Assembly (NCBI GenBank): GCA_009840355.1
Contig: VXNZ01000014.1
Location: 64,567 to 128,566 of the forward strand
Reading direction: 5' to 3'
Source of the DNA: Chloroflexota bacterium
GTDB taxonomy: Bacteria > Chloroflexota > Dehalococcoidia > Lucifugimonadales > JADFKI01
Length of the DNA: 64,000 bases
Part shown: piece after piece, positions 1-64,000 of the stretch
How positions within the stretch are numbered: position 1 is the first letter of the stretch
How the letters are laid out: each line of letters begins with the position of its first letter
Program-made: the position numbers and the translations under genes
The notes under the pieces: model-generated
What the model was told of the DNA's origin: nothing
Databases searched by the model: none
What the model saw: the letters and a program-made list of their open reading frames with translations, nothing else

Positions 1-118
1 ACAGCTCAGGACGAACGGGATTCTTATTCAAACCACCTGAATGGAAACGCTATCTAGGCATGCGCGGGCATGCCGATAGGCGTTATGCTAGAATATGAAC
101 AGATAGCAATCATCATAT

Positions 119-1039
119 TTGGAGCGTTGTGTACAGTTGCAGAATAGCGTTGATGGATTCTTGAACTATATGACGGTAGAGCGAGGCGTTTCGCCGAACA
201 CACTTTCGGCCTACAGGAGCGACCTCAATCAACTAGTGCAGTACTTACAGACCAACCATTTGAACGGTAACGGCAGCGATTGGCAGGATGTGGACGAAGA
301 TATGATGTCCCAATATCTGCTTCATCTTCACGCGCTAGAGTATTCCGATACTACGCGCGCACGGAAGGTCGCATCGAGCCGGTCGTTGTTTGGCTTCTTG
401 CTGGACGAAGGCAAGGTAAGCCGCGACCCTACCGAAAATATCAGCTCGCCGCGCATCGGGCGTTCGCTGCCGGACACACTGAGCGTGGATGAAGTCGGCG
501 ACCTGCTCGCCTACGCGGCGTTGCAAGACTCGCCGGACGGTTTGCGCAACCGCGCGATGTTCGAGCTGATGTACGCTTGCGGACTGCGCGCATCCGAACT
601 AGTCTCACTTGATCTAGGCGACATTGACTTGGAGCAAGGCAGCGTGCGCGCCTTTGGAAAGGGCGGCAAAGACCGCGTGATCCCGGCACATGCCGATGCA
701 ATCGCGGTGATGCGACGCTATATCAATGAAGCGCGGCCTTCGTTTGTGAAGCGCGAATCAGAGCGATCACTGTTCCTAAACAGGCGCGGCAAGCGGCTCA
801 GCCGTCAGGGATTCTGGTTGATTCTAAAGGCGAGTGCCGCGCGCGCGGGCATCACCAAGGCGATTAAGCCGCACATGCTGCGCCACAGCTTCGCCACGCA
901 CCTGCTGCAAGGTGGCGCTCCACTGCGGCATGTGCAGGAGTTGCTGGGGCATTCCAGCATCACAACCACGCAGGTTTATACGCACCTGACCAGCGAGCAT
1001 GTGCGCACCGAATACGATAAGTCCCATCCGAGAGCGTGA
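119..1039 (+). CDS. xerD: Tyrosine site-specific recombinase, XerD-like
   Basis: 306-aa ORF. N-terminal core-binding motif FLNYMTVERGVSPNTLSAYRSDL. C-terminal catalytic box HMLRHSFATHLL...LLGHSSITTTQVYTHL. The TTG start at 119 is uncertain, and XerD versus XerC is judged from motif resemblance only. Confidence 0.85.
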   Translation: MERCVQLQNSVDGFLNYMTVERGVSPNTLSAYRSDLNQLVQYLQTNHLNGNGSDWQDVDEDMMSQYLLHLHALEYSDTTRARKVASSRSLFGFLLDEGKVSRDPTENISSPRIGRSLPDTLSVDEVGDLLAYAALQDSPDGLRNRAMFELMYACGLRASELVSLDLGDIDLEQGSVRAFGKGGKDRVIPAHADAIAVMRRYINEARPSFVKRESERSLFLNRRGKRLSRQGFWLILKASAARAGITKAIKPHMLRHSFATHLLQGGAPLRHVQELLGHSSITTTQVYTHLTSEHVRTEYDKSHPRA

Positions 1040-1134
1040 ATGATGATGATTGAATTCGCCTGTATCGGCAAGTAGTATTCTCAGCACGGTCTCATACATA
1101 AGTCTTCACAGAAACACGCATAGGAGACATTGCA

Positions 1135-1506
1135 ATGCCAAGCAAAGCGCAACGCGCAGCATCGCGACAGGCACGGCTGAGCCGCAGGAAGCGACGCGGC
1201 AAGGCAGCGCCTCAGAACTTTGAAGCCGGTCCTACGCAGTCCACCGCGGTCAGCGACGCAGCAGCCGCTGCGCCGTCGCGTCCTGCAAGGCGGGCTACAT
1301 CGTACAACTCAAGCCCGGAGGCTCAGACGAGCACAGCAACCGCCGTAGCACCCAGCCCCCGCCCAGCCCCGCGCGCAAGACGCCGCGCCATCGATACTAG
1401 CGCGCCGGCAGTCAGCAAGTTCTTAGTCGGCGAGATTAGGCAGATCGGCATCATCACATCGCTTATCGCGGTGATTCTCGCAGGACTGACATTCGTGCTG
1501 GGCTAG
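1135..1506 (+). CDS. Hypothetical small tail-anchored protein (Arg-rich N-terminus, C-terminal TM helix)
   Basis: 123-aa ORF between xerD and uvrC, with AGGAGA 7 nt before the ATG. Basic N-terminus (RQARLSRRKRRGK), Ala/Pro/Ser-rich middle, and one C-terminal hydrophobic helix (IGIITSLIAVILAGLTFVLG). No family recognised. Confidence 0.5.
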   Translation: MPSKAQRAASRQARLSRRKRRGKAAPQNFEAGPTQSTAVSDAAAAAPSRPARRATSYNSSPEAQTSTATAVAPSPRPAPRARRRAIDTSAPAVSKFLVGEIRQIGIITSLIAVILAGLTFVLG

Positions 1507-1635
1507 GCAGGCAGCAGAGCCCAGCTGTCGTTTCCAATCCCAACTTTGCCTTCCATGCAACCCATAACGGCGCCAAGTGCCGGCGCTTCTTCAGGCATTG
1601 CAACGGGAAGGCAATTCTGACATATTGCCGTTAAC

Positions 1636-3519
1636 ATGCCGTACATCGACTTTTCCGAGCGTCTGAAAGCAACGCCCACAAAGCCGGGCGTGTACCTGAT
1701 GCGCGACGAAATCGGTGCAGTGCTGTATGTTGGCAAGGCTGCAGGGCTTCGCAGCCGCGTCAGTTCGTACTTTGCGCCAAGCGCCAGTCATCCCCGTAAA
1801 ATCGCCAACATGGTGGAGCGGGTTGCGGACTTCGAGTACATTGTTACCGAATCCGAGCAAGAGGCGCTCATTCTCGAGTGCAACCTCATCAAGGAACACC
1901 AGCCGCCGTACAACGCCCGCCTGAAGGACGACAAGAGCTACCCGTTCATCAAGATCGATGTGTCCGAGGACTTCCCGCAGGTCTATATCACGCGGCGCGT
2001 CAACAAGGACGGCTCGAAGTACTTCGGCCCGTTCGCAAGCGCAGGCAGCGTGCGCCGCACACTCGGCCTGCTAAAGAAACTATTCCCCTACCGTTCCTGC
2101 ACCAAGACTATCACCGGCACGGACGCTCGCCCCTGCCTCGACTACCATATCCACCGCTGCGTCGGTCCGTGCATCGGCGCAGTCGATAAGCAAGAGTACA
2201 GCGAGGTCATCGACCAGGTTATTCTGTTTCTCGAAGGCAAGACAAACAAGGTCGTCGGGTCGATTAAGCAGCGCATGCTCGCCGCAGCCGAAAGCCTTGA
2301 ATTCGAGAAGGCGGCTGTGCTGCGCGACCAGCTGACCGCCATTGAGAAGGTACACGAAGGTCAGAAGGTGCTGCACCTGACATCGGAGAATGCGGATGTC
2401 ATCGCTACTGCGCCGGGTACCCGGGAGGCATGGGTCGAGGTGTTTTTCATACGGCAGGGCAAGCTTATCGGGCGCGATAATTTCCTGATGACAGGCACGC
2501 AGGACGACGAGCCGAACAAGATTCTCACCGCTTTCGTGAAGCAGTTCTACGACGCCACGCCTTATGTCCCACCGCGCATACTCGTGCAGCATCCGCTCGA
2601 AGAGACTGACGGCATCGTGAAGTGGCTGCGCGAGAAGCGGCAAGGCAGCGTGCGCGTCCATGTGCCGCAGCGTGGCGAAAAGCGCCGTCTTGTTCAGATG
2701 GTCGCGGAGAACGCAGAGCAAGGCTTTGAGCAACTTCGCGTCAAGCAGATGTCGGACACCGCCGCGATGGATGCCGCAATGTCCGAACTGCACGAGGCGC
2801 TCAGCCTGCCGAACCCGCCACGCCGCATCGAGTGCTACGACATTTCCAACATTCAGGGCACGAACGCGGTTGGCAGCATGGTCGTGTTTGAGGACGGCAA
2901 GCCCAAGAAGGCGCACTATCGTCGATTCCAAATTAAGTCAGTCAAGGGCGTGGACGACTACTCCATGATGCGCGAAATGCTGACGCGCCGGTTCAAGCGT
3001 CTGTCTAAGTCAAGGCGTCCTCGCAACCCTGACGACCCGCCGGACAAGCCACTTCAGCCGATAAGCAAGGCAGACGGCGGCAACGCCTGGGGCATCGAAC
3101 CGGACCTCGTGCTGATAGACGGCGGCAAGGGGCATCTCGGCGCTGCGCTGCAAGTCTTCTTGGAACTAGGAATCAATGACATCCCGCTCGCAAGCCTTGC
3201 TAAAGAGAACGAAGAGTTGTTTATCCCGATGATGAGCGAAGGCATAATGCTGCCGCGTAACTCGCAAGGGCTGTATCTGGTGCAGCGCGCGCGAGACGAA
3301 GCGCATCGATTCGCCATCACATTCCACAGAGAGCGCCGCTCTAAGAAGAGCGTGCAGTCAGCGCTAGACCTAGTGCCAGGCATTGGCCCCAAGCGCAAGC
3401 GAATGCTGATACGCAGATTCGGCTCAGTAAGAGGCGTCAGCAACGCATCCGTCGAAGAAATCGCATCCGTCCCCGGCATGACACTAACCCTGGCACGCAG
3501 CATCAAGAATTACGTGTAG
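1636..3519 (+). CDS. uvrC: Excinuclease ABC subunit C
   Basis: 627 aa. GIY-YIG motif at the N-terminus (GVYLMRDEIGAVLYVGKA...LRSRVSSYF). UVR-like segment (EFEKAAVLRDQL). C-terminal endonuclease plus helix-hairpin-helix (VPGIGPKRKRMLIRRFGS). Confidence 0.95.
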   Translation: MPYIDFSERLKATPTKPGVYLMRDEIGAVLYVGKAAGLRSRVSSYFAPSASHPRKIANMVERVADFEYIVTESEQEALILECNLIKEHQPPYNARLKDDKSYPFIKIDVSEDFPQVYITRRVNKDGSKYFGPFASAGSVRRTLGLLKKLFPYRSCTKTITGTDARPCLDYHIHRCVGPCIGAVDKQEYSEVIDQVILFLEGKTNKVVGSIKQRMLAAAESLEFEKAAVLRDQLTAIEKVHEGQKVLHLTSENADVIATAPGTREAWVEVFFIRQGKLIGRDNFLMTGTQDDEPNKILTAFVKQFYDATPYVPPRILVQHPLEETDGIVKWLREKRQGSVRVHVPQRGEKRRLVQMVAENAEQGFEQLRVKQMSDTAAMDAAMSELHEALSLPNPPRRIECYDISNIQGTNAVGSMVVFEDGKPKKAHYRRFQIKSVKGVDDYSMMREMLTRRFKRLSKSRRPRNPDDPPDKPLQPISKADGGNAWGIEPDLVLIDGGKGHLGAALQVFLELGINDIPLASLAKENEELFIPMMSEGIMLPRNSQGLYLVQRARDEAHRFAITFHRERRSKKSVQSALDLVPGIGPKRKRMLIRRFGSVRGVSNASVEEIASVPGMTLTLARSIKNYV

Positions 3520-3647
3520 ATGCTGGCGCTAGGTTTCGCCAGAAAAGTCTGTCTTCTTTGCCTAGTTGTCCCCTCCCTTTCGACGGAGGAAGGCTGACAG
3601 GGGTGAATTGCAGTCGAGCAAGGTCTGTTGCCAGAACTTGACCATGG

Positions 3648-4517
3648 CTAACCCGCTGCCCCTTCGTTTCTACGATCCTCGCCGCGGATTCCGCCGGTGA
3701 ACGGACGCAGCAGGCTGGTGAACTCCATAGGGAAAATGAACTTGGTGGACGAGCTTTCGCCCAGCTTTTGCAGCGTTTCGAAGTACTGCAAGCTCAACGT
3801 GTTGGAGTCGATGTTCTGTGCAACGTCGTACACCTTATCCAGCGCGTTGCTGAAGCCTTCCGCGCGCAAGATCGCTGCCTGCTGGTCGCCCTCTGCGGAC
3901 AATATCTCCGCCTGGCGCTCGCCTTCCGCTTTAAGAATCGCCGCCTGCTTCTCGCCTTCCGCGACCGTGATGGCGGCTTGGCGCGTGCCTTCGGCTTCGG
4001 TTACGGCTGCGCGGCGCACGCGCTCGGCGGACATCTGGCGGTTCATCGCTTCCTGAATGTCGCGCGGCGGCTCAATTTCGCGAATCTCGACCTGCGTAAC
4101 CTTGATACCCCAACGCTCGGTTATCTCGTCCAGCTTCAGGCGAAGTTCTTCGTTGATGCGCTCTCGCTGCGAAAGTACATCGTCAAGCGGCATTTCACCG
4201 ATGACGGCGCGCAAAGTAGTCGTCGCAATGCCGATGACGGCGCTGGCGTAGTCCACTACCTCGAGGATGGACTTCTGCGCCTCGTTTGGTATGACGCGGA
4301 GATACACCAAAAAGTCGATGTCAATAGGTGCATTGTCGCTGGTGATGTTTGTCTGGCGCGGGATGTCGATAACGTCTTCGCGCAGGTCAACGGTATGCGT
4401 CTTGTGGAACGGCCATAGCAAGACCTGCAATCCCGGCGGCTTCAACCCAGCGAACTTGCCAAGCCAAAATACTCCGAGCAACTCATACTGCTGAACAATC
4501 TTGAAATATGGAATCAT
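3648..4517 (-). CDS. SPFH/band-7 (stomatin/prohibitin-like) membrane protein
   Basis: 289 aa. SPFH core (ITSDNAPIDIDFLVYLRV, EIREIEPPRDIQEAM) followed by an Ala/Glu-rich coiled coil (AEGEKQAAILKAEGERQAEILSAEGDQQAAILRAEG). Lies downstream of two NfeD genes, the classic stomatin-operon arrangement. Confidence 0.88.
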   Translation of the reverse strand: MIPYFKIVQQYELLGVFWLGKFAGLKPPGLQVLLWPFHKTHTVDLREDVIDIPRQTNITSDNAPIDIDFLVYLRVIPNEAQKSILEVVDYASAVIGIATTTLRAVIGEMPLDDVLSQRERINEELRLKLDEITERWGIKVTQVEIREIEPPRDIQEAMNRQMSAERVRRAAVTEAEGTRQAAITVAEGEKQAAILKAEGERQAEILSAEGDQQAAILRAEGFSNALDKVYDVAQNIDSNTLSLQYFETLQKLGESSSTKFIFPMEFTSLLRPFTGGIRGEDRRNEGAAG

Positions 4518-4652
4518 CGCTTCTTACTCCTGAAGTGCATTCTTGATGTAAATCCTAGAATCTATAGCGCTGATTTCATGAATTCTGGCGCTTCTCCTTC
4601 CGGAGATAGGTCAGAATTGGAGAATATTGAACAGTAAAGAGACTCGACTAGA

Positions 4653-5096
4653 TCAATCCCCGTCCGCCTTGAACACCTTGAGCACGAGACCGTCAACTTC
4701 CAGAATAATGACGCGCTCGCCGCTCGACACATGCGCGTCCGAGTCAGCGACGGCAGTCCACTGCTCGCCTGCCACCAGCACGCTTCCACGCGGCGTGAGC
4801 GCCGTAGTCGCCGTACCAATCTCCCCGATGAGTCTACTGGGATCGGTCGGGCTGGCGTACTTCCCCGCCTTACGCGCGTCTCGCATCGCCTTGATTGTCA
4901 AAGCCACACTGCCAATGGAAATAAGCGCCGCGCCCCCGACAATCGCGGGATTGCCGCTGCTGACCATGAATGCGCCGACGATTAGACACGCCGCACCAGC
5001 GATGCCGAAAATACCCGTGCCGGGCATCTGCGTTTCCGCGATGAAAAGTATGATTGCCGCGACAATCAGCGCTGCCCACAGTAGTTCGGGATCCAT
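4653..5096 (-). CDS. NfeD-family membrane protein (short form, C-terminal OB-fold)
   Basis: Hydrophobic N-terminal half, then the NfeD C-terminal motif GTATTALTPRGSVLVAGEQWTAVADS...GERVIILEVDGLVLKV. ATG at 5096 overlaps the stop of the upstream gene (TGATG). GTG at 5099 is an alternative start. Confidence 0.8.
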   Translation of the reverse strand: MDPELLWAALIVAAIILFIAETQMPGTGIFGIAGAACLIVGAFMVSSGNPAIVGGAALISIGSVALTIKAMRDARKAGKYASPTDPSRLIGEIGTATTALTPRGSVLVAGEQWTAVADSDAHVSSGERVIILEVDGLVLKVFKADGD

Positions 5097-6487
5097 CACC
5101 GCTCCGTCCGTTCGGAAAAGGCGGACTCGCTCGTTACTTTCAATACAAGCCCACTCACTTCCACTATCATAACACGCTCGCCGCTCGGAACGGGAATACC
5201 GTTCTCAGAAACCGCGCTCCACTGCTCGCCTGCCGCTTGCACGCTGCCAGTCGGGTTGAGGTCGGTTGTTGCCGTGCCGATTGTACCGACCAGATTGTTC
5301 GGGTTGCTCGTCGAGAAATCGTAGTATGCGGGTGCTCTGCGCGCTTGGCGCACTGCCCTGACTGTAAGCAGCAGCGACGCGAACATCGCCGCGCACACCG
5401 CGCCGATCACCCACAGACTGATGGAAAGGCTCGGTGCGTCCGGCAGCTCCGGAGCTTGCGGTGTGATGCTGATATTGCCGAACAGCAGGAACGCGCCAAC
5501 GACGAATGCTACCGCTCCACTTATACCAAATAAGCCGATGCCCGGCGCCTGCGCTTCAAGGTAGAACAGCGCCATTGCCAGCACAATCAGCCCGACGCCG
5601 ACCCAATTGACGGGCAAGCTGCCAAATGCAAGAAACGCGAGCGTTAGCGCGATTACTCCGACCGCTCCGGGGCCAATCAAGCCGGGGCTGAACAGCTCGA
5701 TGAGGATGCCGATACCGCCGATGGTCAGCAGCAAGAACGCTACATTCGGGTTCGCGAGAAAGCGCATGAAGTGGTCAACCGGCGTGCGCTCGATAGGCGT
5801 CACGGTCATGCCTTGCGTGGCAAGCACGACATTCTCGCCGTTGAATTCAATCTCCATGCCGTCGAGCTGCTCCAATAGGTCGGCAAGGTTATCCGCTTGC
5901 AGGTCTATGACTCGCAAATCAAGCGCTTCTTCGGCTGTGTACGACCGCGCGGCAAGTACCGTCTCTTCGAGGGCGTCGGCATTTCGGTTACGCTGCGAGG
6001 CAATGCTGCGAAGGAAGGCAGATGCGTCCTGAGTCGCCTTCTCACGGATTGTGTCGGGCAGGTCTTCACCGCCTGCGCTGACCGGAGACGCCGCGCCGAT
6101 GTTGGTCGCTGGCGCCATCGCAGCGACATGCGCAGCGGCGGTGATGAATGTGCCGGCAGAGGCGGCGCGGGCACCGGGCGGCGATACATACACGACGACC
6201 GGAACCGGCGCGGCGAAGATTTCCTCTACAATCTCACGCGTGGAATCAAGCAGTCCGCCGGGAGTGCTCAGCTGCACAATTAGCAAGCTGGCGCTAGCGT
6301 TGCCGGCGTCGTCAACCACGCCGGCAAAGTTGTTCGCTTCCAATGGCGTGATGGCGTCGTCAATGACCAGCAGATGCGCCTCGCCGCCCGCCGCCTGACT
6401 CGCCGCCTCAGCCGTGCCAATGTACTGCACTGCCAGAAGCCCACCAAAGCCAAACAGTATCAGCGAGACCGCAAAAATGTGCCTCAT
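5096..6487 (-). CDS. NfeD-family membrane-bound serine protease (ClpP/SppA-like domain + TM region + OB-fold)
   Basis: N-terminal signal/TM segment. ClpP-class protease-like region (HLLVIDDAITP..., VVVYVSPPGARAASAGTFI). Multi-TM middle. C-terminal NfeD OB motif GTATTDLNPTGSVQAAGEQWSAVSENG...GERVMIVEVSGLVLKV. ATG at 6487 preferred (GGAG 9 nt upstream), with GTG at 6502 as the alternative. Confidence 0.8.
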   Translation of the reverse strand: MRHIFAVSLILFGFGGLLAVQYIGTAEAASQAAGGEAHLLVIDDAITPLEANNFAGVVDDAGNASASLLIVQLSTPGGLLDSTREIVEEIFAAPVPVVVYVSPPGARAASAGTFITAAAHVAAMAPATNIGAASPVSAGGEDLPDTIREKATQDASAFLRSIASQRNRNADALEETVLAARSYTAEEALDLRVIDLQADNLADLLEQLDGMEIEFNGENVVLATQGMTVTPIERTPVDHFMRFLANPNVAFLLLTIGGIGILIELFSPGLIGPGAVGVIALTLAFLAFGSLPVNWVGVGLIVLAMALFYLEAQAPGIGLFGISGAVAFVVGAFLLFGNISITPQAPELPDAPSLSISLWVIGAVCAAMFASLLLTVRAVRQARRAPAYYDFSTSNPNNLVGTIGTATTDLNPTGSVQAAGEQWSAVSENGIPVPSGERVMIVEVSGLVLKVTSESAFSERTER

Positions 6488-6517
6488 AAGCCACGACTCC
6501 ACTATTCATACAAGTGC

Positions 6518-6546
6518 ATCGTAAGTAAGGCTATGCGATATGTCAA
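6518..6546 (-). promoter_or_regulatory. Candidate sigma70-type promoter of the NfeD-NfeD-SPFH operon
   Basis: The minus strand reads TTGACA (6546..6541), a 17-nt spacer, then TACGAT (6523..6518), about 30 nt upstream of ATG 6487. Sequence pattern only. Confidence 0.4.
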
Positions 6547-6789
6547 ACGCGCGGCTATACACTCAGCAACGAATTTCCAGTCAATCGTGGGCGGCTGAGA
6601 TGGGACATTTACTGCTTTGCCGGGCCATCACGAATCTGCCATAAGTCAGCCGGATTTGCGTTTGGCTTTGCTTACAAGCGGCGGCGCAACGGCAGAAATC
6701 TAACGAACGAGAGACTGGCCTGCAAACCGCAAATAAGGTTGAATTACTAAATTTTGCGTGTTGCTTTGAATGCCGCCGAAAGAGACAAG

Positions 6790-7194
6790 TCAGTACGCGA
6801 TAATTTCCACACCGAACTGCGCAAAAGCGTCGGCGGCGCGGGTGCATATTGGGATATCGAGTTGAATTGCGGTTGCGGCTACCAGCGCGATATACGAGAC
6901 ATCGCGCTCTAATGAATGCGACTCGTCGCCCTTCTGATAATCTGCCGCCAACAGCCCGGCAGTTCTAGCGGTCTCAATGTTGGGCGGTGCCTCTTCAACA
7001 AAACGCAGCACGCTGAGGAATCCAATCTCCGTACGCCTGTCAATATCGCCGCTCTGCCATAGTTCGAATACGGTCAGAGGAGATATGGCGGCTTGGATGT
7101 CGCCGTCCAGAATGGATTCGACCGTCGCGCGCGCGGCAGCATCGCCACTGCGCAGATCGTCGAAGAGCGTCCTGTCGAGAAGCATTTCAGCCAC
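6790..7194 (-). CDS. vapC: PIN-domain ribonuclease toxin, VapC-like
   Basis: 134 aa. Acidic residues in the expected PIN order (MLLDRT..., TVFELWQ, DVSYIALVAATA, ICTRAADAF). Overlaps the upstream RHH gene by 8 nt. Confidence 0.7.
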   Translation of the reverse strand: MAEMLLDRTLFDDLRSGDAAARATVESILDGDIQAAISPLTVFELWQSGDIDRRTEIGFLSVLRFVEEAPPNIETARTAGLLAADYQKGDESHSLERDVSYIALVAATAIQLDIPICTRAADAFAQFGVEIIAY

Positions 7195-7675
7195 TATCCG
7201 CCTCCCCGTCGTTGGGAGCGCCGAACATTAGCGCCGTCCGCGCCAAGTGCGCGGCGTCTTCGTCGGAGAAATCGACCGGATCGCCGACTCTGCCTAGTGC
7301 TTGGAACTCAGGCTGTCTAGAATCTGAGTCGTGCATTGGTGCGTCGATACTGTTGCTGAAATCGAATGCGCCAAGCGCAACACGGCGCGCCTCGTCATCC
7401 GAAAGCCCAATCGGCGCGCCTAGCGGTTGGTTCGCCTGCGCGCGCAGATATTGGTCATCCCATACAGACGGTTCGATAGGTGCCGCCGCAGCATCGGACG
7501 ACCGCGATAACGGAGCAGAATCGCCTGATATGGCATTCGTCAGCGCGTCCTCCACGAAGCGGCGCATCGGCACACGCAGTTCCGCGGCACGCGACTTTGC
7601 GGCAAGATATATGTCCTCGCGGATGTCAGCGTATAGCTTGCGAGTTGGTTCGGAGTGCTCTCGTATTCTAGGCAT
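7187..7675 (-). CDS. vapB: Ribbon-helix-helix antitoxin-like protein with a long acidic C-terminal extension
   Basis: 162 aa. N-terminal RHH-like pattern (KLYADIREDIYLAAKSRAAELRVPMRRFVEDALTNAI), then about 110 aa of Asp/Ala/Ser-rich, probably disordered sequence. Sits directly upstream of the PIN gene and overlaps it. Confidence 0.6.
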   Translation of the reverse strand: MPRIREHSEPTRKLYADIREDIYLAAKSRAAELRVPMRRFVEDALTNAISGDSAPLSRSSDAAAAPIEPSVWDDQYLRAQANQPLGAPIGLSDDEARRVALGAFDFSNSIDAPMHDSDSRQPEFQALGRVGDPVDFSDEDAAHLARTALMFGAPNDGEADSG

Positions 7676-7683
7676 AATTCAAG

Positions 7684-7710
7684 GTTATAGGAATATGAAC
7701 ATATAGTCAA
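7684..7710 (-). promoter_or_regulatory. Candidate promoter and palindromic operator of vapBC, possibly giving a leaderless mRNA
   Basis: The minus strand reads TTGACT (7710..7705), a 15-nt spacer, then TATAAC (7689..7684). The vapB ATG (7675) lies only 8 nt after the -10 box and has no SD. The spacer contains the palindrome ATATG-NN-CATAT (7693..7704). Confidence 0.4.
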
Positions 7711-7883
7711 GAGGCGCAAATTCGTTCCATGCGGTACAATTCTCACCGAAATAAGGCTTGATGCCATATACAGATATGCTGCAGACAGTGATTCTAGATG
7801 TTCCTGCCATTGGATTTCTTGAATTCATTGCAGGGAGAGTATGTACACAGGCGTGCCGTGCGGATGATATAATTCTCGGCATT

Positions 7884-15105: not shown

Positions 15106-16815
15106 CTACAAACCTTCCGCATAAGCCGCTTGGAATGTATCCACGCCGGCACGGGTGCCATCTTCGCCGCGCACGATGGCTACTGGGCTGGCAAATGTCG
15201 GAAAGCCGGACGCGATGAAGCTCTCAGGGATCGCGCGGATGTCGTGGCCGCGCCGTTCCAGCTCGGCGACTATTGTAGCGTCAAGGCGCGGGTCGATACT
15301 GGTGTGCGGCGTGCTGCAGTCCACGCGCGGCGAGTCTATCGCCGCTTGCGGGCCCATGTCGTAGTCGATGACCTTGACAATCTGCTGCGTTACGCAATTC
15401 GTTATGCGCCGACCGCCTGATGCGCCGACCGCCATTCGCACGCCGTCCTTGTTCATCACCAGCGCGGGCGTCATATTGTTCAGCGGCAGCCTGCCCGGAG
15501 CGATTGAATTAATGCGCCCAGGCACCGGGTCGAACCACATCATGCCGTTATTCATAATCACGCCCGTGCCCTTGGGTATGATGCCAGAGCCAAATCCGGA
15601 CATTATCGTGTTCGTAATCGACACGCCGTTTCCTTCGGAGTCGGTTACCACTAGATGCGTCGTGCCTTTGTCCTCGGCGGGACGGCTGGCGGGCAGCACG
15701 CTGGTCGGCTCCCTCCCCTCCTGAACCCACGGATTGCCCGCTTCGGCGGCGCCATTCATCGAATCCGTAATCGTCGCGCGGCGCAACTCGGTGTACTCGT
15801 CAGACACTAGCCCGTTCCACGGCACATCGGCGAATGCGGGGTCAGCGAGATATTGGAATCGGTCCGCGTACGCCAGGCGAGCGCTGGAAATGTAGGCGTG
15901 CAGCATGTCCGCTGAATTGTGTTCCATCGACGACAAATCAAAGCCGTCCAACAGTTTCAGCGTCATCGCGCTCGTGATGCCGGCGCATGCGAATGGCGGA
16001 ACGCGGACAGTATGCCCACGATACTTGAACTCCAAGCCGCTGTCCCAGATTTTAGGCTCGTAATTCGCCATGTCCTCTTCGGACAAAATGCCGCCGTTGT
16101 TCTGAATGTCTGAAGTGATCGCCTTTGCAATGTCGCCCTTGTAGAATGCGTTAGGACCGCCCTTGCCTATTGCTTCGAGAACATCAGCGAGTTCCGGCTG
16201 CTTGAGCACTGCCCTGTCCACAACATCACCCATCGGCATATTGCCGCCGGGCATCAGCACGCGGCGCAACTCGTCGTAGCGCAGCAGCATTCCTGCCGTG
16301 GTGCTTATCTGATTCAGCCCGAATAGGTTGGGGATGAACCCGTCCCGCGCCAGACTGACTGCGGGAGCGACCACCTCACTGAGGGGCAGTTTGCCGAAAC
16401 GACGATGCGCTTCGCAAAGTCCTGCAACTGCGCCGGGTGTAGCGATGGCGCGAAATCCTTCGATATTCTCGTCATTGACCACGCCGGGCCAGCCGAATGA
16501 GCCGGTCGCTGCCTCTCCGGTGAGTTCGTACATATCAGGAGTAGCGGCGAGCGGTCCCTTCATTGGAAATCCGATAACGCCGCCTTGTTCGCCGACCTGA
16601 TAGACTAAGTATCCGCCGCCACCGATTCCGGAGGATGCGGGTTCGATGACGCCAATGGCGAAACATGATGCGACCGCGGCATCGACAGCATTACCGCCCT
16701 GCGCGAGCATTCGCAGGCCTGCACGAGTTGCCTCGCGGTCTTTCGTCGCGACCATCGCGGACGGCGCGCGCGCTTCTTCTTTAACTACGCGGGTGGTTGT
16801 GGGCTGGGATTGCAT
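15106..16815 (-). CDS. ggt: Gamma-glutamyltransferase family protein
   Basis: 569 aa. GGT N-terminal region (ATKDREATRAGLRMLAQGGNAVDAAVA) and the autoprocessing/catalytic Thr context (EDKGTTHLVVTDSEGNGVS). No obvious signal peptide. Confidence 0.88.
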   Translation of the reverse strand: MQSQPTTTRVVKEEARAPSAMVATKDREATRAGLRMLAQGGNAVDAAVASCFAIGVIEPASSGIGGGGYLVYQVGEQGGVIGFPMKGPLAATPDMYELTGEAATGSFGWPGVVNDENIEGFRAIATPGAVAGLCEAHRRFGKLPLSEVVAPAVSLARDGFIPNLFGLNQISTTAGMLLRYDELRRVLMPGGNMPMGDVVDRAVLKQPELADVLEAIGKGGPNAFYKGDIAKAITSDIQNNGGILSEEDMANYEPKIWDSGLEFKYRGHTVRVPPFACAGITSAMTLKLLDGFDLSSMEHNSADMLHAYISSARLAYADRFQYLADPAFADVPWNGLVSDEYTELRRATITDSMNGAAEAGNPWVQEGREPTSVLPASRPAEDKGTTHLVVTDSEGNGVSITNTIMSGFGSGIIPKGTGVIMNNGMMWFDPVPGRINSIAPGRLPLNNMTPALVMNKDGVRMAVGASGGRRITNCVTQQIVKVIDYDMGPQAAIDSPRVDCSTPHTSIDPRLDATIVAELERRGHDIRAIPESFIASGFPTFASPVAIVRGEDGTRAGVDTFQAAYAEGL

Positions 16816-16986
16816 ATCTATGCGTCCTCCTTATATTGCAAATTTGGCTGTTGCCGTTGCCTTTGTGTTTCCGATGGTAACTTTATCACATTGGCGGGAT
16901 TTGCGATAAGCCGTTCTTCTCAAAGAGGACGACTTAGATAGATGAGATTCGCAGTATAAGAAACAGGTGTAAAAGCACAGACATCA

Positions 16987-17021
16987 CTGTGATTGACCGC
17001 GAGAGATCACAGGCATATAAT
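16987..17021 (+). promoter_or_regulatory. Near-consensus promoter with an overlapping inverted-repeat operator, upstream of the 17056-18703 operon
   Basis: TTGACC (16993..16998), a 17-nt spacer, then TATAAT (17016..17021). The inverted repeat CTGTGAT (16987..16993) / ATCACAG (17006..17012) straddles the -35 box and the spacer. Confidence 0.5.
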
Positions 17022-17055
17022 CGGCGCAACACCAGTTTGCTAATGGAGAACATTC

Positions 17056-18087
17056 TTGAGCACGCAATCACTGACATCGGAGTTGTTTGAATTTGACAGT
17101 TCGTCCGACGCTATCGAGCATTACTTTCGCGTAGGCTGGACTGATGGGTTGCCAGTCGTGCCGCCCACGCCGGAGAAGGTCGGCGAAATGCTCGACTATG
17201 TTGGCCGCTCACCGTCGGAAATTTTGGGGACTGAGCCTACAAAAGGTCGGGTCATTACCGTCGAGAAAGTGGCGATTAACGCCGTAATGGCAGGCTGTCT
17301 GCCGGAGTATTTTCCGGTCGTGTTGGCGGCGGTCGAAGCGCTGTGCGAGCCGCAGTTCAACCTGCACGCGATAACGGTCAGCACGATGGGCGCCGCTGTG
17401 CTCGCTGTCGTCAGCGGACCCGTCGCAGACGACCTGGCGATGAACTCGTCGGTGAGCGTGTTCGGTCCCGGGCATCGTGCGAACGCGACCATCGGGCGCG
17501 CGATTCGCCTTGTAATCATCAATGTAACCGGCGCGTTGCCCGGCGTACTCGACAAGGCGACGTTGGGGCATCCGGGCAAATACACCTGGTGCATCGCGGA
17601 GGCGGAGCAAGTCAGCCCGTGGGAACCGTTGCACGAAGAGCGCGGCTTGGCGGCAGGCACGAGCGCGATAACACTGTTTGCCGGCCTGTCTGCGACGCAA
17701 GTGCCAAATCACACCGGCAACACGCCCGAAACGATACTCGTGAGTTTCCGAGATGCTATGTTCGCAGCGGGATACGGACAAGGCGAGCTTGTCGTCGTTC
17801 TTTGCCCTGAGCATGTCGGCTACCTAGGTGCGGCGGGTTGGAGCAAGGCGGATGTCAAGCGCTTCCTGCACGAAAACGCCCAGCGCACGGTTACGGAGTG
17901 GCAAAGCTCAGGACGCGAAATGCCCGACGGCTTGGACGCGGACGCAGTGTTGGCAACGGCAGACTCGCCGGACAGCATTACACTACTCGTCGCCGGCGGT
18001 TTCGCGGGTGCGTTTTCGCAAGTGATTCCCTTGTGGGGCGGCGGGTCGAATTCGCGCTCGGTGTGCCGTCAGATTGAATTGCCTTAG
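17056..18087 (+). CDS. Conserved-looking hypothetical protein, upstream partner of the UGSC selenoprotein gene
   Basis: 343-aa ORF. TTG start with GGAGA 7 nt upstream. Globular-looking composition (…GWTDGLPVVPPTPEKV…, …AINAVMAGCLPEYFPV…). No family recognised. A 73-nt gap separates it from the next gene. Confidence 0.6.
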   Translation: MSTQSLTSELFEFDSSSDAIEHYFRVGWTDGLPVVPPTPEKVGEMLDYVGRSPSEILGTEPTKGRVITVEKVAINAVMAGCLPEYFPVVLAAVEALCEPQFNLHAITVSTMGAAVLAVVSGPVADDLAMNSSVSVFGPGHRANATIGRAIRLVIINVTGALPGVLDKATLGHPGKYTWCIAEAEQVSPWEPLHEERGLAAGTSAITLFAGLSATQVPNHTGNTPETILVSFRDAMFAAGYGQGELVVVLCPEHVGYLGAAGWSKADVKRFLHENAQRTVTEWQSSGREMPDGLDADAVLATADSPDSITLLVAGGFAGAFSQVIPLWGGGSNSRSVCRQIELP

Positions 18088-18160
18088 TTAGAATGTTGGC
18101 TGAAAGTGCCACTGATAGTAAGGTGCTGCAAATACGCAGCCGAATTAAGGAGGAAGGACT

Positions 18161-18703
18161 ATGGTAACTGCGGAAAGAGTCCAAGTTCTTGACCCGACCG
18201 TTCATGCGATACCGAACGACGCGGTCGTAGCGGAGCGGCCGGATACGCTTGAAGGCAAAGTAATCGGCTTGCTGGCGAACGGCAAGATTAACTCTGAGGA
18301 AATACTGGCGCTCACACAGGAAGTGCTGGCAGACCGTTATGAGTTCAAGTCGGTTGTGGCTCGGAACAAGATGAACGCCTCGCGCCCATGCCCGGATCAC
18401 ATCATCGACGAGCTTGTGGAGCAATGCGACGTGGTAATTACCTCGTCGGGCGATTGAGGATCTTGCTCATCGTGCAGTGTGCACGACGGAATTACCCTTG
18501 AAAAGCGTGGTGTCCCTACAGCGGTCATCTGCACCGAGCCGTTCATATCCAGCGGCAAGGCGATGTCAAACATCGGTGGCATACCGGACTACCCTTTCGT
18601 TGTGCTGCCGCATCCGCTGGGCAGCCTCGACGAAGAGCGGTTGCGCGAACGCGCGATACAGGCGGCGCCCGAAGTGCTGCGCATTTTGCTGGCGCGTGGA
18701 TAG
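18161..18703 (+). CDS. Selenoprotein candidate with a U-G-S-C motif (in-frame UGA at 18455..18457 decoded as Sec)
   Basis: ORFs 18161..18457 and 18479..18703 share a frame, and TGA at 18455..18457 is the only stop between them. Read-through gives ...VVITSSGD-U-GSCSSCSVHDGITLEKRGVP... (180 aa). AAGGAGG lies 7 nt before ATG 18161, while the second ORF has no independent start signal. A SECIS-like hairpin follows the TGA. tRNA-Sec and selA are in the same window. Confidence 0.75.
18466..18490 (+). promoter_or_regulatory. SECIS-like recoding hairpin
   Basis: U-CGUGCA-GUG-UGCACG-A (18470..18486), a 7-bp stem plus an outer C-G pair (18468/18488). The stem starts 13 nt after the UGA and the apical G/U-containing loop lies about 20 nt after it. 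Confidence 0.55.
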
Positions 18704-18806
18704 TAACTTAACAGGATGAACAGATTTAGGGGATGGGATAGTCTGCATGACTCATATCGGTCAGTTGGACAATCCCATCCTTGACGCCTGATTGCTAGAG
18801 TGAGAA

Positions 18807-19094
18807 TCACTCAGCGACTTGGAAGCGCTCGGATTCTGGATGCTTGGACCATAGCGCGTCTGCGCCAGTCATTACGGCGGCACGCTCAGGGCTGGCGCGC
18901 CAGACTTCGTAGATGTCGTCGCTGCCCCACTTCACCATCGTGGTGATTTTCGTGGGATCGTTGAGCGAGTAGAATGTTTCGCGGCTTACGAAGCCGGGTG
19001 CCCTGCTCTGTGCCGCGCCGTTGCGGTCAAGAAGCTCGCGCGCTTCGTCAATCATGTCGTCCTTTGCCCAATGATGTGTGAGAACGCCTATCAT
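18807..19094 (-). CDS. Antibiotic-biosynthesis-monooxygenase (ABM)-like small protein
   Basis: 95 aa from ATG 19094 (AGAGGAAG upstream). Ferredoxin-like ABM pattern (MIGVLTHHWAKDD...GFVSRETFYSL...ITTMVKWGSDDIYEVW). Confidence 0.6.
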   Translation of the reverse strand: MIGVLTHHWAKDDMIDEARELLDRNGAAQSRAPGFVSRETFYSLNDPTKITTMVKWGSDDIYEVWRASPERAAVMTGADALWSKHPESERFQVAE

Positions 19095-19195
19095 TTGTCT
19101 TCCTCTTTGAGTTTCATCGTTCGTGATTCCAACAACGCACGCGTTCAATCGCATGCGTGCAATCAGATTATACAGGATTAGGTCTGGACAGAATT

Positions 19196-19996
19196 ATGGT
19201 TGACAAGAAGCGAGTGCTCGTTACGGGAATAGCGGGGCAAATTGGCGGTATCATTCGGCGCGAACTTGGCGAACGATACTACCTGAGCGGTATCGATCAG
19301 GTCGATGTAGAATCCGTGCCGATGATGGTCGCGGACATAGCGAACCTAAACGACATATTACCGGCGTTCGAGGGTATTGACGTGGTGGTGCATCTTGGCG
19401 CAGACCCAAGTCCGCGTGCATCGTGGGAGTCGGTACTGAGCAGCAACATCATTGGGACGCGCAATGTGTACGAGGCGGCGCGGCTGTCCGGCGTGAAGCG
19501 CGTCGTGTTCGCCAGCAGCAACCATGCCGTCGGCAATTACCCGATGCGTCAGGACCCGTACAAGGCTATTTACGACGGCAGACTTGGCGAAATCCGCCGT
19601 CCGTTCGACCCGCTGACGCCCGACTTGCTGCGGCCGGATAGCTACTATGGCGTGAGCAAGGCGTTCGGGGAATCTCTAGGCAGCTACTTCCACGACGAAT
19701 ATGGCATTTCGGTCATCTGCCTGCGGATTGGCTGGGTGATGACTCCCGACGACCCGACTTTCGCTCCCTCCGCGCTGTCGCTTTGGCTGAGTCACCGGGA
19801 CGCGGCGCAACTCATTCAGAAGAGCATCGACGCGCCGCAGTCGGTCGGATTCACCGTTGTCAACGGCGAATCCGACAATGCACTGAGCATCTGGGACATC
19901 GATACAACCCGGCGAGTGCTTGGCTACGAACCACAAGACGGCGCGAGTGAAGATTGGGAGGAGAGGCCGGGCACTACCGGGCCTATGGGGATATGA
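19196..19996 (+). CDS. NAD-dependent epimerase/dehydratase family (extended SDR)
   Basis: From ATG 19196 the protein starts MVDKKRVLVTGIAGQIGGIIRREL (Rossmann GxxGxxG). Catalytic YxxxK is in YYGVSKAFGE. Confidence 0.82.
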   Translation: MVDKKRVLVTGIAGQIGGIIRRELGERYYLSGIDQVDVESVPMMVADIANLNDILPAFEGIDVVVHLGADPSPRASWESVLSSNIIGTRNVYEAARLSGVKRVVFASSNHAVGNYPMRQDPYKAIYDGRLGEIRRPFDPLTPDLLRPDSYYGVSKAFGESLGSYFHDEYGISVICLRIGWVMTPDDPTFAPSALSLWLSHRDAAQLIQKSIDAPQSVGFTVVNGESDNALSIWDIDTTRRVLGYEPQDGASEDWEERPGTTGPMGI

Positions 19997-20052
19997 GGGG
20001 AAACAGATCCTTTCAGAGATGGGAGTGGTCGTTGCAAGGCATCAGGATGTCG

Positions 20053-20082
20053 GATAGTTGCTGCATAGATAGTTGCTGCATA
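20053..20082. repeat. Perfect 15-nt tandem duplication in a convergent intergenic region
   Basis: GATAGTTGCTGCATA at 20053..20067 is repeated exactly at 20068..20082. Confidence 0.9.
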
Positions 20083-20128
20083 TAAGTGTGTATTGTCGGA
20101 CAATCTGTTGCAGCGTACCTTGCGAAGT

Positions 20129-20584
20129 TCACGCCTCACGGTGTCGAAACAGGCGATACAGATATGGCGCGGCGGCGAAGACATTCGCGGCGATGATGGA
20201 AGCTGTAATGACGGTACCAAGCAGGTCGCCAATGTCGATGACTGGGACGCGCTGCGATCCTCCAAGCAACCCGTAGTACGAATACACGCCTCTTATTTCC
20301 AGAGTCAACCATGCGGTCAGTGCGGTCGCCGGTGGCACGGCTGCGGTGATTGCCACTTTCAGACCTGTCGGTGCATCCGAGTTCCACCACGCGGCAACGC
20401 CTCCGATGCCTGCCGGCACGCCGATTAGCAGCGACTGCATGATGTAGATGGTCGTCGTGTCAAGCGCGACATATTGCAGAAAGAGCCTCGACAAGACCCA
20501 GGTCACGGCGGCGAGCGCGACTGATGCAAATATGCCCACGCACAGCCGAACGAGTATCCAGACACCGGTTTCGAGGTTCAGCAT
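20129..20584 (-). CDS. Hypothetical integral membrane protein (about 4 TM helices)
   Basis: 151-aa hydrophobic ORF (…WILVRLCVGIFASVALAAVTWVL…, …LLIGVPAGIGGVAAWW…). No family recognised. Confidence 0.55.
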   Translation of the reverse strand: MLNLETGVWILVRLCVGIFASVALAAVTWVLSRLFLQYVALDTTTIYIMQSLLIGVPAGIGGVAAWWNSDAPTGLKVAITAAVPPATALTAWLTLEIRGVYSYYGLLGGSQRVPVIDIGDLLGTVITASIIAANVFAAAPYLYRLFRHREA

Positions 20585-20682
20585 CGGCTTGCGAAGGAGC
20601 GGAATCTATGGCTGTGAATCGGGCAGGAATAAACCATGGTCAAGATGGTATATGCCCCTTTCCGAGTTCTGCCCAGAAATAG

Positions 20683-20707
20683 AAAGGCGTCAGTATTTGA
20701 CGCCTTT
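20683..20707 (-). terminator. Intrinsic terminator candidate after the ABC permease genes
   Basis: Perfect 10-bp stem AAAGGCGTCA (20683..20692) / TGACGCCTTT (20698..20707) with a 5-nt loop. Lies 23 nt downstream of the permease stop. On the minus strand the stem runs into CUUUCUAUUUCU. Confidence 0.55.
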
Positions 20708-20729
20708 CGCGCTTATCAATGAATCCGGA

Positions 20730-21752
20730 CTAGCCTATCTGCTGCAGCCTTGGGTCAAGGCGGTCGCGCAGCCAGTCGCCAGTGAAGTTCAACGACAGCA
20801 CAACCATAAAGATTGCAAGACCGGGCAGTACAGTAGGCCACCAAGCGGTGCTGATGTAGCTCCTGCCCTCGGAGACCATGCTGCCCCAAGTGGCGTCCGG
20901 TGCTGGGACACCTGCACCCAAGAAGCTGAGCGCCGCCTCCGCCAGAATCAACGAACCGACAATGAGTGTCGCGATTACGACCGCCGTGTTGATGACGCCG
21001 GGAACGATGTGCCTGATGAGGATGCGCGCAGTGGAACAGCCGGCGACACGAGCCAAATCTACAAACGCCTGATTTTTGATTGTCAGCGTCTGACCACGGA
21101 TTACCCTGACGAACGGCACCCACGAGAGCGCCGCCATCAGCGCGAGAAGCAGCACGGTGCTCTGCCCGAAGATAAGGACGCAGACGAGTGCGACCATTAG
21201 GAATGGCAACGCCTGCCAGATGTCCACTGCGCGAGTTATGATTTCGTCTATCCAGCCGCCTGCGTAGCCACCGATGACGCCCATCGATGTGCCGACTATG
21301 AAGCCGAAGACTAGCGCGATCGCCGCGACCCACAAGGATATGCGCGCTCCGTGCAGCATGCGGGTAAAGACATCACGGCCGGAGTGGTCGGTGCCGAAAA
21401 TGTGGAACTGGCAAACATCGGCGCGCTTTGTTGTCTCGGGGTCGCCCGTGACGGCGCGCCAAAGGCAACTGCCAGCGTCTTCGCCGTTCTCACGTAGGCG
21501 GTCGTATCGCTCGTCGTCCATCCAGATAGGCGGATAGTGGCGATCGCGGATTCCACCTGCTGCTTCCCCGTGAGTCGCGAGCGCAGGCGCGAATATCCCG
21601 CAGAAGATTAGGATCGCGAGGATGGTCATGGGTATGACGGGCCAGCGCCGAATGAAGCGCCAAGTCGAGTTCAACTGCTGCAGTACCGGCGGGTACTGGC
21701 GCATACCCATAAGATCGCGTTCGAGATCGGTCATTGTAGGATTAGACTGCAT
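20730..21752 (-). CDS. ABC transporter permease (peptide/nickel type, DppC/OppC-like)
   Basis: 340 aa. Multi-TM with the EAA-type loop context (…ARVAGCSTARILIRHIVPGV…) and LAEAALSFLGAGVP. Confidence 0.88.
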   Translation of the reverse strand: MQSNPTMTDLERDLMGMRQYPPVLQQLNSTWRFIRRWPVIPMTILAILIFCGIFAPALATHGEAAGGIRDRHYPPIWMDDERYDRLRENGEDAGSCLWRAVTGDPETTKRADVCQFHIFGTDHSGRDVFTRMLHGARISLWVAAIALVFGFIVGTSMGVIGGYAGGWIDEIITRAVDIWQALPFLMVALVCVLIFGQSTVLLLALMAALSWVPFVRVIRGQTLTIKNQAFVDLARVAGCSTARILIRHIVPGVINTAVVIATLIVGSLILAEAALSFLGAGVPAPDATWGSMVSEGRSYISTAWWPTVLPGLAIFMVVLSLNFTGDWLRDRLDPRLQQIG

Positions 21753-21754
21753 GG

Positions 21755-22732
21755 CTATTCATACCGTATGCGGGGGTCTATTAGCGCGTAAAGGATGTCC
21801 GCTAGGAATGCGAAGGTTACATAGATACCGAGGAAGACGAACACCGTGCCAGCCAGAAGGGGCCAGTCGTTATCGTACACAGCCTGGTTTAGCGCGACTG
21901 TGCCGATACCGGGCATAGAGAAGATAATCTCCACGACGAGCGCGCCGTTTAGGTAGTCCGCCAATAATACCAAGGCCGAAGTCAGCGGGGGAATGATGGC
22001 GTTACGAAGTCCGTGCTTCCAGATGATTGTCAGCGGACTAACGCCTTTCGCCCGCGCGAGTTTGATGAATTCGGAGTCGAGAATCTCAAGCATTGAAGAG
22101 CGCGTGAGGCGCATGATGCTGGCAGACGCGGGCCAGCCCAAGACGATACACGGCAATATGTAGTACTTGGCATTGCCCCAGTGCAGAGGGAAACCGTCGT
22201 ATTCACCAATGCCGCCGGTAGGGAAAAAGTCGAAGCCGAACCACTCTCGTAAGAGCACGGCAAAGAAGAAGATGGCTAGTACGCCCGACCAGAACTGCGG
22301 CGTCGCCTGCCCCATCAGGGCGAATATGCGTCCAATATAGTCCCAGAAAGTCGCGCGCTTCACAGCCGCTAATATGCCCATGCTGATGCCGACGGTAATG
22401 GCGAAGAGCCAAGCACCGGCGGCTAGAATCAGCGTTACGGCAATGTGAATGCGGATAATCTCGCTGACCGGCCTAAGCGTGCCAATCGATTGCCCCAGAT
22501 CGAACTGGAGCAAGTTCCACACCCATGTCAGGTATTGCATGGGTAGGTTCTTGTCCAAGCCCAGCTGCTCTTTGATGAGCTGGATTTGTTCCTCAGACAA
22601 CTCAACCTGCGCGTCTCCGATGTACAACGTCAGCGGGTCGGGACCGAGCCTGGTCAGAATGAAAATGAAGATTGTCGCCCCGATTAGGGAGATGAAGATT
22701 GAGAGTAACCTTCTTGCTAAGAACTTTGCCAT
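21755..22732 (-). CDS. ABC transporter permease (peptide/nickel type, DppB/OppB-like)
   Basis: 325 aa. Typical N-terminus MAKFLARRLLSIFISLIGATIFIFILTRL and ...FIKLARAKGVSPLTIIWKHGLRNA. Confidence 0.88.
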   Translation of the reverse strand: MAKFLARRLLSIFISLIGATIFIFILTRLGPDPLTLYIGDAQVELSEEQIQLIKEQLGLDKNLPMQYLTWVWNLLQFDLGQSIGTLRPVSEIIRIHIAVTLILAAGAWLFAITVGISMGILAAVKRATFWDYIGRIFALMGQATPQFWSGVLAIFFFAVLLREWFGFDFFPTGGIGEYDGFPLHWGNAKYYILPCIVLGWPASASIMRLTRSSMLEILDSEFIKLARAKGVSPLTIIWKHGLRNAIIPPLTSALVLLADYLNGALVVEIIFSMPGIGTVALNQAVYDNDWPLLAGTVFVFLGIYVTFAFLADILYALIDPRIRYE

Positions 22733-22868
22733 AGGGGACTTGAACCTCTTAGTCGGTTTAGCCTAGTTACGGCTTTCGTCTCAAATCGACGGGGACGGTT
22801 ACTTGTCCTGCTCCGGCAAGCATACCAATGCAGGAGGTCGAAATAGGGATGGACTAGATATGTGGGAA

Positions 22869-22894
22869 GGGAGAGGGAAAATATCCCCTCTCCC
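22869..22894 (-). other. Intercistronic GC-rich hairpin between the binding-protein and permease genes
   Basis: 9-bp perfect stem GGGAGAGGG (22869..22877) / CCCTCTCCC (22886..22894) with an 8-nt loop. Lies 25 nt downstream of the SBP stop. No U-tract follows. Confidence 0.45.
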
Positions 22895-22918
22895 CTACTT
22901 ATGATGAATTACAGGATT

Positions 22919-24994
22919 TTACTGAGCAGGAACGATGTGCTGCGGCCTGCCCCAGAAGCCGGCGGCTGTGGAGCGGGAACCCCAGGATTCCACTGTCTCA
23001 GGGTTGCCAGCGACTCCGCGCGGCGGCTGAACCATGCCGCTGTAGAGCTGCCAGTAGTAGTAGTAGTCAACCATGTCCTGGTGGAGGTCTTCGCGCGCCT
23101 GCTTGTCCCTCTCGCCATTGATGCCGACATACATGAAGTCAAGGAAGCGGCTCTCGAAGGAGCAACCCCATGCCGGGCGGCTGAAGGAGCTGTCCGCTGG
23201 AGGCGGAGGCCAGTCGAACGGATAATTGGCGGTCTCCACGCTGCAGTTCTTAACAACGGGCCAAGGCTGCGTGCGGTCGCGCATGCGCGGCACTACAACT
23301 GCGCCGTACTCTTCGGTGAGCAGCGTGGTGCTCACGCCGATGTCTTCCCAGCCCGCCGCAACAGCGTCAGCCTGCTCTAGGCAGACATCGCCGGTCTCGC
23401 AGCGGTACTTGTTCAGGCTAATCTCGAATCGTGTGCCGTCTGCGCCTCTTTCGAAGCCGGCAAGGTCAAGGAGACGCTCTGCTTCGTCGTAGTCGGTGGG
23501 GATCTCCCAGGGCCATTCGTAGTCTGCCTCGGCTGCAGGTACATCGTACTCAGGCCAGTCCGTGCCGCTACCCAGCAGGTCGCTGCTGTACTTTTCGTGT
23601 GCGGCGTTAATCATGCCCTGATTGACCGTGCGCTCAGGCTGCCAGCCAGGGAACTTCGGTCCCATCAGCTCGAGGTAGATGGGAGTCCCGAGTCCTGCCT
23701 GAAGGACATCCACGATACCCTGCCGGTCGATTGCCATGGAGAGCGCCCAGCGAACCAGTCGCGCCTGTTCCATGTCGCTCATGCCCGGAGGATTGTTCGT
23801 GTCTTCGTACTGGCAAGCCTTGCCGAGGTCGCACCACGGGTTGCCAAGGTGCGGTAGGTCGGTCTCATAGACCGGGGACAGCCAAGGCTCAAGTGCCTCT
23901 TCGGTCTTCGCGTTCTTGTCTGTCCAGAGGTTGCCGGGCCAGATAACGCTAAGGGTCATCGTGTCTTTGTCTGACATCGTGGGGATAAACTTCAGTCCCT
24001 TTTCCTCTAGCTCGGTGAGCCTGGCGAAGTCAATGGCGGCGAGGTCGATTTCGCCGGTCTCCATCGCAGCCATACGAGAGGTGATTTCGGGCATCTGCCT
24101 TACGACGAACTTGCCGATGTGCGCGGTCTCAATCCAGTGCTCCGCTACTGCGTGGACTTCGCCACGGTCGTTGGGCTTCCACTCACCGATGGTGAACGGG
24201 CCGGAGCCGACCGGCACGAACTGCACCGCAGCTGCGCCCATGCGCTCGTAAGCGTCCTTGCTGTCGAGTCGGACGGTTGTGTCGTTGATGTCGAATTCGC
24301 TAATCGGGATGCCCCAGAAGATGTCGGTTACCATCGGCGCTTCGACGATGTAGTCATCAACGGCGATTGCTTCGCCGAAGGTTGCGCCGAGCTGCGCGCC
24401 AATCGCCGCGCCTAGGCTGGGGTTAACAACGGCGTTCTGGCGGTTCATGTTCCACGCGACGTCCTCAGCGGTGAGTTCACCAAAGTCCTCACCAGCGAAA
24501 GCGTCGGGCGTCTGGAACATAATGCCCTCACGAATGTTGAGCGTGAGCAGGTTGCCGGCGTCATTGATGGTCCACTTCTCCGCCACGAACGGTGAAAGTG
24601 GATCTTCACCGTCATGGACGAGAAGCTGGTCGAAGAAACCCATCTGAATCTCGCCGGGGCTGCCGCCGTAAGTCTGGACCTCAAAGTCGCCGAACTGCTC
24701 GGAGACTTCCGGAATCGCCATCGTAATCGTAACCTCGCCAGCCATTGCGGGCGCGGGCGCGATTGTCGGCGCGGGCGCGGGCGCTGCCGTCGGTGCTGCT
24801 GCTGCTGGCGCTGCTGTCGCCGCAGGTGCTGCTGCCGGTGCTGTCGCCGCAGGTGCTGCTGCCGGTGCTGCCGGCTCCGCCGCCGGTGGCGTTTCAGCGC
24901 CGCCGCACGCGATGAGCGCGAACAGCGCGACTGCCGCAACAGTTAAGACGCCTAAATGCCTCCACTTGCTTACCACAAAAGGTAATCTAACCAT
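22919..24994 (-). CDS. ABC transporter substrate-binding lipoprotein, family 5 (peptide/nickel type)
   Basis: 691 aa. Signal peptide with lipobox (LFALIAC-GG). About 60 aa of Ala/Pro-rich linker. Then a large family-5 SBP-like body. Confidence 0.85.
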   Translation of the reverse strand: MVRLPFVVSKWRHLGVLTVAAVALFALIACGGAETPPAAEPAAPAAAPAATAPAAAPAATAAPAAAAPTAAPAPAPTIAPAPAMAGEVTITMAIPEVSEQFGDFEVQTYGGSPGEIQMGFFDQLLVHDGEDPLSPFVAEKWTINDAGNLLTLNIREGIMFQTPDAFAGEDFGELTAEDVAWNMNRQNAVVNPSLGAAIGAQLGATFGEAIAVDDYIVEAPMVTDIFWGIPISEFDINDTTVRLDSKDAYERMGAAAVQFVPVGSGPFTIGEWKPNDRGEVHAVAEHWIETAHIGKFVVRQMPEITSRMAAMETGEIDLAAIDFARLTELEEKGLKFIPTMSDKDTMTLSVIWPGNLWTDKNAKTEEALEPWLSPVYETDLPHLGNPWCDLGKACQYEDTNNPPGMSDMEQARLVRWALSMAIDRQGIVDVLQAGLGTPIYLELMGPKFPGWQPERTVNQGMINAAHEKYSSDLLGSGTDWPEYDVPAAEADYEWPWEIPTDYDEAERLLDLAGFERGADGTRFEISLNKYRCETGDVCLEQADAVAAGWEDIGVSTTLLTEEYGAVVVPRMRDRTQPWPVVKNCSVETANYPFDWPPPPADSSFSRPAWGCSFESRFLDFMYVGINGERDKQAREDLHQDMVDYYYYWQLYSGMVQPPRGVAGNPETVESWGSRSTAAGFWGRPQHIVPAQ
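24814..24867 (-). repeat. Perfect 27-nt tandem duplication inside the Ala/Pro linker of the binding protein
   Basis: CTGTCGCCGCAGGTGCTGCTGCCGGTG at 24814..24840 is repeated exactly at 24841..24867. It encodes PAAAPAATA twice. Confidence 0.9.
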
Positions 24995-25103
24995 TGTCCC
25001 TCCTTCAGGCTCATTGCCTTCTAGATTTTCTGCTTTTTCTCGTGAAGTCTCATCTACGCGATTAGTCTCGCAGATTACCCAACACTAAAAGGATATGCAA
25101 GCA

Positions 25104-25131
25104 ATAATACTGATTGACACGAAACTGTCAA
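25104..25131 (-). promoter_or_regulatory. Candidate promoter of the ABC importer operon
   Basis: The minus strand reads TTGACA (25131..25126), a 16-nt spacer, then TATTAT (25109..25104), about 110 nt upstream of the SBP start. The -35 box is one arm of the palindrome TTGACA-N6-TGTCAA (25114..25131). Confidence 0.45.
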
Positions 25132-25227
25132 GTCAATTTGGCAATGAATACCAAATTTCACCTTGACAATTTTGCGGACAAAACAGGTGTTTTGCCCATG
25201 TCTTGCCACAATTCCGATGGACTGCTC

Positions 25228-26328
25228 TTATTTCGAGCGGGGCACGATCTGAACGTCACCGTCTTCGGATATGGAACTGACTCTCGATGCGCCGCTGTAG
25301 GCAACTGCTCGTTGCGACACTTCGACGGTTTCGCCCGGCTGCACGATTAGCGCAGTGCCGTTCTCCACGGCGCTCGCGAGTCCGGCGTTGCCATAGCTCG
25401 TGAACGGCTCTAGCCCGATGTTGTAGGTGCGCCCATACCAGGGGTAGCCAAAGCCTCCGCCGAATGAGTGCCAATACCATAGGAACTTGAACACATTCTG
25501 CGGGTAATGGAAGCCAAAGCCTACGCCGGACTTCTGGTTGGTTATGGCGTACCAGCCGTCAGGCATATCGGCGATGTATGACATATCATAAGAGCGAAAA
25601 TCCTTTGGTGGTATCCGGCTAAGGTCTCTGGGGGTGCCATCTCGAAGCTGCGACATTGGCCAAGGCGACTCCAAGCCGGGCATCAGCTTGATGTTCGTAT
25701 GCCAGTCGTCGCCCTCTTCGTTCATAATCAAGCCGCCGGGCAGGTCGATAACGCAGTCTTCGCTGAGGAACGGCGGACCGAGCGCGATATGTTCGCCCCA
25801 GACGCAGGGCACCGGCTCTTCCCCCTCATTGTTGAGACGCGCTTCGATTTCTAGCACCGGTGAATTACCACGCAGCGTCAGCGCCTTCTCGAAGAAGAAC
25901 GGCGTCCGCGCGGCGCGGACCCAGAAGCGCATTGATACGATGTCCGGCTTGTCTTCAATGATCGCCGCGTCCCACGGCACGGTGCTTACTTCGGCGTGCA
26001 AACCGACATCTGCGCCCATATAGCGGCTGGGGAATCCGCCGCCGGGCAGCACAGTCTGCCATCCACCTTCATACACATCCATCCATAGGCTGTCGGGAGC
26101 GCCGGATGTAGGAACACGCGCGTGTGGTGAGCGGACGCCCCATGGTGAGCGCCACATAAAATCGGTGTCCGTCGGCTTATGCACGAACTGGTAAATGTCT
26201 GCACCCTTATCGATGAGCACCACGACTCGCAAAATCTCGTTCTCGATGACGGCGGTCTTCAGTCCACGGAATGTCCAAGCATCGGATACGCGGCAGCCGT
26301 GATTGCGCTCGTGTTGGTATTGGGTCAT
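25228..26328 (-). CDS. Galactose-mutarotase-like (aldose 1-epimerase superfamily, DUF4432-like) protein
   Basis: 366 aa. The N-terminal pattern (…FRGLKTAVIENEILRVVVLIDKGADIYQFVHKPTDTDFMW…) and overall beta-rich composition resemble mutarotase-fold proteins. Family assignment is tentative. Confidence 0.5.
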   Translation of the reverse strand: MTQYQHERNHGCRVSDAWTFRGLKTAVIENEILRVVVLIDKGADIYQFVHKPTDTDFMWRSPWGVRSPHARVPTSGAPDSLWMDVYEGGWQTVLPGGGFPSRYMGADVGLHAEVSTVPWDAAIIEDKPDIVSMRFWVRAARTPFFFEKALTLRGNSPVLEIEARLNNEGEEPVPCVWGEHIALGPPFLSEDCVIDLPGGLIMNEEGDDWHTNIKLMPGLESPWPMSQLRDGTPRDLSRIPPKDFRSYDMSYIADMPDGWYAITNQKSGVGFGFHYPQNVFKFLWYWHSFGGGFGYPWYGRTYNIGLEPFTSYGNAGLASAVENGTALIVQPGETVEVSQRAVAYSGASRVSSISEDGDVQIVPRSK

Positions 26329-26361
26329 GTCGTGCCTCCGATGTGTAGCGTCCGTTTAGCG

Positions 26362-27258
26362 TCAATGCGAATGCGCATCGAGATCGGGGTAATGCAATGG
26401 TAAGCCGGTTGCGTCCGTTTCATACCGCGTGATATGCCAGCGTCCGAGATTGGCGCTTAGCAGAATATCCCGGTTCGCGCCGCAGAATGCGATGTTCGTT
26501 GGCGCTGCGATAATCGTGCCCTCGATGTCGTCAGCGAGTATTTCGAGATTGCCGTCGGCGCTGTGGCGGTAGATGCGATCAGGTCGGTAGCAGGCTATGT
26601 ATAGGTTGCCGTCGGTATCGAATGCCACGCCGTCCGGCACTTTACCCGCGAGTTCAACGACGGTGCGCGCATCGCCGGCTGAGCCGTCCGGCGCAATCGC
26701 GATTTCCGCAACTCGTGGTGGATTCAGGCTCATCGCAACGAACAAGCTTGTGCCGTCCGGTCCAACACAAAGCCCGTTCGGGAACTCGCACAGCGTCCGA
26801 GTCCAGACTTTGGTCTCGCCGGAGGGTCTGACAACGAAAATCTTGCCGTTATCCGCTTTCCAGTCGCCGGAATCGCAGACATACAGATTGCCCTGCGTAT
26901 CGAACGCAGGATAGTTTGGTGTGTAGAACGGTTCGTCGGGAGCGCCTGTGGAATACTTGCTGACATTGCCGTCCGGCGTAATTTTCATTACCGCGCGGTT
27001 GCCGGTGTCGCAGGCGTAGATGTTATGCTGCGCATCTAGCGCGAGTCCGAGGATGAACCCGCCGGTGTCCGCAATCTGCGTCGCCTCTTTGTGCTCGATG
27101 TCTATGCTGTATATCTGACCCGCCTCGCCGCCGGCGTAGCAGTAGCCGTCTAAGCCCCACGCGACGCCTTCCACATGGTCAAGCCCGTCCACCAACACGG
27201 ATACATCGGTGTCATTGTTCAGCAGCGCCATGCCTGTACCTCCAATTGGATTTGCCAT
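26362..27258 (-). CDS. SMP-30/gluconolactonase/LRE-like beta-propeller protein
   Basis: 298 aa. Repeated propeller-blade motifs (GLALDAQHNIYACD, FDTQGNLYVCDSG, VAFDTDGNLYIACY, PNGLCVGPDGTSLFV). Confidence 0.78.
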   Translation of the reverse strand: MANPIGGTGMALLNNDTDVSVLVDGLDHVEGVAWGLDGYCYAGGEAGQIYSIDIEHKEATQIADTGGFILGLALDAQHNIYACDTGNRAVMKITPDGNVSKYSTGAPDEPFYTPNYPAFDTQGNLYVCDSGDWKADNGKIFVVRPSGETKVWTRTLCEFPNGLCVGPDGTSLFVAMSLNPPRVAEIAIAPDGSAGDARTVVELAGKVPDGVAFDTDGNLYIACYRPDRIYRHSADGNLEILADDIEGTIIAAPTNIAFCGANRDILLSANLGRWHITRYETDATGLPLHYPDLDAHSH

Positions 27259-27293
27259 GCCGAAAGGCGGGATGTTTGCGGATATTATTTGGC

Positions 27294-28076
27294 TTAAGGG
27301 GCTTGGTAGAAGCCGGAATTAAGGAAGCCGCCGTCGATGGGGATGCCCACGCCGTTGATGTATCGCGCGCTGTCGCTGCATAGGAACAGCACCAGATCGG
27401 CAACTTCTTCCGGCAACACTTCCCGCCTGATCGGGAATCGCTTAAGCCGTTGTTCGCGTAGTTCAGGCTCCCGTTCATACACCATCTTTGTCATCGGCGT
27501 GAGCGCGACGCCCGGGCAGACCGCGTTGACATTTATGCCGTATTGCGCCCATTCCAGCCCCAGCTGCCCTGCGAAATTTATGAGCGCAGCCTTAGCAGGC
27601 CCGTATGCGCCGCGCTCCGGCACGGGTGACATCGCCGTAACTGACGACATCAGGACTACGCTGCCGCCATCGCCCTGCTCGACCATCTGTCTGCCAGCCT
27701 CACGGCAGAACAGGAACGCGCCGGTCAAGTGCGGTTGCAGTGATAATTGCCACTGGTCGAGCGACATGTCTAGCACCGGCGCCTTGATGTTCGTCCCCGC
27801 ACAATGCACGAGGTAGTCCACGCGCCGTAGCCTATCGACGATTGACTTCACGCAGTCGATAACGGATTGTTCGTCGGTTACTTCGACCTGCAATGACACG
27901 GCTTGACCGCCGTCTGCCGTAATCGCAGATGCAACATTGGCGGCGCTCTCGCCGTTCATGTCTGCGACTACCACCGATGCTTCACGCACGGCAAACTTAC
28001 GGCATATCTCGCTGCCAAGCCCGCCCGCGCCGCCTGTTACGATGGCAACCTTGCCTTCCATGTCCGAGCTATTCAT
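27294..28076 (-). CDS. SDR-family oxidoreductase
   Basis: From ATG 28076 the protein starts MNSSDMEGKVAIVTGGAGGLGSEI (TGxxxGxG). Catalytic YxxxK is in YGPAKAAL. The ORF-track start at 28133 would overlap the upstream SDR. Confidence 0.85.
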   Translation of the reverse strand: MNSSDMEGKVAIVTGGAGGLGSEICRKFAVREASVVVADMNGESAANVASAITADGGQAVSLQVEVTDEQSVIDCVKSIVDRLRRVDYLVHCAGTNIKAPVLDMSLDQWQLSLQPHLTGAFLFCREAGRQMVEQGDGGSVVLMSSVTAMSPVPERGAYGPAKAALINFAGQLGLEWAQYGINVNAVCPGVALTPMTKMVYEREPELREQRLKRFPIRREVLPEEVADLVLFLCSDSARYINGVGIPIDGGFLNSGFYQAP

Positions 28077-28099
28077 GCCCGCCAACCTTCCTGCGTTCG

Positions 28100-28912
28100 T
28101 CAGTCTTGCGCCGCGCCTGCGCCGGACGCCCACGCGCCGAGCGCCATAAATCCGCCGTCCACATTGACATACTCGCCTGTCATGAAACTTGCCTTGTCAC
28201 TGGCGAGAAACAGCACGACATTCGCAACGTCAACGCCCAGCCCAACCCTGCCGATCGGATGCCCTTTGCCCCAGTCCGCAATAATGTTGTCGGTGTCGCC
28301 GCCTTCCAGTCGTGCGACAGTCCGCACCATTTCGGTGTCGATTGTGCCAGGGCAAACTGCGAGCACGCGGACATTTTGCTCAGCGTAGTCGAGCGCCATC
28401 TGCCGTGTCAGCGAGAGCACGCCGCCCTTGCTCGCGGCATACGCTGGCACCAGCCTTTGCGATTGCAAGCCCTGCACGCTCGCAGTGTTGATAATCGCGC
28501 CGCCGCCGCGCTTGCGCATCTCCGGTATGGCGAACTTGGACATCAGGAAGTAGCTCTTCAAGTTGACATTAATAATCCTGTCCCACAGGTCTTCCGGTGT
28601 GTCCTCTACATTCTTGTACGAGTCCGGCGTTTGAATGCCTACATTATTGAATAGCACATCCACGCCGCCAAAAGCTTGCACTGTCTCAGCCACAACCCGG
28701 CTGCATTCCGCGCTCCTAGCGACATCCGCGACTACCAGCAACCCACCCTGCCCGAGCCGGTTGAGTTCGGATTCGACTCTGCGCCCAGCCTCTTCGTTCA
28801 CATCCGCGATCGCAACTTGCGCGCCTTCTTTCGCAAACTCAAGCGCAGTGGCCTTGCCGATGCCGTGCGCGCCGCCGGTGACGATTACGACCTTGTCATC
28901 GAATGTGCCCAT
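28100..28912 (-). CDS. SDR-family oxidoreductase
   Basis: From ATG 28912 the protein starts MGTFDDKVVIVTGGAHGIGKATA. Catalytic YxxxK is in YAASKGGV. Confidence 0.85.
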   Translation of the reverse strand: MGTFDDKVVIVTGGAHGIGKATALEFAKEGAQVAIADVNEEAGRRVESELNRLGQGGLLVVADVARSAECSRVVAETVQAFGGVDVLFNNVGIQTPDSYKNVEDTPEDLWDRIINVNLKSYFLMSKFAIPEMRKRGGGAIINTASVQGLQSQRLVPAYAASKGGVLSLTRQMALDYAEQNVRVLAVCPGTIDTEMVRTVARLEGGDTDNIIADWGKGHPIGRVGLGVDVANVVLFLASDKASFMTGEYVNVDGGFMALGAWASGAGAAQD

Positions 28913-28968
28913 TGCTGCTCCCTTTTGCCGGTATTTCACCGGCGTCTCATTTGTTGGCGGGAAGTCAC

Positions 28969-29898
28969 TTAACGCGCGCAAACCCAGCGAACGCTCTGCT
29001 TGGGCAAATCAAGCGCCTTTTCCGCAACGGTCGCCAGCATTCGCCATGTGGTCTCGTGGTGCGCGGTCGCTTCTACATCGCCGTAGTATGAATCGAGAAG
29101 CACGTAGGTGCAACCCAACTCTTGCAGCAGCTCAAGGTCGGCGCGAATCTGGTCGATTGTGCCTTCGCCGGTTAGACGATCGGCATTGTCCATCGGCGTG
29201 TCGGTAATGCGAAGGCGGATGCGCGGGCAGAGGTCCGGTACATCTTTGCCTTCCTCTTCTGCAAATCTTGTCAGCTTGGGTATGTCTATGTCTGCGAACT
29301 GGTCGTTCGAGATGCGTATCGGATGCCAAGCGTCCCCGTACCTCACTGCGCGACGAATCGCGGCGTCCGATGGACCACCGACCCATATCGGCGGATGCGG
29401 TTCTTGTATTGGCCGCGGAGTCGTGCGAATGTCTTCAAAACTGACGAACTCGCCTTCGAATGACGCTATATCTTGCGTCCACAGCGCTTTTATCGCTTGT
29501 AGATATTCGTCGGTCATCGCGCCGCGCCGGTTGAACGGCACGCCTAGCACATTGAACTCGCCTTCCGCCCAGCCAACTCCAACGCCGAATATGAGCCTGC
29601 CGCCGCTCAGTTGGTCGATGTTCGCACCCGCTTTCGCCGTCTCAAGCGGGTGGCGATACGGCACGATGATGACCGTGCTACCAATCTCCATTTCGGTGAT
29701 TCCGGCAAGCCAGCCCAGCGTGCTCAGCGGTTCGTAGAATGGCTCGGGGTATCGTCCATGCACATCGGGCGTTATGGCAATATGGTCGGATGTCATTACC
29801 AGGTGATAGCCTAGTGTCTCAGAGAGTTCGATCGTCTTGCGAAAGGCTTCAGGGTTTGCGGCAGGTCCAAAGTTGATGAGGTTCACGCCTACTTTCAT
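28969..29898 (-). CDS. Luciferase-like monooxygenase (LLM) class, probable F420-dependent oxidoreductase
   Basis: 309 aa: MKVGVNLINFGPAA...LGYHLVMTSDHIA...GGRLIFGVGVGWAEGEF. This is typical of the LLM/F420-dependent family. Confidence 0.8.
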   Translation of the reverse strand: MKVGVNLINFGPAANPEAFRKTIELSETLGYHLVMTSDHIAITPDVHGRYPEPFYEPLSTLGWLAGITEMEIGSTVIIVPYRHPLETAKAGANIDQLSGGRLIFGVGVGWAEGEFNVLGVPFNRRGAMTDEYLQAIKALWTQDIASFEGEFVSFEDIRTTPRPIQEPHPPIWVGGPSDAAIRRAVRYGDAWHPIRISNDQFADIDIPKLTRFAEEEGKDVPDLCPRIRLRITDTPMDNADRLTGEGTIDQIRADLELLQELGCTYVLLDSYYGDVEATAHHETTWRMLATVAEKALDLPKQSVRWVCAR

Positions 29899-30033
29899 GG
29901 TCTCCTCCGGTTCTACCTTGGAATGGGATGCGCCGCGCTAAAGCGTCAAGGCAGGAAGCCCGAACTCACCGGCGCAGCGAAAAAACAGACCGTGCAACAC
30001 AGAAATGTCGCATCATTCGATACGCAAGAAAAT

Positions 30034-30131
30034 TGGCGGGAGCGAGAGGGAGTCGAACCCACCGTCCCGACCGAAGGGCCGGGACCATCGGATTTGAAGT
30101 CCGTGGAACCCACCGGAGCACATCCGCTCCC
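30034..30131 (-). tRNA. selC: tRNA-Sec (anticodon UCA)
   Basis: 98 nt. The minus strand reads GGGAGCGG-AU-GUGCUC-CGGU-GGGUUC-CACGGA-CUUCAAA-UCCGAU-G-GUCCCGGCC-CUUC-GGUCGGGAC-G-GUGGG-UUCGACU-CCCUC-UCGCUCCC-G-CCA. It has an 8-bp acceptor stem, a 6-bp D stem with a 4-nt loop, a UCA anticodon (plus-strand TGA at 30095..30097), a 22-nt extra arm (9-bp stem), a 5-bp T stem and an encoded CCA. It is colinear, segment by segment, with E. coli tRNA-Sec as I recall it. Irregularities: two mismatches at the base of the anticodon stem, and one U-U in each of the D and T stems. Confidence 0.85.
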
Positions 30132-30161
30132 GCGTTGGTGGTGTTTCTGCTTTGGTGTGCC

Positions 30162-30189
30162 AGTATAACAGAAATGCCGAGCGTGTCAG
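30162..30189 (-). promoter_or_regulatory. Near-consensus extended -10 promoter for selC
   Basis: The minus strand reads CTGACA (30189..30184), a 16-nt spacer ending in TGT, then TATACT (30167..30162). The -10 box ends 31 nt upstream of the mature tRNA 5' end. Confidence 0.5.
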
Positions 30190-30196
30190 GCAGATG

Positions 30197-30805
30197 CTAC
30201 CGTCGGCGTCTGTATTCGATGAAGTCGGTGATGATGGCGTCCACCTCTTCCCACCACAGGCTGCCTAGAATCAGCCCTTTCGGCACATCGAACACCATCC
30301 AGCCTTGCACCTGAAACTCGCGGTCGAGTTCGATGGCACCCCACAGGAACGGCGTGTACAAGTCAGTCTCGGGGTCGGCAGTGTCCACGACGCGCGACGC
30401 CTCGAACGGGTCAACCGCGTTGATGCGCTCGCCGCGCCTGTCGCCGAGCTGCGCTGCGTCTTCGTCGATGAGCAAGGGCGTAACCAGGCTGGTGCGGTTG
30501 ACTAGCGTTATGTCGAGCAGCACCAGCTGACGATTGGACGCTCTAGGGCGTATGACGCGGTACTGTCCGGCACCGTCCGTGAACGCGACCTTATCCACGA
30601 TGAGCGGATGCGTCGTGTGCACTTCGAGGCTCCTGCCACGCGCGGATACCCTCTCCGGCTCATCGCTGCCACAGGACAGCAGTGCGAACGATGTCGCCAA
30701 TAGGAGGAACAGCGCAAGCGGCGACAGGCAGCCGGATATTCCCTTAAACTTACTCGCCTTGAACCAATGTGACTTTTGCGTCAGGTGCGAAATTTGTGCT
30801 TTCAA
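30197..30805 (-). CDS. Lipoprotein, DUF4352-like (tentative)
   Basis: 202 aa. Signal peptide with lipobox (LLLATSFALLS-C-GSD), then a beta-rich domain. The true start may be internal. Confidence 0.55.
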   Translation of the reverse strand: MKAQISHLTQKSHWFKASKFKGISGCLSPLALFLLLATSFALLSCGSDEPERVSARGRSLEVHTTHPLIVDKVAFTDGAGQYRVIRPRASNRQLVLLDITLVNRTSLVTPLLIDEDAAQLGDRRGERINAVDPFEASRVVDTADPETDLYTPFLWGAIELDREFQVQGWMVFDVPKGLILGSLWWEEVDAIITDFIEYRRRR

Positions 30806-30890
30806 TTCTGTCGTCGTGCTTCCTGTTCAATCTGTAATATCAATTCTGAATGCGAACTACGCCAGCGACTGCCAATGCAGCGCTGCGATA

Positions 30891-32117
30891 TTATCTCGCA
30901 GCGGACAGCGACGGCATTGCCCGTAGCTTGGCTATCATATCCGGCAATACGGACAGCACATAGTCAATTTCGGCGTCTGTGTTTTCCTGTCCGATGGTAA
31001 ATCGCAAGCTGCTCTGTGCCATTTCCGCCGTCAGCCCGATGGCAAGCAACACATGCGACGGCTCCAACGATGCGGACGAACAAGCGCTTCCACTTGACGC
31101 GCAGATGCCCGCGAAGTCCAGCCCGAGCAGCACAGGCTCGCCTTCGACGCCTCTGAACGACAAATTCACATTGCTGGGCAGTCGTTGTGCCGGGTGACCG
31201 TTGAGCTTTACACCGTCAATCGTCTCGAATATACCCTGCGTCAGCCGTTCGCGTAGTCGTAGGCAGTGTGCCGAGCTCGCTTCCCGTTCCTGTGCGGCGA
31301 GACGCAGCGCCTCGCCGAATCCGACGATGCCGGGCACATTCTCGGTGCCGGAGCGCCGCTGTCGTTCTTGACCGCCGCCTGCGTTTTGCTCGTCGAATGG
31401 CGTACCGCGCCTGATGTACAGAAGACCCACGCCTTTGGGACCGTACATTTTATGCGCGGACAGGCTAAGCAATTCCACGCCCAATTCGCGGACATTGATG
31501 TCGAGGAATCCGGCGGCTTGCACGGCGTCCGTGTGCATCAGGATACTGCGTCCGCGCCGGCCCGCCTCTGCCTTCACATGCCGCGCGATCTCAGCAATTG
31601 GCTGCACAGTGCCTATCTCGTTGTTCGCCATCATCACACTGACCAAAATCGTCTGATCCGTGATTGCGTCGACGACATCGCGGGGGTCCACCATGCCGTA
31701 CTCATCGACCGGTAGGTATGTAACATCGAAGCCAAACTGCTCCAATTGGTAGCAGGTGTGCAGCACGGCGTGGTGTTCTATGGCGGTGGTGATGATATGG
31801 TTGCCAAGGCTCTTCAGCGCGAATGCGACGCCCTTGATCGCTGCGTTATCAGACTCGGTGCCGCCGCTTGTGAAGACAATCTCGCTCATTCGCGCGCCCA
31901 GAATGCGGGCGATTCGCTCGCGTGCGTCATCAACGGCTTTGCGCGCTTCCTGCCCGATGGTGTAAATGCTGGACGGATTCCCGAAGTCAGCCGCAAAGTA
32001 CGGCATCATCGCATCAAGCACTTCGGAACGCATGGGAGTGGTCGCCGCGTGGTCCAAGTATATGACCCTTTCTGCGATGGTCAATGTACTCCCCTTTCCA
32101 TCCGCATTATCTAACAA
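30891..32117 (-). CDS. Cysteine desulfurase, NifS/IscS-like (class V aminotransferase)
   Basis: 408 aa. [10 protein letters not shown] start region, PLP-lysine context [17 protein letters not shown], and active-site loop SSGSACSS. Confidence 0.88.
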
Positions 32118-32289
32118 TCTATGAACGATACATAAATGTGTCGATTGCGGACAATCAGTGTCAGAATGCCGGATACGCTAGTTCGCGTCAGAACGACACT
32201 GTGTCGTATTGTGACACATTTTAGCATGTGCGTGCACAAGGCTCAAAAGATTGAGACTTGGCGGGGCTGTTCTGACTCAGATGCCTGAA

Positions 32290-33204
32290 TCATCTTCGCC
32301 GCGTAGCCGTCGCGTAGCCGATTAGCTTATAGGCAAGTTTCGCTGCCGTGAATGCGCAGGCGATCGGACCTTCGCGCGGGCTGAGTTCCACGATGTCGAA
32401 GCCCACGATTTCCGCGCGACGACTGACGATTCGCAGCAGTTCGAGCGCCTCGTGCCATAGCATGCCGCCCGGTTCGGGCGTTCCTACGGCTGACATAAGC
32501 GACGGGTCGAGCACATCGAGGTCTATGCTGATATACACTTTGTCGGTGAGACTTTCAGACATTATTGCCATCGCATCGGGCATATTGTCAGGCGAACCTG
32601 CCGTCCAGAATGCCGTCGGTATCCGATGCGTTCTTATCCGATGCATTTCTTCTTCGCTAGTGCTGCGCACGCCCACGAGCGCCACCGGGCAAAATTCCAT
32701 TATACGGCGCGCGACCGATGCATGCCCCCATCGCGTGCCTTGATAGCAGTCGCGCATATCGGCGTGGGCGTCCAAGTATAGCACGGACAGGTCCGGATTC
32801 AGCGTTTTGTACGCCTGCACTGCGCCTATTGTAATGGTGTGTTCTCCGCCCAGCAACGCGGTAAGCTTGCCATGCGACGCTGCGGTGGCGACGGCTGTAC
32901 GGACGGCGGCAATCATAGATTGCGGGCTGTCCATCTGCGGCAGCAATTCGGGCGTGGTGTGAATACCAGTTGCGGATATGTCGCAGTCTAGCTCTATGTC
33001 GTAGTCTTCAATGTGCTTGGACGCTTCGATGATAGCCGCAGGTCCGTGCCGTGCGCCGGCCTTAAACGATGTCGTGCTGTCGTATGGCACGGGAATGACG
33101 AATACACCGGCATCATCCGGATGATTTTCGTTTGGAGGCGTGTCGAGGAAGGTGCGCCATTGCAGCGGCACATCCCCGAGCCAATGGTATTCAGATGCGG
33201 GCAT
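32290..33204 (-). CDS. speB: Agmatinase (arginase/ureohydrolase family)
   Basis: 304 aa. Mn-binding motifs of the family (LGGEHTIT, YLDAHADM, ISIDLDVLDPS). Confidence 0.85.
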   Translation of the reverse strand: MPASEYHWLGDVPLQWRTFLDTPPNENHPDDAGVFVIPVPYDSTTSFKAGARHGPAAIIEASKHIEDYDIELDCDISATGIHTTPELLPQMDSPQSMIAAVRTAVATAASHGKLTALLGGEHTITIGAVQAYKTLNPDLSVLYLDAHADMRDCYQGTRWGHASVARRIMEFCPVALVGVRSTSEEEMHRIRTHRIPTAFWTAGSPDNMPDAMAIMSESLTDKVYISIDLDVLDPSLMSAVGTPEPGGMLWHEALELLRIVSRRAEIVGFDIVELSPREGPIACAFTAAKLAYKLIGYATATRRR

Positions 33205-33205
33205 A

Positions 33206-33751
33206 TCAGTTCGCGGTATCCGCGTCTGCGCGCGACGGCACGCCGATGCTCACGCGCTCGTGCACCATGCCGTTGTATCCTTCGCGCGGCGTGGAGTATT
33301 CTATACCGCGCTCAAGCGTCCACACCTTGACCTGCGGCAGCCCGAAAGTCCGCTTGACCACTTCTAGTGAGGAAGTCGCATCAAAGTCTTTGCAGGAAAA
33401 TATGTCAATGTTGACATACTGCCTATCCGGGAAGGTGTGAACGCTTATATGACTCTCGGCGATGATGACGAAGCCGGACACGCCCCAGTCCTCAGGCGTC
33501 TTGCCCTGATAGGTGTAGACCTGCGGCGGAACAATCTTGGTCATGCCGATGGCGTCAGGATATTCGTTGAGAAAGCGATACACGAGATCGGTATCGTTAA
33601 GCTTCTCAAATGGTGCGCCGTAGCCGTCAATTACAAGATGCAACTTGCGTTTGTCTCCGATGATAAGCGTATGATAAACCGCCACTGTATGGGCGTTATG
33701 ACCGGAAATCGGCACGCCCAGATCGGCATTTTGCCGTCGGTGTGATGTCAA
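33206..33751 (-). CDS. speH: S-adenosylmethionine decarboxylase proenzyme (pyruvoyl, SpeH/SpeD type)
   Basis: Self-cleavage motif context VIIAESHISVHTFPD. The N-terminal about 30 aa of the 181-aa ORF may not be translated, so the start is uncertain. The stop lies 1 nt before the speB start. Confidence 0.8.
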   Translation of the reverse strand: MTSHRRQNADLGVPISGHNAHTVAVYHTLIIGDKRKLHLVIDGYGAPFEKLNDTDLVYRFLNEYPDAIGMTKIVPPQVYTYQGKTPEDWGVSGFVIIAESHISVHTFPDRQYVNIDIFSCKDFDATSSLEVVKRTFGLPQVKVWTLERGIEYSTPREGYNGMVHERVSIGVPSRADADTAN

Positions 33752-33782
33752 AATAGGTTAGCACCAACGTCCAGCGCGTTCA

Positions 33783-33942
33783 AGACGATTTCACAAATGC
33801 AATTCATACCTGTCCCTTGCAATTTATACCTGTCATTTCGAGCGGGGCGAGAAATCTAAAATCGGAAACAGGTTTGCACGCAACGAATTTAATTTCCTCA
33901 CCGCGTTCAGAATGACAGTATTAGAGACTTGTGAAATCGTCT
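33783..33942. repeat. MITE-like element with nested inverted repeats (160 bp)
   Basis: Perfect 14-bp terminal inverted repeats AGACGATTTCACAA (33783..33796) / TTGTGAAATCGTCT (33929..33942). They are flanked by the direct repeat CGCGTTCA (33775..33782 and 33944..33951). Inside are a 20-nt tandem (TGCAATTCATACCTGTC / TGCAATTTATACCTGTC) and an inverted pair of the GTCAT...GCGAG.AA motif (33829..33856 and 33892..33919). Confidence 0.55.
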
Positions 33943-34126
33943 CCGCGTTCAACAATTATTGAAATTGATGGGATGATTTAGATAGAATCAACACTTGCAA
34001 GCGCGAGGCGGCGCGTTGATTAGACATTCTGCCCGGAGGGAAGGCAAATACTAACCAACCGCCTCCTGTTGCGTTAACGAATAAGAAGGGGCGGATTGCG
34101 CGCCGGATTGGTAGCAGTGGTACGAC

Positions 34127-35095
34127 ATGATTGAGCTGGAACACATTAGCAAATACTACGGCGATTTCCCCGCAGTTACCGATATTTCGTTTCGCGTGGA
34201 ACAGGGCGAGATTCTGGGCTTTCTCGGACCGAACGGCGCGGGCAAGTCCACGACGATGAAGGTAATCACTGGATTTCACCCTCCGACCGAAGGAACCGCG
34301 ACCATCGCCGGATACGACATCGTGAACGAGTCGTTGGACGCGCGCCGGCACATCGGCTACCTGCCCGAAACCGTGCCGCTGTACACGGACATGGAAGTGC
34401 GCGAATACCTGGCGTTCATGGGCAAGATACGCGGTATGTCGTCCGACTATATCCGCAGGCGCACGGACGAAGTCATCGAAATTTGCCGGCTGGAAGAATA
34501 CCGCGGGACTCACATCGGCAAGCTGTCAAAGGGGTTTAGGCAGCGCGTGGGCATTGCACAGGCGATATTGCACGAGCCTGCCGTGCTTGTGCTTGATGAG
34601 CCGACCATCGGCATCGACCCGATTCAAGTCGTCGAGACAAGGCAGCTCATCAAAGACCTGGGCGGCGAGCACACGCTGATACTTAGCACGCACATCCTGC
34701 CCGAAGTGAGCATGATTTGCGAGCGCGTAATCATCATCCATGAAGGGCAGATTGTCGCGGTGGACAGACCCGAAAACCTGGCTACAAGGCTGCGCGGCGT
34801 GGAACGCATCGAGATTGACGCGCGCGGGCCATCCCGCGAGATTGCGGAGGCTATCGAGGGCGTAGAAGGCGTAGAAGCCGTTGACCATCGCTATTCGCAA
34901 GAAGGCGGATATTCCACATTTATCGTAGGCACGGACCCGCAATCCGAACCGCGCGCCATGCTCGCGTCAACGGTCGTAGGCGGCGGCTGGGAACTACTGC
35001 GCCTGCAATCGATAGGGATGTCGCTCGAAGAGATTTTCTTACAAGTTACGACCGAAGAATCGGTGCCAGAGCCAATCGCAGTCGCCGAAGAATAG
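34127..35095 (+). CDS. ABC transporter ATP-binding protein (ABC-2/GldA-like)
   Basis: 322 aa. Walker A GPNGAGKST, signature LSKGFRQRV, Walker B VLVLDEPT. Confidence 0.9.
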   Translation: MIELEHISKYYGDFPAVTDISFRVEQGEILGFLGPNGAGKSTTMKVITGFHPPTEGTATIAGYDIVNESLDARRHIGYLPETVPLYTDMEVREYLAFMGKIRGMSSDYIRRRTDEVIEICRLEEYRGTHIGKLSKGFRQRVGIAQAILHEPAVLVLDEPTIGIDPIQVVETRQLIKDLGGEHTLILSTHILPEVSMICERVIIIHEGQIVAVDRPENLATRLRGVERIEIDARGPSREIAEAIEGVEGVEAVDHRYSQEGGYSTFIVGTDPQSEPRAMLASTVVGGGWELLRLQSIGMSLEEIFLQVTTEESVPEPIAVAEE

Positions 35096-35151
35096 GCAAG
35101 TCTATATATTCCCCGATGTCAGCAGCCCTGACTTGAAGTAAGGACAATAGG

Positions 35152-35865
35152 TTGAGAAATACATTCACCATAGCCTGGAAGGAGACGAAGGCGTACTTCA
35201 CCACGCCGACGGCGTACATCGTTGGTGCGATGTTCCTCGTGCTGACGGGTATCTTCTTCGTCTTCGATATGACGCGTCCATTCGCAGAGGCGAGCGTGCG
35301 GAACTTTGTCTCGTGGGCGAGCCTGTTCATTATGTTCCTGGCTCCCCTCCTGACGATGCGCCTGCTCGCTGAAGAGCAGAAATTGGGTACGCTCGAACTG
35401 CTGCTGACCGCCCCCGTGCAAGACTGGGAAGTCGTGGCCGGCAAGTACATCGCGAGTTTCATCGCGCTGATGGTTACCATAATCTTCACTTTCTACTATG
35501 TGGCGCTGCTGTATGTATTCGCCACCCCTGACACCGGCCCGATACTTAGCGCATACTTCGGTCTGGTGCTCTATGGCATGGCAGCGCTCGCCATCGGCCT
35601 AATGGCGTCATCGTTATCCGGCAATCAGATTGTCGCGGCGGTAGTCGGCATCGGCATTTTGCTGACCTTATCGTTTATCGACCGGATAGCATCTATCGTG
35701 GAAGGCGTCGCGTCGGATGTGCTGAACGCCATTTCCATGAACGCGCACTTCACCGATTTCGCGCGCGGCGTCATCGACACGAGCCATATCGTCTATTACA
35801 TAAGCATGGCGGCGGTATTCCTGTTTATCGCCGTCCGGTCACTAGAAACGCGCAGGTGGCGGTAA
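35152..35865 (+). CDS. ABC-2 type transporter permease (GldF-like)
   Basis: 237 aa with 6 predicted TM helices. N-terminus MRNTFTIAWKETKAYFTTPTAYIVGAMFLVL is typical of this family. TTG start. Confidence 0.8.
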   Translation: MRNTFTIAWKETKAYFTTPTAYIVGAMFLVLTGIFFVFDMTRPFAEASVRNFVSWASLFIMFLAPLLTMRLLAEEQKLGTLELLLTAPVQDWEVVAGKYIASFIALMVTIIFTFYYVALLYVFATPDTGPILSAYFGLVLYGMAALAIGLMASSLSGNQIVAAVVGIGILLTLSFIDRIASIVEGVASDVLNAISMNAHFTDFARGVIDTSHIVYYISMAAVFLFIAVRSLETRRWR

Positions 35866-37548
35866 ATGGTTGAACAAAGCGGCGGCGGAGAAAGCCTGAA
35901 AAATGTGGTGCTGTCTTCGCTGCAATCGACGGGGTTCTGGAGCTTCGTAGCGGCGGTAGTAGGTATCGTCGCCCTAATCGCCGGTGGGGCGATGTACCTC
36001 ACTGTGGAAGAACTTCGGGACTTCTCCGTAACGGTCATCATAATCGGCATCGTGCTGGTGTTTCTCGCTCTGGTGCTTTCTCCAAGGGCGATCGCCATAT
36101 TCCTCGTTGGGCGGCAAGGCAGGTACGGTAGCAACATCGTCGTGCTGACAATCGCATTCTTCGCGATAGTGTTGTTGCTCAACTTCTTGCTCTATCGTAA
36201 CCCGACGCGCGTGGACGTAACGGCAACGCGCATATTCACCTTGTCCGAGCAGACGGTGCAGGTGCTAGACGGTCTGGACGGGCTCGTGCGCGCGAATGCG
36301 TTTTTCGTGCCGTCCGACACCAGAAGTGTCGCAGCACAGCAGCAAGCGGAAGACCTGCTTAACGAATTCACTCGCCGCAGCAACATGTTCAGCTATCGCT
36401 TCGTGGACCCCGAATTGCAGCGAAGCGTGGCACAGCAGTACGGCGTGACAACTTTCCCCGCCATAGTATTCGAAGACTTGGACGACGGCACGCAGCAAAG
36501 CGTTCAGACATTCACGGAGCAAGACTTCGTAACTAGCATTCTCATCGTAACCGGCGCAGAGCAGAAGATTGTCTATTACCTGACCGGACACGACGAAGCC
36601 GGCGCAACCAGAGACTTACTGTCCGGGGACATAGACTTAGACAACGGATTGGACTATGCCATTTCAGGAATGCAGCGCGATAACTACCGCGTGCTGCCCT
36701 TGAACCTTAAACAAGTAGGCGCCGTGCCGGAAGACGCCGCTGTAGTAGTAATAGCGGGGCCTAAGCAAGACTTGGACACCGATGAATTCGCCGCGCTCGA
36801 CGCCTACATGAAGGGCGGCGGCAGGATTATCGCGCTGTACGACCCTACTACTCCGGATGGCTTCAACTTTCTGATAGCGCAGTGGGGCGTGCTGGTCGCG
36901 ACCCGTGATCCCAGCACGAATATGCCATTGAGCATCGCCGACGCCGTTAGCAATGTCGCAGGCGAAGAGCTGACGCCGCTGCTGCAACGCGCGAACATTC
37001 AGTATTCTACAAGCACATCGCCAACCACGCAGGGCATACCGATCGCCGACCAGATAGATGTAACCTTCTTCCCCGAAGCGGCTGCCGTTGACAGGCTGAT
37101 ACCGCCGGAAGAGACACCGCCATTCGTGCGCATTTTGCCAATTGCAATGACCACACCCGCGAGCTGGCTAGAATCGAACGCGGAAGATGTGAGCTACAAT
37201 GCGGGCGAAGAACGGCTGGGGCCATTCCCAATATCCGTGGTAGTGGAAGCCACAGGCACGATTGACGAATCGCTGCGCCACCCTCAGGCGAAATTCGTCG
37301 TGTTCGGCGACTCGGACTTCGCTAAGAACAAGTTCTTTGCATCGAGCGACAACGCGGATCTGTTCCTAAACTCGGTGAACTGGCTTGCGGAAGACTATGA
37401 GCTAATCTCCATTCGCCCGAAGGTTTTCCCATACCGCGAGCTTGTGGTGACCACACGAGAACGCGACTTCATCAAGTGGTCGAGCTGGTTCGTGCCGCCG
37501 GTCATCATGCTCATCATCGGCGCAGTCGTGTGGTGGCGAAGGCGCTAG
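35866..37548 (+). CDS. GldG-like ABC-system auxiliary protein
   Basis: 560 aa. N-terminal TM helices, a large extracytoplasmic domain and a C-terminal TM helix (VPPVIMLIIGAVVWW). The ATG immediately follows the permease stop (TAAATG). Confidence 0.7.
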   Translation: MVEQSGGGESLKNVVLSSLQSTGFWSFVAAVVGIVALIAGGAMYLTVEELRDFSVTVIIIGIVLVFLALVLSPRAIAIFLVGRQGRYGSNIVVLTIAFFAIVLLLNFLLYRNPTRVDVTATRIFTLSEQTVQVLDGLDGLVRANAFFVPSDTRSVAAQQQAEDLLNEFTRRSNMFSYRFVDPELQRSVAQQYGVTTFPAIVFEDLDDGTQQSVQTFTEQDFVTSILIVTGAEQKIVYYLTGHDEAGATRDLLSGDIDLDNGLDYAISGMQRDNYRVLPLNLKQVGAVPEDAAVVVIAGPKQDLDTDEFAALDAYMKGGGRIIALYDPTTPDGFNFLIAQWGVLVATRDPSTNMPLSIADAVSNVAGEELTPLLQRANIQYSTSTSPTTQGIPIADQIDVTFFPEAAAVDRLIPPEETPPFVRILPIAMTTPASWLESNAEDVSYNAGEERLGPFPISVVVEATGTIDESLRHPQAKFVVFGDSDFAKNKFFASSDNADLFLNSVNWLAEDYELISIRPKVFPYRELVVTTRERDFIKWSSWFVPPVIMLIIGAVVWWRRR

Positions 37549-37661
37549 AATACACGGACCAATAGCGTAGTACAGCGGTCAAGCGATTTCGGCGCGGCAG
37601 CGTATAGGCGTGCCCTGACTGGAATTGCAGCGCCTGACCGCACTCTTGGGAGAAATACCGG

Positions 37662-38756
37662 ATGAACCTAAAGGCAACGGCAGCGATAGTCGTGGCGGCG
37701 GTTATCGTCGGCGCTATCGCTTGGAGCAATGTGTTCGAGATTGCGGTTACACGCCTGCAAGGCGACCTTGATGACTACCACGTCGTGCAAGCCAATCCCG
37801 GTCGCTGGGAACTCGTGGAGAAGAAAGCCGAAAGGTCTCCGTGGTTCTATCAAGTCCACGAAGACGACATCCGGACTATTCGCGTAAGATACCTCGAAGA
37901 CAAGAGCGTGAGTTTCTACAGGACCGAAGAGGAAACCTGGGCGTTCACCAATCCGGAAGGCATCCCGCCGAGCTACAATCGGTGGGGCGGCATAACGCTG
38001 CTACTCAGCGGGCCTGGTACGCGGCGTGACCTGACCGCCGTGCAGCCCGTCATCGACAACCCGGTGCAATACGGCCTTGACAAGCCGGACACGATTGTCG
38101 ATGTCGGCTTGACGGCAGATCGCAGCGTGCAATTCAGGCTGGGCGACCTGACGACAGACGGCAGGCATCACTACGGTCAAGTCGAAGGTTTCCCGGACCT
38201 GTTCCTCATCGCGTCAAGCTGGGGCGATGTCATCAGCAGGCTCGCCAACGAACCGCCCGTCCCGAAGTGGTACGAACGGCGTGACCCCACCGAGATAGTC
38301 GAGTTGAACGTCTATTTCGGAAATCCGGTGACCGAGGACACGCACCTGATTTCGTTCATCCAAGACTGGCGCACGAAGGAATGGACGGTCATTGATTACG
38401 CTGTCGATGAAGAAGAGCAACCCATAGACCTCGGTGTCTGGGAGCCGCTGATCCCGCTGGTGCCGGGCCCCGAAGGTATGACGGTCATCGTGCCGGCAGT
38501 TGACGACCAGGATTATACGCCTTGGGGCATTAACGACGACTCAAACGCAATCGAGATACGCTTCTCCGGCGAGACCGATAGAGGCACGCGATTCACTGAC
38601 GGCGTGCTGCTGCTGCTCGGCGACAAGAGCGAAGACGGCAGTGTATATTACGCAAAGTCCGAGTCGAACTTTATCCGCCAGCCGATAATCGGCTTGCCCG
38701 CGGACTGGGTGGACACCTTTGTAACGCTGGCTCAGGATCCCCCTTACGGCGGATAA
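37662..38756 (+). CDS. DUF4340-like protein (single N-terminal TM helix)
   Basis: 364 aa. N-terminal anchor (AAIVVAAVIVGAIAW). Its position after a GldG-like gene is the usual context for DUF4340. The family call rests on context and is tentative. Confidence 0.5.
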   Translation: MNLKATAAIVVAAVIVGAIAWSNVFEIAVTRLQGDLDDYHVVQANPGRWELVEKKAERSPWFYQVHEDDIRTIRVRYLEDKSVSFYRTEEETWAFTNPEGIPPSYNRWGGITLLLSGPGTRRDLTAVQPVIDNPVQYGLDKPDTIVDVGLTADRSVQFRLGDLTTDGRHHYGQVEGFPDLFLIASSWGDVISRLANEPPVPKWYERRDPTEIVELNVYFGNPVTEDTHLISFIQDWRTKEWTVIDYAVDEEEQPIDLGVWEPLIPLVPGPEGMTVIVPAVDDQDYTPWGINDDSNAIEIRFSGETDRGTRFTDGVLLLLGDKSEDGSVYYAKSESNFIRQPIIGLPADWVDTFVTLAQDPPYGG

Positions 38757-38902
38757 TGCGCGAGTGCCGCCCGGTGATGTTGAGCTGGAATTTTCCCTGC
38801 CCTAACGTTTGCGCCGCAGTTGGGTATGCGAATGTGTCTGTGCTTAAACTGCTGGCCAACAGCGCACTTCCGATAGGCTCAAAATTATTGGAGACTATAA
38901 CT

Positions 38903-40204
38903 ATGCACGCTGAGATTCTGTCGATAGGCACGGAACTTCTTATGGGCGAGTTGGTTGATACCAACTCGTCGTATCTTGCGTCCGAACTTGCGAAACTGGG
39001 CATGGAAACACATTGGGTTACCAAAGTCGGCGATGACCCTGAGCGGTTGTTCCAAGCGATACAGCGCGCAAGCGAACGGTCCGACGTCACGCTGACATCC
39101 GGCGGACTCGGACCGACATCCGATGACCTCACCCGAGAAAGCATCGCCAGGGTCTGCGGCGAAGATATGACAGTGCAAGACGACCTGCTGGAACACCTGA
39201 AGGGCTTGTTCGCCAATCGTGGCTTTCCTATGCCTGAGACGAATGTTAAGCAAGCAACCCTGATTCCATCCGCGCAGGCGATTGACAACCCGGCGGGCAC
39301 CGCGCCCGGCTGGTGGGTGGAACACGAGGGCAGCATAATCGTGGCGATGCCGGGACCGCCGCGCGAATTGCAGCGCATGTGGCAGCACGAAGTCGCGCCG
39401 AGATTGCGTGCGCTGAACCCAAACATCGCGATCGTCACCCGCAATCTGAAGACATTCGGCATATCCGAGGGCGGCTTGGACGAGATGCTGTCTCCCCTAT
39501 TCGAGAGCGAGAACCCATCACTAGGCATATATTCCAAACAGGATGGCATTCATCTGCGAGCGATTGCCACCGCAAGCACCGAAGAGGAAGCGAGCGCGCT
39601 GATTGCGCCGATGGAAGCCGAGATACGGCGCATCGTGGGCGACGGCGCGATTTGGGGCACCGACGAGGACACGCCAGAATCTAGAGCGATCGCCCGGTTA
39701 CGCGAACACGGTCTTACGCTCGCGATTGCAGACGATTTCACAGGTGGCGTACTGACAAGCAGACTGGCAGCCGTCGAAGGCGCGGACGAAGTGCTGCGCG
39801 GAAGTATAGTGGCCTCCGTGTCGGCGCTGAACAACCAGGGTGCGAATATCACACTGTCTGTTTCAGACGCGCTGAGCGGCAAGATGGGCGACGAAAATCT
39901 GAAAATTGCGGAACTGATGGCTCGACACGTGCGTGAGCGCTTTAACGCCGATGTGGGCTTGGGAATGACCGGCTACGATTGGGGCGGTTGGTATTCCGGC
40001 TTCATGATGCGTGACGAAGCCAGCCTGCAAACTCAGCCAATCCCGTTTCCTCTGTCGTGGCGGAATTCAGGGTTCTCAATGAGCGCGCTGCAACGCTCCG
40101 GCAGAGAGCGCATTCTAGGGCGCTCAATTACGCACACGCTAATACTCTTTGAGAGCTACATCAGCGGTAGGATGAACGGCGGTCAGACGGAAAACGGCGG
40201 TTGA
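38903..40204 (+). CDS. cinA: CinA-family protein (MoCF-type domain plus a divergent PncC-like C-terminal domain)
   Basis: From ATG 38903 the protein starts MHAEILSIGTELLMGELVDTNSSYLASEL, the canonical CinA N-terminus. The ORF-track start at 38756 adds 49 atypical residues. The C-terminal domain reads IADDFTGG where I recall ESCTGG in canonical PncC domains. Confidence 0.8.
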   Translation: MHAEILSIGTELLMGELVDTNSSYLASELAKLGMETHWVTKVGDDPERLFQAIQRASERSDVTLTSGGLGPTSDDLTRESIARVCGEDMTVQDDLLEHLKGLFANRGFPMPETNVKQATLIPSAQAIDNPAGTAPGWWVEHEGSIIVAMPGPPRELQRMWQHEVAPRLRALNPNIAIVTRNLKTFGISEGGLDEMLSPLFESENPSLGIYSKQDGIHLRAIATASTEEEASALIAPMEAEIRRIVGDGAIWGTDEDTPESRAIARLREHGLTLAIADDFTGGVLTSRLAAVEGADEVLRGSIVASVSALNNQGANITLSVSDALSGKMGDENLKIAELMARHVRERFNADVGLGMTGYDWGGWYSGFMMRDEASLQTQPIPFPLSWRNSGFSMSALQRSGRERILGRSITHTLILFESYISGRMNGGQTENGG

Positions 40205-40236
40205 TAAACGATAGAGACACGACGCGAGATGTGGTT

Positions 40237-40263
40237 GCGGGGCAGTCAAAATGGCTGCCCCGC
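40237..40263 (+). terminator. Intrinsic terminator candidate after cinA
   Basis: Perfect 9-bp GC-rich stem GCGGGGCAG (40237..40245) / CTGCCCCGC (40255..40263) with a 9-nt loop, followed by TTATGTTGCATT. Confidence 0.5.
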
Positions 40264-40305
40264 TTATGTTGCATTAGTCTGTCGTTATTGTTATCCCTTG
40301 CCCCG

Positions 40306-43300
40306 CTACATCGTTAGCTTCTTGTAGAGGTAGAGCAGGCGCGAGGGCAGTTCGTAGATGTCGTCAAGCACTTCGTAGCCCATGTCGGAGCACATCGTCT
40401 TTAGGTAATCGTGCCCGTTCTTGTCCACAGTGAGCGCGAAGGCGTTGATGCCCTTGTTCTTCGCCTCGTCGAGCGCCATCTTCGTGTCGTGGACGGCGTA
40501 CTCCTTCTCCACACCTTCGCGGCTGTATCCCCTGTCCTGCGGCCTGCCGTCGCTGATTAGGAACATCAGCTTTGTACGTGCGTCCTGCTTGTCCAACTTG
40601 TATGTCGTATGGCGAATCGCAGGACCCATGCGCGTGGCATGCAGAGGTGCGATGCGGTCTATGCGCCGCTTCACTCGGTCGGAGAAGTTCTCGTCCAAGT
40701 CCTTGATTGTGTAGAACTCGACATTCTCCCTGCCGTAGCCCGAGAAGCCATATATTCCGTATAGGTCACCGATTGCCTCAAGCGCGTTGATGAGCAGGAC
40801 AATTGCCTCTTTCTCGACATCGATTATGCGCTTGTACGACCGGCGCATAGCCTCACCTCTGCGGGTGCGCAACCAGACCATATACTCAACGGGGTCGTCC
40901 GGCGCGTCCCAGTCGTCCGTGTTCTTGCGCGTGTCGTCGATCGCCTCGGCGGTAGATGCGCTGGTATCCAGCAGGAATGCCACCGCTACATCGCGCTGCA
41001 CTTTGTTGCGCCGCCAGTAGAACTTATCGCTGGGGCTGGCTCCGGTCTTCATGTCCACGAAGGCTTCGATGATGTCGTCTATGTCGATCTCTTCGCCATC
41101 TTCGAGCTTGCGCACCTTGCGGAACATCTCAGGCACCATCATCTCGAATTGCCGGCGAATCTGAGTAACCAGCGTGCCGTAGTTGCCGAGTGTGTTGCCG
41201 TAGTACGACGGGTCACCCTCTTGCATCGTCTTCTGGCGCACGATGCACCAGCGCGGCTTGTAGTCGTCCGCGCGGAAGTCCCACTCGTCGTACACGAATG
41301 TTTGCGGCTCGTTTGCCTCAAGCTCGCCGCCGTCTTCGTCCACATGCACGAGTGGGCCTTGCCCGAACTCAGGCGATTGCGGGGCGTCAACGCCCGCTTC
41401 CTTCATCAGGTTGTTCGCCATCACATTGCTAGACTGCTGTATCTCACCCTGCACCGATTCGAGTTCGAGCTCGGCGCTGTTCTGAAGAAGTTCTTCCAGC
41501 ATTTCCTGTGTGATAGGCTCACCGCTTGCCTGGCCGGGTTCGTCCTGCTGCATACGCAACTGTTCCAAAAGCTGCGTGAGTTCCGGCTTGAAATCGCCTC
41601 GGAAATCCACCTCTTCTGTGGCTTCGTAGTCTTGTTCGCCGTCCGGGCGCATCTGCATTTCCATGCCCTGCGCTATCTGCTGCAGCAACGACTCCATCTC
41701 GTCCGGATCGACGTATTCCTCTTCCATTTCGTCGGTCATGTCCAGATCATCCCAGTCTTCCGGTGGCGCTTCTTCGTTGGGAATCTGCGATATGATCGCG
41801 TAGATTCGCAGCGTTGCTTCGGCAGTGTCCTCGACCTGTGCGTCTGGGTTGACAACCTGGCGCAATATTCGCCCGATTTGCTTCGCCTGCTCCTTGTACT
41901 GCTCCGGCGCGGGCAAGCCTTCGTACTGCTGTAGGCTCAGCCTGACCAAAAACTCGACCATCGCCTGACGCATCGGGAGTTCAGTGATGTTCGGGCGATG
42001 CGGTAGGGAGTCCTTTTGCACTTGAGTGTAAGTGTTCCGTATGCCGCGATACTCGTGCTTGACGCGAGCATCTAGGCGTGCCTCTTCGACGACTGTGTAG
42101 ATGTCGAGCGCCAGTTTGCGGTCATCGAACAAGTCGAAGTAGCGCTGTATGTCGGTAACCCAGGCGCGCCCGGCTTCTTCGGCGTCAGACTCCGGCAGGC
42201 TGTCGCCGCTTTCGCTGGCACCATCGTCGCCGGGATGCGCCGCAGCGAACTTTTGCCGTGCGAATTCCTCTCGCAGGTCGTCGAACATCGTGGATGGCCT
42301 GTCGAAGTCGAACCAGAAGCTGCCGAATTCAAGGCGCGCGACTTGGTGCGTGGACACTACCTTGAACCAGTTGAAGTTCTCGTGCTTGGTCATGTAGCGG
42401 TCAACGAGCCCGGGGACGAAGACCGTCGAGCCTTCCGTCGTCGGCGATTCGCTGGACACCCAGCCTATATTCTTGTCGGCAAGTTCGCCGCTTTCGGACA
42501 TCTTGATTTCCGCGCCCGCGAGACCGCGGCAGTACATCTCCATCACATCCTTGATGCGCTGGAATTCGACGCCGGACGACAGCGTTTCGAGCATCTCTTC
42601 GGAGCGCGCAGACTCTATCTTGAAGTACGCCAAGCCTCCGTCACTGTTCTGCATCAGGATGCTGACGCCCTCTGCGTACCACTTTTCGAGCTGATTCATC
42701 GTCAGCTTGTCCAACGCAACGGGGCATGCCTTCAAGAACTCCGGCACCGCATGCGCCGAGCGCGGCAGCAGCGCTTCTGCCATGCCAAGAATCTGCTCGT
42801 GGTCGTGCGTATCCACTTGCGAAAGTGCGTTGGATGTCTCCAACATTACGCTTGGGATGTTCATGCCGCCGTTCTGCACAAGCTGCTCGGCGAGTTTCAG
42901 GAAGCGCAACCGCTGCGTGCCTTCGATGCGGGGCAATGCGCGCGCGCCGGACTCAAAGAACGCCTTAATCTCGCGCCAACCGGAGTCCGTGAGCACTGTC
43001 GCCATGTTGATGAACGCCGCCTTGTCGTCACCAATCATCGGGAAGAGCTTCTGCCCAAGCGTCAGGCAGTCTGATGACAGGTCATAGGACCTGTGTGACA
43101 GCGCGTCTAGGAAATTGGCGAAGCGCTCCAACTCCGGGAAGCTAAGATCGTCTAGCAGCGCAGGGCTGGATTGGAAGAACTTGCAAGCCAGCGTGCTGGA
43201 CTTCCAAGTGCCCTTATACAGCGTGCGCCCGAGCGTCGCCCAACTTTCGATGTGGCGCGAGCGCAGCTTGCTCATCGTACCCGGGCTTGCCTCAAAGTAT

Positions 43301-43620
43301 GCGGTCGCAAGAGTGGGCGATTCCGCACAGAGTGCCTTGCCGCAGTCCGTCCATTGGAAGAAGTAGTTCAGCGGCATGTAGGCGAGCACCCTAGCGCTCA
43401 CCTTGTAGAACTCGGCGGCGGCTTCCCACGAGCGCACGGTTTCTTGCGCAATTTCAAGGCCTGCGTTCGCCCAATCGTGCCTTTGCGCGTCGGTGAGATT
43501 CGGAGGCATCTGCACCAGCGCCTTGTCGAATTCGTCGACTACGGAAGCGGGAAACTTCCCCAACTCGACTCTGATGTCATCTAGCGTTGCCGACTGATTC
43601 TTCAAGGCATTGCCTCCCAT
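40306..43620 (-). CDS. Large NorD/CbbO-like protein with a C-terminal von Willebrand factor A domain
   Basis: 1104 aa. The last 228 aa or so (about 40309..40992) form a VWA domain with a MIDAS motif (VAVAFLLDTSAS ... FLISDGRPQD). There is a central strongly acidic region (EEAPPEDWDDLDMTDEMEEEYVDPDEME...). The N-terminal 600 aa match nothing I recognise. No SD precedes ATG 43620, so the start is uncertain. Confidence 0.75.
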   Translation of the reverse strand: MGGNALKNQSATLDDIRVELGKFPASVVDEFDKALVQMPPNLTDAQRHDWANAGLEIAQETVRSWEAAAEFYKVSARVLAYMPLNYFFQWTDCGKALCAESPTLATAYFEASPGTMSKLRSRHIESWATLGRTLYKGTWKSSTLACKFFQSSPALLDDLSFPELERFANFLDALSHRSYDLSSDCLTLGQKLFPMIGDDKAAFINMATVLTDSGWREIKAFFESGARALPRIEGTQRLRFLKLAEQLVQNGGMNIPSVMLETSNALSQVDTHDHEQILGMAEALLPRSAHAVPEFLKACPVALDKLTMNQLEKWYAEGVSILMQNSDGGLAYFKIESARSEEMLETLSSGVEFQRIKDVMEMYCRGLAGAEIKMSESGELADKNIGWVSSESPTTEGSTVFVPGLVDRYMTKHENFNWFKVVSTHQVARLEFGSFWFDFDRPSTMFDDLREEFARQKFAAAHPGDDGASESGDSLPESDAEEAGRAWVTDIQRYFDLFDDRKLALDIYTVVEEARLDARVKHEYRGIRNTYTQVQKDSLPHRPNITELPMRQAMVEFLVRLSLQQYEGLPAPEQYKEQAKQIGRILRQVVNPDAQVEDTAEATLRIYAIISQIPNEEAPPEDWDDLDMTDEMEEEYVDPDEMESLLQQIAQGMEMQMRPDGEQDYEATEEVDFRGDFKPELTQLLEQLRMQQDEPGQASGEPITQEMLEELLQNSAELELESVQGEIQQSSNVMANNLMKEAGVDAPQSPEFGQGPLVHVDEDGGELEANEPQTFVYDEWDFRADDYKPRWCIVRQKTMQEGDPSYYGNTLGNYGTLVTQIRRQFEMMVPEMFRKVRKLEDGEEIDIDDIIEAFVDMKTGASPSDKFYWRRNKVQRDVAVAFLLDTSASTAEAIDDTRKNTDDWDAPDDPVEYMVWLRTRRGEAMRRSYKRIIDVEKEAIVLLINALEAIGDLYGIYGFSGYGRENVEFYTIKDLDENFSDRVKRRIDRIAPLHATRMGPAIRHTTYKLDKQDARTKLMFLISDGRPQDRGYSREGVEKEYAVHDTKMALDEAKNKGINAFALTVDKNGHDYLKTMCSDMGYEVLDDIYELPSRLLYLYKKLTM

Positions 43621-44267
43621 GTAGAGGATTGGAGCATTTCGATAAAGCGGTCTATAATGCGCGCGGTGGCGCCGAAGATTATGTGTCCATCATACGCAAA
43701 GACGGGCGCGCATAGTAAGTCGCCGTTGACCACGCGCGTCTCGCCGCGCCAGTTCTCGGAGTCCATCAGTGAGGATACAGGCACTTCCAGCACTTCCGCA
43801 ACCTCTTGTTCGCTTGGATCGAAGTCGTAGGGATACGGTATCGTGCCTGCGAACGGGTATGTCAGGTAGCCCGTCGTGGTGGCGGTATGGTCAAGCGCGC
43901 CGAAAACGCGAATATCCTGCGGGTCGATGCCCATCTCTTCGTGCGTCTCGCGGATGGCAGTGGCGAGCATAGACACGTCCTCAGGATCGCGCTTGCCGCC
44001 GGGAAACGAAATCTCGCCCTTGTGGCTGTCAACCCTGCTTGAACGCTTTTGCAATAGGATGCAATGCTCGCTATCCTTGCGAAAAACGAGCAGCATCACG
44101 CCAGCAGGCGTGAGCGCCGGGTCATCGACTTGCCTGTGCGGAGTCTCAGCGATAACCTGCTCGATGTAATCTATGAAAGTGTCGCACTGTTTGTCGCCCA
44201 TAGGGGCATCTGCGCTTTCGCTGCTACCTGTTTCTGTGCTGCGGGTTCGTGCCGGTGGCAATTTCAA
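43602..44267 (-). CDS. NUDIX hydrolase, CoA pyrophosphatase-like (NudL/Nudt7 type)
   Basis: 221 aa. Nudix box GGKRDPEDVSMLATAIRETHEEMGI preceded by the CoA-type motif ILLQKRSSRVDSHKGEISFPGG. Overlaps the downstream VWA gene by 19 nt. Confidence 0.75.
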   Translation of the reverse strand: MKLPPARTRSTETGSSESADAPMGDKQCDTFIDYIEQVIAETPHRQVDDPALTPAGVMLLVFRKDSEHCILLQKRSSRVDSHKGEISFPGGKRDPEDVSMLATAIRETHEEMGIDPQDIRVFGALDHTATTTGYLTYPFAGTIPYPYDFDPSEQEVAEVLEVPVSSLMDSENWRGETRVVNGDLLCAPVFAYDGHIIFGATARIIDRFIEMLQSSTWEAMP

Positions 44268-44315
44268 CTGCGAAGAGCCTGTGGCGAGGCACTTCTTGGG
44301 ATTCTTGCAATGAGA

Positions 44316-44783
44316 TTACTCGCTGTCGTAGGCGTCCCGCAGTGTCTGGATATCTATCTTCTGCATGCGAAGCAGCGCTTCCATGACTGCTCCTGATTTG
44401 TCCGGGTCCCCGAGCAATTCCGGCACCGCGCTGGGAACTATCTGCCAAGACACGCCGAACTTGTCGCGCAACCAGCCACACATGTCGTGCTCGCCGCCTT
44501 CGCCTAGCCGTTCCCAGAAGTGGTCCACTTCGTCTTGCGTATCGCAATTTACCACAAAGGATATCGCCGCCGAGAACTGAAACATAGGTCCGCCGTCCAA
44601 TGCCGTGAATCGCTGCCCGTCCAGCTCGAATGACACGATGCTGGCACTTTCTGCCGGACCGCCGCTGAGCTTGTGCGCGTCCACGATTCTAGCATTTTCG
44701 AAGATGGACACATAGAACTCGGCGGCTTCCATTGCGCGGCCGTCGTACCACAGGAACGGCGTTATCTTCTGAATCTGTGCCAT
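44316..44783 (-). CDS. VOC/glyoxalase-fold protein (PhnB/YjdN-like)
   Basis: 155 aa: MAQIQKITPFLWYDGRAMEAAEFYVSIF...CDTQDEVDHFWERL...CGWLRDKFGVSWQIVP, characteristic of this family. Confidence 0.75.
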   Translation of the reverse strand: MAQIQKITPFLWYDGRAMEAAEFYVSIFENARIVDAHKLSGGPAESASIVSFELDGQRFTALDGGPMFQFSAAISFVVNCDTQDEVDHFWERLGEGGEHDMCGWLRDKFGVSWQIVPSAVPELLGDPDKSGAVMEALLRMQKIDIQTLRDAYDSE

Positions 44784-44797
44784 GGCCGCACTGCGTT

Positions 44798-45709
44798 CTA
44801 CTCGAAGATTGACGCGATAATCTCTTCGATGCTCCGCTGCACTGCCTCATCGTCGGTAACCGCCCAGTTGACCGCGACTTGGCACGCGCGGCGTGGCGAA
44901 ATACCCTGTGCCATCAGCTTGCCGGCGTAGATGAGCAGCCGCGTGCTTGCGCCTTCGCCGAGACCGTGTTCGCGCAAGTTACGCACCTTCTCGCCGAGCT
45001 TTGCCAATTGCAGCGAGTCGTCCACATTAGCACCTGATTCATGCTGGATGATTTCCGCTTCGATGTCGCGCGGCGGATAATCGAACTCGATGGAGACGAA
45101 GCGCTGGCGTGTGCTGTGCTTCAGGTCCTTCAGCGCGCTCTGATAGCCGGGGTTGTACGACAAAATCAGCAGGAAGCCGTCCGCCGCCTCAAGTAGTTCA
45201 CCGCGCTTCTCGACCGGCAAAATGCGCCGGTGGTCGGTAAGGGGGTGGATGAGAACGGTAGTGTCCTTGCGCGCCTCAACAATCTCGTCAAGGTAACAGA
45301 TGCCGCCAGCTTTGACCGCGCGGGTTAGCGGCCCATCTATCCACACCGTCGAATCGCCTTCCAGCAGGTAGCGCCCCACTAGGTCGCTTGCGGTCAGGTC
45401 TTCGTGGCAGGCGATGGTTACCAGCGGAATGTTGTCGCCTTCCGGGCGTTCGACGCCGCGGCTGTCCGCCTGCTTGATGCTCGTAAGCGGCTGCCCGAGC
45501 CTATACGACATATACTCCACGAAGCGCGTCTTGCCGCATCCGGTGGGTCCTTTGAATATGAGAGGAATGCGCTGCTGATACGCCGCCTCGAACAGCTCTA
45601 CCTCGTCGCCGACCGCGACATAGTAGGGTTCTTCGGTGAGGTGATATTCCTCGATGATGTAGCTTCGGTAGAGCGTGGTCGTTGATTGCGTCATCTTGTA
45701 AGTCTGCAC
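44798..45709 (-). CDS. MoxR-class AAA+ ATPase, CbbQ/NorQ/NirQ-like
   Basis: 303 aa. Walker [11 protein letters not shown], Walker [12 protein letters not shown]. Family-typical C-terminus ([22 protein letters not shown]). Confidence 0.82.
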
Positions 45710-45712
45710 TCC

Positions 45713-46309
45713 TTAACGGGCTAGAACCCTGCTGGTCCACAAGTCTTGAATCGTTGCCGATAGTTCTTCCGGTGTCGTACTGTTTTCGATCACCACATCC
45801 GCGTGTTCCACTCGTTCAGCCTGCGGCATCTGCGAATCGATGCGGGAGCGGGCGGTGGTTTCGTCCATGTTGCGCCGCCGCAGCCGTGCGATGACATCCG
45901 CTTCCGGTGAAACCGTAACCCAGACCTCATTGACCAGCGGCGTCCAATTCGCTTCAATTAGCAATGCGGCTTCGAGCACGGCATTCGTAGTGCCCTGCTC
46001 TGCCAGCGAGTTCAGTCGCTGCTCCGCGAGCGCGTATATGCGGGGATGCATTATGGCGTTGAGCTGCTGCAGCGCATTAGGGTCGCTGAACACGATGCCG
46101 CCGAGCGCGCGCCGGTCAATCGCGCCGTCGTCAGCGACTATACCATCGCCGAATGCGTCAACAACCGCACGCCAGCCCTCGGACTGAGGCTCGTAAACCT
46201 CGTGTCCGAGCAAATCAGCGTTCACGATGGCAGCGCCCAAGTCTTCCAACAAGCGCGATACGTGCGTCTTACCGGTGCCAATTCCGCCTGTTAAACCTAT
46301 TACGAACAT
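45713..46309 (-). CDS. coaE: Dephospho-CoA kinase
   Basis: From ATG 46309 the protein starts MFVIGLTGGIGTGKTHVSRLLEDLGAAIVNAD (P-loop). Its stop lies 3 nt before the CbbQ-like start. Confidence 0.88.
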   Translation of the reverse strand: MFVIGLTGGIGTGKTHVSRLLEDLGAAIVNADLLGHEVYEPQSEGWRAVVDAFGDGIVADDGAIDRRALGGIVFSDPNALQQLNAIMHPRIYALAEQRLNSLAEQGTTNAVLEAALLIEANWTPLVNEVWVTVSPEADVIARLRRRNMDETTARSRIDSQMPQAERVEHADVVIENSTTPEELSATIQDLWTSRVLAR

Positions 46310-46518
46310 GGACCCTCTGATGTAGAGAAAATCATCACATTCTGAACATTCTAACAATCGCCCTATGGTAGGGTCAACAACGCGTAAATTTACCACTATT
46401 CAGGTGCAATAGCGAAACTGACGCAGATGGACAGGATAATTGGAATTAAACGACACACTTTGCCTGTAAGCAATGCGAGTTACCTATCGCTTATAATTGT
46501 GCGTGGGAGAATTGTAAT

Positions 46519-47889
46519 ATGACTTCAGCGTACAGATTATTACCGAGCGTGGAACGGATATTGTCGGACGAGCGCATCTCGGCGTTAGTGGATAAGCACT
46601 CGCGGCTGGCGATAACGGAAATCGTCAGGCAGCGACTCGCGGGCGCGCGCGGCGAAATCGCCGCAGGTGGCGATGCACCGCAGCTGCACGAGATTATTGC
46701 CGATGTCGCGGCGCGCGCAGAAGTGATGGCGCTACCATGGCCCCGCCATGTGATAAACGCGACGGGCGTTGTATTGCACACGAACCTTGGCCGCGCGCCG
46801 CTGAGCGACGACGCGAAGAACGCGACGCTGCGGGCAGCGCAGGGTTACAGCGACCTCGAATTGGACTTGGACACCGGACGGCGCGGCTCTCGGCAGGCGC
46901 ACATCTCGAAATTGGTCGCGCGTGTAACGGGCGCAGAGGCGGCGCTAGTCGTAAACAACAACGCTTCCGCCGTGATGCTCGGTCTCGCGGCGATTGCAAA
47001 TGGCAAGGAAGTCATCGTGTCTCGTGGCGAAGCGGTTGAGATTGGCGGCGGCTTCCGCATTCCGGATGTGTTGCGTCAGAGCGGCGCGACTCTGGTCGAA
47101 GTCGGCACGACCAATCGCACATACGCCAGCGACTACGAAGCTGCCATCACGGAACGTACGGGCGCGCTGCTGGCAGTGCACGCCAGCAATTTCCGAGTGA
47201 TGGGATTTACGCACGCGCCGGAAATCCGAGATCTTGTTGAAATCAGCGCGCGGTGCGGCGTGCCGGTGCTGCACGACCTGGGCAGCGGATGCCTGCTAGA
47301 TTCCGCGCAGTTTGGCATGATGCACGAACCCATGCCGCAGGAAAGCGTCAACGCGGGCGTAGGTCTGTCGTTCTTTTCAGGAGACAAGCTGCTAGGCGGT
47401 CCGCAAGCAGGCATAATCGCCGGCACGAACAATCTGGTCGATTTGGTTGCGCGGCATCCGTTGGCTAGGGCAATGCGTATCGACAAGCTGAGCATGGCAG
47501 CACTCGCCGCGACGATTGAACACTACCTACGCGGTGAAGCACTGGACAAGATACCAATCTGGCGGATGATTGCAATGCCACCCGATGTGGTCAAGCGGCG
47601 CGTCATGTACTGGGCGGATAATATAGGCTCGCACGCATCCGCGGCATCATCAAGATCCACGATTGGCGGTGGAAGTCTGCCGGGCGAGACGCTTCCCACA
47701 TGGGTGCTTTCGATAGACTGCGATCGTGTTGAGGGCGGCGCGGAGGCTGTTGCAAAGCACCTGCGGGACGCAGATTCCCCCGTTCTAGGGCGCATCGAAG
47801 AGGGGCGAGTTCTGCTTGATGCCCGCACTGTGCTGCCTGAGGAAGAAAACGCGCTGCTGGCAACTGTACAGACTGCATTACAAGCCTAA
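46519..47889 (+). CDS. selA: L-seryl-tRNA(Sec) selenium transferase
   Basis: 456 aa. N-terminus LLPSVERIL...; NATGVVLHTNLGRAPLS; PLP-lysine motif FSGDKLLGGPQAGII. TATAAT at 46492..46497 and GGGAGA 8 nt before the ATG. Confidence 0.92.
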   Translation: MTSAYRLLPSVERILSDERISALVDKHSRLAITEIVRQRLAGARGEIAAGGDAPQLHEIIADVAARAEVMALPWPRHVINATGVVLHTNLGRAPLSDDAKNATLRAAQGYSDLELDLDTGRRGSRQAHISKLVARVTGAEAALVVNNNASAVMLGLAAIANGKEVIVSRGEAVEIGGGFRIPDVLRQSGATLVEVGTTNRTYASDYEAAITERTGALLAVHASNFRVMGFTHAPEIRDLVEISARCGVPVLHDLGSGCLLDSAQFGMMHEPMPQESVNAGVGLSFFSGDKLLGGPQAGIIAGTNNLVDLVARHPLARAMRIDKLSMAALAATIEHYLRGEALDKIPIWRMIAMPPDVVKRRVMYWADNIGSHASAASSRSTIGGGSLPGETLPTWVLSIDCDRVEGGAEAVAKHLRDADSPVLGRIEEGRVLLDARTVLPEEENALLATVQTALQA

Positions 47890-47909
47890 CACTGGCACAG
47901 AGGATACTG

Positions 47910-49238
47910 ATGACACTCTTCGAGCATCGTTCACGGCAGGAACTCGGCAGCCGAGCGCCGCTTGCCGCGAGGATGCGCCCGCGCACTTTCGATGAATATG
48001 TCGGGCAAGAGCACATCATCGGGCGTGGAACCGCGCTGCGTAACAGCATCCAAGCCGACACGCTGCCGTCCATCATCCTTTGGGGACCGCCGGGCACCGG
48101 CAAGACTACACTCGCGAATCTCATCGCAAATGTAACGGGCAGCCACTTCGAACAAGTCAGCGGTGTGGCGTCCGGCGTGGCGGACTTGCGGCGTATCGCA
48201 GGCGAAGCGCGTGAACGGCTGGGCATGGGAGGGCAGTCCACGATACTATTCGTCGATGAGATACACCGCTTCAACAAAGCGCAGCAGGACGTCATCCTGC
48301 CGTATGTCGAAGACGGCACGCTGACGCTCATTGGCGCGACCACCGAGAACCCGTCGTTCGAGGTCGTATCACCCCTGCTATCCCGCGCAAGGGTGTTCGC
48401 ATTAGAATCGCTGAGCGATGAACATGTGCGCCGCATCGTGCAATCTGCGGCGGCAGACGACGAACGCGGTCTCGCAGATTTGCGGCCGCACATCCCTGAT
48501 ACTGCCATAGACGCGCTGGTAAACCTCGCCAACGGGGACGCCCGCACCGCGCTCAACGCACTGGAACTGGCGGTCAGCGCAACCTCGCCTGACGAAGACG
48601 GCACACGGCACATCACCGTCGAAGTCGTGGAGGACGCTATGCAGCGCCGCTCGCTGCGCCACGACAAGGCGGGCGACTTGCACTACGATACAATCTCGGC
48701 GTTCATCAAGTCCGTGCGCGCGTCCGACCCGGATGCGGCGATCTACTGGCTTGCGCGTATGTTGGAAGCGGGCGAAGATCCGCTGTTCATCGCGCGGCGT
48801 CTAGTCGTTCTAGCATCTGAGGACATTGGCATGGCGGCGCCTCAAGCGCTCACGGTCGCGGTCGCCACGCAGCAAGCCGTGCACTTCATCGGGCTGCCGG
48901 AAGGCAGAATTCCACTCGCTGAGGCGACGGTATATTTGGCAACCGCGCCGAAGAGCAACGCGTCGTATATGGCGCTTAACAAGGCGATGGAAGATGTGCA
49001 GCGCACGCGCAACGAACCCGTACCGCTGCACTTGCGCGACGCCGTTACCGGCCTGATGCGCGATATGGGCTACGGAGACGGCTACAAGTACGCGCACGAC
49101 TACGAAGGCAATTTTACGCCGACGCAGAACCTGCCGGACAGTTTGAAAAACCGGCGCTACTATCAGCCCGGCACGCAAGGCTACGAACGCACTGTCCGCG
49201 AGCGCATGGAACGCTGGTGGAGCGACAGCCGGAAATAA
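47910..49238 (+). CDS. rarA: Replication-associated recombination protein A (AAA+)
   Basis: 442 aa. LAARMRPRTFDEYVGQEH, Walker A GPPGTGKTT, Walker B LFVDEIHRFNK, C-terminal MgsA domain (YWLARMLEAGEDP). Confidence 0.92.
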   Translation: MTLFEHRSRQELGSRAPLAARMRPRTFDEYVGQEHIIGRGTALRNSIQADTLPSIILWGPPGTGKTTLANLIANVTGSHFEQVSGVASGVADLRRIAGEARERLGMGGQSTILFVDEIHRFNKAQQDVILPYVEDGTLTLIGATTENPSFEVVSPLLSRARVFALESLSDEHVRRIVQSAAADDERGLADLRPHIPDTAIDALVNLANGDARTALNALELAVSATSPDEDGTRHITVEVVEDAMQRRSLRHDKAGDLHYDTISAFIKSVRASDPDAAIYWLARMLEAGEDPLFIARRLVVLASEDIGMAAPQALTVAVATQQAVHFIGLPEGRIPLAEATVYLATAPKSNASYMALNKAMEDVQRTRNEPVPLHLRDAVTGLMRDMGYGDGYKYAHDYEGNFTPTQNLPDSLKNRRYYQPGTQGYERTVRERMERWWSDSRK

Positions 49239-49261
49239 GCGGCACTATTGGAAATCACCGA

Positions 49262-50509
49262 CTAACGCTTGCTTGGTTCAATCGATTCTTCGGACGTCCG
49301 AGCGAGCGTTGATTCGCCTCCCCTGTATTTCCCTGCCAAGCTGCGTACCAGCCGCAAGCCGTTGACGATTAGGATGCCGCCGCCAATGCCAATGGCGAGC
49401 GGCGCGCCGAGCAGCGCCGCAATCGCTCCGGTATGAAAGCCGGAAAAGCCAGTAAAACCCCAGCTGAACATTTGGAAGCTCAACACGCGCCCGCGCATTT
49501 CGTCAGGAACGGTGGTCTGCAATAGCGTGCCGAGCATCGTCTCATAGAGGGCGGCGCTGGCATGGGCGACAGCGATGAGGACTAGAGAAATTAGTAGCGA
49601 ATTCGACAGGGCGAACAGCGTTAAGAATAACCCGAAGCCGATATAGCCAGCGATGAGGGCAGCACCTTTTGTGCGAATGTCACCGAATGCGGACAGTACT
49701 AGCGAAGCGACCAGCGCGCCCGTGCTTCCTGCCGATAATAGATAGCCCAGTCCTGTAGGTCCGGCGTCGATAACTTCATCCGCCATCACCGGCATCATGG
49801 TTTCGTGCGCCCAGCCAAACAACTCTGATGTCAGCATAAGGACGAACAGCAATCTGACGGCAGGCGTGCTGAACACATAACTCACGCCGTTCTTGAAGTC
49901 TTGCACAGGGGATGCTTCCGACTTTCTTGGGGTGCGCCGGACGCCGCGCAGAAAGGTCAGCAGAATGCCGGAGATAGCGAACAAGCCGCTCATAGCGAAA
50001 TACGCCCAACCAATGCCGTGAGTATCCACCATCAGGCCGGCAATGGGCGGAATGACGATGCCCGCACTGGTCATTGCGGCAAAGTTTGCCGCCGTCGCCT
50101 TGAGCATGTTTGAGCGACCCGCCACATCTAGCACCAGCGCAGTGCGCGACGGCACCTTGACCGACATTATCGCGCCGTCGAGGAACGCTGTAACGATGAT
50201 GTGCCAGAGTTGAATCTGTTCGGCGAATATGAGCGTGGCTATAGCCGCCGCTACACACACCTGAAAGAACAGCGCCGCCAAAATAAGGTACTTACGGTTC
50301 AGCCTGTCCGCAAGTACGCCCGCCGCCGTGCTGAAGAGCATGATGCTCAGTCCGTTGAAGCCGAATGTCGCACCGACCCAGAACTTGGATTCAGTAACCG
50401 TGAGCGCAAGCCAGCCGTGCACGGTAAAGTAGAACATCAAGCCCATGTAATTGACAACGGAACTAGCCCACAGCAAGCGGAAGCGGGGATTTCGTAGGAT
50501 CAGAAGCAT
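49262..50509 (-). CDS. MFS transporter
   Basis: 415 aa with about 12 TM helices and the motif GVLADRLNRKYL. Paralogue of the next gene. Confidence 0.85.
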   Translation of the reverse strand: MLLILRNPRFRLLWASSVVNYMGLMFYFTVHGWLALTVTESKFWVGATFGFNGLSIMLFSTAAGVLADRLNRKYLILAALFFQVCVAAAIATLIFAEQIQLWHIIVTAFLDGAIMSVKVPSRTALVLDVAGRSNMLKATAANFAAMTSAGIVIPPIAGLMVDTHGIGWAYFAMSGLFAISGILLTFLRGVRRTPRKSEASPVQDFKNGVSYVFSTPAVRLLFVLMLTSELFGWAHETMMPVMADEVIDAGPTGLGYLLSAGSTGALVASLVLSAFGDIRTKGAALIAGYIGFGLFLTLFALSNSLLISLVLIAVAHASAALYETMLGTLLQTTVPDEMRGRVLSFQMFSWGFTGFSGFHTGAIAALLGAPLAIGIGGGILIVNGLRLVRSLAGKYRGGESTLARTSEESIEPSKR

Positions 50510-50627
50510 AAGTCGGACTTTGGCTTATGTTGCCAGATAGGGTGGATGGAATGTTTTCATTCCCATGCTAAACACCCCATACTAACCCTTTGCTCAACGG
50601 GGTGAAAGGGATTCGGCATCAGATACG

Positions 50628-51857
50628 CTATGCAGCGATTTCTTCGGAGGCGGACTCAGGCTGGTCGCTCCGGTATCTGATTGCTATCGTTCGTATGAGG
50701 CGCAAGCCGTTCAGCAGCACTATACCGCCACCAATACCGATGGCGAGCGGCGCGCCGAGCAGCGCAGCAATCGCGCCAACCTGAAATCCGGACAGCCCGC
50801 TGAGTCCCCATGTGAATGTCTGAAAGCTAAGCACCCTGCCTCTCATCTCGTTAGGTACGCTGGTCTGCAATAGCGTGCTGAGCATCGTTTCATACATCGC
50901 GACACTCGCCCAGGATGCCGCAAGAAGCACGAATGACAGGACCGGTGTCTTCGACAGCGCGAACATAATCAGGAATGTGCCGAAGCCGATGTAGCCGCCG
51001 GCGAGCGCTATACCCTTCCTGCGAATGTCGCCCACCATCGACAGCACAAGCGCCGATATAAGCGCTCCCGCGCTTCCTGACGCGAACAGGTAGCCCACGC
51101 CGGAAGGTCCCGTATCCAAGACCTCGCGCGCCATCACAGGGATCATCGCCTCATGCGCCCACCCGAAGATTTCCGATGTCAGCATCAATAGTATGAGCAG
51201 CCTGACCGACGGCGTGGTGAAGACGTATATCACGCCTTCCTTAAAGTCTTGCAGCGGCGATGCCACGCCCTTGCGCGACGCTCCAGTTACGCCCGTCAGG
51301 AACGACAGCATGATTGAGGACAGAATGAATGCGCTGCTCATCGCAGCATACGACCATCCGATGCCGTGATGCTCTATCAGCAGTCCGGCAATCGGTGGGA
51401 TGACGATGCCCGTGCCAGTCATCGCAGCGAAGTTCGCGGCGGTGGCGTTCTGCACATTTGGCCGTCCGGCGACATCCATCATCAGTGCCAATCTCGACGG
51501 TACGCGGATGGACACCATCGCGCCTTCTATGGACGATGCGAGAAGAATGTGCCACAACTCAATCCGCTCAGTGAATATCAGCGTCGCCAATCCCGCACCA
51601 ACACTTGCCTGCAAGATTAGCGTCATCAGCACGAGATACTTGCGGTTGAGCCTGTCCGCAAGCACGCCGGACACCGTGCTGAATACGAGGATGCTAGTAC
51701 CGGCCACGCCCGCGGACGCGCCAACCCAGAAGGCAGAGTCTGTCACCGTGAGCGTGAGCCAGCCGTGCGCCGTGATGTGGAACATAACGCCCATCTCGCT
51801 GACGACCGAACTTGACCACAGCAGGCGAAGTCTTGCGTTGTGCAGTATTAGAAACAT
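50628..51857 (-). CDS. MFS transporter (tandem paralogue)
   Basis: 409 aa. Colinear with 49262..50509, for example MFLILHNARLRLLWSSSVV versus MLLILRNPRFRLLWASSVV, with an identical GVLADRLNRKYL. Confidence 0.85.
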   Translation of the reverse strand: MFLILHNARLRLLWSSSVVSEMGVMFHITAHGWLTLTVTDSAFWVGASAGVAGTSILVFSTVSGVLADRLNRKYLVLMTLILQASVGAGLATLIFTERIELWHILLASSIEGAMVSIRVPSRLALMMDVAGRPNVQNATAANFAAMTGTGIVIPPIAGLLIEHHGIGWSYAAMSSAFILSSIMLSFLTGVTGASRKGVASPLQDFKEGVIYVFTTPSVRLLILLMLTSEIFGWAHEAMIPVMAREVLDTGPSGVGYLFASGSAGALISALVLSMVGDIRRKGIALAGGYIGFGTFLIMFALSKTPVLSFVLLAASWASVAMYETMLSTLLQTSVPNEMRGRVLSFQTFTWGLSGLSGFQVGAIAALLGAPLAIGIGGGIVLLNGLRLIRTIAIRYRSDQPESASEEIAA

Positions 51858-51937
51858 AGAAAGAAAGAGGCAGACGAATGTGTATAGTCTGCCTCAAGGT
51901 ATTCAATTGGGTTGAGTTCGCTGAGTCGAAATCGGCA

Positions 51938-53011
51938 CTATGCCGTCGCGTACTTGCGACAGGCGGCGTCCATCACTTCGATGGTGTAATCAATGTCGTC
52001 TGAGTCGATGCCGTAGTGTGTTACGAACCGCCAATTTGGTGTTGGCATACCGCCCTTGACACCGTGTCTGTTGATTTCCTGCTGTATCAGCGCCGGGTCG
52101 CCGTCCGTGATGGTGAAGAACACGAGATTCGTGGGCAGCGCGTCCGGGTCGATGTCAATGCCGGGTATCTGCGCCAAGCCCTGGGCCAGTCTGCGCGCGT
52201 TCGCGTGGTCGTCGTTGAGACGCTCAACCATGTTGTCCAGCGCGACAATACCGGCGGCTGCGATGACGCCGACTTGCCGCATTCCACCGCCGACCATCTT
52301 GCGCCACTTTCGCGCCTCCCGCACGAATTCTTCGCTGCCGCAGACGACAGATCCTATTGGGCAGCTTAAGCCCTTGGAAAGGCAGAAACTCACGCTGTCC
52401 GCGTGCTTCACTAGCTCAGTAACCGGCGTCTCCAGTGCCACCGCCGCGTTGAAAATGCGCGCGCCATCAAGATGCAGTGGGATGCCGTGCCTGTGCGCGA
52501 TGTCCGCTACGGACTTCGTGTCGTCTGCGGTCAACGGCGCGCCACCGCAGGCGTTCTGCGTATTCTCAAGGGCGATCAGCGCCGTGCGAGTGAAATGCTC
52601 GTTCGGTGGCTTAATAGCGGCTTCAAGCCGGTCGAGGTCGAGCATACCGCGATGGTCGTTGGGCAGCGGGAAGTATGCCACGCCACCTAGTGCGGAAGCG
52701 CCGCCGGCTTCGCTGCGGAAGATGTGCGCTTTGTCTCCGAGAATTATCTCGTCGCCGCGACCGGCGTGCGCGAGAACGGACACGAGATTGCCCATAGTGC
52801 CGCTCGCGACGAAAACCGCCGCCTCTTTGCCTAGCCGCTCCGCCGCCATCGCTTCCAGGCGATTAAGCGTCGGGTCATCCCCAAAAACATCGTCGCCGAG
52901 TTCGGCTTCCGCCATCGCACGGCGCATTTCTGGTGAAGGATGGGTTACTGTGTCGCTGCGAAGGTCAACTTCTCTCACTTGGGCTCTCCTCTCCCGTCTG
53001 TTTTCCGTCAA
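51938..53011 (-). CDS. ltaE: Low-specificity L-threonine aldolase (beta-eliminating lyase family)
   Basis: 357 aa. DLRSDTVTHPSPEMRRAMAEAELGDDVFGDDPTLNRLE and PLP-lysine context FCLSKGLSCP. Confidence 0.85.
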   Translation of the reverse strand: MTENRRERRAQVREVDLRSDTVTHPSPEMRRAMAEAELGDDVFGDDPTLNRLEAMAAERLGKEAAVFVASGTMGNLVSVLAHAGRGDEIILGDKAHIFRSEAGGASALGGVAYFPLPNDHRGMLDLDRLEAAIKPPNEHFTRTALIALENTQNACGGAPLTADDTKSVADIAHRHGIPLHLDGARIFNAAVALETPVTELVKHADSVSFCLSKGLSCPIGSVVCGSEEFVREARKWRKMVGGGMRQVGVIAAAGIVALDNMVERLNDDHANARRLAQGLAQIPGIDIDPDALPTNLVFFTITDGDPALIQQEINRHGVKGGMPTPNWRFVTHYGIDSDDIDYTIEVMDAACRKYATA

Positions 53012-53148
53012 TTCTAGCAGATAGCGCTACTCCGTGTGCATCCTGCTTGTTCGGTCTATCGATGCAAATTTGCCCGCCGCGCTTGTCAAATACCGCCGTA
53101 TTCCCCTAAACTTTAGATGCAAAATTTCAATGAGGACTTGCGAATAAT

Positions 53149-53814
53149 ATGGCGGCAACTCAGCACGATTTAATGTTCCCAAGCGGAGAATTGGCGATAG
53201 AAGGCACGCTGCATCTGCCTGATGGCGAAGGGCGATTCCCCGGCGTGGTGATATGCCACCCGCACCCGCAGTACGGCGGCGATATGTACAACGTGATCGT
53301 TGCGACATTGGCGCATGCGCTTCCGGAAATCGGCATTGCCGCATTACGTTTCAACTTTCGCGGCGTGCAAATGAGCGAAGGCGCGTACGACGGCGGCTAC
53401 GGCGAGATCGAAGACGCGGTAGAAGCGATGAACTACATGGCGGTCAGCGACGGCATCGACGCCAGCCGGCTAGGTATCGCCGGATATTCGTTCGGCGCTG
53501 CGGTCGCAATCGCAGCCGCCGCGCGCAGCAATATCGCGCAGGCGCTGGTCAGCATCGCCTGCCCGTCGCGTGTGTTCAATGAGATGAGCGCACAGGAACT
53601 CCTGCTGCCCAAGCTGCTGATGCTAGGCGAGCACGACCACGATTTTCCAGCGCAGCAATTTAGGTTCATGGCGCGGCGTTTCACCGACCCGAAAGATGTC
53701 GAGGTCATACGCGGGGCGGACCACTTTTTCGGCGGGCATGTCGCAGAAGTTGTGCAGTTGACGACCGATTTCTTCGAGAATTGGCTTGTCGCAGAGCGGG
53801 GGCAGCAGCTTTGA
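53149..53814 (+). CDS. Alpha/beta hydrolase (COG2945-like)
   Basis: 221 aa. CHPHPQYGGDMYNVIV and nucleophile elbow GYSFGA. Confidence 0.7.
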   Translation: MAATQHDLMFPSGELAIEGTLHLPDGEGRFPGVVICHPHPQYGGDMYNVIVATLAHALPEIGIAALRFNFRGVQMSEGAYDGGYGEIEDAVEAMNYMAVSDGIDASRLGIAGYSFGAAVAIAAAARSNIAQALVSIACPSRVFNEMSAQELLLPKLLMLGEHDHDFPAQQFRFMARRFTDPKDVEVIRGADHFFGGHVAEVVQLTTDFFENWLVAERGQQL

Positions 53815-54461
53815 TGCGGCAGACCGCCATCTCCTTCAGCAGCAAGCGTGTAACGCTAGAAGGCGTGCTCGCAATTCCCAAAGAGTTGCCGCAGCCGTAC
53901 CCGGCAATAGTGATGTGCCACCCGCACCCGTTGCTTGGCGGCAATATGGACAGTCCTGTGGTTGCCAGCGTCTGCCGCGCGGCGAGCGAAGCGGGATTCG
54001 CCAGCTTCCGATTCAACTTTCGTGGCGTTGAAGGCAGTGAAGGAGACTTCGAGAACGGCGATTCTACTCACGAGGACATCAAGGCAGCGTTGAATATCAT
54101 ACGCCGCTGGCGGGGCGTTGACCGTAAACGAATGGCGCTCTGCGGCTACTCATTCGGCGCAGGCGCGATACTGCGCGGGTTGCGGCACTTCAAGTCGGCT
54201 CACGCACTCGCACTCATCGCGCCACCACTGTCCACCGTTGAAGAATCGCGCATCGTAAAGGACAAGCGCCCGAAGTTGTTCGTCGTGGGCGAGCACGACC
54301 GTCTGGTATCATCCGTAAGATTGCAGCGCGCGTTGGACGGCGTTCGCGAGCCTGTGCAATTCCGCGAGGTTGAAGGCGGCGACCACAGCCTAGCCGGACG
54401 CGAATGGGAAGTTGCTGACGAAGTGGTGGCGTTCGTCTCACAAGTATTTGGCGTTGACTGA
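53814..54461 (+). CDS. Alpha/beta hydrolase (tandem paralogue)
   Basis: From ATG 53814, which overlaps the upstream stop (TGATG). CHPHPLLGGNMDSPVV and GYSFGA. Confidence 0.7.
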   Translation: MRQTAISFSSKRVTLEGVLAIPKELPQPYPAIVMCHPHPLLGGNMDSPVVASVCRAASEAGFASFRFNFRGVEGSEGDFENGDSTHEDIKAALNIIRRWRGVDRKRMALCGYSFGAGAILRGLRHFKSAHALALIAPPLSTVEESRIVKDKRPKLFVVGEHDRLVSSVRLQRALDGVREPVQFREVEGGDHSLAGREWEVADEVVAFVSQVFGVD

Positions 54462-54570
54462 CAACGAAATCTTGGACTGCATGGACAGTCGAGTTGGGCA
54501 AGATTACTCGCTGTCCGACCAGAACAATACCGACAAAATTCAGAGCAAGATTGGCAAATAGGAGACGATA

Positions 54571-55992
54571 GTGTCAGAGCAGAAATATCGAAGTGAACGG
54601 GACTCTATGGGCGAGTTTCAGGTACCGGCGGAGGCATACTACGGCGCGAACACGATGCGCGCGGTGCTGAATTTCCCCATCAGCGACCTGCGATTTCCGC
54701 GCTCGTTCATCGGCGCGCTTGGCTTAGTCAAGCAGACCGCGGCGCAAGTGAACGCCGAACTAGGTTTGTTGGAGGACGCACTTGCCGATGGCATTACGCA
54801 GGCTGCGCAGGAAGTCATGGACGGCGACTTGGATGATCAGTTCGTGGTGGACATATTTCAGACCGGCAGCGGCACATCCACGAACATGAACGTGAACGAA
54901 GTCATTTCGAACCGCGCCATCGAGCTGATGGGCGGGGTAATCGGCTCGCGCTCGCCCGTTCACCCCAACGACCATGTGAACATCGGACAGTCGTCTAACG
55001 ATGTGATACCGACAGCAATACACCTCTCTGCGCTGCTTACTATCCACGACGACCTCATCCCCGCGATGCAGCAATTGCAGGAAGGGCTGGAGCAGAAAGC
55101 AGAAGAGTTCATGCCCGTGATAAAGACGGGCCGCACACACCTGCAAGACGCCACTCCCGTTCGCCTAGGGCAGGAATTCCGCGGATACGCCGGGCAGATA
55201 GAGCGCGGCATCGAACGGCTGCGTCACGCCGAACGGGAGTTGGGCGAAGTCGCGCTAGGTGGTACCGCAGTTGGCACGGGCGTCAACACGCATCCGGATT
55301 TCGCCGGTCGTGTGTGCGCTCGGTTGTCGGATATGCTGGGCGTGGAAGTGCGCGAGACGACGAATCACTTCCAGTCGCAGAGCACGCTGGACAATGTGGT
55401 GGAAGCGAGCGGTTCGTTGAAGACGGTCGCCGTCAGCCTGATGAAAATCTGCAATGACATTCGCTGGCTTGGCTCAGGTCCGCGCGGCGGCATCGGCGAG
55501 ATTGAACTGCCCGAAGTGCAGCCGGGAAGCTCGATTATGCCTGGCAAAGTGAACCCTGTGATACCGGAATCCGTGTGTCAGGTGGCGGCGCATGTAATCG
55601 GCAACGACGCGGCAATCGCCGTGGGCGGGCAGTCCGGCAATTTCGAGATAAATGTGATGATGCCGGTCTGCGCTTACAATCTGCTGCAGTCTATAGACTT
55701 GCTCGCGGCGGCAGCGCGAAACCTCGACGAGCAGTGCATTCGCGGCTTGAAGGCGACCAGCGCAGGACCTGACATGGTTGAGCGCGGACTCGCCATCGTG
55801 ACCACGCTCGTGCCGCACATCGGCTACGACGCATCCGCCGCTATCGCCAAAGAAGCGCAGGCAACCGGCAAGACCGTCAAGGAAGTCGCCATCGAAATGA
55901 CCGACCTATCCTCCGAGGAACTAGACGACACCCTAGACCCAAGCGGCATGACCGAACCAGGCCTATCCGCAGGCGGCGTGTCTGTGGGGTAG
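54571..55992 (+). CDS. Aspartate ammonia-lyase / class II fumarate hydratase family lyase
   Basis: 473 aa. Family signature GSSIMPGKVNP. The N-terminus ERDSMGEFQVPAEAYYGANTMRAVLNFPIS looks closer to aspartase than to FumC, but I cannot decide this without an alignment. GTG start with AGGAG upstream. Confidence 0.85.
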   Translation: MSEQKYRSERDSMGEFQVPAEAYYGANTMRAVLNFPISDLRFPRSFIGALGLVKQTAAQVNAELGLLEDALADGITQAAQEVMDGDLDDQFVVDIFQTGSGTSTNMNVNEVISNRAIELMGGVIGSRSPVHPNDHVNIGQSSNDVIPTAIHLSALLTIHDDLIPAMQQLQEGLEQKAEEFMPVIKTGRTHLQDATPVRLGQEFRGYAGQIERGIERLRHAERELGEVALGGTAVGTGVNTHPDFAGRVCARLSDMLGVEVRETTNHFQSQSTLDNVVEASGSLKTVAVSLMKICNDIRWLGSGPRGGIGEIELPEVQPGSSIMPGKVNPVIPESVCQVAAHVIGNDAAIAVGGQSGNFEINVMMPVCAYNLLQSIDLLAAAARNLDEQCIRGLKATSAGPDMVERGLAIVTTLVPHIGYDASAAIAKEAQATGKTVKEVAIEMTDLSSEELDDTLDPSGMTEPGLSAGGVSVG

Positions 55993-55994
55993 GG

Positions 55995-57254
55995 TTAGCA
56001 CGATGGGTATGTTGGGCAGGATAGACAGGATTGGATGAAGTCTATCTCGTCTTGGCGCGTCTTCACCTGTCCGTCTAGGCGGGCTTCCAGCAGGTCGTGA
56101 AGCAGTTCGCCGATACGGGGACCCTGGGGTACGCCAAGCGCGACTAGGTCGTCGCCGTTCAGGACAGGCTTGATATGTCGCAGCTCGTCCTGATAGAGCG
56201 TCAGTCGACGCCCAACAATGCCGTTCTCTTCGCGCAGAGAGCAGCCTAGTATCGCCGTCTCGTGCAGCGTGTTCAGCCGCGCGTAAATCTCGCTGCGGCT
56301 GAACACATCGATCGATGAGTCGTGCCGGAGGCGGGATTTTGCCAAGCCGGTGTCTGTCATTATCTGTGCCAAGCGTGAGGGCAAGCGCAGTCGCTGAATG
56401 AAGGCGGCTTTGTCGGCAACGGCAAGGTCATAAGCGAGAATGGACAACAGCAGCGCGGGCTTGTCGGCATAGTCGCCGGCGGCGGCGCGGCGCAGGGCTT
56501 CCAGGGTGCTGGCGTCGAGCGTTATGCCGCGATTGATGGCTTGCAACGCACCGAGACTGTGCAGCATTTCGAGTATCGATACTACCCTGTTCTCACGCAG
56601 CGTTCGCAGGAATTCGTCGCGCAGTCTCGCGCCGGAAATCGTGCCTATATATGCGGTGTCCCGCATTGCAAGCTGCTCGGTATTTGCGTCGAGCCTGAAG
56701 CCGAGCCGCACAGCATAACGTGCCGCCCTTAATATGCGCGTGGCGTCGTCCGCAAAACTGTCATCGCGCAGCACGCGGATGACACCATCCCGTAGGTCAT
56801 CCATGCCGTGCAGCGGATCGTGCAGTTCGCCCCAACTTTCCGCGTCCAGCGAGACCGCCATCGCATTGACGGCGAAGTCGCGCCGCTCTAATTCTTGGCG
56901 CAATGTGCCGGGCGATACGGTGGGCAGCGCACCCGGCTGCTGATATGTCTCCTGGCGCGCCATCGCTAAGTCTAGGCGCCTGCCGGATTCTTCAACAGCG
57001 AATGTGTTGAATTGCGACCGGGCGACGACCACACCGCCTAGTGCGTCTGCCATGTTCTGCGCAATAAATGAAGTCAATCGTACGACAGTGATGTCGATGT
57101 CGTGGACGGGCAATCCCAGCAGCGCATCGCGGACCGCTCCGCCGACGAGGTAGGCTTCGACACCGTGCGAATAAGCGACCGCCCCTATGGCAGACAATTG
57201 GCGCAGCGAGATTGTGTCAAGCTGCGCCTCCAGTATATTGGCGATGTTCGACAC
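55995..57254 (-). CDS. cca: CCA-adding tRNA nucleotidyltransferase / poly(A) polymerase family
   Basis: 419 aa. YLVGGAVRDALLGLPVHDIDITV and RRDFAVNAMA motifs. Confidence 0.82.
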   Translation of the reverse strand: MSNIANILEAQLDTISLRQLSAIGAVAYSHGVEAYLVGGAVRDALLGLPVHDIDITVVRLTSFIAQNMADALGGVVVARSQFNTFAVEESGRRLDLAMARQETYQQPGALPTVSPGTLRQELERRDFAVNAMAVSLDAESWGELHDPLHGMDDLRDGVIRVLRDDSFADDATRILRAARYAVRLGFRLDANTEQLAMRDTAYIGTISGARLRDEFLRTLRENRVVSILEMLHSLGALQAINRGITLDASTLEALRRAAAGDYADKPALLLSILAYDLAVADKAAFIQRLRLPSRLAQIMTDTGLAKSRLRHDSSIDVFSRSEIYARLNTLHETAILGCSLREENGIVGRRLTLYQDELRHIKPVLNGDDLVALGVPQGPRIGELLHDLLEARLDGQVKTRQDEIDFIQSCLSCPTYPSC

Positions 57255-57267
57255 GCCGGACCTACGG

Positions 57268-58017
57268 CTATTCGGATGCTGCGGCTACTTTTGCCTTGAA
57301 CGCCGCCGCGCCGCTGCCGACCCACGCCTGCCAGCCGGTCATCATGAACTTGACGCCCAGCCCGAGATAATGCTCCACATTGTCGTCAGTTACGAGCGAA
57401 CCGGCAGTGCGCCCGGACGCGACAATCTTCTGCAGAGCGCCGTCAATCGTCGCCGTTACTTCCGGATGGTCGATGCCGCCAAGGTGTCCCATCGACTGCG
57501 CGAGGTCGCTTGGCGCGACGAAAAAGACATCAATGTTGTCCACTGTCAGAATCTCGTCGAGATTGTTGACCGCCTTGATGTCCTCGATGAGCACGATGAC
57601 AAGCGTCTCATCGTTCGCCTTGTAGATGTAGTCCGGGTCTCCGTAGCCTTGCCTACTGCCGAACATGCCGCGGTGCCCTACCGGAGCGAACTTGGCGGCG
57701 TCCACGACCGCGCGCGCATCTTCGGCCGTATCGACATGTGGCACGACGATGCCCTGCGCGCCCACATCGAAGGTGCGGTAGATGATGCCGGCATTGTTGC
57801 GGTTCACGCGCACGACCGACGTCATATCCCACAGGTCGCAGGCGCGCGTGAGGTCCGGAATGTCCGCGAAGTCGTTCGGCCCATGCTCGGCTTCGATCCA
57901 GATCGCGTCAAATCCGAACTGCCCGAGAAAGTCTATGATGTGCGTGGAATTCAGCCCGGATATACATATGGTCGGTTCTCCGCGCTCTAGCTTGTGCTTT
58001 GCAGTATTCGTTCGCAT
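57268..58017 (-). CDS. HpcH/HpaI-family aldolase
   Basis: MRTNTAKHKLERGEPTICISG...FDAIWIEAEHGP...VVRVN...: typical class II aldolase/citrate-lyase-beta fold motifs. The start could be 58017, 58035 or 58098. Confidence 0.78.
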   Translation of the reverse strand: MRTNTAKHKLERGEPTICISGLNSTHIIDFLGQFGFDAIWIEAEHGPNDFADIPDLTRACDLWDMTSVVRVNRNNAGIIYRTFDVGAQGIVVPHVDTAEDARAVVDAAKFAPVGHRGMFGSRQGYGDPDYIYKANDETLVIVLIEDIKAVNNLDEILTVDNIDVFFVAPSDLAQSMGHLGGIDHPEVTATIDGALQKIVASGRTAGSLVTDDNVEHYLGLGVKFMMTGWQAWVGSGAAAFKAKVAAASE

Positions 58018-58245
58018 TCTTTCTAATCTCCCCATTACTCGAATCTGTGACTCCGTGCCGCCCGTGCGCACGAACGTGAAGTTACCCTTGCCGTGCACAT
58101 TATAGCCTTGCGCGGCGGCCGTTGTCAGTAGTCGGCGCTGAAGTGATAAGATGCTGCGAGATTCGCAAATCTAAAATCAAACCGTAAGACTGGCTAGTAC
58201 AGGCGGTCAGCAAGCGCGTTTATACCGATTCGAAGAGGATAAAGC

Positions 58246-58734
58246 ATGCCGGGCGAGTTCAACTTCTGTAATAGGTGTGGCGCGCCGTTGTCGGAGCGCT
58301 TCATCGAAGGGCGAATGCGGCCGCAATGCGACAACTGCGGCAATATCATCTTCCTGGACCCGAAAGTCGCTGCGGTGGCGATAGTGGTGGACGGCGACGG
58401 GCTTGTGATGGTCAAGCGCGGTGTCGAGCCGGAGTATGGCAAATGGGCGTTCCCATCCGGCTATGTCGATAGAGGCGAGGTCGTGGAAGCGGCGGCAGTA
58501 CGCGAAGTAAAGGAAGAGACCGGGCTGGATGTCGCGCTGGACAGGCTCATCGGTGTGTACTCGCTGGATGGCTACCCAGTCGTGCTGGTCGTGTATTCGG
58601 CGCATATCGTTGGCGGCGCGGTGGCAATCGGGCACGACGCGCTCGACGTGCGCACATTCCCTCTTGACGACCTGCCGCCATTGCCATTCCCAAACGACTA
58701 CCGGATGCTGCGGGATTGGCAGGGCAACAGTTAA
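58246..58734 (+). CDS. NUDIX hydrolase with an N-terminal zinc ribbon
   Basis: 162 aa. CNRCG...CDNCG zinc ribbon. Nudix box GYVDRGEVVEAAAVREVKEETGL. Confidence 0.85.
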   Translation: MPGEFNFCNRCGAPLSERFIEGRMRPQCDNCGNIIFLDPKVAAVAIVVDGDGLVMVKRGVEPEYGKWAFPSGYVDRGEVVEAAAVREVKEETGLDVALDRLIGVYSLDGYPVVLVVYSAHIVGGAVAIGHDALDVRTFPLDDLPPLPFPNDYRMLRDWQGNS

Positions 58735-58870
58735 GCGTATGGCGCAATGCCGCCCTACTCTGCTTGTATATGGGTTCAGTGGCGAACAAAGGGCTGCCAT
58801 CGTGTATAATCGCGAAAATCGAAAATGAAGTGGCTGTTTGACAGCATTCTCACATCACAGGAGGTTTGGC

Positions 58871-60424
58871 GTGAAGTACGATTACATCATCATCGGCGCG
58901 GGCTCGGCGGGTTCGGTCTTGGCGACTCGCATTACTGAGAGCACCGACCGCTCGGTATTGTTGTTGGAGGCGGGTCCGGACTATGTGGATATTGAACACC
59001 TGCCGGACAGCGTCAAGCAAGGTAACAATCCATGGCATTCAGCCTACGGCCCGGACGCGCACAGCTGGAACTACGAAGCGAGCGCGACGCCGGGGCGCGA
59101 ACCGTTCATCGTGCCGCGCGGCAAGGTTACGGGCGGCTCAAGCGCGATTAACGGGCAAGTGTTCTTTCGCGGCATCCCGGAAGACTATGACGAGTGGGCG
59201 GAACTCGGCAATGGCGAATGGTCCTTTGTGAACTGCTTGCCCTACTTCAACAAGAGTGAAACCGACCTGACATTTGGCGGGGACGACTTTCACGGCTCTG
59301 ACGGACCGATACCCGTCAGGCGATATGAGCGCGAAGATGTGAACCCAAGCGCAAAGGCGTTCTGGGCGGCATGCGTCAATGCGGGCTTCCCTGAGACGAT
59401 GGACCAGAATCACCCGGAATCTACCGGGGTCGGTCCGCGTCCGCTCAACAACATCGACGGTGTGCGGATGAGCACGGCGCTGACATATCTGTCGCAGGTG
59501 CGGCACAAGCTCAATCTGACGATTCGCGGCAATGTGATGGTTCATCGGATACTCTTCGAGGGCAAGCGCGCGGTGGGCGTGCAAGCCGAAAGCGGCGGCG
59601 AGGCGTTCAGCGTGTACGCTGACGAAATTATACTGAGCGGCGGTGCGATAAACTCGCCGCAGACGCTGATGTTGTCGGGAATAGGCCCCGTCGAGCACAT
59701 CAAAGAGGTGGGCATAGAACCCCTGCATGACCTGCCCGGCGTGGGACAGAACCTGCGTGATCATCCCTCCACATTCATCCCTTATAGCACCACATTGGAA
59801 CTGGCGGACATCAACACGCCGTCCATTCAGGTTGGGATGCGCTACACAACGCCGAACTCCATACATCGGAACGATATGCAAATGTCTCCCATCCTCTTGA
59901 CAAGCGAACACAGACCATCGAATGTGCAACTCACTGATGATGGCACATTCACCGGCTTTAGCGTAGCGCTGCAAAAAGCGGTAACGGCAGGGACGCTACG
60001 GCTCGCGTCGGCAGACCCCAATCAGCAGCCGCTGCTGGACTACAACTACCTGAGCGACGCATGGGACAAGGAGCGCATGCGCGGCGCGGTGCGGCAGTGC
60101 GTTGAAATCGCCCAAAGTCCTGAGTACGCGGACATACTCGTAGAACGCCTGACACCTTCCGACGAAGAGCTGCAAGACGACGACACGCTCGACGCATGGC
60201 TGCTGGCAAATGTCGGCACGCAGCATCACTCATCCGGCACCTGCAAGATGGGTCCTGCGTCCGATGATATGGCGGTGGTGGACCAATACTGCCGTGTATA
60301 TGGCATCGACGGGCTGCGTGTGGTGGATGCGTCTGTCATGCCCGATGTAGTGCGCGCCAACACGAACGCCACGACAATCATGATCGCAGAGCGAGTCGCA
60401 CAATGGATTATCGACGAGAGCTGA
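58871..60424 (+). CDS. GMC-family FAD oxidoreductase (choline dehydrogenase-like)
   Basis: GTG at 58871 with AGGAGG upstream. YDYIIIGAGSAGSVLATRI FAD motif. GGSSAINGQVF. C-terminal HHSSGTCKMG active-site region. Confidence 0.88.
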   Translation: MKYDYIIIGAGSAGSVLATRITESTDRSVLLLEAGPDYVDIEHLPDSVKQGNNPWHSAYGPDAHSWNYEASATPGREPFIVPRGKVTGGSSAINGQVFFRGIPEDYDEWAELGNGEWSFVNCLPYFNKSETDLTFGGDDFHGSDGPIPVRRYEREDVNPSAKAFWAACVNAGFPETMDQNHPESTGVGPRPLNNIDGVRMSTALTYLSQVRHKLNLTIRGNVMVHRILFEGKRAVGVQAESGGEAFSVYADEIILSGGAINSPQTLMLSGIGPVEHIKEVGIEPLHDLPGVGQNLRDHPSTFIPYSTTLELADINTPSIQVGMRYTTPNSIHRNDMQMSPILLTSEHRPSNVQLTDDGTFTGFSVALQKAVTAGTLRLASADPNQQPLLDYNYLSDAWDKERMRGAVRQCVEIAQSPEYADILVERLTPSDEELQDDDTLDAWLLANVGTQHHSSGTCKMGPASDDMAVVDQYCRVYGIDGLRVVDASVMPDVVRANTNATTIMIAERVAQWIIDES

Positions 60425-60452
60425 TACGATAGGCGGTTATAGGTATTTTGCG

Positions 60453-61130
60453 ATGCGTCAACGAAGTATGCGTCCATCGTCGCTACCGCTAATCGTCGCT
60501 CTGGCATTGGCGGCAACAGCGTTGGCAATGACAACGGCGTGCGCAGATAGTTCCCCGGCGGTGGAAGCGCTGGAAGCGGAGGCGGCGTACACGCGCGGGG
60601 TGGAGTTGCGCGAAGACCGCCAGTTGCAAAATGCCCTCCGCGAGTTCAACGAGGCGCTGCGGCTAAATCCGCGCTACGCTGAAGCGTACGCGGCGCGCGC
60701 GTCCGTGTACTACGAATTCGGCGATGAATCGAACACCATATCAGACCTAAACTCGGCACTTCGCCTGAATCCGGAAGTCGCGGAGGCGTATTATTATCGC
60801 GGTCTGATCTACATCGACAGAGGCAGAAGCGATGATGCCGTAACCAATCTTACAAAGGCATTGCAACTCGCCCCCGATTTCACCGACGCATACTACAACC
60901 GTGCTCGTGTCTATTTCGCGCTGGAAGACTTAGATGCTGCGCTTGGCGACCTATCGTCAGCGCTTGAGATAGAGGCAGATGCGGCGCGGCTGTATTACTT
61001 GAGGGCGCAGGTGCACCTGCTCGCCGGCGATACGGAGCGCGGTATCTCCGACATCGAGCGCACGCTGGAATTGACCAATGACGAAGCGCTCGCCGCGCGT
61101 GCCAAGGAGCTGCTGGCGCTGCTGCGTTAG
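60453..61130 (+). CDS. TPR-repeat protein with a signal peptide (possible lipoprotein)
   Basis: 225 aa. Signal sequence ending AMTTAC. About 5 TPR units (ALRLNPRYAEAYAARASVYYEFGD, ALRLNPEVAEAYYYRGLIY, ALQLAPDFTDAYYNRARVYF...). Confidence 0.8.
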   Translation: MRQRSMRPSSLPLIVALALAATALAMTTACADSSPAVEALEAEAAYTRGVELREDRQLQNALREFNEALRLNPRYAEAYAARASVYYEFGDESNTISDLNSALRLNPEVAEAYYYRGLIYIDRGRSDDAVTNLTKALQLAPDFTDAYYNRARVYFALEDLDAALGDLSSALEIEADAARLYYLRAQVHLLAGDTERGISDIERTLELTNDEALAARAKELLALLR

Positions 61131-61325
61131 CCTAGCCAGATGGCGGCGCATCAGTTGGGTGTCAGAAGAAACATGGCGGCGCGTGCTAGTATTCATCGTT
61201 CGACAACGGGCACGGAATTTCGACACGCGCCCAAGCGGCTTACTGATATTGTCGCCATGTCTGAGACTTCGTGTCAGCGACGCAGTGGCATGGTGGCATA
61301 GCGGAATTCTGCGCGAGGAGGCAGC

Positions 61326-62603
61326 GTGCGATCACGACAGGTGCGGGCTTCGCTGCTTGAAATCCGCGTATTCGGCATAGAACTAGGAAGCATCGGCTGG
61401 CTGCTCGCCATGTCCACGATGTTGTTCGTGCTGCTCTTCCCCTTTTCCAGCTATGTCGCCGCGCTGCCCATCATTCAAGAGGAGTGGAGCCTCAACAACA
61501 CGCAAGCAGGCGCGATATTTTCCGCATATCTGGCCGGATTCGCAGTGTCCGCGCTGGTCGTGGTACCGCTGACGGACAGACTCGGCTCAAAGCGCGTGTT
61601 CGTCGCGTCCACATCGATCTCAGTCGTCGCGAATGTGTTGTTCCCGCTGGTCGCCAACGACGCAATTACCGCATCAATACTTCGCGCACTCGCGGGGCTT
61701 GGCCTGGTCGGCGTGTACAATCCCGGCATGCGCATAGTCGCAGAGCGGTTCGCCCATAGAGGTCGAGGCTTCGCAGTCGGCACATTCGTAACATTCTTCT
61801 ACGCGTCCAACAGCGTATCGCTCACGCTGACCGGCATATTGCTGGCGTGGTTCGAATGGCGAGACGCTTACCTGATAATGTCAGCTGCAAGCGGCGCGAG
61901 CGTGGTCATGGCGTTTCTCGTGCTGCGCAATCACAAGTCACAGTCGGTGAGCGGTTCAACCGGCAGGCTGGACATATCCGTGCTCAAGAACAAGGCGGCG
62001 CGGATATACATCACGGGTTATTCGTTGCACGCGGCGGAGCTGTACATCGTGCGCGTCTGGCTGCCCGCGCTCTTGGCAGCGGCTCTCATCGCGCGCGGCG
62101 AGGACGAACTGAACGCAGCAGTAGGTGCCGCGACTATCGGCGGACTCGCAATGGCAAGCGGTGCAATCGGGCCTGTGATGGGCGGCACGATGTCCGATCG
62201 ATTCGGCAGAGCGGCGTCCGCGTCCGTGATTTTCGTGCTGAGCGGCGTGTGCGCGGTGGCGGTCGGCTGGATGGTAGGTCTGCCCTTGCCGCTGATAATC
62301 GGCGTATCGATAGTATTAGGCTGGGCGATTGCCGCGGACTCGGCGATCTATTCGACGGCAGTAACCGAAGTTGCAGAACCGACGCGGCTAGGCTCTACAA
62401 TGGCAGTGCATTCCTTCGTCGGTTTCATGGGCGGCGTCGTGGGACCGGTGCTCGCGGGAGCGGTGCTAGATGTGTCGCCCGAATCTTTGAAGTGGGGGCT
62501 GACTTTCTCTGCCACAGGCTTGCTCGCGATCGTGGCGATTATCGCAATGCGCGGTATGTGGCGATTGCCGACAATGCCTTCGCCAGGGTCCTCCTCAGAC
62601 TAG
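61326..62603 (+). CDS. MFS transporter
   Basis: 425-aa ORF with about 12 TM helices and the motif PLTDRLGSKRV. The start is uncertain (GTG at 61326, and internal Met residues are possible). Confidence 0.78.
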   Translation: MRSRQVRASLLEIRVFGIELGSIGWLLAMSTMLFVLLFPFSSYVAALPIIQEEWSLNNTQAGAIFSAYLAGFAVSALVVVPLTDRLGSKRVFVASTSISVVANVLFPLVANDAITASILRALAGLGLVGVYNPGMRIVAERFAHRGRGFAVGTFVTFFYASNSVSLTLTGILLAWFEWRDAYLIMSAASGASVVMAFLVLRNHKSQSVSGSTGRLDISVLKNKAARIYITGYSLHAAELYIVRVWLPALLAAALIARGEDELNAAVGAATIGGLAMASGAIGPVMGGTMSDRFGRAASASVIFVLSGVCAVAVGWMVGLPLPLIIGVSIVLGWAIAADSAIYSTAVTEVAEPTRLGSTMAVHSFVGFMGGVVGPVLAGAVLDVSPESLKWGLTFSATGLLAIVAIIAMRGMWRLPTMPSPGSSSD

Positions 62604-62665
62604 ACTGCCTCCACACTAGGAATTGGCAAGTGCGGGAAACCCGCTGCCGCAGCCGAAACTGAATC

Positions 62666-62694
62666 TTGTGAATTGTTTCACGCTCAACTATAAT
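62666..62694 (+). promoter_or_regulatory. Candidate promoter of the 62802 gene
   Basis: TTGTGA (62666..62671), a 17-nt spacer, then TATAAT (62689..62694). Confidence 0.4.
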
Positions 62695-62801
62695 TGTGGG
62701 TAAGCGCGTGCGCAACCGGCCCGAAGTGCTATCTGAGCCAGCCGCAAACGCAGCAAACTATCCCCGATTATTGATAAATCCGCAGGGGGTACCTCCCGAC
62801 T

Positions 62802-63152
62802 ATGAAGATTTACTTCTGCCCTGAGTGCGGGGCATACGACTTTGGCGACGGCATTGTGTGTGCGGATTGCAACGAACCTATTCCAAACGACAGCTGGGCG
62901 GATGTGAGCGCAGACGAACTGGCGGAGTTGGACTTCGCCGAAGAGTACGAGCTGCCGCCGGGCTTGCCATCGTGGGAATACGAGGTGATAAGGCTCGAAT
63001 CGATCGCGGAAGACGACAAGCAGAACTACGCGCTGCAGCTTCTCAACAGCATGGGCGACAAGGGCTGGGAGCTAGTCAGCATCGAAGCGCCACCCGGTCA
63101 AGGCACGACACGTTTCGGCGTCTTCAAGCGAGCGTGGCTGGACTATTTTTAA
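62802..63152 (+). CDS. Zinc-ribbon protein with a DUF4177-like C-terminal domain
   Basis: 116 aa. CPECG...CADC zinc ribbon, an acidic linker, and a C-terminal WEYEVIRLES...LLNSMGDKGWELVSI pattern that I associate with DUF4177. Confidence 0.6.
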   Translation: MKIYFCPECGAYDFGDGIVCADCNEPIPNDSWADVSADELAELDFAEEYELPPGLPSWEYEVIRLESIAEDDKQNYALQLLNSMGDKGWELVSIEAPPGQGTTRFGVFKRAWLDYF

Positions 63153-63299
63153 GTTCCCTGCTAAGTCTATTGCAACTCTAGCGTCATTGGCATCGCCTTA
63201 CTAATGCCTGGCGATTCCAAGTATGACTGATGGATGTGCGCGTATGAATGCCTTGCTCCTATTCTTTCCCCAGAGGAAAGGGACAATATGAGCGGCGAT

Positions 63300-63746
63300 T
63301 CAGTCTCTTGAAATTCGCGCTCGTTGTATTGCGCCCCAACTCACTACCCGCTCCGGCGCTATGCGGATGATGGCACAGCCGGGTTGCAGCATTACCTCGT
63401 ACTGCGGATATTTCTTCCTTAGCAGCTTCTCCGCTCGCTCGCGTTCTTCGCCCTCTTCGCTGATTATATCCGCCCTGCCGCGTATCATCACATACGCGAG
63501 TTCGCTCCAATCTTCCGAGTAGTCGTCTATGACGATGGCGACTTGAGGGTTTTCCAGGATGTTGCGAATGCGCTTGAGCGCCCTGCCGCCCACACGCTTT
63601 GGTTTCAGGTCGATCGCTGAATAGATGCGGGCGCCGTCGAATGCAAAGCAAATCGGCACAGCGTACGGCGCGCCGCCCGCATCCGCAGTTGCGAGGCGGG
63701 CGACACGACGGTTTGCTACAAAATCCGAAACTTCCTGTGAGAACAT
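63300..63746 (-). CDS. PPOX-class (pyridoxamine-5-phosphate-oxidase-like) probable F420-dependent protein
   Basis: 148 aa: FVANRRVARLATADAGGAPYAVPICFAFDGARIYSAIDLKPK...VAIVIDDYSEDWSELAYVMIRGRA, typical of split-barrel PPOX/F420-binding proteins. Confidence 0.75.
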   Translation of the reverse strand: MFSQEVSDFVANRRVARLATADAGGAPYAVPICFAFDGARIYSAIDLKPKRVGGRALKRIRNILENPQVAIVIDDYSEDWSELAYVMIRGRADIISEEGEERERAEKLLRKKYPQYEVMLQPGCAIIRIAPERVVSWGAIQRARISRD

Positions 63747-63777
63747 CTACCTGTCCACCCGCCTTGCCTTGAATGCA

Positions 63778-64000
63778 CTAGATGCCTTGCCAGACGCGCC
63801 GTCCGCCTTCGTGCACGAAATGCCCGAACCCGTTACCGGGGAAGTGCCCTGCGGATACCAGCGTTCCTTCCGATTCGAGCATGTCCATCACTGTGTGGCG
63901 GGTACGGCGCGACACTTCGGGATCCACATCGAACACAGGGCTCCAGTCTGTATAATGCGCCTGTGCCGGGCTATGCGCCACATCGCCTAGAATGTACGCA
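63778..64000 (-). CDS. MBL-fold metallo-hydrolase, C-terminal fragment (gene continues beyond the window)
   Basis: C-terminal ...GDVAHSPAQAHYTDWSPVFDVDPEVSRRTRHTVMDMLESEGTLVSAGHFPGNGFGHF... resembles lactonase-type MBL proteins. The frame stays open to the window edge. Confidence 0.6.
   Translation of the reverse strand, partial: AYILGDVAHSPAQAHYTDWSPVFDVDPEVSRRTRHTVMDMLESEGTLVSAGHFPGNGFGHFVHEGGRRVWQGI

Follow-up and report, generated by a model that had tools for sequence, protein, structure and literature searches.

A Chloroflexota gene split at an in-frame TGA very probably encodes a UGSC-family selenoprotein with an obligate partner gene

Introduction

Two short open reading frames (ORFs) that follow each other in one frame in a Chloroflexota genome raise the question of whether they are separate genes or a single gene interrupted by a selenocysteine (Sec) codon. 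If they form one gene, a further question is what its product might do. We addressed both questions for a 64-kb stretch of genomic DNA, referred to below as the window, and all coordinates are positions in that stretch. A sequence-only reading of the window had proposed that the two ORFs are joined by a recoded UGA into one redox protein.

The family, known since 2005-2008, takes in what Zhang and Gladyshev called the 'UGSC-containing protein' (PMC1976440, PMC2398784). This protein was described in Hyphomonas neptunium and a worm symbiont (PMC1976440), and the GOS data contained 255 Sec forms and 21 Cys forms (PMC2398784). Reviews from 2022 and 2026 still list UGSC (NF041046) and give no function for it. 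Our analysis, whose main reading we hold at a probability of roughly 60% when identity and function are taken as a whole, is that the window encodes a member of this family and that the protein would serve as the redox subunit of a neighboring enzyme.

Results

A single reading frame interrupted by TGA

The coding features of the locus are as follows.

18147..18153, + strand: Shine-Dalgarno (SD) sequence AAGGAGG, 7 nt 5' of the ATG at 18161
18161..18703, + strand: predicted UGSC-family selenoprotein gene, 180 aa plus a TAG stop, with Sec at codon 99 (profile matches, homologues, codon constraint)
18455..18457, + strand: UGA codon predicted to be read as selenocysteine, U99 (U/C-only column in homologues, conserved TGA)
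18464..18466, + strand: codon for Cys102, the invariant +3 Cys of U-x-x-C (147/147 homologues)

The interval 18161..18703 on the + strand is a single frame of 181 codons, and the TGA at 18455-18457 is its sole internal stop. The ORF lister breaks this frame into 18161..18457 (98 aa) and 18479..18703 (74 aa). Directly after the TGA, the codons GGA TCT TGC TCA TCG TGC AGT read G-S-C-S-S-C-S. The second ORF lacks a start or SD sequence of its own, and its nominal GTG at 18479 lies within a hairpin. The sequence-only reading had described one frame with a lone in-frame TGA, an SD sequence ahead of it and a hairpin placed shortly after the TGA, and each of these sequence-level statements checked out.

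It had also predicted that gene callers would miss a selenoprotein at this position. The public records indeed carry two proteins for this exact gene, MYC06317.1 (98 aa) and MYC06318.1 (74 aa), each named 'hypothetical protein' and assigned to a Chloroflexi/Chloroflexota MAG. Gene calls in relatives are broken in the same way, with PF24696 flagged on both halves. A screen of the whole window for other read-through TGA candidates gave none that held up: each was either the frame shadow of an annotated gene or a normal SDR or ABC gene.

Homologues place the gene in the UGSC family

For profile searches, we wrote U as C in the 180-aa protein. The NCBIfam model NF041046, 'UGSC family (seleno)protein', matched residues 32-176 with 142.2 bits (cut-off 125), and Pfam PF24696 matched residues 8-177 with 194.5 bits (cut-off 25), covering profile positions 1-171 of 172. 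The TGA lies within both matches, and their scores exceed the family cut-offs, which settles the membership that the sequence-only reading had suggested by name. The window gene is an ordinary member of this known family (NF041046/PF24696): about 180 aa long, with a single domain and a SECIS element immediately 3' of the UGA.

Database searches returned two types of homologue. The first type is full-length (174-188 aa) and has Cys at residue 99. The second comprises many proteins of 99-100 aa that end in '...SGD', which is the trace left by gene callers at a Sec-TGA. An apparent Trp at the residue-99 position of one homologue (P0001) proved to be TGA in the DNA. A family HMM run on translations of 164 related loci, in which TGA was taken as U, gave 147 distinct UGSC proteins. 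The residue-99 column contains U in 68 and C in 79 of these proteins and nothing else, and C102 is invariant (147/147). The TGA is kept in frame in 69 distinct related DNA sequences. An obvious check on the proposal was whether relatives end at the TGA or run through it. The full-length relatives are continuous with Cys aligned to residue 99, and the only ones that end there are gene calls cut at the TGA.

The motif D98-U99-G-S-C102 of the window protein occupies the family's Sec/Cys position after the third beta-strand. A longer redox motif, U-G-S-C-S-S-C, had been suggested from the window alone. Its U-x-x-C part held up and its 'third Cys' did not: position 105 is C, G, W, S or Y in homologues, and C103, C105 and C106 are missing from most Sec-type members. 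Judged from the alignment, the conserved redox motif is U-x-x-C only, and U-G-S-C-S-S-C is not a family motif.

We examined coding constraint 3' of the TGA by comparing the window with a 94%-identical relative (L081). This region differs by 24 synonymous codon changes and one non-synonymous change, and the site differences at codon positions 1/2/3 number 2/0/23. Coding constraint past the TGA and continuous homologues with an aligned Cys, both seen here, are among the features expected of a bacterial selenoprotein gene. We are therefore highly confident, on this comparative evidence, that 18161..18703 encodes one 180-aa UGSC-family selenoprotein that is recoded at UGA-99.

Cys-type members that sit beside the partner gene described below occur in cultured Bradyrhizobium, Actinomadura, Pseudonocardia thermophila and Nonomuraea. 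UGSC hosts include aerobes, for example Bradyrhizobium and Actinomadura.

A covarying hairpin follows the UGA codon

The element immediately 3' of the UGA is a short stem-loop.

18470..18486, + strand: SECIS hairpin, stem 18470-18476 / 18480-18486 with apical loop GUG at 18477-18479 (covariation, RNAalifold)

The hairpin, UCGUGCA-GUG-UGCACGA, begins 13 nt 3' of the UGA. Its folding energy by itself is unexceptional (z = -0.06 for a 56-nt fragment), so we turned to a comparative test. We aligned 69 distinct Sec-type segments of 60 nt, each starting at the TGA, without gaps. Positions 16-22 and 26-32 are paired in 95.4% of cells, and five of the seven stem pairs show changes on both sides (43 cells). 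Pair 19-29 alternates among U-A, G-U and A-U, and pair 21-27 alternates between C-G and G-C. None of 500 column shuffles matched any of the observed stem measures, and sliding the 3' arm by 1-3 nt reduced pairing to 14-58%. RNAalifold independently yielded the same helix. The apical loop is GUN in all 69 distinct Sec-type sequences; a conserved apical-loop G has been published as a hallmark of SECIS elements in bacteria (PMC2398784, Fig. 7 legend).

Cys-type genes need no SECIS, and 77 distinct genes of this type served as a negative control. All seven pairs are present in only one of the 77, and GU occurs at the loop position in five. The Ser codon that supplies the GU of the loop is AGT in 68/69 Sec-type genes versus 0/77 Cys-type genes. 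The hairpin energy averages -7.5 +/- 1.0 kcal/mol in Sec-type genes versus -1.4 +/- 3.8 in Cys-type genes (p = 3e-18), and the window hairpin has a value of -8.2.

The pattern of substitutions also indicates the level at which the constraint operates. Some compensatory changes are synonymous, as in L089 (TCATGTA/TACATGA). The stem contains 23 G-U pairs that would be A-C mismatches on the antisense strand, and the constraint thus acts on the sense RNA. The stem pairs the codons of residues 105 and 108 of the protein with each other, and the two residues change together as a result, as C/H, G/L, S/L, or as W accompanied by a synonymous substitution at the Val-107 codon. The SECIS is in this respect a case of RNA structure dictating protein sequence. 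The earlier suggestion that this hairpin is the SECIS is upheld by its covariation in Sec-type genes and its absence from the Cys-type control, and from these comparisons we conclude that the hairpin at 18470-18486 is a real SECIS.

We compared this element to the fdhF-type bacterial SECIS (PMC2398784). Both lie directly 3' of the UGA within the ORF, and in both the apical loop opens with G-U and sits about 20 nt from the UGA. The window element differs in being short, with a stem of 6-7 bp, a 3-nt loop and no evident bulged U; the hairpin is a putative SelB site.

Selenocysteine machinery and genetic code

The window also contains genes for Sec insertion.

30034..30131, - strand: tRNA-Sec with anticodon UCA (ARAGORN; Rfam RF01852, 66.4 bits against a gathering score of 47)
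46519..47889, + strand: selA, L-seryl-tRNA(Sec) selenium transferase (TIGR00474, 531 bits against a cut-off of 268)

These assignments by ARAGORN/Rfam RF01852 and TIGR00474 agree with the sequence-only reading, which had placed tRNA-Sec and selA in the same window as the candidate gene. We looked for selB and selD within the 64-kb window and did not find them. TGA terminates 9 of the 35 family-supported genes in the window. It is thus an ordinary stop codon in this genome, which argues for local recoding at UGA-99 and not for a reassigned code.

A partner gene adjoins UGSC genes

Upstream of the UGSC gene lies a second conserved gene.

16993..17021, + strand: candidate sigma-70-like promoter, TTGACC-17-TATAAT (11/12 matches, about 35 nt 5' of the partner gene)
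17056..18087, + strand: partner gene for a 343-aa conserved protein of an unnamed family, proposed catalytic subunit (adjacency, fusions)

The partner ORF stops 74 nt 5' of the UGSC start, and we found no terminator-like site between the two genes. The promoter candidate is weak evidence, as 1.2 such sites are expected by chance in the region.

We examined how widely this arrangement is conserved. Contigs were scanned for gene context with a Cys-anchored pattern (GDC...), which recovers Cys-type loci only, and Sec-type loci were gathered from metagenomes with the partner as query. In 82 of 84 loci UGSC and a partner homologue are immediate neighbors, and the other two loci are at contig edges. 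These 84 UGSC loci come from at least four phyla and include Chloroflexota, Actinomycetota, Alphaproteobacteria and Vicinamibacterales. Among 80 metagenome loci fetched by the partner alone, 69 have an adjoining UGSC gene, all of Sec type. Of the 11 others, six run into a contig end, and five come from a separate partner subfamily that has different genes downstream. UGSC is missing from the vicinity of about 7% of the sampled partner loci whose flanks are long enough. The partner precedes UGSC in 136 pairs and follows it in 16, and ATGA overlaps are frequent. One Chloroflexi MAG carries two partner-UGSC pairs in tandem. We conclude that the partner is an obligate neighbor of UGSC, either adjacent or fused to it.

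The remaining neighborhood is variable and includes LysR regulators, SDRs, Liv-type ABC and TRAP transporters, TauD-like dioxygenases, CoA-transferases and LLM oxidoreductases. In alphaproteobacterial loci a LysR regulator adjoins the pair and the transporters are of TRAP or Liv type. The nearby transporters and LysR regulators suggest a role in the catabolism of a small organic compound. PrdA- or GrdE-like genes do not appear among the recurrent neighbors.

The partner itself belongs to a large family. Databases hold at least 7,996 homologues, all 'hypothetical', and an exhaustive search at E <= 1e-3 gave 6,610 clusters at 50% identity; for 1,842 of them E is 1e-30 or lower. Its near-invariant residues are D30-G-L-P, A79-G-C81, N130, N143, R148 and E182. 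C81, in the A-G-C motif, is conserved in 154/157 sequences, and a second cysteine, C179, in only 75%. The partner and eight diverse homologues had no Pfam or NCBIfam match at E <= 10, a profile search returned no sequence relative of the partner in the PDB, and its signature motifs were not found in the searchable literature. The structural model of the partner has a pLDDT of 81, and the best Foldseek match has a TM of about 0.3. Two candidate annotations were rejected. The class I fumarate hydratase alpha subunit matched with an E value of 4e-3 but a TM of 0.27-0.31, and PrpD/IRG1 gave a Foldseek TM of about 0.15.

Fusions of the partner to UGSC and to other redox domains

In-frame fusions were absent from the loci we fetched and all came from the exhaustive family search, which yielded 52 partner-family representatives with N- or C-terminal extensions. 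The extension is a UGSC domain in 34 of the 52, and both orders occur. In 21 of the 34, a UGSC domain that begins just past the Sec position precedes the partner, and in four the partner is followed by a UGSC domain that ends in ...GD. These cut forms arise because gene callers split Sec-type fusions. The remaining nine have the order UGSC-partner, with a UGSC domain that is full-length in eight and partial in one; five carry a Cys-type motif and four a degenerate one. The degenerate domains (P0202, P0233, P0261, P0277) lack U/C99 or C102, which indicates that the domain may be structural and not redox-active in some lineages. We inspected the DNA of one Sec-type fusion (L167) and found that UGSC(GD-U-GGC), a linker and the partner follow one another in one 555-aa frame containing a lone in-frame TGA. 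The gene coordinates of another (P0156) put the next called start 24 nt from where the TGA begins, the same spacing as in the window.

The place of UGSC is taken by other redox domains in a few partner-family members. Five of them have a thioredoxin-fold Redoxin/AhpC-TSA domain with CxxC or CxxT, and two have the catalytic beta domain of ferredoxin:thioredoxin reductase (FTR). Taken with the adjacency and the fusions, these substitutions make UGSC most likely the selenol/thiol redox subunit of the partner enzyme.

Msr-Trx and Prx-Grx fusions are familiar examples of an enzyme that carries, or is paired with, its own CxxC reductant module. The partner-UGSC system resembles these in joining a conserved-Cys catalytic domain to an interchangeable dithiol module (UGSC, Redoxin/AhpC-TSA or FTR-beta). 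It differs in that the catalytic domain is unnamed and has no detectable fold match, and in that the commonest reductant module does not have a thioredoxin fold.

Predicted fold and distant relatives of UGSC

We used the AlphaFold model of a Cys-type homologue (P0002) that is 52% identical to the window protein to examine the UGSC structure. The model (pLDDT 90, pTM 0.84) is a five-strand parallel alpha/beta sandwich that follows a 33-residue extended N-terminus, and the Sec/Cys residue immediately follows strand beta-3, in the N-cap position of the helix that comes next. Foldseek searches against the PDB matched the GH3 C-terminal domain, lumazine synthase, RpiB, PTS-IIB and RecJ DHH, with TM values of 0.43-0.53. 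No thioredoxin-fold protein was among the best 50 matches. The predicted UGSC fold is thus flavodoxin/Rossmann-like and not thioredoxin-like as the literature suggests. A profile search of PDB sequences with UGSC gave no match.

Weak NCBIfam matches pointed to the selenoprotein B subunits of reductases. Residues 70-166 matched the Sec region of GrdB (E 3.6e-5), the PB subfamily, GrdF, PrdB and GrdH. The scores are far below the family cut-offs (TIGR01917, 22.9 bits versus 602; TIGR04483, 13.9 bits versus 300), and Pfam PF07355 (GRDB) did not match the UGSC protein. We rejected membership in PrdB/GrdB selenoprotein B on these grounds, leaving UGSC at most a distant relative. We aligned profiles with hhalign, using authentic selenoproteins of PrdB/GrdB type that are listed in Dataset S1 of the GOS paper. 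Small alignments gave an ambiguous result, with a probability of 8% and a register shifted by 3. The alignment of 79 Sec-type UGSC sequences gave P = 9.8e-5 and a probability of 58% over 71 columns; it matched U to U, C102 to the +3 Cys, and also the G(I/V)PT and PLG elements. UGSC is therefore probably homologous, at a distance, to the Sec domain of B-type reductase subunits.

The order beta-strand, U-x-x-C, helix, G(I/V)PT, PLG is common to UGSC and to PrdB, GrdB, GrdF and GrdH (PF07355). The B subunits of D-proline, glycine, sarcosine and betaine reductases pair with a second, larger subunit, and so, putatively, does UGSC. The systems differ in other respects. UGSC has 180 aa whereas GrdB has about 430 aa, and the UGSC partner has no relationship to PrdA and GrdE, which are pyruvoyl proenzymes. 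GrdA/GrdC-type genes are not nearby, and many UGSC hosts are aerobic.

Discussion

Our analysis supports a model in which a Sec-containing module serves the enzyme encoded next to it. The mRNA hairpin (6-7 bp, GU apical loop, 13 nt past the UGA) would cause the ribosome to read UGA-99 as Sec, with the SECIS recognized by SelB bearing Sec-tRNA(Sec) in the standard bacterial arrangement. The product is predicted to be a flavodoxin-like domain with Sec99 at a helix N-cap after beta-3 and Cys102 one turn further on, and this U-x-x-C pair could cycle between selenol/thiol and selenenylsulfide states. UGSC would then be the dedicated redox subunit of the 343-aa partner enzyme, with which it is presumably co-transcribed. 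The near-invariant Cys81 of the partner is the likely catalytic residue, and UGSC may regenerate Cys81 or resolve its covalent or oxidized intermediate. We lean, by a modest margin over even odds, toward the view that UGSC acts in this way, the partner being a Cys-dependent enzyme with a built-in disulfide-reducing module that uses the Sec99/Cys102 couple. The physical complex, the direction of electron flow and the role of Cys81 are inferred from adjacency and fusion.

We considered several other explanations. One is that UGSC is a free-standing general thiol oxidoreductase or antioxidant and its neighbor a syntenic passenger. A U-x-x-C motif would suit such a protein, and reviews group UGSC with redox or Trx-like selenoproteins (PMC2398784, PMC13188914). 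We nevertheless find this reading very improbable, because the predicted fold is not thioredoxin-like among the best 50 Foldseek matches, because the adjacency persists across at least four phyla while other neighbors vary, and because 34 fusion clusters join the two proteins. Less probable still, to the point of being negligible, is that the TGA is a true stop, a pseudogene lesion or a sequencing error and that the ORFs are separate or dead. The public annotation does show two genes, and the hairpin energy alone is unremarkable. Against this stand the conservation of the TGA in 69 distinct sequences, the continuity of Cys-type homologues, purifying selection past the TGA, the missing start and SD sequence of the second ORF and the covariation of the SECIS.

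Two further readings keep the partner and assign UGSC a different chemistry. UGSC could be the nucleophile of a PrdB/GrdB-like reductive cleavage, in which Sec99 attacks a substrate held by the partner and Cys102 resolves the selenoether or selenide adduct. The partner would then be a functional analogue of PrdA/GrdE, and an external thiol system would reduce the selenenylsulfide. The NCBIfam matches are weak but consistent (GrdB at E 3.6e-5), the large-alignment hhalign result (P about 1e-4) places Sec on Sec, and the two-subunit layout is that of PrdA/PrdB. We consider this possibility unlikely all the same, given a score of 22.9 bits against a cut-off of 602, the failure of Pfam GRDB to match, the ambiguity of hhalign with small alignments and a partner that has no similarity to PrdA/GrdE. 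Aerobic hosts such as Bradyrhizobium and Actinomadura also fit it poorly, and the replacement of UGSC by generic disulfide reductants (Redoxin, FTR-beta) is better suited to a reductant role. Alternatively, the Sec/Cys cluster could bind a metal or Fe-S center, possibly at an interface with partner C81/C179, instead of cycling through a selenenylsulfide. In Cys-type members the site is rich in cysteines (CGSCCSCC, CAGCCSC), some relatives (P0007, P0010, P0169) have an additional small CxDC domain, and the FTR-beta domain found in two partner fusions contains Fe-S. We judge metal binding to be rather more doubtful than the reductive-cleavage reading. Only U/C99 and C102 are conserved in UGSC, with C103, C105 and C106 mostly absent from Sec-type members; C179 of the partner is only 75% conserved; and a U-x-x-C at a helix N-cap is classic redox geometry.

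The preferred reading, UGSC as the redox subunit of the partner, extends what has been published about the family. Within the literature we searched, the obligate partner gene and the predicted non-thioredoxin fold appear to be new. The 'UGSC/Unknown_1' fusion in the 2008 GOS paper may involve the same partner, and we do not claim that the association is certainly new. We see about an even chance that UGSC and the 343-aa protein together form a widespread thiol/selenol-dependent enzyme, made either of two subunits or of one fused chain, in which a PrdB-like Sec module would reduce a new catalytic fold with an A-G-C cysteine.

The window gene is a textbook selenoprotein gene hidden by gene callers. 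Many of its relatives in the databases stop short at the TGA, among them fusion proteins that have been cut on one side of it or the other, and correcting such TGA-split calls matters to selenoproteome censuses. For UGSC, a highly abundant selenoprotein family without an assigned function, the partner enzyme provides a concrete and testable context, and the Cys-type pairs in cultured bacteria make knockouts and co-purification feasible. If the model is true, it would, after about 20 years in which the family had no assigned function, place one of the most abundant selenoprotein families of the ocean in a biochemical context.

Domain variants of UGSC and its partner

A domain of about 90 residues with a C-A-D/T-C motif was found joined to Cys-type UGSC proteins or straight to the partner protein that adjoins UGSC. 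It occurs at either end of the homologous database proteins:

P0007, P0010: C-terminal extension
P0169: N-terminal extension

The domain may represent a further redox or metal module of the UGSC/partner system. It may also correspond to the 'Unknown_1' of the GOS paper (PMC2398784).

The partner family varies in other ways. Seven proteins of about 710-740 aa (P0150, P0152, P0154, P0155, P0167, P0172 and P0293) each contain two partner domains in tandem. In P0028 (173 aa, from a 19-kb ENA contig), about 140 N-terminal residues of the partner continue in frame into roughly the final 35 residues of UGSC; this chimera probably reflects a deletion or an error of assembly. At five related loci (L111, L149, L158, L160 and L161), no UGSC was present near the partner gene. 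These partners form one subfamily, with the N-terminus MTDEMEIWFERGVTDGLP..., and are followed by a DAO-type FAD oxidoreductase gene at L149 and by a CMP/dCMP-deaminase-like gene at L161.

UGSC copies and paralogues

In Geodermatophilaceae, the Cys-type UGSC gene is accompanied about 1.3 kb downstream by a second, degenerate UGSC-like paralogue in which the U/C-x-x-C motif is missing (as in 'VVIGVCSSIQAAH'):

L002 1680-2042
L005 2140-2433
L009 2766-3239
L020 9318-9623

Separately, a Chloroflexi MAG (GCA_016179845.1; L082 7314-10546) carries two tandem pairs of partner and Sec-type UGSC, followed by a rhodanese gene.

Surroundings of the Sec-machinery genes

In this genome the Sec genes lie scattered. 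Their neighbors in the window are as follows:

30197-32117 (-): NifS-type cysteine desulfurase gene and unannotated 202-aa ORF, directly adjoining tRNA-Sec
47910-49238 (+): RarA-like AAA ATPase gene, next after selA, where selB is not found

The desulfurase scores just above the TIGR03402 cut-off (531.8 vs 530.75 bits) and shows weak similarity to the selenocysteine lyase SclA. The same arrangement around tRNA-Sec is kept in L081, the window's 94%-identical relative. The desulfurase and the 202-aa ORF could provide a link to selenium mobilization.

Three other window genes were recorded:

12572-14011 (-): 479-aa protein with a staphylococcal-nuclease domain and a long ankyrin-repeat array, a type of array uncommon in free-living bacteria
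40306-43620 (-): 1104-aa ORF without an NCBIfam match at E<=1e-3
58838-60424 (+): GMC oxidoreductase above the cut-off for the mycofactocin dehydrogenase MftG (TIGR03970, 404 vs 387 bits)

Sec codon and SECIS stem

The database protein P0001 has Trp at the Sec position. Its encoding DNA (L165 128-658) has TGA there, and the record was therefore translated under a code in which TGA specifies Trp.

The codons concerned in the SECIS region lie downstream of the Sec TGA:

18467-18481: codons 103-107
18482-18484: codon 108

Among the Sec-type UGSC proteins compared, residues 105 and 108 co-vary (C/H, G/L and S/L) because the codons for these residues pair with each other in the stem of the SECIS. 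Where residue 105 is Trp, the Val107 codon changes synonymously from GTG to GTC. In homologues of the Cys type, residue 108 is R or Q. The protein sequence of UGSC is thus shaped by RNA structure at these two residues.

Follow-up and report, generated by a model that had tools for sequence, protein, structure and literature searches.

Bacterial tRNA-Sec displays an 8/5 fold with a 13-bp acceptor/T branch, a 6-bp D stem that carries a 4-nt loop, a long variable arm and the discriminator base G73, and the CCA end is encoded in 93% of the bacterial genes (PMC5330540). Allo-tRNAs and (8/4) tRNA-Sec have been described in Chloroflexi and Actinobacteria (Mukai et al., PMC5389517). These have a 12-bp acceptor branch, either 8/4 with a bulge or 9/3, and the anticodons of allo-tRNAs are often other than UCA; an allo-tRNA with a UAA anticodon was found to put serine at UUA codons in E. 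coli (PMC5389517). The selC gene of E. coli K-12 (b3658) has a length of 95 nt and scores 83.8 bits with the Rfam tRNA-Sec model RF01852.

The window, i.e. the whole 64-kb stretch of DNA that was analyzed, is from an uncultured Dehalococcoidia bacterium of the phylum Chloroflexota. An earlier note, made from the letters of the sequence, had proposed a tRNA-Sec gene on the minus strand at positions 30034..30131 (Table 1). ARAGORN calls one tRNA in the entire window, tRNA-SeC(tca), and its ends are at exactly these coordinates. The RF01852 model matches the same segment over its full length (model positions 1–91) with 66.4 bits (gathering score 47, E = 2.4e-11), and it is the only Rfam family above its gathering score in the window. 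The locus is also the only one above the RF01852 threshold in the 3.28-Mb genome (57 contigs, 97% complete), where the seven best matches below the threshold belong to ordinary tRNAs for Leu, Ser, Arg and Trp. The earlier note had named two outcomes that would speak against its reading, a tRNA-Sec score below threshold and a call as tRNA-Ser or tRNA-Leu with a non-UCA anticodon; neither was found. We are highly confident that the segment is the single functional selC of this organism. The gene is of an ordinary, already known kind that standard tools detect.

Table 1. Features of the selC region and associated loci (positions are those of the window unless another locus is named).
Feature	Position	Strand	Basis
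UGSC-family predicted selenoprotein; Sec (TGA) is codon 99 at 18455..18457	18161..18703	+	translation with TGA=U
Weak terminator-like hairpin (30012..29993), with a T6 run (29985..29980) 7 nt beyond it	29980..30012	-	scan
selC, tRNA-Sec, anticodon UCA, 98 nt, 8/5 fold, G73, encoded CCA	30034..30131	-	ARAGORN, Rfam RF01852, covariation
30 nt between -10 hexamer and mature 5′ end	30132..30161	-	read from sequence
Sigma-70-type promoter-like site	30162..30189	-	consensus scan, 10/12 hexamer matches + TG
Predicted lipoprotein, 202 aa	30197..30805	-	conserved lipobox; 65 nt from stop codon to selC
NifS-type cysteine desulfurase, upstream of lipoprotein gene	30891..32117	-	TIGR03402, 531.8 bits (cutoff 530.75)
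selA, L-seryl-tRNA(Sec) selenium transferase	46519..47889	+	TIGR00474; Pfam SelA, Se-cys_synth_N
selD	G000:C2:129417, about 0.8–0.85 kb past the 3′ end of the window; locus L020 1366..2535		translation with TGA=U

Read on the minus strand from position 30131, the 5′ part of selC is GGGAGCGG-AU-GUGCUC-CGGU-GGGUUC-C-ACGGA-CUUCAAA-UCCGA-UG. The 3′ part, which runs to position 30034, is (GUCCCGGCC-CUUC-GGUCGGGAC)-G-GUGGG-UUCGACU-CCCUC-UCGCUCCC-G-CCA, with the extra arm in parentheses. The acceptor stem (GGGAGCGG/UCGCUCCC) has 8 bp with a G-U as the last pair, and the dinucleotide AU links it to the D stem, which has 6 bp (GUGCUC/GGGUUC), one of them a U-U at layer 11:24, and the 4-nt loop CGGU. 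The anticodon loop of 7 nt, CUUCAAA, gives the anticodon UCA. The extra arm is a 22-nt hairpin in which a 9-bp stem, GUCCCGGCC/GGUCGGGAC, carries the 4-nt loop CUUC. The T stem has five layers (GUGGG/CCCUC), again with one U-U, and the loop UUCGACU. The 3′ end is formed by UCGCUCCC followed by G-CCA at 30037..30034, thus the discriminator is G73 and the CCA is encoded. The acceptor/T branch has 13 layers (8 + 5), 12 of which are standard pairs, and its two strands are of equal length. All the stems and loops listed in the earlier note, together with the UCA anticodon, the extra arm, G73 and the encoded CCA, are therefore present in the sequence.

Three layers in the stems of selC are non-standard, U11-U24, A27-A43 and U50-U64. 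The single U-U mismatches that had been noted in the D and T stems are the first and last of these. Two mismatches had also been placed at the base of the anticodon stem, of which the A-A is real and is at 27:43; the supposed C-U consists of the unpaired positions 26 and 44, which flank a five-layer stem. The minimum free energy fold of the single selC sequence (-49.3 kcal/mol, z = -2.3) is not the cloverleaf. The MFE fold of one tRNA is uninformative, and support for the cloverleaf comes instead from the covariance model and the observed covariation. Apart from the gene itself, the window contains no second copy of the selC 3′ end, the mark of an integration site. Thus nothing indicates that an island has been inserted at this gene.

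Comparison with the actual K-12 selC sequence shows that the D loop CGGU, the anticodon loop CUUCAAA and the T loop UUCGACU are identical in the two genes, as the earlier note had stated. The window gene also has in common with E. coli and bacterial selC the UCA anticodon, the 8-bp acceptor stem, the five-layer T stem, the 6-bp D stem, the long extra arm, G73 and CCA. The overall identity with E. coli selC is 57 of 98 aligned columns, and a blastn search with the window tRNA against E. coli genomes gave no match. The statement in the earlier note that every segment has the same length as in E. coli is slightly inaccurate. From the anticodon stem to the T stem there are 25 nt in the window gene and 22 nt in E. 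coli, and the three additional nucleotides of the window gene (98 vs 95 nt) are all in the extra-arm region. Unlike E. coli selC, the genes of the window lineage display U50-U64, which is order-wide, A27-A43, which is genus-wide, and U11-U24. The window selC is also located apart from the genes of the Sec machinery, 16 kb from selA and on a different contig from selB.

The selC gene is conserved among related genomes. A tRNA-Sec above the model threshold is found in all 21 of the same-genus genomes, in 24 of 24 genomes of the family and in 37 of the 41 relatives that were searched, and the anticodon is UCA in each of the 30 orthologues retrieved. When the tRNA sequence was used in a degenerate exact-match scan, 16 public records were found, all of which are metagenome-assembled genomes labeled as Dehalococcoidia or as Chloroflexi/Chloroflexota. 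Pairs were counted on 19 distinct orthologue sequences to which the canonical bacterial 8/5 cloverleaf, with 33 pairs, was applied. Standard pairs occupy 93.4% of the cells, but only 43–57% when the 3′ partners are moved by one to three columns. In 18 of the 33 pairs there are changes on both sides, and none of 500 shuffles attained any of the observed covariation measures. Double changes are most frequent in the extra arm, where they affect 8 of the 9 pairs; the D stem is next, with 4 of 6 pairs and 95.6% of the cells paired. In the acceptor stem 98% of the cells are paired and three of the eight pairs covary.

The non-standard layers are themselves shared. U50-U64 is present in 18 of the 19 distinct sequences and is order-wide. 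A27-A43 is common to all same-genus sequences retrieved, with G-U in that position in most other families, and U11-U24 is also found in several sister genomes, with G-U in others. The three layers are conserved features of the lineage and not signs of decay. Related to possible function, part of the acceptor/T branch of E. coli tRNA-Sec reportedly blocks the binding of EF-Tu, a finding attributed to Rudinger et al. in 1996, and layer 50:64 is presumably within the region that serves as this antideterminant. The order-wide U50-U64 layer might conceivably be the EF-Tu antideterminant of this lineage.

The genome also encodes the selenocysteine machinery, and selA, selB and selD all score above the curated NCBIfam cutoffs. 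The SelA sequence matches TIGR00474 with 531 bits (cutoff 267.9) and includes the N-terminal domain. The selB gene, on another contig, scores 341.9 bits (cutoff 242.25). The selD gene scores 389.5 bits (cutoff 125) and contains one in-frame TGA. When this codon is translated as U the sequence is ELASCAG-U-ASKFSP, which puts the TGA at the catalytic Cys/Sec site. Because the catalytic residue of SelD is encoded by UGA, the organism needs UGA-to-Sec decoding in order to make any selenophosphate. Four Sec-related loci, the UGSC gene (18161), selC (30034), selA (46519) and selD, are found within about 47 kb of one contig.

Predicted selenoprotein genes were sought in the whole genome by a scan for coding frames that are bridged by a single TGA, scored by codon usage. 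The scan gave 20 candidates, which were checked against Pfam with U written as C. In 16 of the 20 a family domain spans the TGA, which is at a redox or catalytic motif; together with SelD, there are about 17 predicted selenoprotein genes in the genome. The families include DUF3179 (two genes, W-U-x-L-C), DsbA/Thioredoxin_4 (three, U-x-x-C), UGSC (three), AhpC/TSA (four), OsmC (two), a rhodanese (Y-U-QGGIR, with Sec in the active-site loop), a thioredoxin-NHL protein (C-U-x-x-C) and an AhpD-like CMD protein. One of the UGSC genes is in the window (Table 1). Its translation matches PF24696 (UGSC) with 194.5 bits across the TGA, and a hairpin is found 16 nt after the UGA. Examples of loci elsewhere in the genome (C denotes the contig) are C25:73972-75291(-), C20:16616-17746(+), C53:4987-5832(+), C51:80468-81016(+), C24:3963-4442(+) and C35:6299-6853(+). 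One TGA-bridged candidate, C7:54315-55982, has a ChsH2-like domain and a thiolase-like domain that are separate, one on either side of the TGA, and for this reason it is taken to be two adjacent genes in the same frame.

The best local hairpins that start 10–28 nt after the UGA codons of the predicted genes have a mean of -9.0 kcal/mol; for 384 control positions, taken from within these genes, the mean is -7.0 kcal/mol. The SECIS-like hairpins are thus stronger than the controls (one-sided Mann-Whitney p = 0.003); a coarser test for SECIS elements based on the MFE of 60 nt was not significant (p = 0.11). The arrangement of UGA and hairpin fits the standard SelB/SECIS mechanism, with SelB predicted to bind the hairpins. 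The window gene thus has the UCA anticodon, the 8/5 fold, the D stem, the variable arm, G73 with CCA and the model score expected of tRNA-Sec. The selA, selB and Sec-containing selD genes and the many UGA client genes complete the context, which argues for the tRNA-Sec interpretation, and selC, judged by its sequence, is almost certainly functional.

Two other readings of the gene were considered. One is that selC is a decaying, non-functional relic of a tRNA-Sec, in which the mismatches stem from lost constraint. The three non-standard layers would agree with such a history, as would an RF01852 score that is 17 bits under that of E. coli selC (66.4 vs 83.8). However, the very same layers are conserved in relatives (A27-A43 across the genus, U50-U64 in 18 of 19 sequences, U11-U24 in several sisters), all the loops, the anticodon, G73 and CCA are intact, and the genome has retained selA, selB and a selD that requires Sec. 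A relic is thus very improbable. Just as improbable is the other reading, in which the gene is an allo-tRNA or opal suppressor with serine identity that reads UGA as serine. Allo-tRNAs were discovered in tRNA-Sec searches and occur in Chloroflexi (PMC5389517), and the window selC resembles the tRNAs of Mukai et al. (PMC5389517) in phylum, in its long extra arm and long D stem and in the search models that find it. One relative has a Sec-like tRNA with a UAA anticodon. The 12-bp branch of the 8/4 or 9/3 type (PMC5389517) is, however, not found in the window selC, which unlike allo-tRNAs and (8/4) tRNA-Sec has 13 layers (8 + 5), strands of equal length and the anticodon UCA. The 6-bp D stem with its 4-nt loop marks the molecule as a tRNA-Sec for SelA, and a SelA with the N-terminal domain is encoded in the genome. 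The UGA sites coincide with catalytic Cys/Sec residues, and a serine in their place would make the proteins inactive.

The relative with the UAA anticodon (G010) is of the same genus as the window organism. It has a second RF01852 match of 62.8 bits at G010:C9:291782-291865, equivalent to positions 183..266 (+) of locus L071. The anticodon loop is CUUAAAA, which gives a UAA anticodon that reads Leu codons. In this sequence the acceptor stem has 8 bp, the D stem 6 bp and the T stem apparently 4 bp; the discriminator is G73, and the CCA is not encoded. ARAGORN makes no call here; it does call a tRNA-Ala(tgc) 18 nt downstream. The UAA type was found in one of 22 genomes of the genus (G010) and is absent from the genome of the window. 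The G010 gene resembles an allo-tRNA and by analogy could insert serine at Leu codons.

The selC gene is preceded on the same strand by a gene for a predicted lipoprotein, and this in turn by a gene for a NifS-type cysteine desulfurase (Table 1). The order NifS-type desulfurase, lipoprotein, selC on one strand is found at every locus of the genus that was examined and in at least four other families. A tblastn comparison shows the gene order upstream of selC to be conserved, with only the intergenic DNA diverged. In about 28 genomes, which belong to at least five families, the lipoprotein gene is next to selC. The lipobox Cys45 is kept in the orthologues, and the mature domain of 158 residues is strongly conserved. 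The 234 homologues form a family confined to Chloroflexota, and none has a functional name. Searches with the lipoprotein gave no Pfam match even at E ≤ 10, no NCBIfam match and no PDB profile match. The AlphaFold2 model is mostly beta and of low confidence (mean pLDDT 53.6, pTM 0.49).

The lipoprotein was found in 33 of the 41 relatives searched, all 33 of which have selC. The relatives that lack it are four with selC and all four without selC. The genomes are kin, and because of this the co-occurrence is only a lead. It is conceivable, but doubtful, that the three genes form a selenium module. In such a module the NifS-like protein would provide SelD with selenium, as a donor or as a selenocysteine lyase, the lipoprotein would have a role in selenium acquisition and selC would be co-expressed with the other two genes.

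The lipoprotein gene ends with a stop codon at 30199..30197, and the 65 nt that separate this codon from the tRNA contain a promoter-like site. The site consists of a -35 hexamer, CTGACA (30189..30184), a 16-nt spacer, the TG of an extended -10 element (30170..30169) and the -10 hexamer TATACT (30167..30162). The earlier note had described this CTGACA-N16-TGtTATACT arrangement, and it is indeed present as the sole sigma-70-like site in 29700..30500, where shuffled sequences average 0.2 such sites. The complete promoter is identical in the closest relative. In sequence terms the site has a TGnTATAAT-like extended -10 element that is correctly placed and conserved.

The earlier note had concluded that selC has its own promoter. 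The site and its conservation in seven genomes support that conclusion, which is probably correct, but do not amount to proof. The alternative is read-through, in which case selC would be genuine and without a promoter of its own. This reading holds that selC is transcribed from the lipoprotein and NifS-like genes, and that the CTGACA-N16-TGtTATACT sequence is incidental or auxiliary. The one-strand gene order, conserved in the genus and in other families, would suit such an arrangement. A scan detected no terminator-like site between the lipoprotein stop codon and selC, the promoter motif is absent from about two thirds of the genus, and the spacer between the upstream gene and selC is only about 33 nt in some relatives; for these reasons read-through has to be considered. 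Against it, the site agrees with the consensus at ten of the twelve hexamer positions and has the TG in addition, and there is no other such site in 800 bp. Each of 13 fetched loci (7 of 22 genomes of the genus) has a single copy of the extended -10 sequence TTTCTGWTAWAMT, a 13-mer, always on the strand of the tRNA and 20–33 nt upstream of selC, whereas the rest of the spacer has diverged. The estimated number of chance matches to TTTCTGWTAWAMT is about 0.05 in the approximately 190 kb searched. Transcription by read-through without an own promoter thus appears somewhat unlikely. The two modes are not mutually exclusive, and an own promoter is the preferred reading.

Downstream of selC a scan detected a hairpin and a separate T run (Table 1), and the fold of 29970..30033 has an energy of -17.8 kcal/mol (z = -2.1). 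The evidence for a terminator at this location is weak because several nucleotides separate the stem from the T run.

The expression of selC may be pictured by steps taken from the established bacterial Sec system, from which we infer transcription start, processing, charging and decoding. The site at 30189..30162, with its extended -10 element, would probably serve as the promoter. RNase P would then cut off a leader that measures about 24 nt, and the CCA is already encoded. By analogy, SerRS would charge the tRNA with serine by way of the long extra arm and G73, and the SelA encoded at 46519..47889 would turn the serine into selenocysteine with selenophosphate from SelD. The Sec-tRNA-Sec would then be carried by SelB to the in-frame UGA codons, each with a hairpin after it, of about 17 redox-protein genes.

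The selC gene itself is routine, and the practical value of the finding is in annotation. Ordinary gene callers will split or truncate the approximately 17 selenoprotein genes at the in-frame TGA, both in this genome and in its relatives. Since selC is present together with selA, selB and selD, these genes should be retranslated with Sec for TGA. The predicted selenoproteins point to a heavy reliance of this uncultured Dehalococcoidia lineage on selenium for its thiol-redox proteins.

Follow-up and report, generated by a model that had tools for sequence, protein, structure and literature searches.

A coaE-linked operon of a marine SAR202-type bacterium probably encodes a remodelling chaperone of a third CbbQ/NorQ-type clade with a giant CbbO-like VWA adaptor

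The DNA stretch analysed here (the window; 64,000 nucleotides of contig VXNZ01000014.1) originates from a marine SAR202-type bacterium and carries a tightly packed minus-strand operon with the order coaE, CbbQ/NorQ-type AAA+ ATPase (Q), VOC-fold gene, NUDIX gene and a VWA protein of 1104 amino acids (the adaptor). The open reading frames of Q (44798..45709) and of the adaptor (40306..43620) are found where the initial annotation had placed them, and the dense packing on one strand that it described is accurate: the spacing is 3 nt between coaE and Q, 14 nt between Q and VOC and 48 nt between VOC and NUDIX, and the NUDIX stop overlaps the start of the VWA gene by 19 nt. The first gene, coaE (45713..46396, minus strand), encodes a dephospho-CoA kinase (Pfam CoaE, E 9e-48; TIGR00152, 161 bits with the cut-off at 65.6); its homologues have 199-203 amino acids, and translation probably begins at M30 (46309). 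Just upstream of this start lies a sigma-70-like promoter candidate (46348..46377, minus strand; TTGACC, 18-nt spacer, TG-TAGAAT), proposed by consensus match only (10 of 12 positions) and the single such site within 39900-46800.

The VOC and NUDIX genes, previously read as separating the two partners, are both present, but only the NUDIX gene is a conserved part of the operon. The VOC/PhnB-like gene (PF06983, E 1.6e-40; 44316..44783, minus strand) is confined to the four closest related loci of 83 compared and is a recent lineage-specific insert outside the operon core. The NUDIX gene (43602..44267, minus strand; probable start M23 at 44201) encodes a CoA-pyrophosphatase-like hydrolase that matches Pfam NUDIX and, below the cut-off, the NCBIfam CoA pyrophosphatase (E 2e-30); 46 of 54 orthologues retain the CoA-type motif LLnKRSxxVehHKGEIsFPGG. 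It lies between Q and the VWA gene in 55 of the 83 loci, is absent from about one third of the Dehalococcoidia loci and from the other lineages that carry the pair, and in Tepidiforma its position is occupied by a metallophosphoesterase. In 72 of the 83 loci coaE directly precedes Q in the same orientation, and the order coaE-Q-(NUDIX or metallophosphoesterase)-VWA is present in 72-76 of 83 Dehalococcoidia loci. coaE and the CoA-type NUDIX gene are conserved operon partners of the pair, which looks widespread across Dehalococcoidia lineages and consistently tied to coaE. The pair is also found on metagenome contigs, with Qs resembling proteins of Gammaproteobacteria MAGs, and on a plasmid of Miltoncostaea.

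Q (303 amino acids, minus strand) combines the Pfam domains AAA_5 (E 4e-29) and CbbQ_C (E 4e-27), like the CbbQ of CbbQO systems, and its PDB matches are CbbQ (5c3c, E 2e-101) and NorQ (9qhd, E 2.5e-91), in agreement with its earlier assignment to the CbbQ/NorQ type of MoxR-class ATPases. It is 53-58% identical to the solved CbbQ and NorQ proteins: 54-58% to the CbbQs compared (Halothiobacillus CbbQ 5c3c, Acidithiobacillus CbbQ2O2 6l1q, and the Cereibacter plasmid with cbbLS-cbbQ-cbbO) and 53-57% to NorQ (PDB 9qh4-9qhg). Walker A ([10 protein letters not shown]), Walker B ([10 protein letters not shown]) and the H2-insert motif ([10 protein letters not shown]), which agrees with the pattern GRxLL/IxxxxT from PMC13036017, are each retained in 66-80 of 82 Q family members. 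Q and NorQ share the H2-insert GRxLLxxxxT, and both NorQ disulphide cysteines are present in Q (GPTGCGKT, ACHED). What sets Q apart is an insertion at residues 76-92, placed after the Walker-A helix and before the following strand (45434..45484, minus strand): insertions of 10-26 amino acids and variable sequence are present in all sampled Qs paired with a long VWA gene, as well as in that of locus L088 with its probably split VWA protein, and were not found in CbbQ, NorQ, GvpN or the Q of Miltoncostaea. The phylogenetic placing that had been proposed as a check keeps Q within the CbbQ/GvpN/NorQ subfamily. The Dehalococcoidia Qs form a group (bootstrap 100) that is joined by the metagenome, putatively gammaproteobacterial Qs (75) and by the Miltoncostaea Q (85), is sister to CbbQ with 73% bootstrap and lies outside both reference clades, CbbQ and NorQ (100 each). 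Judged by its sequence, Q is a third clade, neither CbbQ nor NorQ.

In Pfam searches the adaptor matches VWA alone (aa 937-1081); genuine CbbO and NorD likewise return nothing but VWA, and an 'unrecognised' N-terminus is thus normal for this family. About 600 N-terminal residues had been described as unrecognised, which holds for Pfam but not for hhalign: the family alignment pairs residues 275-440 (42301..42798, minus strand; probability 100) with residues 113-270 of Cereibacter CbbO. This N-domain core contains the motifs AYF.LES and HQxxxxEFG, and at N415, H425 and E431 it varies little or not at all. The protein begins with an alpha-solenoid (aa 11-335; 42616..43590, minus strand; AF2 pLDDT ~90) of ~37-residue helical repeats that show the consensus W..G..LA...S..A..FF..SP.LL in the family alignment; Foldseek searches with the solenoid returned designed helical repeats only (E of at least 0.05), and the first ~270 residues of the adaptor have no counterpart in the aligned portion of CbbO. 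An extra helical middle domain (aa 490-630; 41731..42153, minus strand; AF2 pLDDT 85-92) carries E512, R515, Y524 and G526, invariant in two family alignments and forming a motif that is not conserved in CbbO. The very acidic central tract of the initial annotation is a predicted-disordered linker (aa 616-775; 41296..41775, minus strand) with 29% D/E, 3% K/R, a net charge of -41 and pLDDT below 50 across most of residues 631-771; it is the positional equivalent of the essential linker of NorD (PMC13036017).

The C-terminal 330 residues of the adaptor are homologous to NorD and also match it in structure. Residues ~828-877 (40990..41139, minus strand), modelled by AF2 with low confidence, are conserved in the family, align with residues 403-448 of PdNorD, the finger as defined in PMC13036017, and are predicted to be a finger that enters the Q pore. 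The VWA domain with the C-terminus ...LY..LT (40309..40992, minus strand; Foldseek against the NorD VWA domain, TM ~0.74) has the intact MIDAS reported before (D885, S887, S889, T996, D1024; motifs LLDTSAST and ISDGRPQD), and the MIDAS and a YDEWD motif are retained in 44-48 of 48 adaptors. Reading of the protein revealed no obvious membrane-binding features.

The adaptor is a long relative of CbbO (hhalign E 6e-60): residues 275-1104 correspond to CbbO 113-743 and comprise N-domain, linker and VWA with MIDAS. With NorD it shares VWA domain, finger region and C-terminus (PDB E 4e-35), whereas its N-terminal 770 residues are unrelated to NorD, the NorD N-domain is missing and a 34-residue insertion (aa 896-929) follows the MIDAS strand. 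At 1104 residues the adaptor is indeed longer than a bona fide CbbO (744) or NorD (632; 638-646 in solved chains), with ~270 residues of N-terminal helical repeats and the helical domain at 490-630 added in comparison with CbbO. The pairing is of the Q/O or Q/D kind, as proposed, with a CbbQ/NorQ-class ATPase and a NorD/CbbO-class VWA adaptor. The pairs BchI-BchD and CobS-CobT also join an AAA+ ring to a partner with acidic linker and C-terminal VWA/MIDAS; however, Q is of neither the BchI nor the CobS type (it stays under the Pfam cut-off for Mg_chelatase), an AAA-like N-domain is missing from the adaptor, and the annotated loci showed no CobN/BchH-type substrate subunit. One distant relative gives a faint CobT_C match. 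RavA-ViaA and other MoxR-VWA pairs follow the same logic of a MoxR ATPase with a VWA adaptor acting on a separately encoded client (PMC10585395), but belong to another MoxR subfamily and have unrelated adaptor architectures.

A fusion of two genes by misassembly or frameshift could in principle explain the length of the adaptor, and the Miltoncostaea protein is indeed encoded by two genes (362 and 548 amino acids), while that of L088 is probably split (192 and 821). However, an uninterrupted protein of ~1090 residues, conserved end to end, is present in independent assemblies including complete chromosomes. There are 772 homologues at E<=1e-5, with 70-98% identity and nearly all of full length among the 120 listed, and 1418 cluster representatives at E<1e-30, many of them ~950-1170 residues long among the best 150, with identities down to 25%. 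This large full-length family effectively rules out an artefact, the probability of which is negligible, and the reading as a single gene stands; the natural split in Miltoncostaea indicates that the adaptor is modular.

The window has no gene for Rubisco, nitric-oxide reductase or a haem-copper oxidase, as stated initially: Pfam scans took in most of the genes predicted at 1-30 kb and 53-64 kb (two ABC permeases and two short-chain dehydrogenases were inspected by eye alone), 30-54 kb was assessed by synteny with the annotated relative L001, and tblastn with CbbL, CbbS, NorB and NorC gave no match. The suggested comparison of neighbourhoods yielded no recurring client: no CbbL, CbbS, NorB, NorC or amidase homologue was detected in the window or in 97 related loci (1.9 Mb), and in none of ~90 loci is a Rubisco or NOR client gene located within 10 kb of the pair. 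Most likely, the client is encoded elsewhere. The pair could then be an ordinary CbbQO Rubisco activase or NorQD maturation factor with distant client genes, as the identity of Q to CbbQ and NorQ, the mixture of CbbO and NorD regions in the adaptor and the automated JGI names of the homologues (NorQ and NorD) would suggest; moreover, according to a preprint, norBC is found in Dehalococcoidia alone among the Chloroflexi supergroup, and form I rbcL in every clade analysed (10.1101/2021.08.23.457424). We consider this improbable: Q falls outside the CbbQ and NorQ clades, the adaptor deviates from both CbbO and NorD in its N-terminal and middle parts, the client gene adjoins the pair in the reference loci, and the pair here is steadily linked to coaE across Dehalococcoidia.

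MoxR-VWA pairs also mature CO dehydrogenase (CoxD/CoxE) and methanol dehydrogenase. Together with NorQD, the chaperone that inserts FeB into cNOR (PMC9976466, PMC13036017), this makes a role in inserting a metal or cofactor into a distantly encoded respiratory or molybdenum enzyme (haem-copper oxidase, CoxL/xanthine-dehydrogenase family) conceivable, in host lineages that are described as retaining aerobic-metabolism genes (10.1101/2021.08.23.457424). L002 and L094 each have a gene for a MoCoBD-family large subunit 3-4 kb downstream, but these are two of ~90 loci and there is no consistent linkage; the N-domain of the adaptor is CbbO-like, not NorD-like, CbbO serves a soluble enzyme, and the adaptor appears to lack membrane-binding features, which leaves this explanation unlikely, if less so than the previous one. 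A further candidate for client or obligate partner is a small alpha/beta hydrolase with the motif CHPHPxxGGxM. Hydrolases of ~200 amino acids are encoded on the same strand directly upstream of Q, or of enoyl-CoA hydratase and Q, in two separate metagenome lineages; two tandem homologues (53149..54461, plus strand: 53149-53814 and 53781-54461), 32-46% identical to them, lie 7.5 kb from the operon and are syntenic in nine SAR202 relatives, and in the rearranged locus L010 the hydrolases stay close, 1.4 kb downstream of the VWA gene. Their nearest solved structures (3trd, 2fuk, 2i3d) were deposited merely as 'alpha/beta hydrolase', 'XC6422 protein' and 'hypothetical protein'. Alpha/beta hydrolases are common, however. 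Most Dehalococcoidia loci have no copy of this one within 10 kb, nor do the 18.5 kb fetched from the Miltoncostaea plasmid contain it; a functional association with the pair is possible, but a role as its client is doubtful. MoxR-VWA modules are furthermore found in predicted conflict systems. An anti-phage role is very improbable here, given that PADLOC gave no meaningful match, that the operon has a stable chromosomal place beside the housekeeping gene coaE throughout a bacterial class, and that neither an effector-type domain nor flanking mobile-element genes were found in the window.

Several context clues point weakly to CoA/acyl-CoA metabolism: coaE and the CoA-motif NUDIX, an enoyl-CoA hydratase adjoining Q on the same strand in L085 (3-nt gap), L088 (4-nt overlap) and L097 (~210 nt) and preceded there by a thioesterase-like hydrolase, MeaB and a B12-binding gene near L085, and thiolase, DUF35 and acyl-CoA synthetase genes on the Miltoncostaea plasmid. 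As acyl-CoA genes are frequent in the fetched loci, chance adjacency is likely, and the linkage of coaE, a housekeeping gene, may reflect nothing more than inherited synteny. A soluble enzyme of CoA/acyl-CoA metabolism is our best guess for the client, weakly supported, and any link of the client to CoA is tentative and on balance unlikely.

The structures of the homologous NorQD and CbbQO (templates PMC13036017, PMC9976466) suggest that Q would assemble into a hexameric ring that is plugged by a single copy of the adaptor, the finger touching the conserved H2-insert motif GRYLLxxxxT and the conserved adaptor C-terminus likewise binding the ring. The MIDAS site would grip an acidic residue of the client, and the solenoid and CbbO-like N-domain may dock onto client or ring. 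ATP-powered rotation would stretch the long acidic linker and pry the client open, so that a tightly bound inhibitor is freed or a cofactor admitted. If the client is CoA-linked, the co-transcribed CoA-type NUDIX could destroy a released nucleotide-like ligand, a role that the metallophosphoesterase would take in Tepidiforma. In Rubisco activation, the phosphatase CbbY works alongside the activase, which is a parallel to this proposed role.

A plasmid of Roseibium algicola also encodes a CbbQ-type pair next to an enzyme other than Rubisco, in the order urea ABC transporter, aliphatic amidase, Q and a 746-aa VWA protein. Unlike the pair studied here, its Q belongs to true CbbQ (99% bootstrap), its adaptor has the length of CbbO and its presumed client adjoins; the arrangement suggests that Q/VWA modules can serve other clients. 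That Q and the adaptor form a working remodelling machine is very likely, and they probably constitute a clade of their own whose client is neither Rubisco nor cNOR. Taken as a whole, we give a probability of about 0.65 to the reading that the coaE-Q-(VOC)-NUDIX-VWA operon specifies a CbbQO/NorQD-type remodelling chaperone that is driven by ATP and belongs to a third, uncharacterised clade.

ORF analysis bears out exactly the genes, coordinates, minus-strand orientation and tight packing of the initial annotation. The operon consists, in order of transcription and all on the minus strand, of coaE (45713-46396; an ORF passing the NCBIfam equivalog), the CbbQ/NorQ-type AAA+ ATPase of 303 aa, here called Q (44798-45709; Pfam AAA_5 and CbbQ_C), a VOC-fold gene (44316-44783; Pfam PF06983), a NUDIX gene (43602-44267; Pfam NUDIX, with the NCBIfam CoA pyrophosphatase as best, albeit sub-threshold, match) and the gene of the 1104-aa VWA protein, here called the adaptor (40306-43620; Pfam finds the C-terminal VWA domain only). 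The genes are spaced by 3, 14 and 48 nt in turn, and the NUDIX and VWA genes overlap by 19 nt. For coaE (GTG) and NUDIX (TTG), the start of the longest ORF is probably too far upstream: the lengths of homologues and the positions where domains begin favour M30 (46309) and M23 (44201), respectively. A consensus match to a sigma-70-like site (46377-46348, minus strand) shortly precedes M30, the probable true start of coaE; this position is consistent with a single transcription unit. Divergent from the operon lies the gene for SelA (selenocysteine synthase; 46519-47889, plus strand), which is syntenic in many relatives and implies use of selenocysteine in this lineage.

The assignment of Q to the CbbQ/NorQ type is supported by domains, motifs and sequence identity, which place it within the CbbQ/GvpN/NorQ (CGN) subfamily of MoxR ATPases: an AAA_5 domain (E 4e-29) is followed by CbbQ_C (E 4e-27), both over the Pfam cut-offs, and Walker A, Walker B and the H2-insert motif are intact. 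Q is 53-58% identical to both CbbQ and NorQ and 26% identical to GvpN; among solved structures it matches CbbQ (5c3c, E 2e-101; 6l1q, E 2e-94) and NorQ (9qhd and 9qh4, E ~1e-91), while the match to midasin is far weaker. Walker A, Walker B and, in the adaptor, MIDAS motifs are all seen in the translations, as initially described. In NorQ, the H2-insert motif GRxLL/IxxxxT touches the adaptor finger (PMC13036017), and Q has its own ten-residue version of it. Walker A, Walker B and the H2-insert motif are kept in 80/82, 66/82 and 79/82 family members, respectively. Both cysteines of the inhibitory NorQ disulphide also occur in Q (GPTGCGKT, ACHED); of the 82 family members, 57 retain the Walker-A cysteine and 77 the ACH/N motif.

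When a neighbour-joining tree with bootstraps is constructed with CbbQ, NorQ and GvpN references from PDB alignments and annotated plasmid loci (cbbLS-cbbQ-cbbO of Cereibacter, norCB-norQ-norD of Agrobacterium, gvpN of Octadecabacter and the amidase-linked pair of Roseibium), Q groups with the Qs found beside other long VWA genes: the Dehalococcoidia Qs form a group with 100% bootstrap, which is joined by the Qs of metagenome contigs (75%) and by the Q of Miltoncostaea (85%). The CbbQ and NorQ clades (100% each) both exclude Q, and the long-VWA clade is sister to CbbQ with 73% bootstrap. In all sampled Qs of this clade except that of Miltoncostaea, the Walker-A helix is followed by an inserted stretch of 10-26 variable residues, which is absent from CbbQ, NorQ and GvpN. 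Q thus belongs to the CGN subfamily but is neither a CbbQ nor a NorQ proper; judged from the tree, the CbbQ/NorQ group has a third clade, well conserved and marked by its long adaptor, of which Q is a member.

The initial annotation had described the adaptor as one giant gene and named a fusion or frameshift artefact as a possible objection. The homologue set rules this artefact out: a family of full-length homologues exists, including in GTDB genomes. An initial search returned 772 homologues, of which the best 120 are nearly all ~1090-1110 aa long with 70-98% identity; the few of these that carry source names are from SAR202 or Chloroflexi. An exhaustive HMMER search over 1.84 billion cluster representatives identified 4138 relatives with E<=1e-3, of which 1418 have E<1e-30, and the best 150 include many of ~950-1170 aa with 25-53% identity. 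Conservation spans the whole length of the adaptor, save two variable acidic stretches. The best 80 loci in GTDB species genomes are all from Chloroflexota, nearly all labelled Dehalococcoidia, and include the cultured Tepidiforma flava. No exact-sequence record was found for the adaptor of the window or for its 98% relative P0001, and relatives at 70-90% identity were used.

On a plasmid of the actinomycetote Miltoncostaea oceani (NZ_CP064358; locus L084, 7150-10860), two genes of 362 and 548 aa together encode the adaptor, the break falling exactly at the first acidic stretch: the 362-aa 'hypothetical protein' is the N-domain and the 548-aa product the VWA protein. The adaptor is therefore modular, and despite this split version the continuous 1104-aa form is the norm. 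A profile search for distant members with the family alignment A2, in which the word prefilter was saturated, returned 13 proteins. One distant member, P0278 (1031 aa; L086, 2256-5351), has a faint CobT_C match; no Q gene was found on its whole 15-kb contig, indicating that Q and VWA genes are not always adjacent.

With 1104 aa, the adaptor is indeed longer than CbbO and NorD, the CbbO architecture having ~750 aa. Profile comparison (hhalign) aligns its residues 275-1104 with residues 113-743 of genuine CbbO (probability 100, E 6e-60), including a CbbO-type N-domain (275-440 against 113-270), whereas only residues 774-1104 align with genuine NorD; phmmer against the PDB returned only NorD (E 4e-35, over residues 775-895 and 930-1102). 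The adaptor is thus a long CbbO relative: it shares the VWA/MIDAS region and the N-domain with CbbO but differs in its length of 1104 aa, an extra solenoid (residues 1-270) and an extra domain (residues 490-630). With NorD it has the VWA domain, the predicted finger and the C-terminus in common, but not the NorD N-domain. That the N-terminal part was initially called unrecognised is correct for Pfam, which finds the VWA domain only, but not for residues 275-440 with their homology to CbbO; moreover, genuine CbbO and NorD also give VWA alone in Pfam, so an unrecognised N-terminus is normal for this adaptor family.

AlphaFold models predict, with confidence, a helical-repeat solenoid (residues 11-335, with ~37-aa repeats visible in the family consensus). 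After it come a mixed alpha/beta region (336-460), in which the motifs AYF.LES and HQxxxxEFG are conserved, an additional domain of helices (490-630, with invariant E512, R515, Y524 and G526), a disordered acidic linker and the VWA domain. The very acidic central tract noticed initially is real: residues 616-775 consist of 29% D/E and 3% K/R, with a net charge of -41. The MIDAS site is complete (D885, S887, S889, T996 and D1024 are invariant or nearly so), the C-terminal ...LY..LT motif is essentially invariant, and Foldseek aligns the VWA part with NorD VWA chains at a TM of ~0.74. Residues ~828-877 are the predicted finger, matching residues 403-448 of PdNorD in the alignment. The MIDAS DxSxS strand is immediately followed by 34 inserted residues (896-929; window 40834-40935, minus strand) that NorD and CbbO lack and that vary within the family (44% gaps). 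Two models were built of the N-terminal 640 aa, the second with a mean pLDDT of 84; Foldseek searches of the PDB with residues 1-640 returned only designed helical repeats, TALE and mTERF (E>=0.05), and no NorD chains that include the N-domain, so that the N-terminal fold provides no functional lead.

Gene context within Dehalococcoidia was counted by tblastn over 83 loci. In 76 of these, Q shares the strand of the VWA gene and lies no more than 3 kb upstream of it; coaE is directly upstream of Q in 72, a NUDIX gene lies between Q and the VWA gene in 55, and the VOC gene is present in four, all from closest relatives. The CoA-type motif LLnKRSxxVehHKGEIsFPGG is kept by 46 of 54 NUDIX orthologues. 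Tepidiforma and 10 related loci have a calcineurin-like metallophosphoesterase in the NUDIX slot between Q and the VWA gene (in Tepidiforma flava, L068, at 9265-9876, with a histidine phosphatase after the VWA gene at 13207-13827), indicating that different phosphohydrolases fill one operon position; in other lineages Q directly abuts the VWA gene. Unbiased clustering of neighbouring ORFs across the 83 loci showed that, besides the core genes, CinA, a GldG-like ABC exporter, SelA and RarA recur; most of these are on the opposite strand and look like inherited synteny. The clustering revealed neither another partner on the strand of the operon nor an enzyme that could be the client.

The window is also free of known clients, in agreement with the initial claim that it holds no Rubisco or NO reductase gene: this is supported by Pfam scans, synteny and tblastn. 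The Pfam scans covered most predicted genes outside the syntenic block of the operon and identified an integrase, UvrC, SPFH/NfeD, glycerate kinase, LutABC, a nuclease-ankyrin protein, gamma-glutamyltranspeptidase, an ABC peptide-transporter binding protein, dehydrogenases, a luciferase-like oxidoreductase, hydrolases, fumarase, a CCA-adding-type enzyme, an aldolase, a GMC oxidoreductase, a TPR protein, an MFS transporter and a PNPOx-like protein. By synteny with an annotated relative, the region from 30 to 54 kb contains polyamine genes, an ABC exporter, CinA, SelA, RarA and MFS transporters. Tblastn with bona fide CbbL, CbbS, NorB, NorC and aliphatic amidase gave no match in the window, and in the 97 fetched loci (1.9 Mb) only in the reference loci themselves. 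The LutABC-type lactate-utilisation cluster is complete (9085-12402, minus strand; LUD domain, 4Fe-4S LutB and CCG-domain LutA) and adjoins the glycerate kinase gene. The 479-aa nuclease-ankyrin protein (12572-14011, minus strand) combines a staphylococcal-nuclease domain with a long ankyrin-repeat array and is encoded in the stretch of lowest GC (0.518 vs ~0.58); it looks like a horizontally acquired, eukaryote-like repeat protein. PADLOC gave two trivial sub-domain matches in the P-loop and NUDIX regions (E 4e-4 and 4e-5), and an anti-phage defence system was rejected. Membership in the BchD/CobT chelatases was rejected too: Q scores 16.9 bits for Mg_chelatase against a cut-off of 20.3, and neither Pfam nor NCBIfam finds an AAA-like or CobT N-domain in the adaptor.

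Outside Dehalococcoidia, Q-VWA relatives occur on metagenome contigs that are probably gammaproteobacterial: the Qs closest to that of contig L085 bear MAG names of Gammaproteobacteria or Pseudomonadales. Three of these contigs (L085, L088, L097) have the order small hydrolase, enoyl-CoA hydratase, Q, VWA, and three others (L089, L095, L096) the order small hydrolase, Q, VWA, second hydrolase, PdxA. A CHPHPxxGGxM motif marks these small hydrolases, whose nearest solved relatives (3trd, 2fuk, 2i3d) were deposited merely as 'alpha/beta hydrolase', 'XC6422 protein' and 'hypothetical protein'. The window encodes two tandem alpha/beta hydrolases of ~220 aa with the same motif (53149-53814 and 53781-54461, plus strand; 32-46% identity to those of the metagenome lineages), which are syntenic in SAR202 relatives and lie near the VWA gene in one rearranged locus. 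On a Roseibium algicola plasmid (L091, 4738-9048), a urea ABC transporter and an aliphatic amidase are directly followed by a CbbQ-clade ATPase and a 746-aa VWA protein; this, too, seems to be a Q/O pair in the context of a client other than Rubisco.

All parts that the NorQD structures show to be needed are present in the pair and under purifying selection: the ATPase (predicted to be active), the H2 insert, the predicted finger, the MIDAS site, the linker and the C-terminus. By analogy we have high confidence that Q and the adaptor would form a working finger-in-pore remodelling machine. The pair is not CbbQO or NorQD in the strict sense, as clade, architecture and context differ from both: Q is outside the CbbQ clade and has no Rubisco genes (cbbLS/cbbM) beside it, unlike the Cereibacter reference (L090), and it is outside the NorQ clade (100%), with no NorB/NorC homologue found. 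The client is most likely encoded elsewhere. An ordinary CbbQO or NorQD whose Rubisco or NOR genes are distant in the genome seems improbable, even though a preprint (10.1101/2021.08.23.457424) reports norBC for no part of the Chloroflexi supergroup but Dehalococcoidia, and form I rbcL for every clade that it analysed. There is a slim chance that the small alpha/beta hydrolase with the CHPHPxxGGxM motif is itself the client or an obligate partner. It is possible, if doubtful, that the pair serves a metalloenzyme, as metal- or cofactor-insertion factor for a respiratory or molybdenum enzyme encoded elsewhere.

Three independent contexts have just one functional theme in common, the metabolism of CoA or acyl-CoA: coaE and the CoA-type NUDIX in the operon; a crotonase and a thioesterase-like hydrolase; and thiolase, DUF35 and acyl-CoA synthetase on the Miltoncostaea plasmid, with MeaB near L085. 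We therefore tentatively favour a client in CoA/acyl-CoA metabolism, with the logic of an activase plus a ligand hydrolase, at a probability of about 0.2; what keeps it this low is that the fetched loci are rich in acyl-CoA genes and that the coaE linkage may be plain synteny. Such a logic would resemble that of Rubisco activase with CbbY. In a more specific and rather unlikely version of the CoA-client reading, the operon would repair a CoA-dependent enzyme by a system of two parts: Q and the adaptor would free the inhibited enzyme of a CoA-type ligand that is damaged or a dead end, the co-transcribed CoA-type NUDIX would destroy the ejected ligand and CoaE would help to rebuild the CoA pool; in Tepidiforma, the metallophosphoesterase would stand in for NUDIX.

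Which clients MoxR-type ATPases serve is a long-standing question: only a handful, including Rubisco, cNOR and fumarate reductase, are known. A bare orphan pair would not astonish the specialist, since MoxR-VWA pairs of this kind are common. Literature searches for CbbQ/NorQ with SAR202, Chloroflexi or dephospho-CoA kinase returned nothing relevant and no paper describing the Q-VWA clade. What makes the pair a worthwhile lead is the long adaptor, the signature insertion of Q, the very stable coaE-linked operon, the distribution across Dehalococcoidia and the cultured representative. JGI automated annotation labels clade members 'nitric oxide reductase NorD/NorQ protein', with no nor genes near; these labels could imply a nitric-oxide-reduction potential for which these genes provide no evidence, and may inflate the number of denitrification markers counted in metagenome surveys. 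Within Dehalococcoidia the clade looks widespread, and its hosts include the cultured genus Tepidiforma and the abundant oceanic group SAR202. CoaE, the CoA-type NUDIX and the recurring small hydrolase are concrete candidates that can be tested, with Tepidiforma as a culturable host. If true, the repair reading would describe the first pair of an activase and an inhibitor hydrolase outside Rubisco, in very abundant deep-ocean bacteria.
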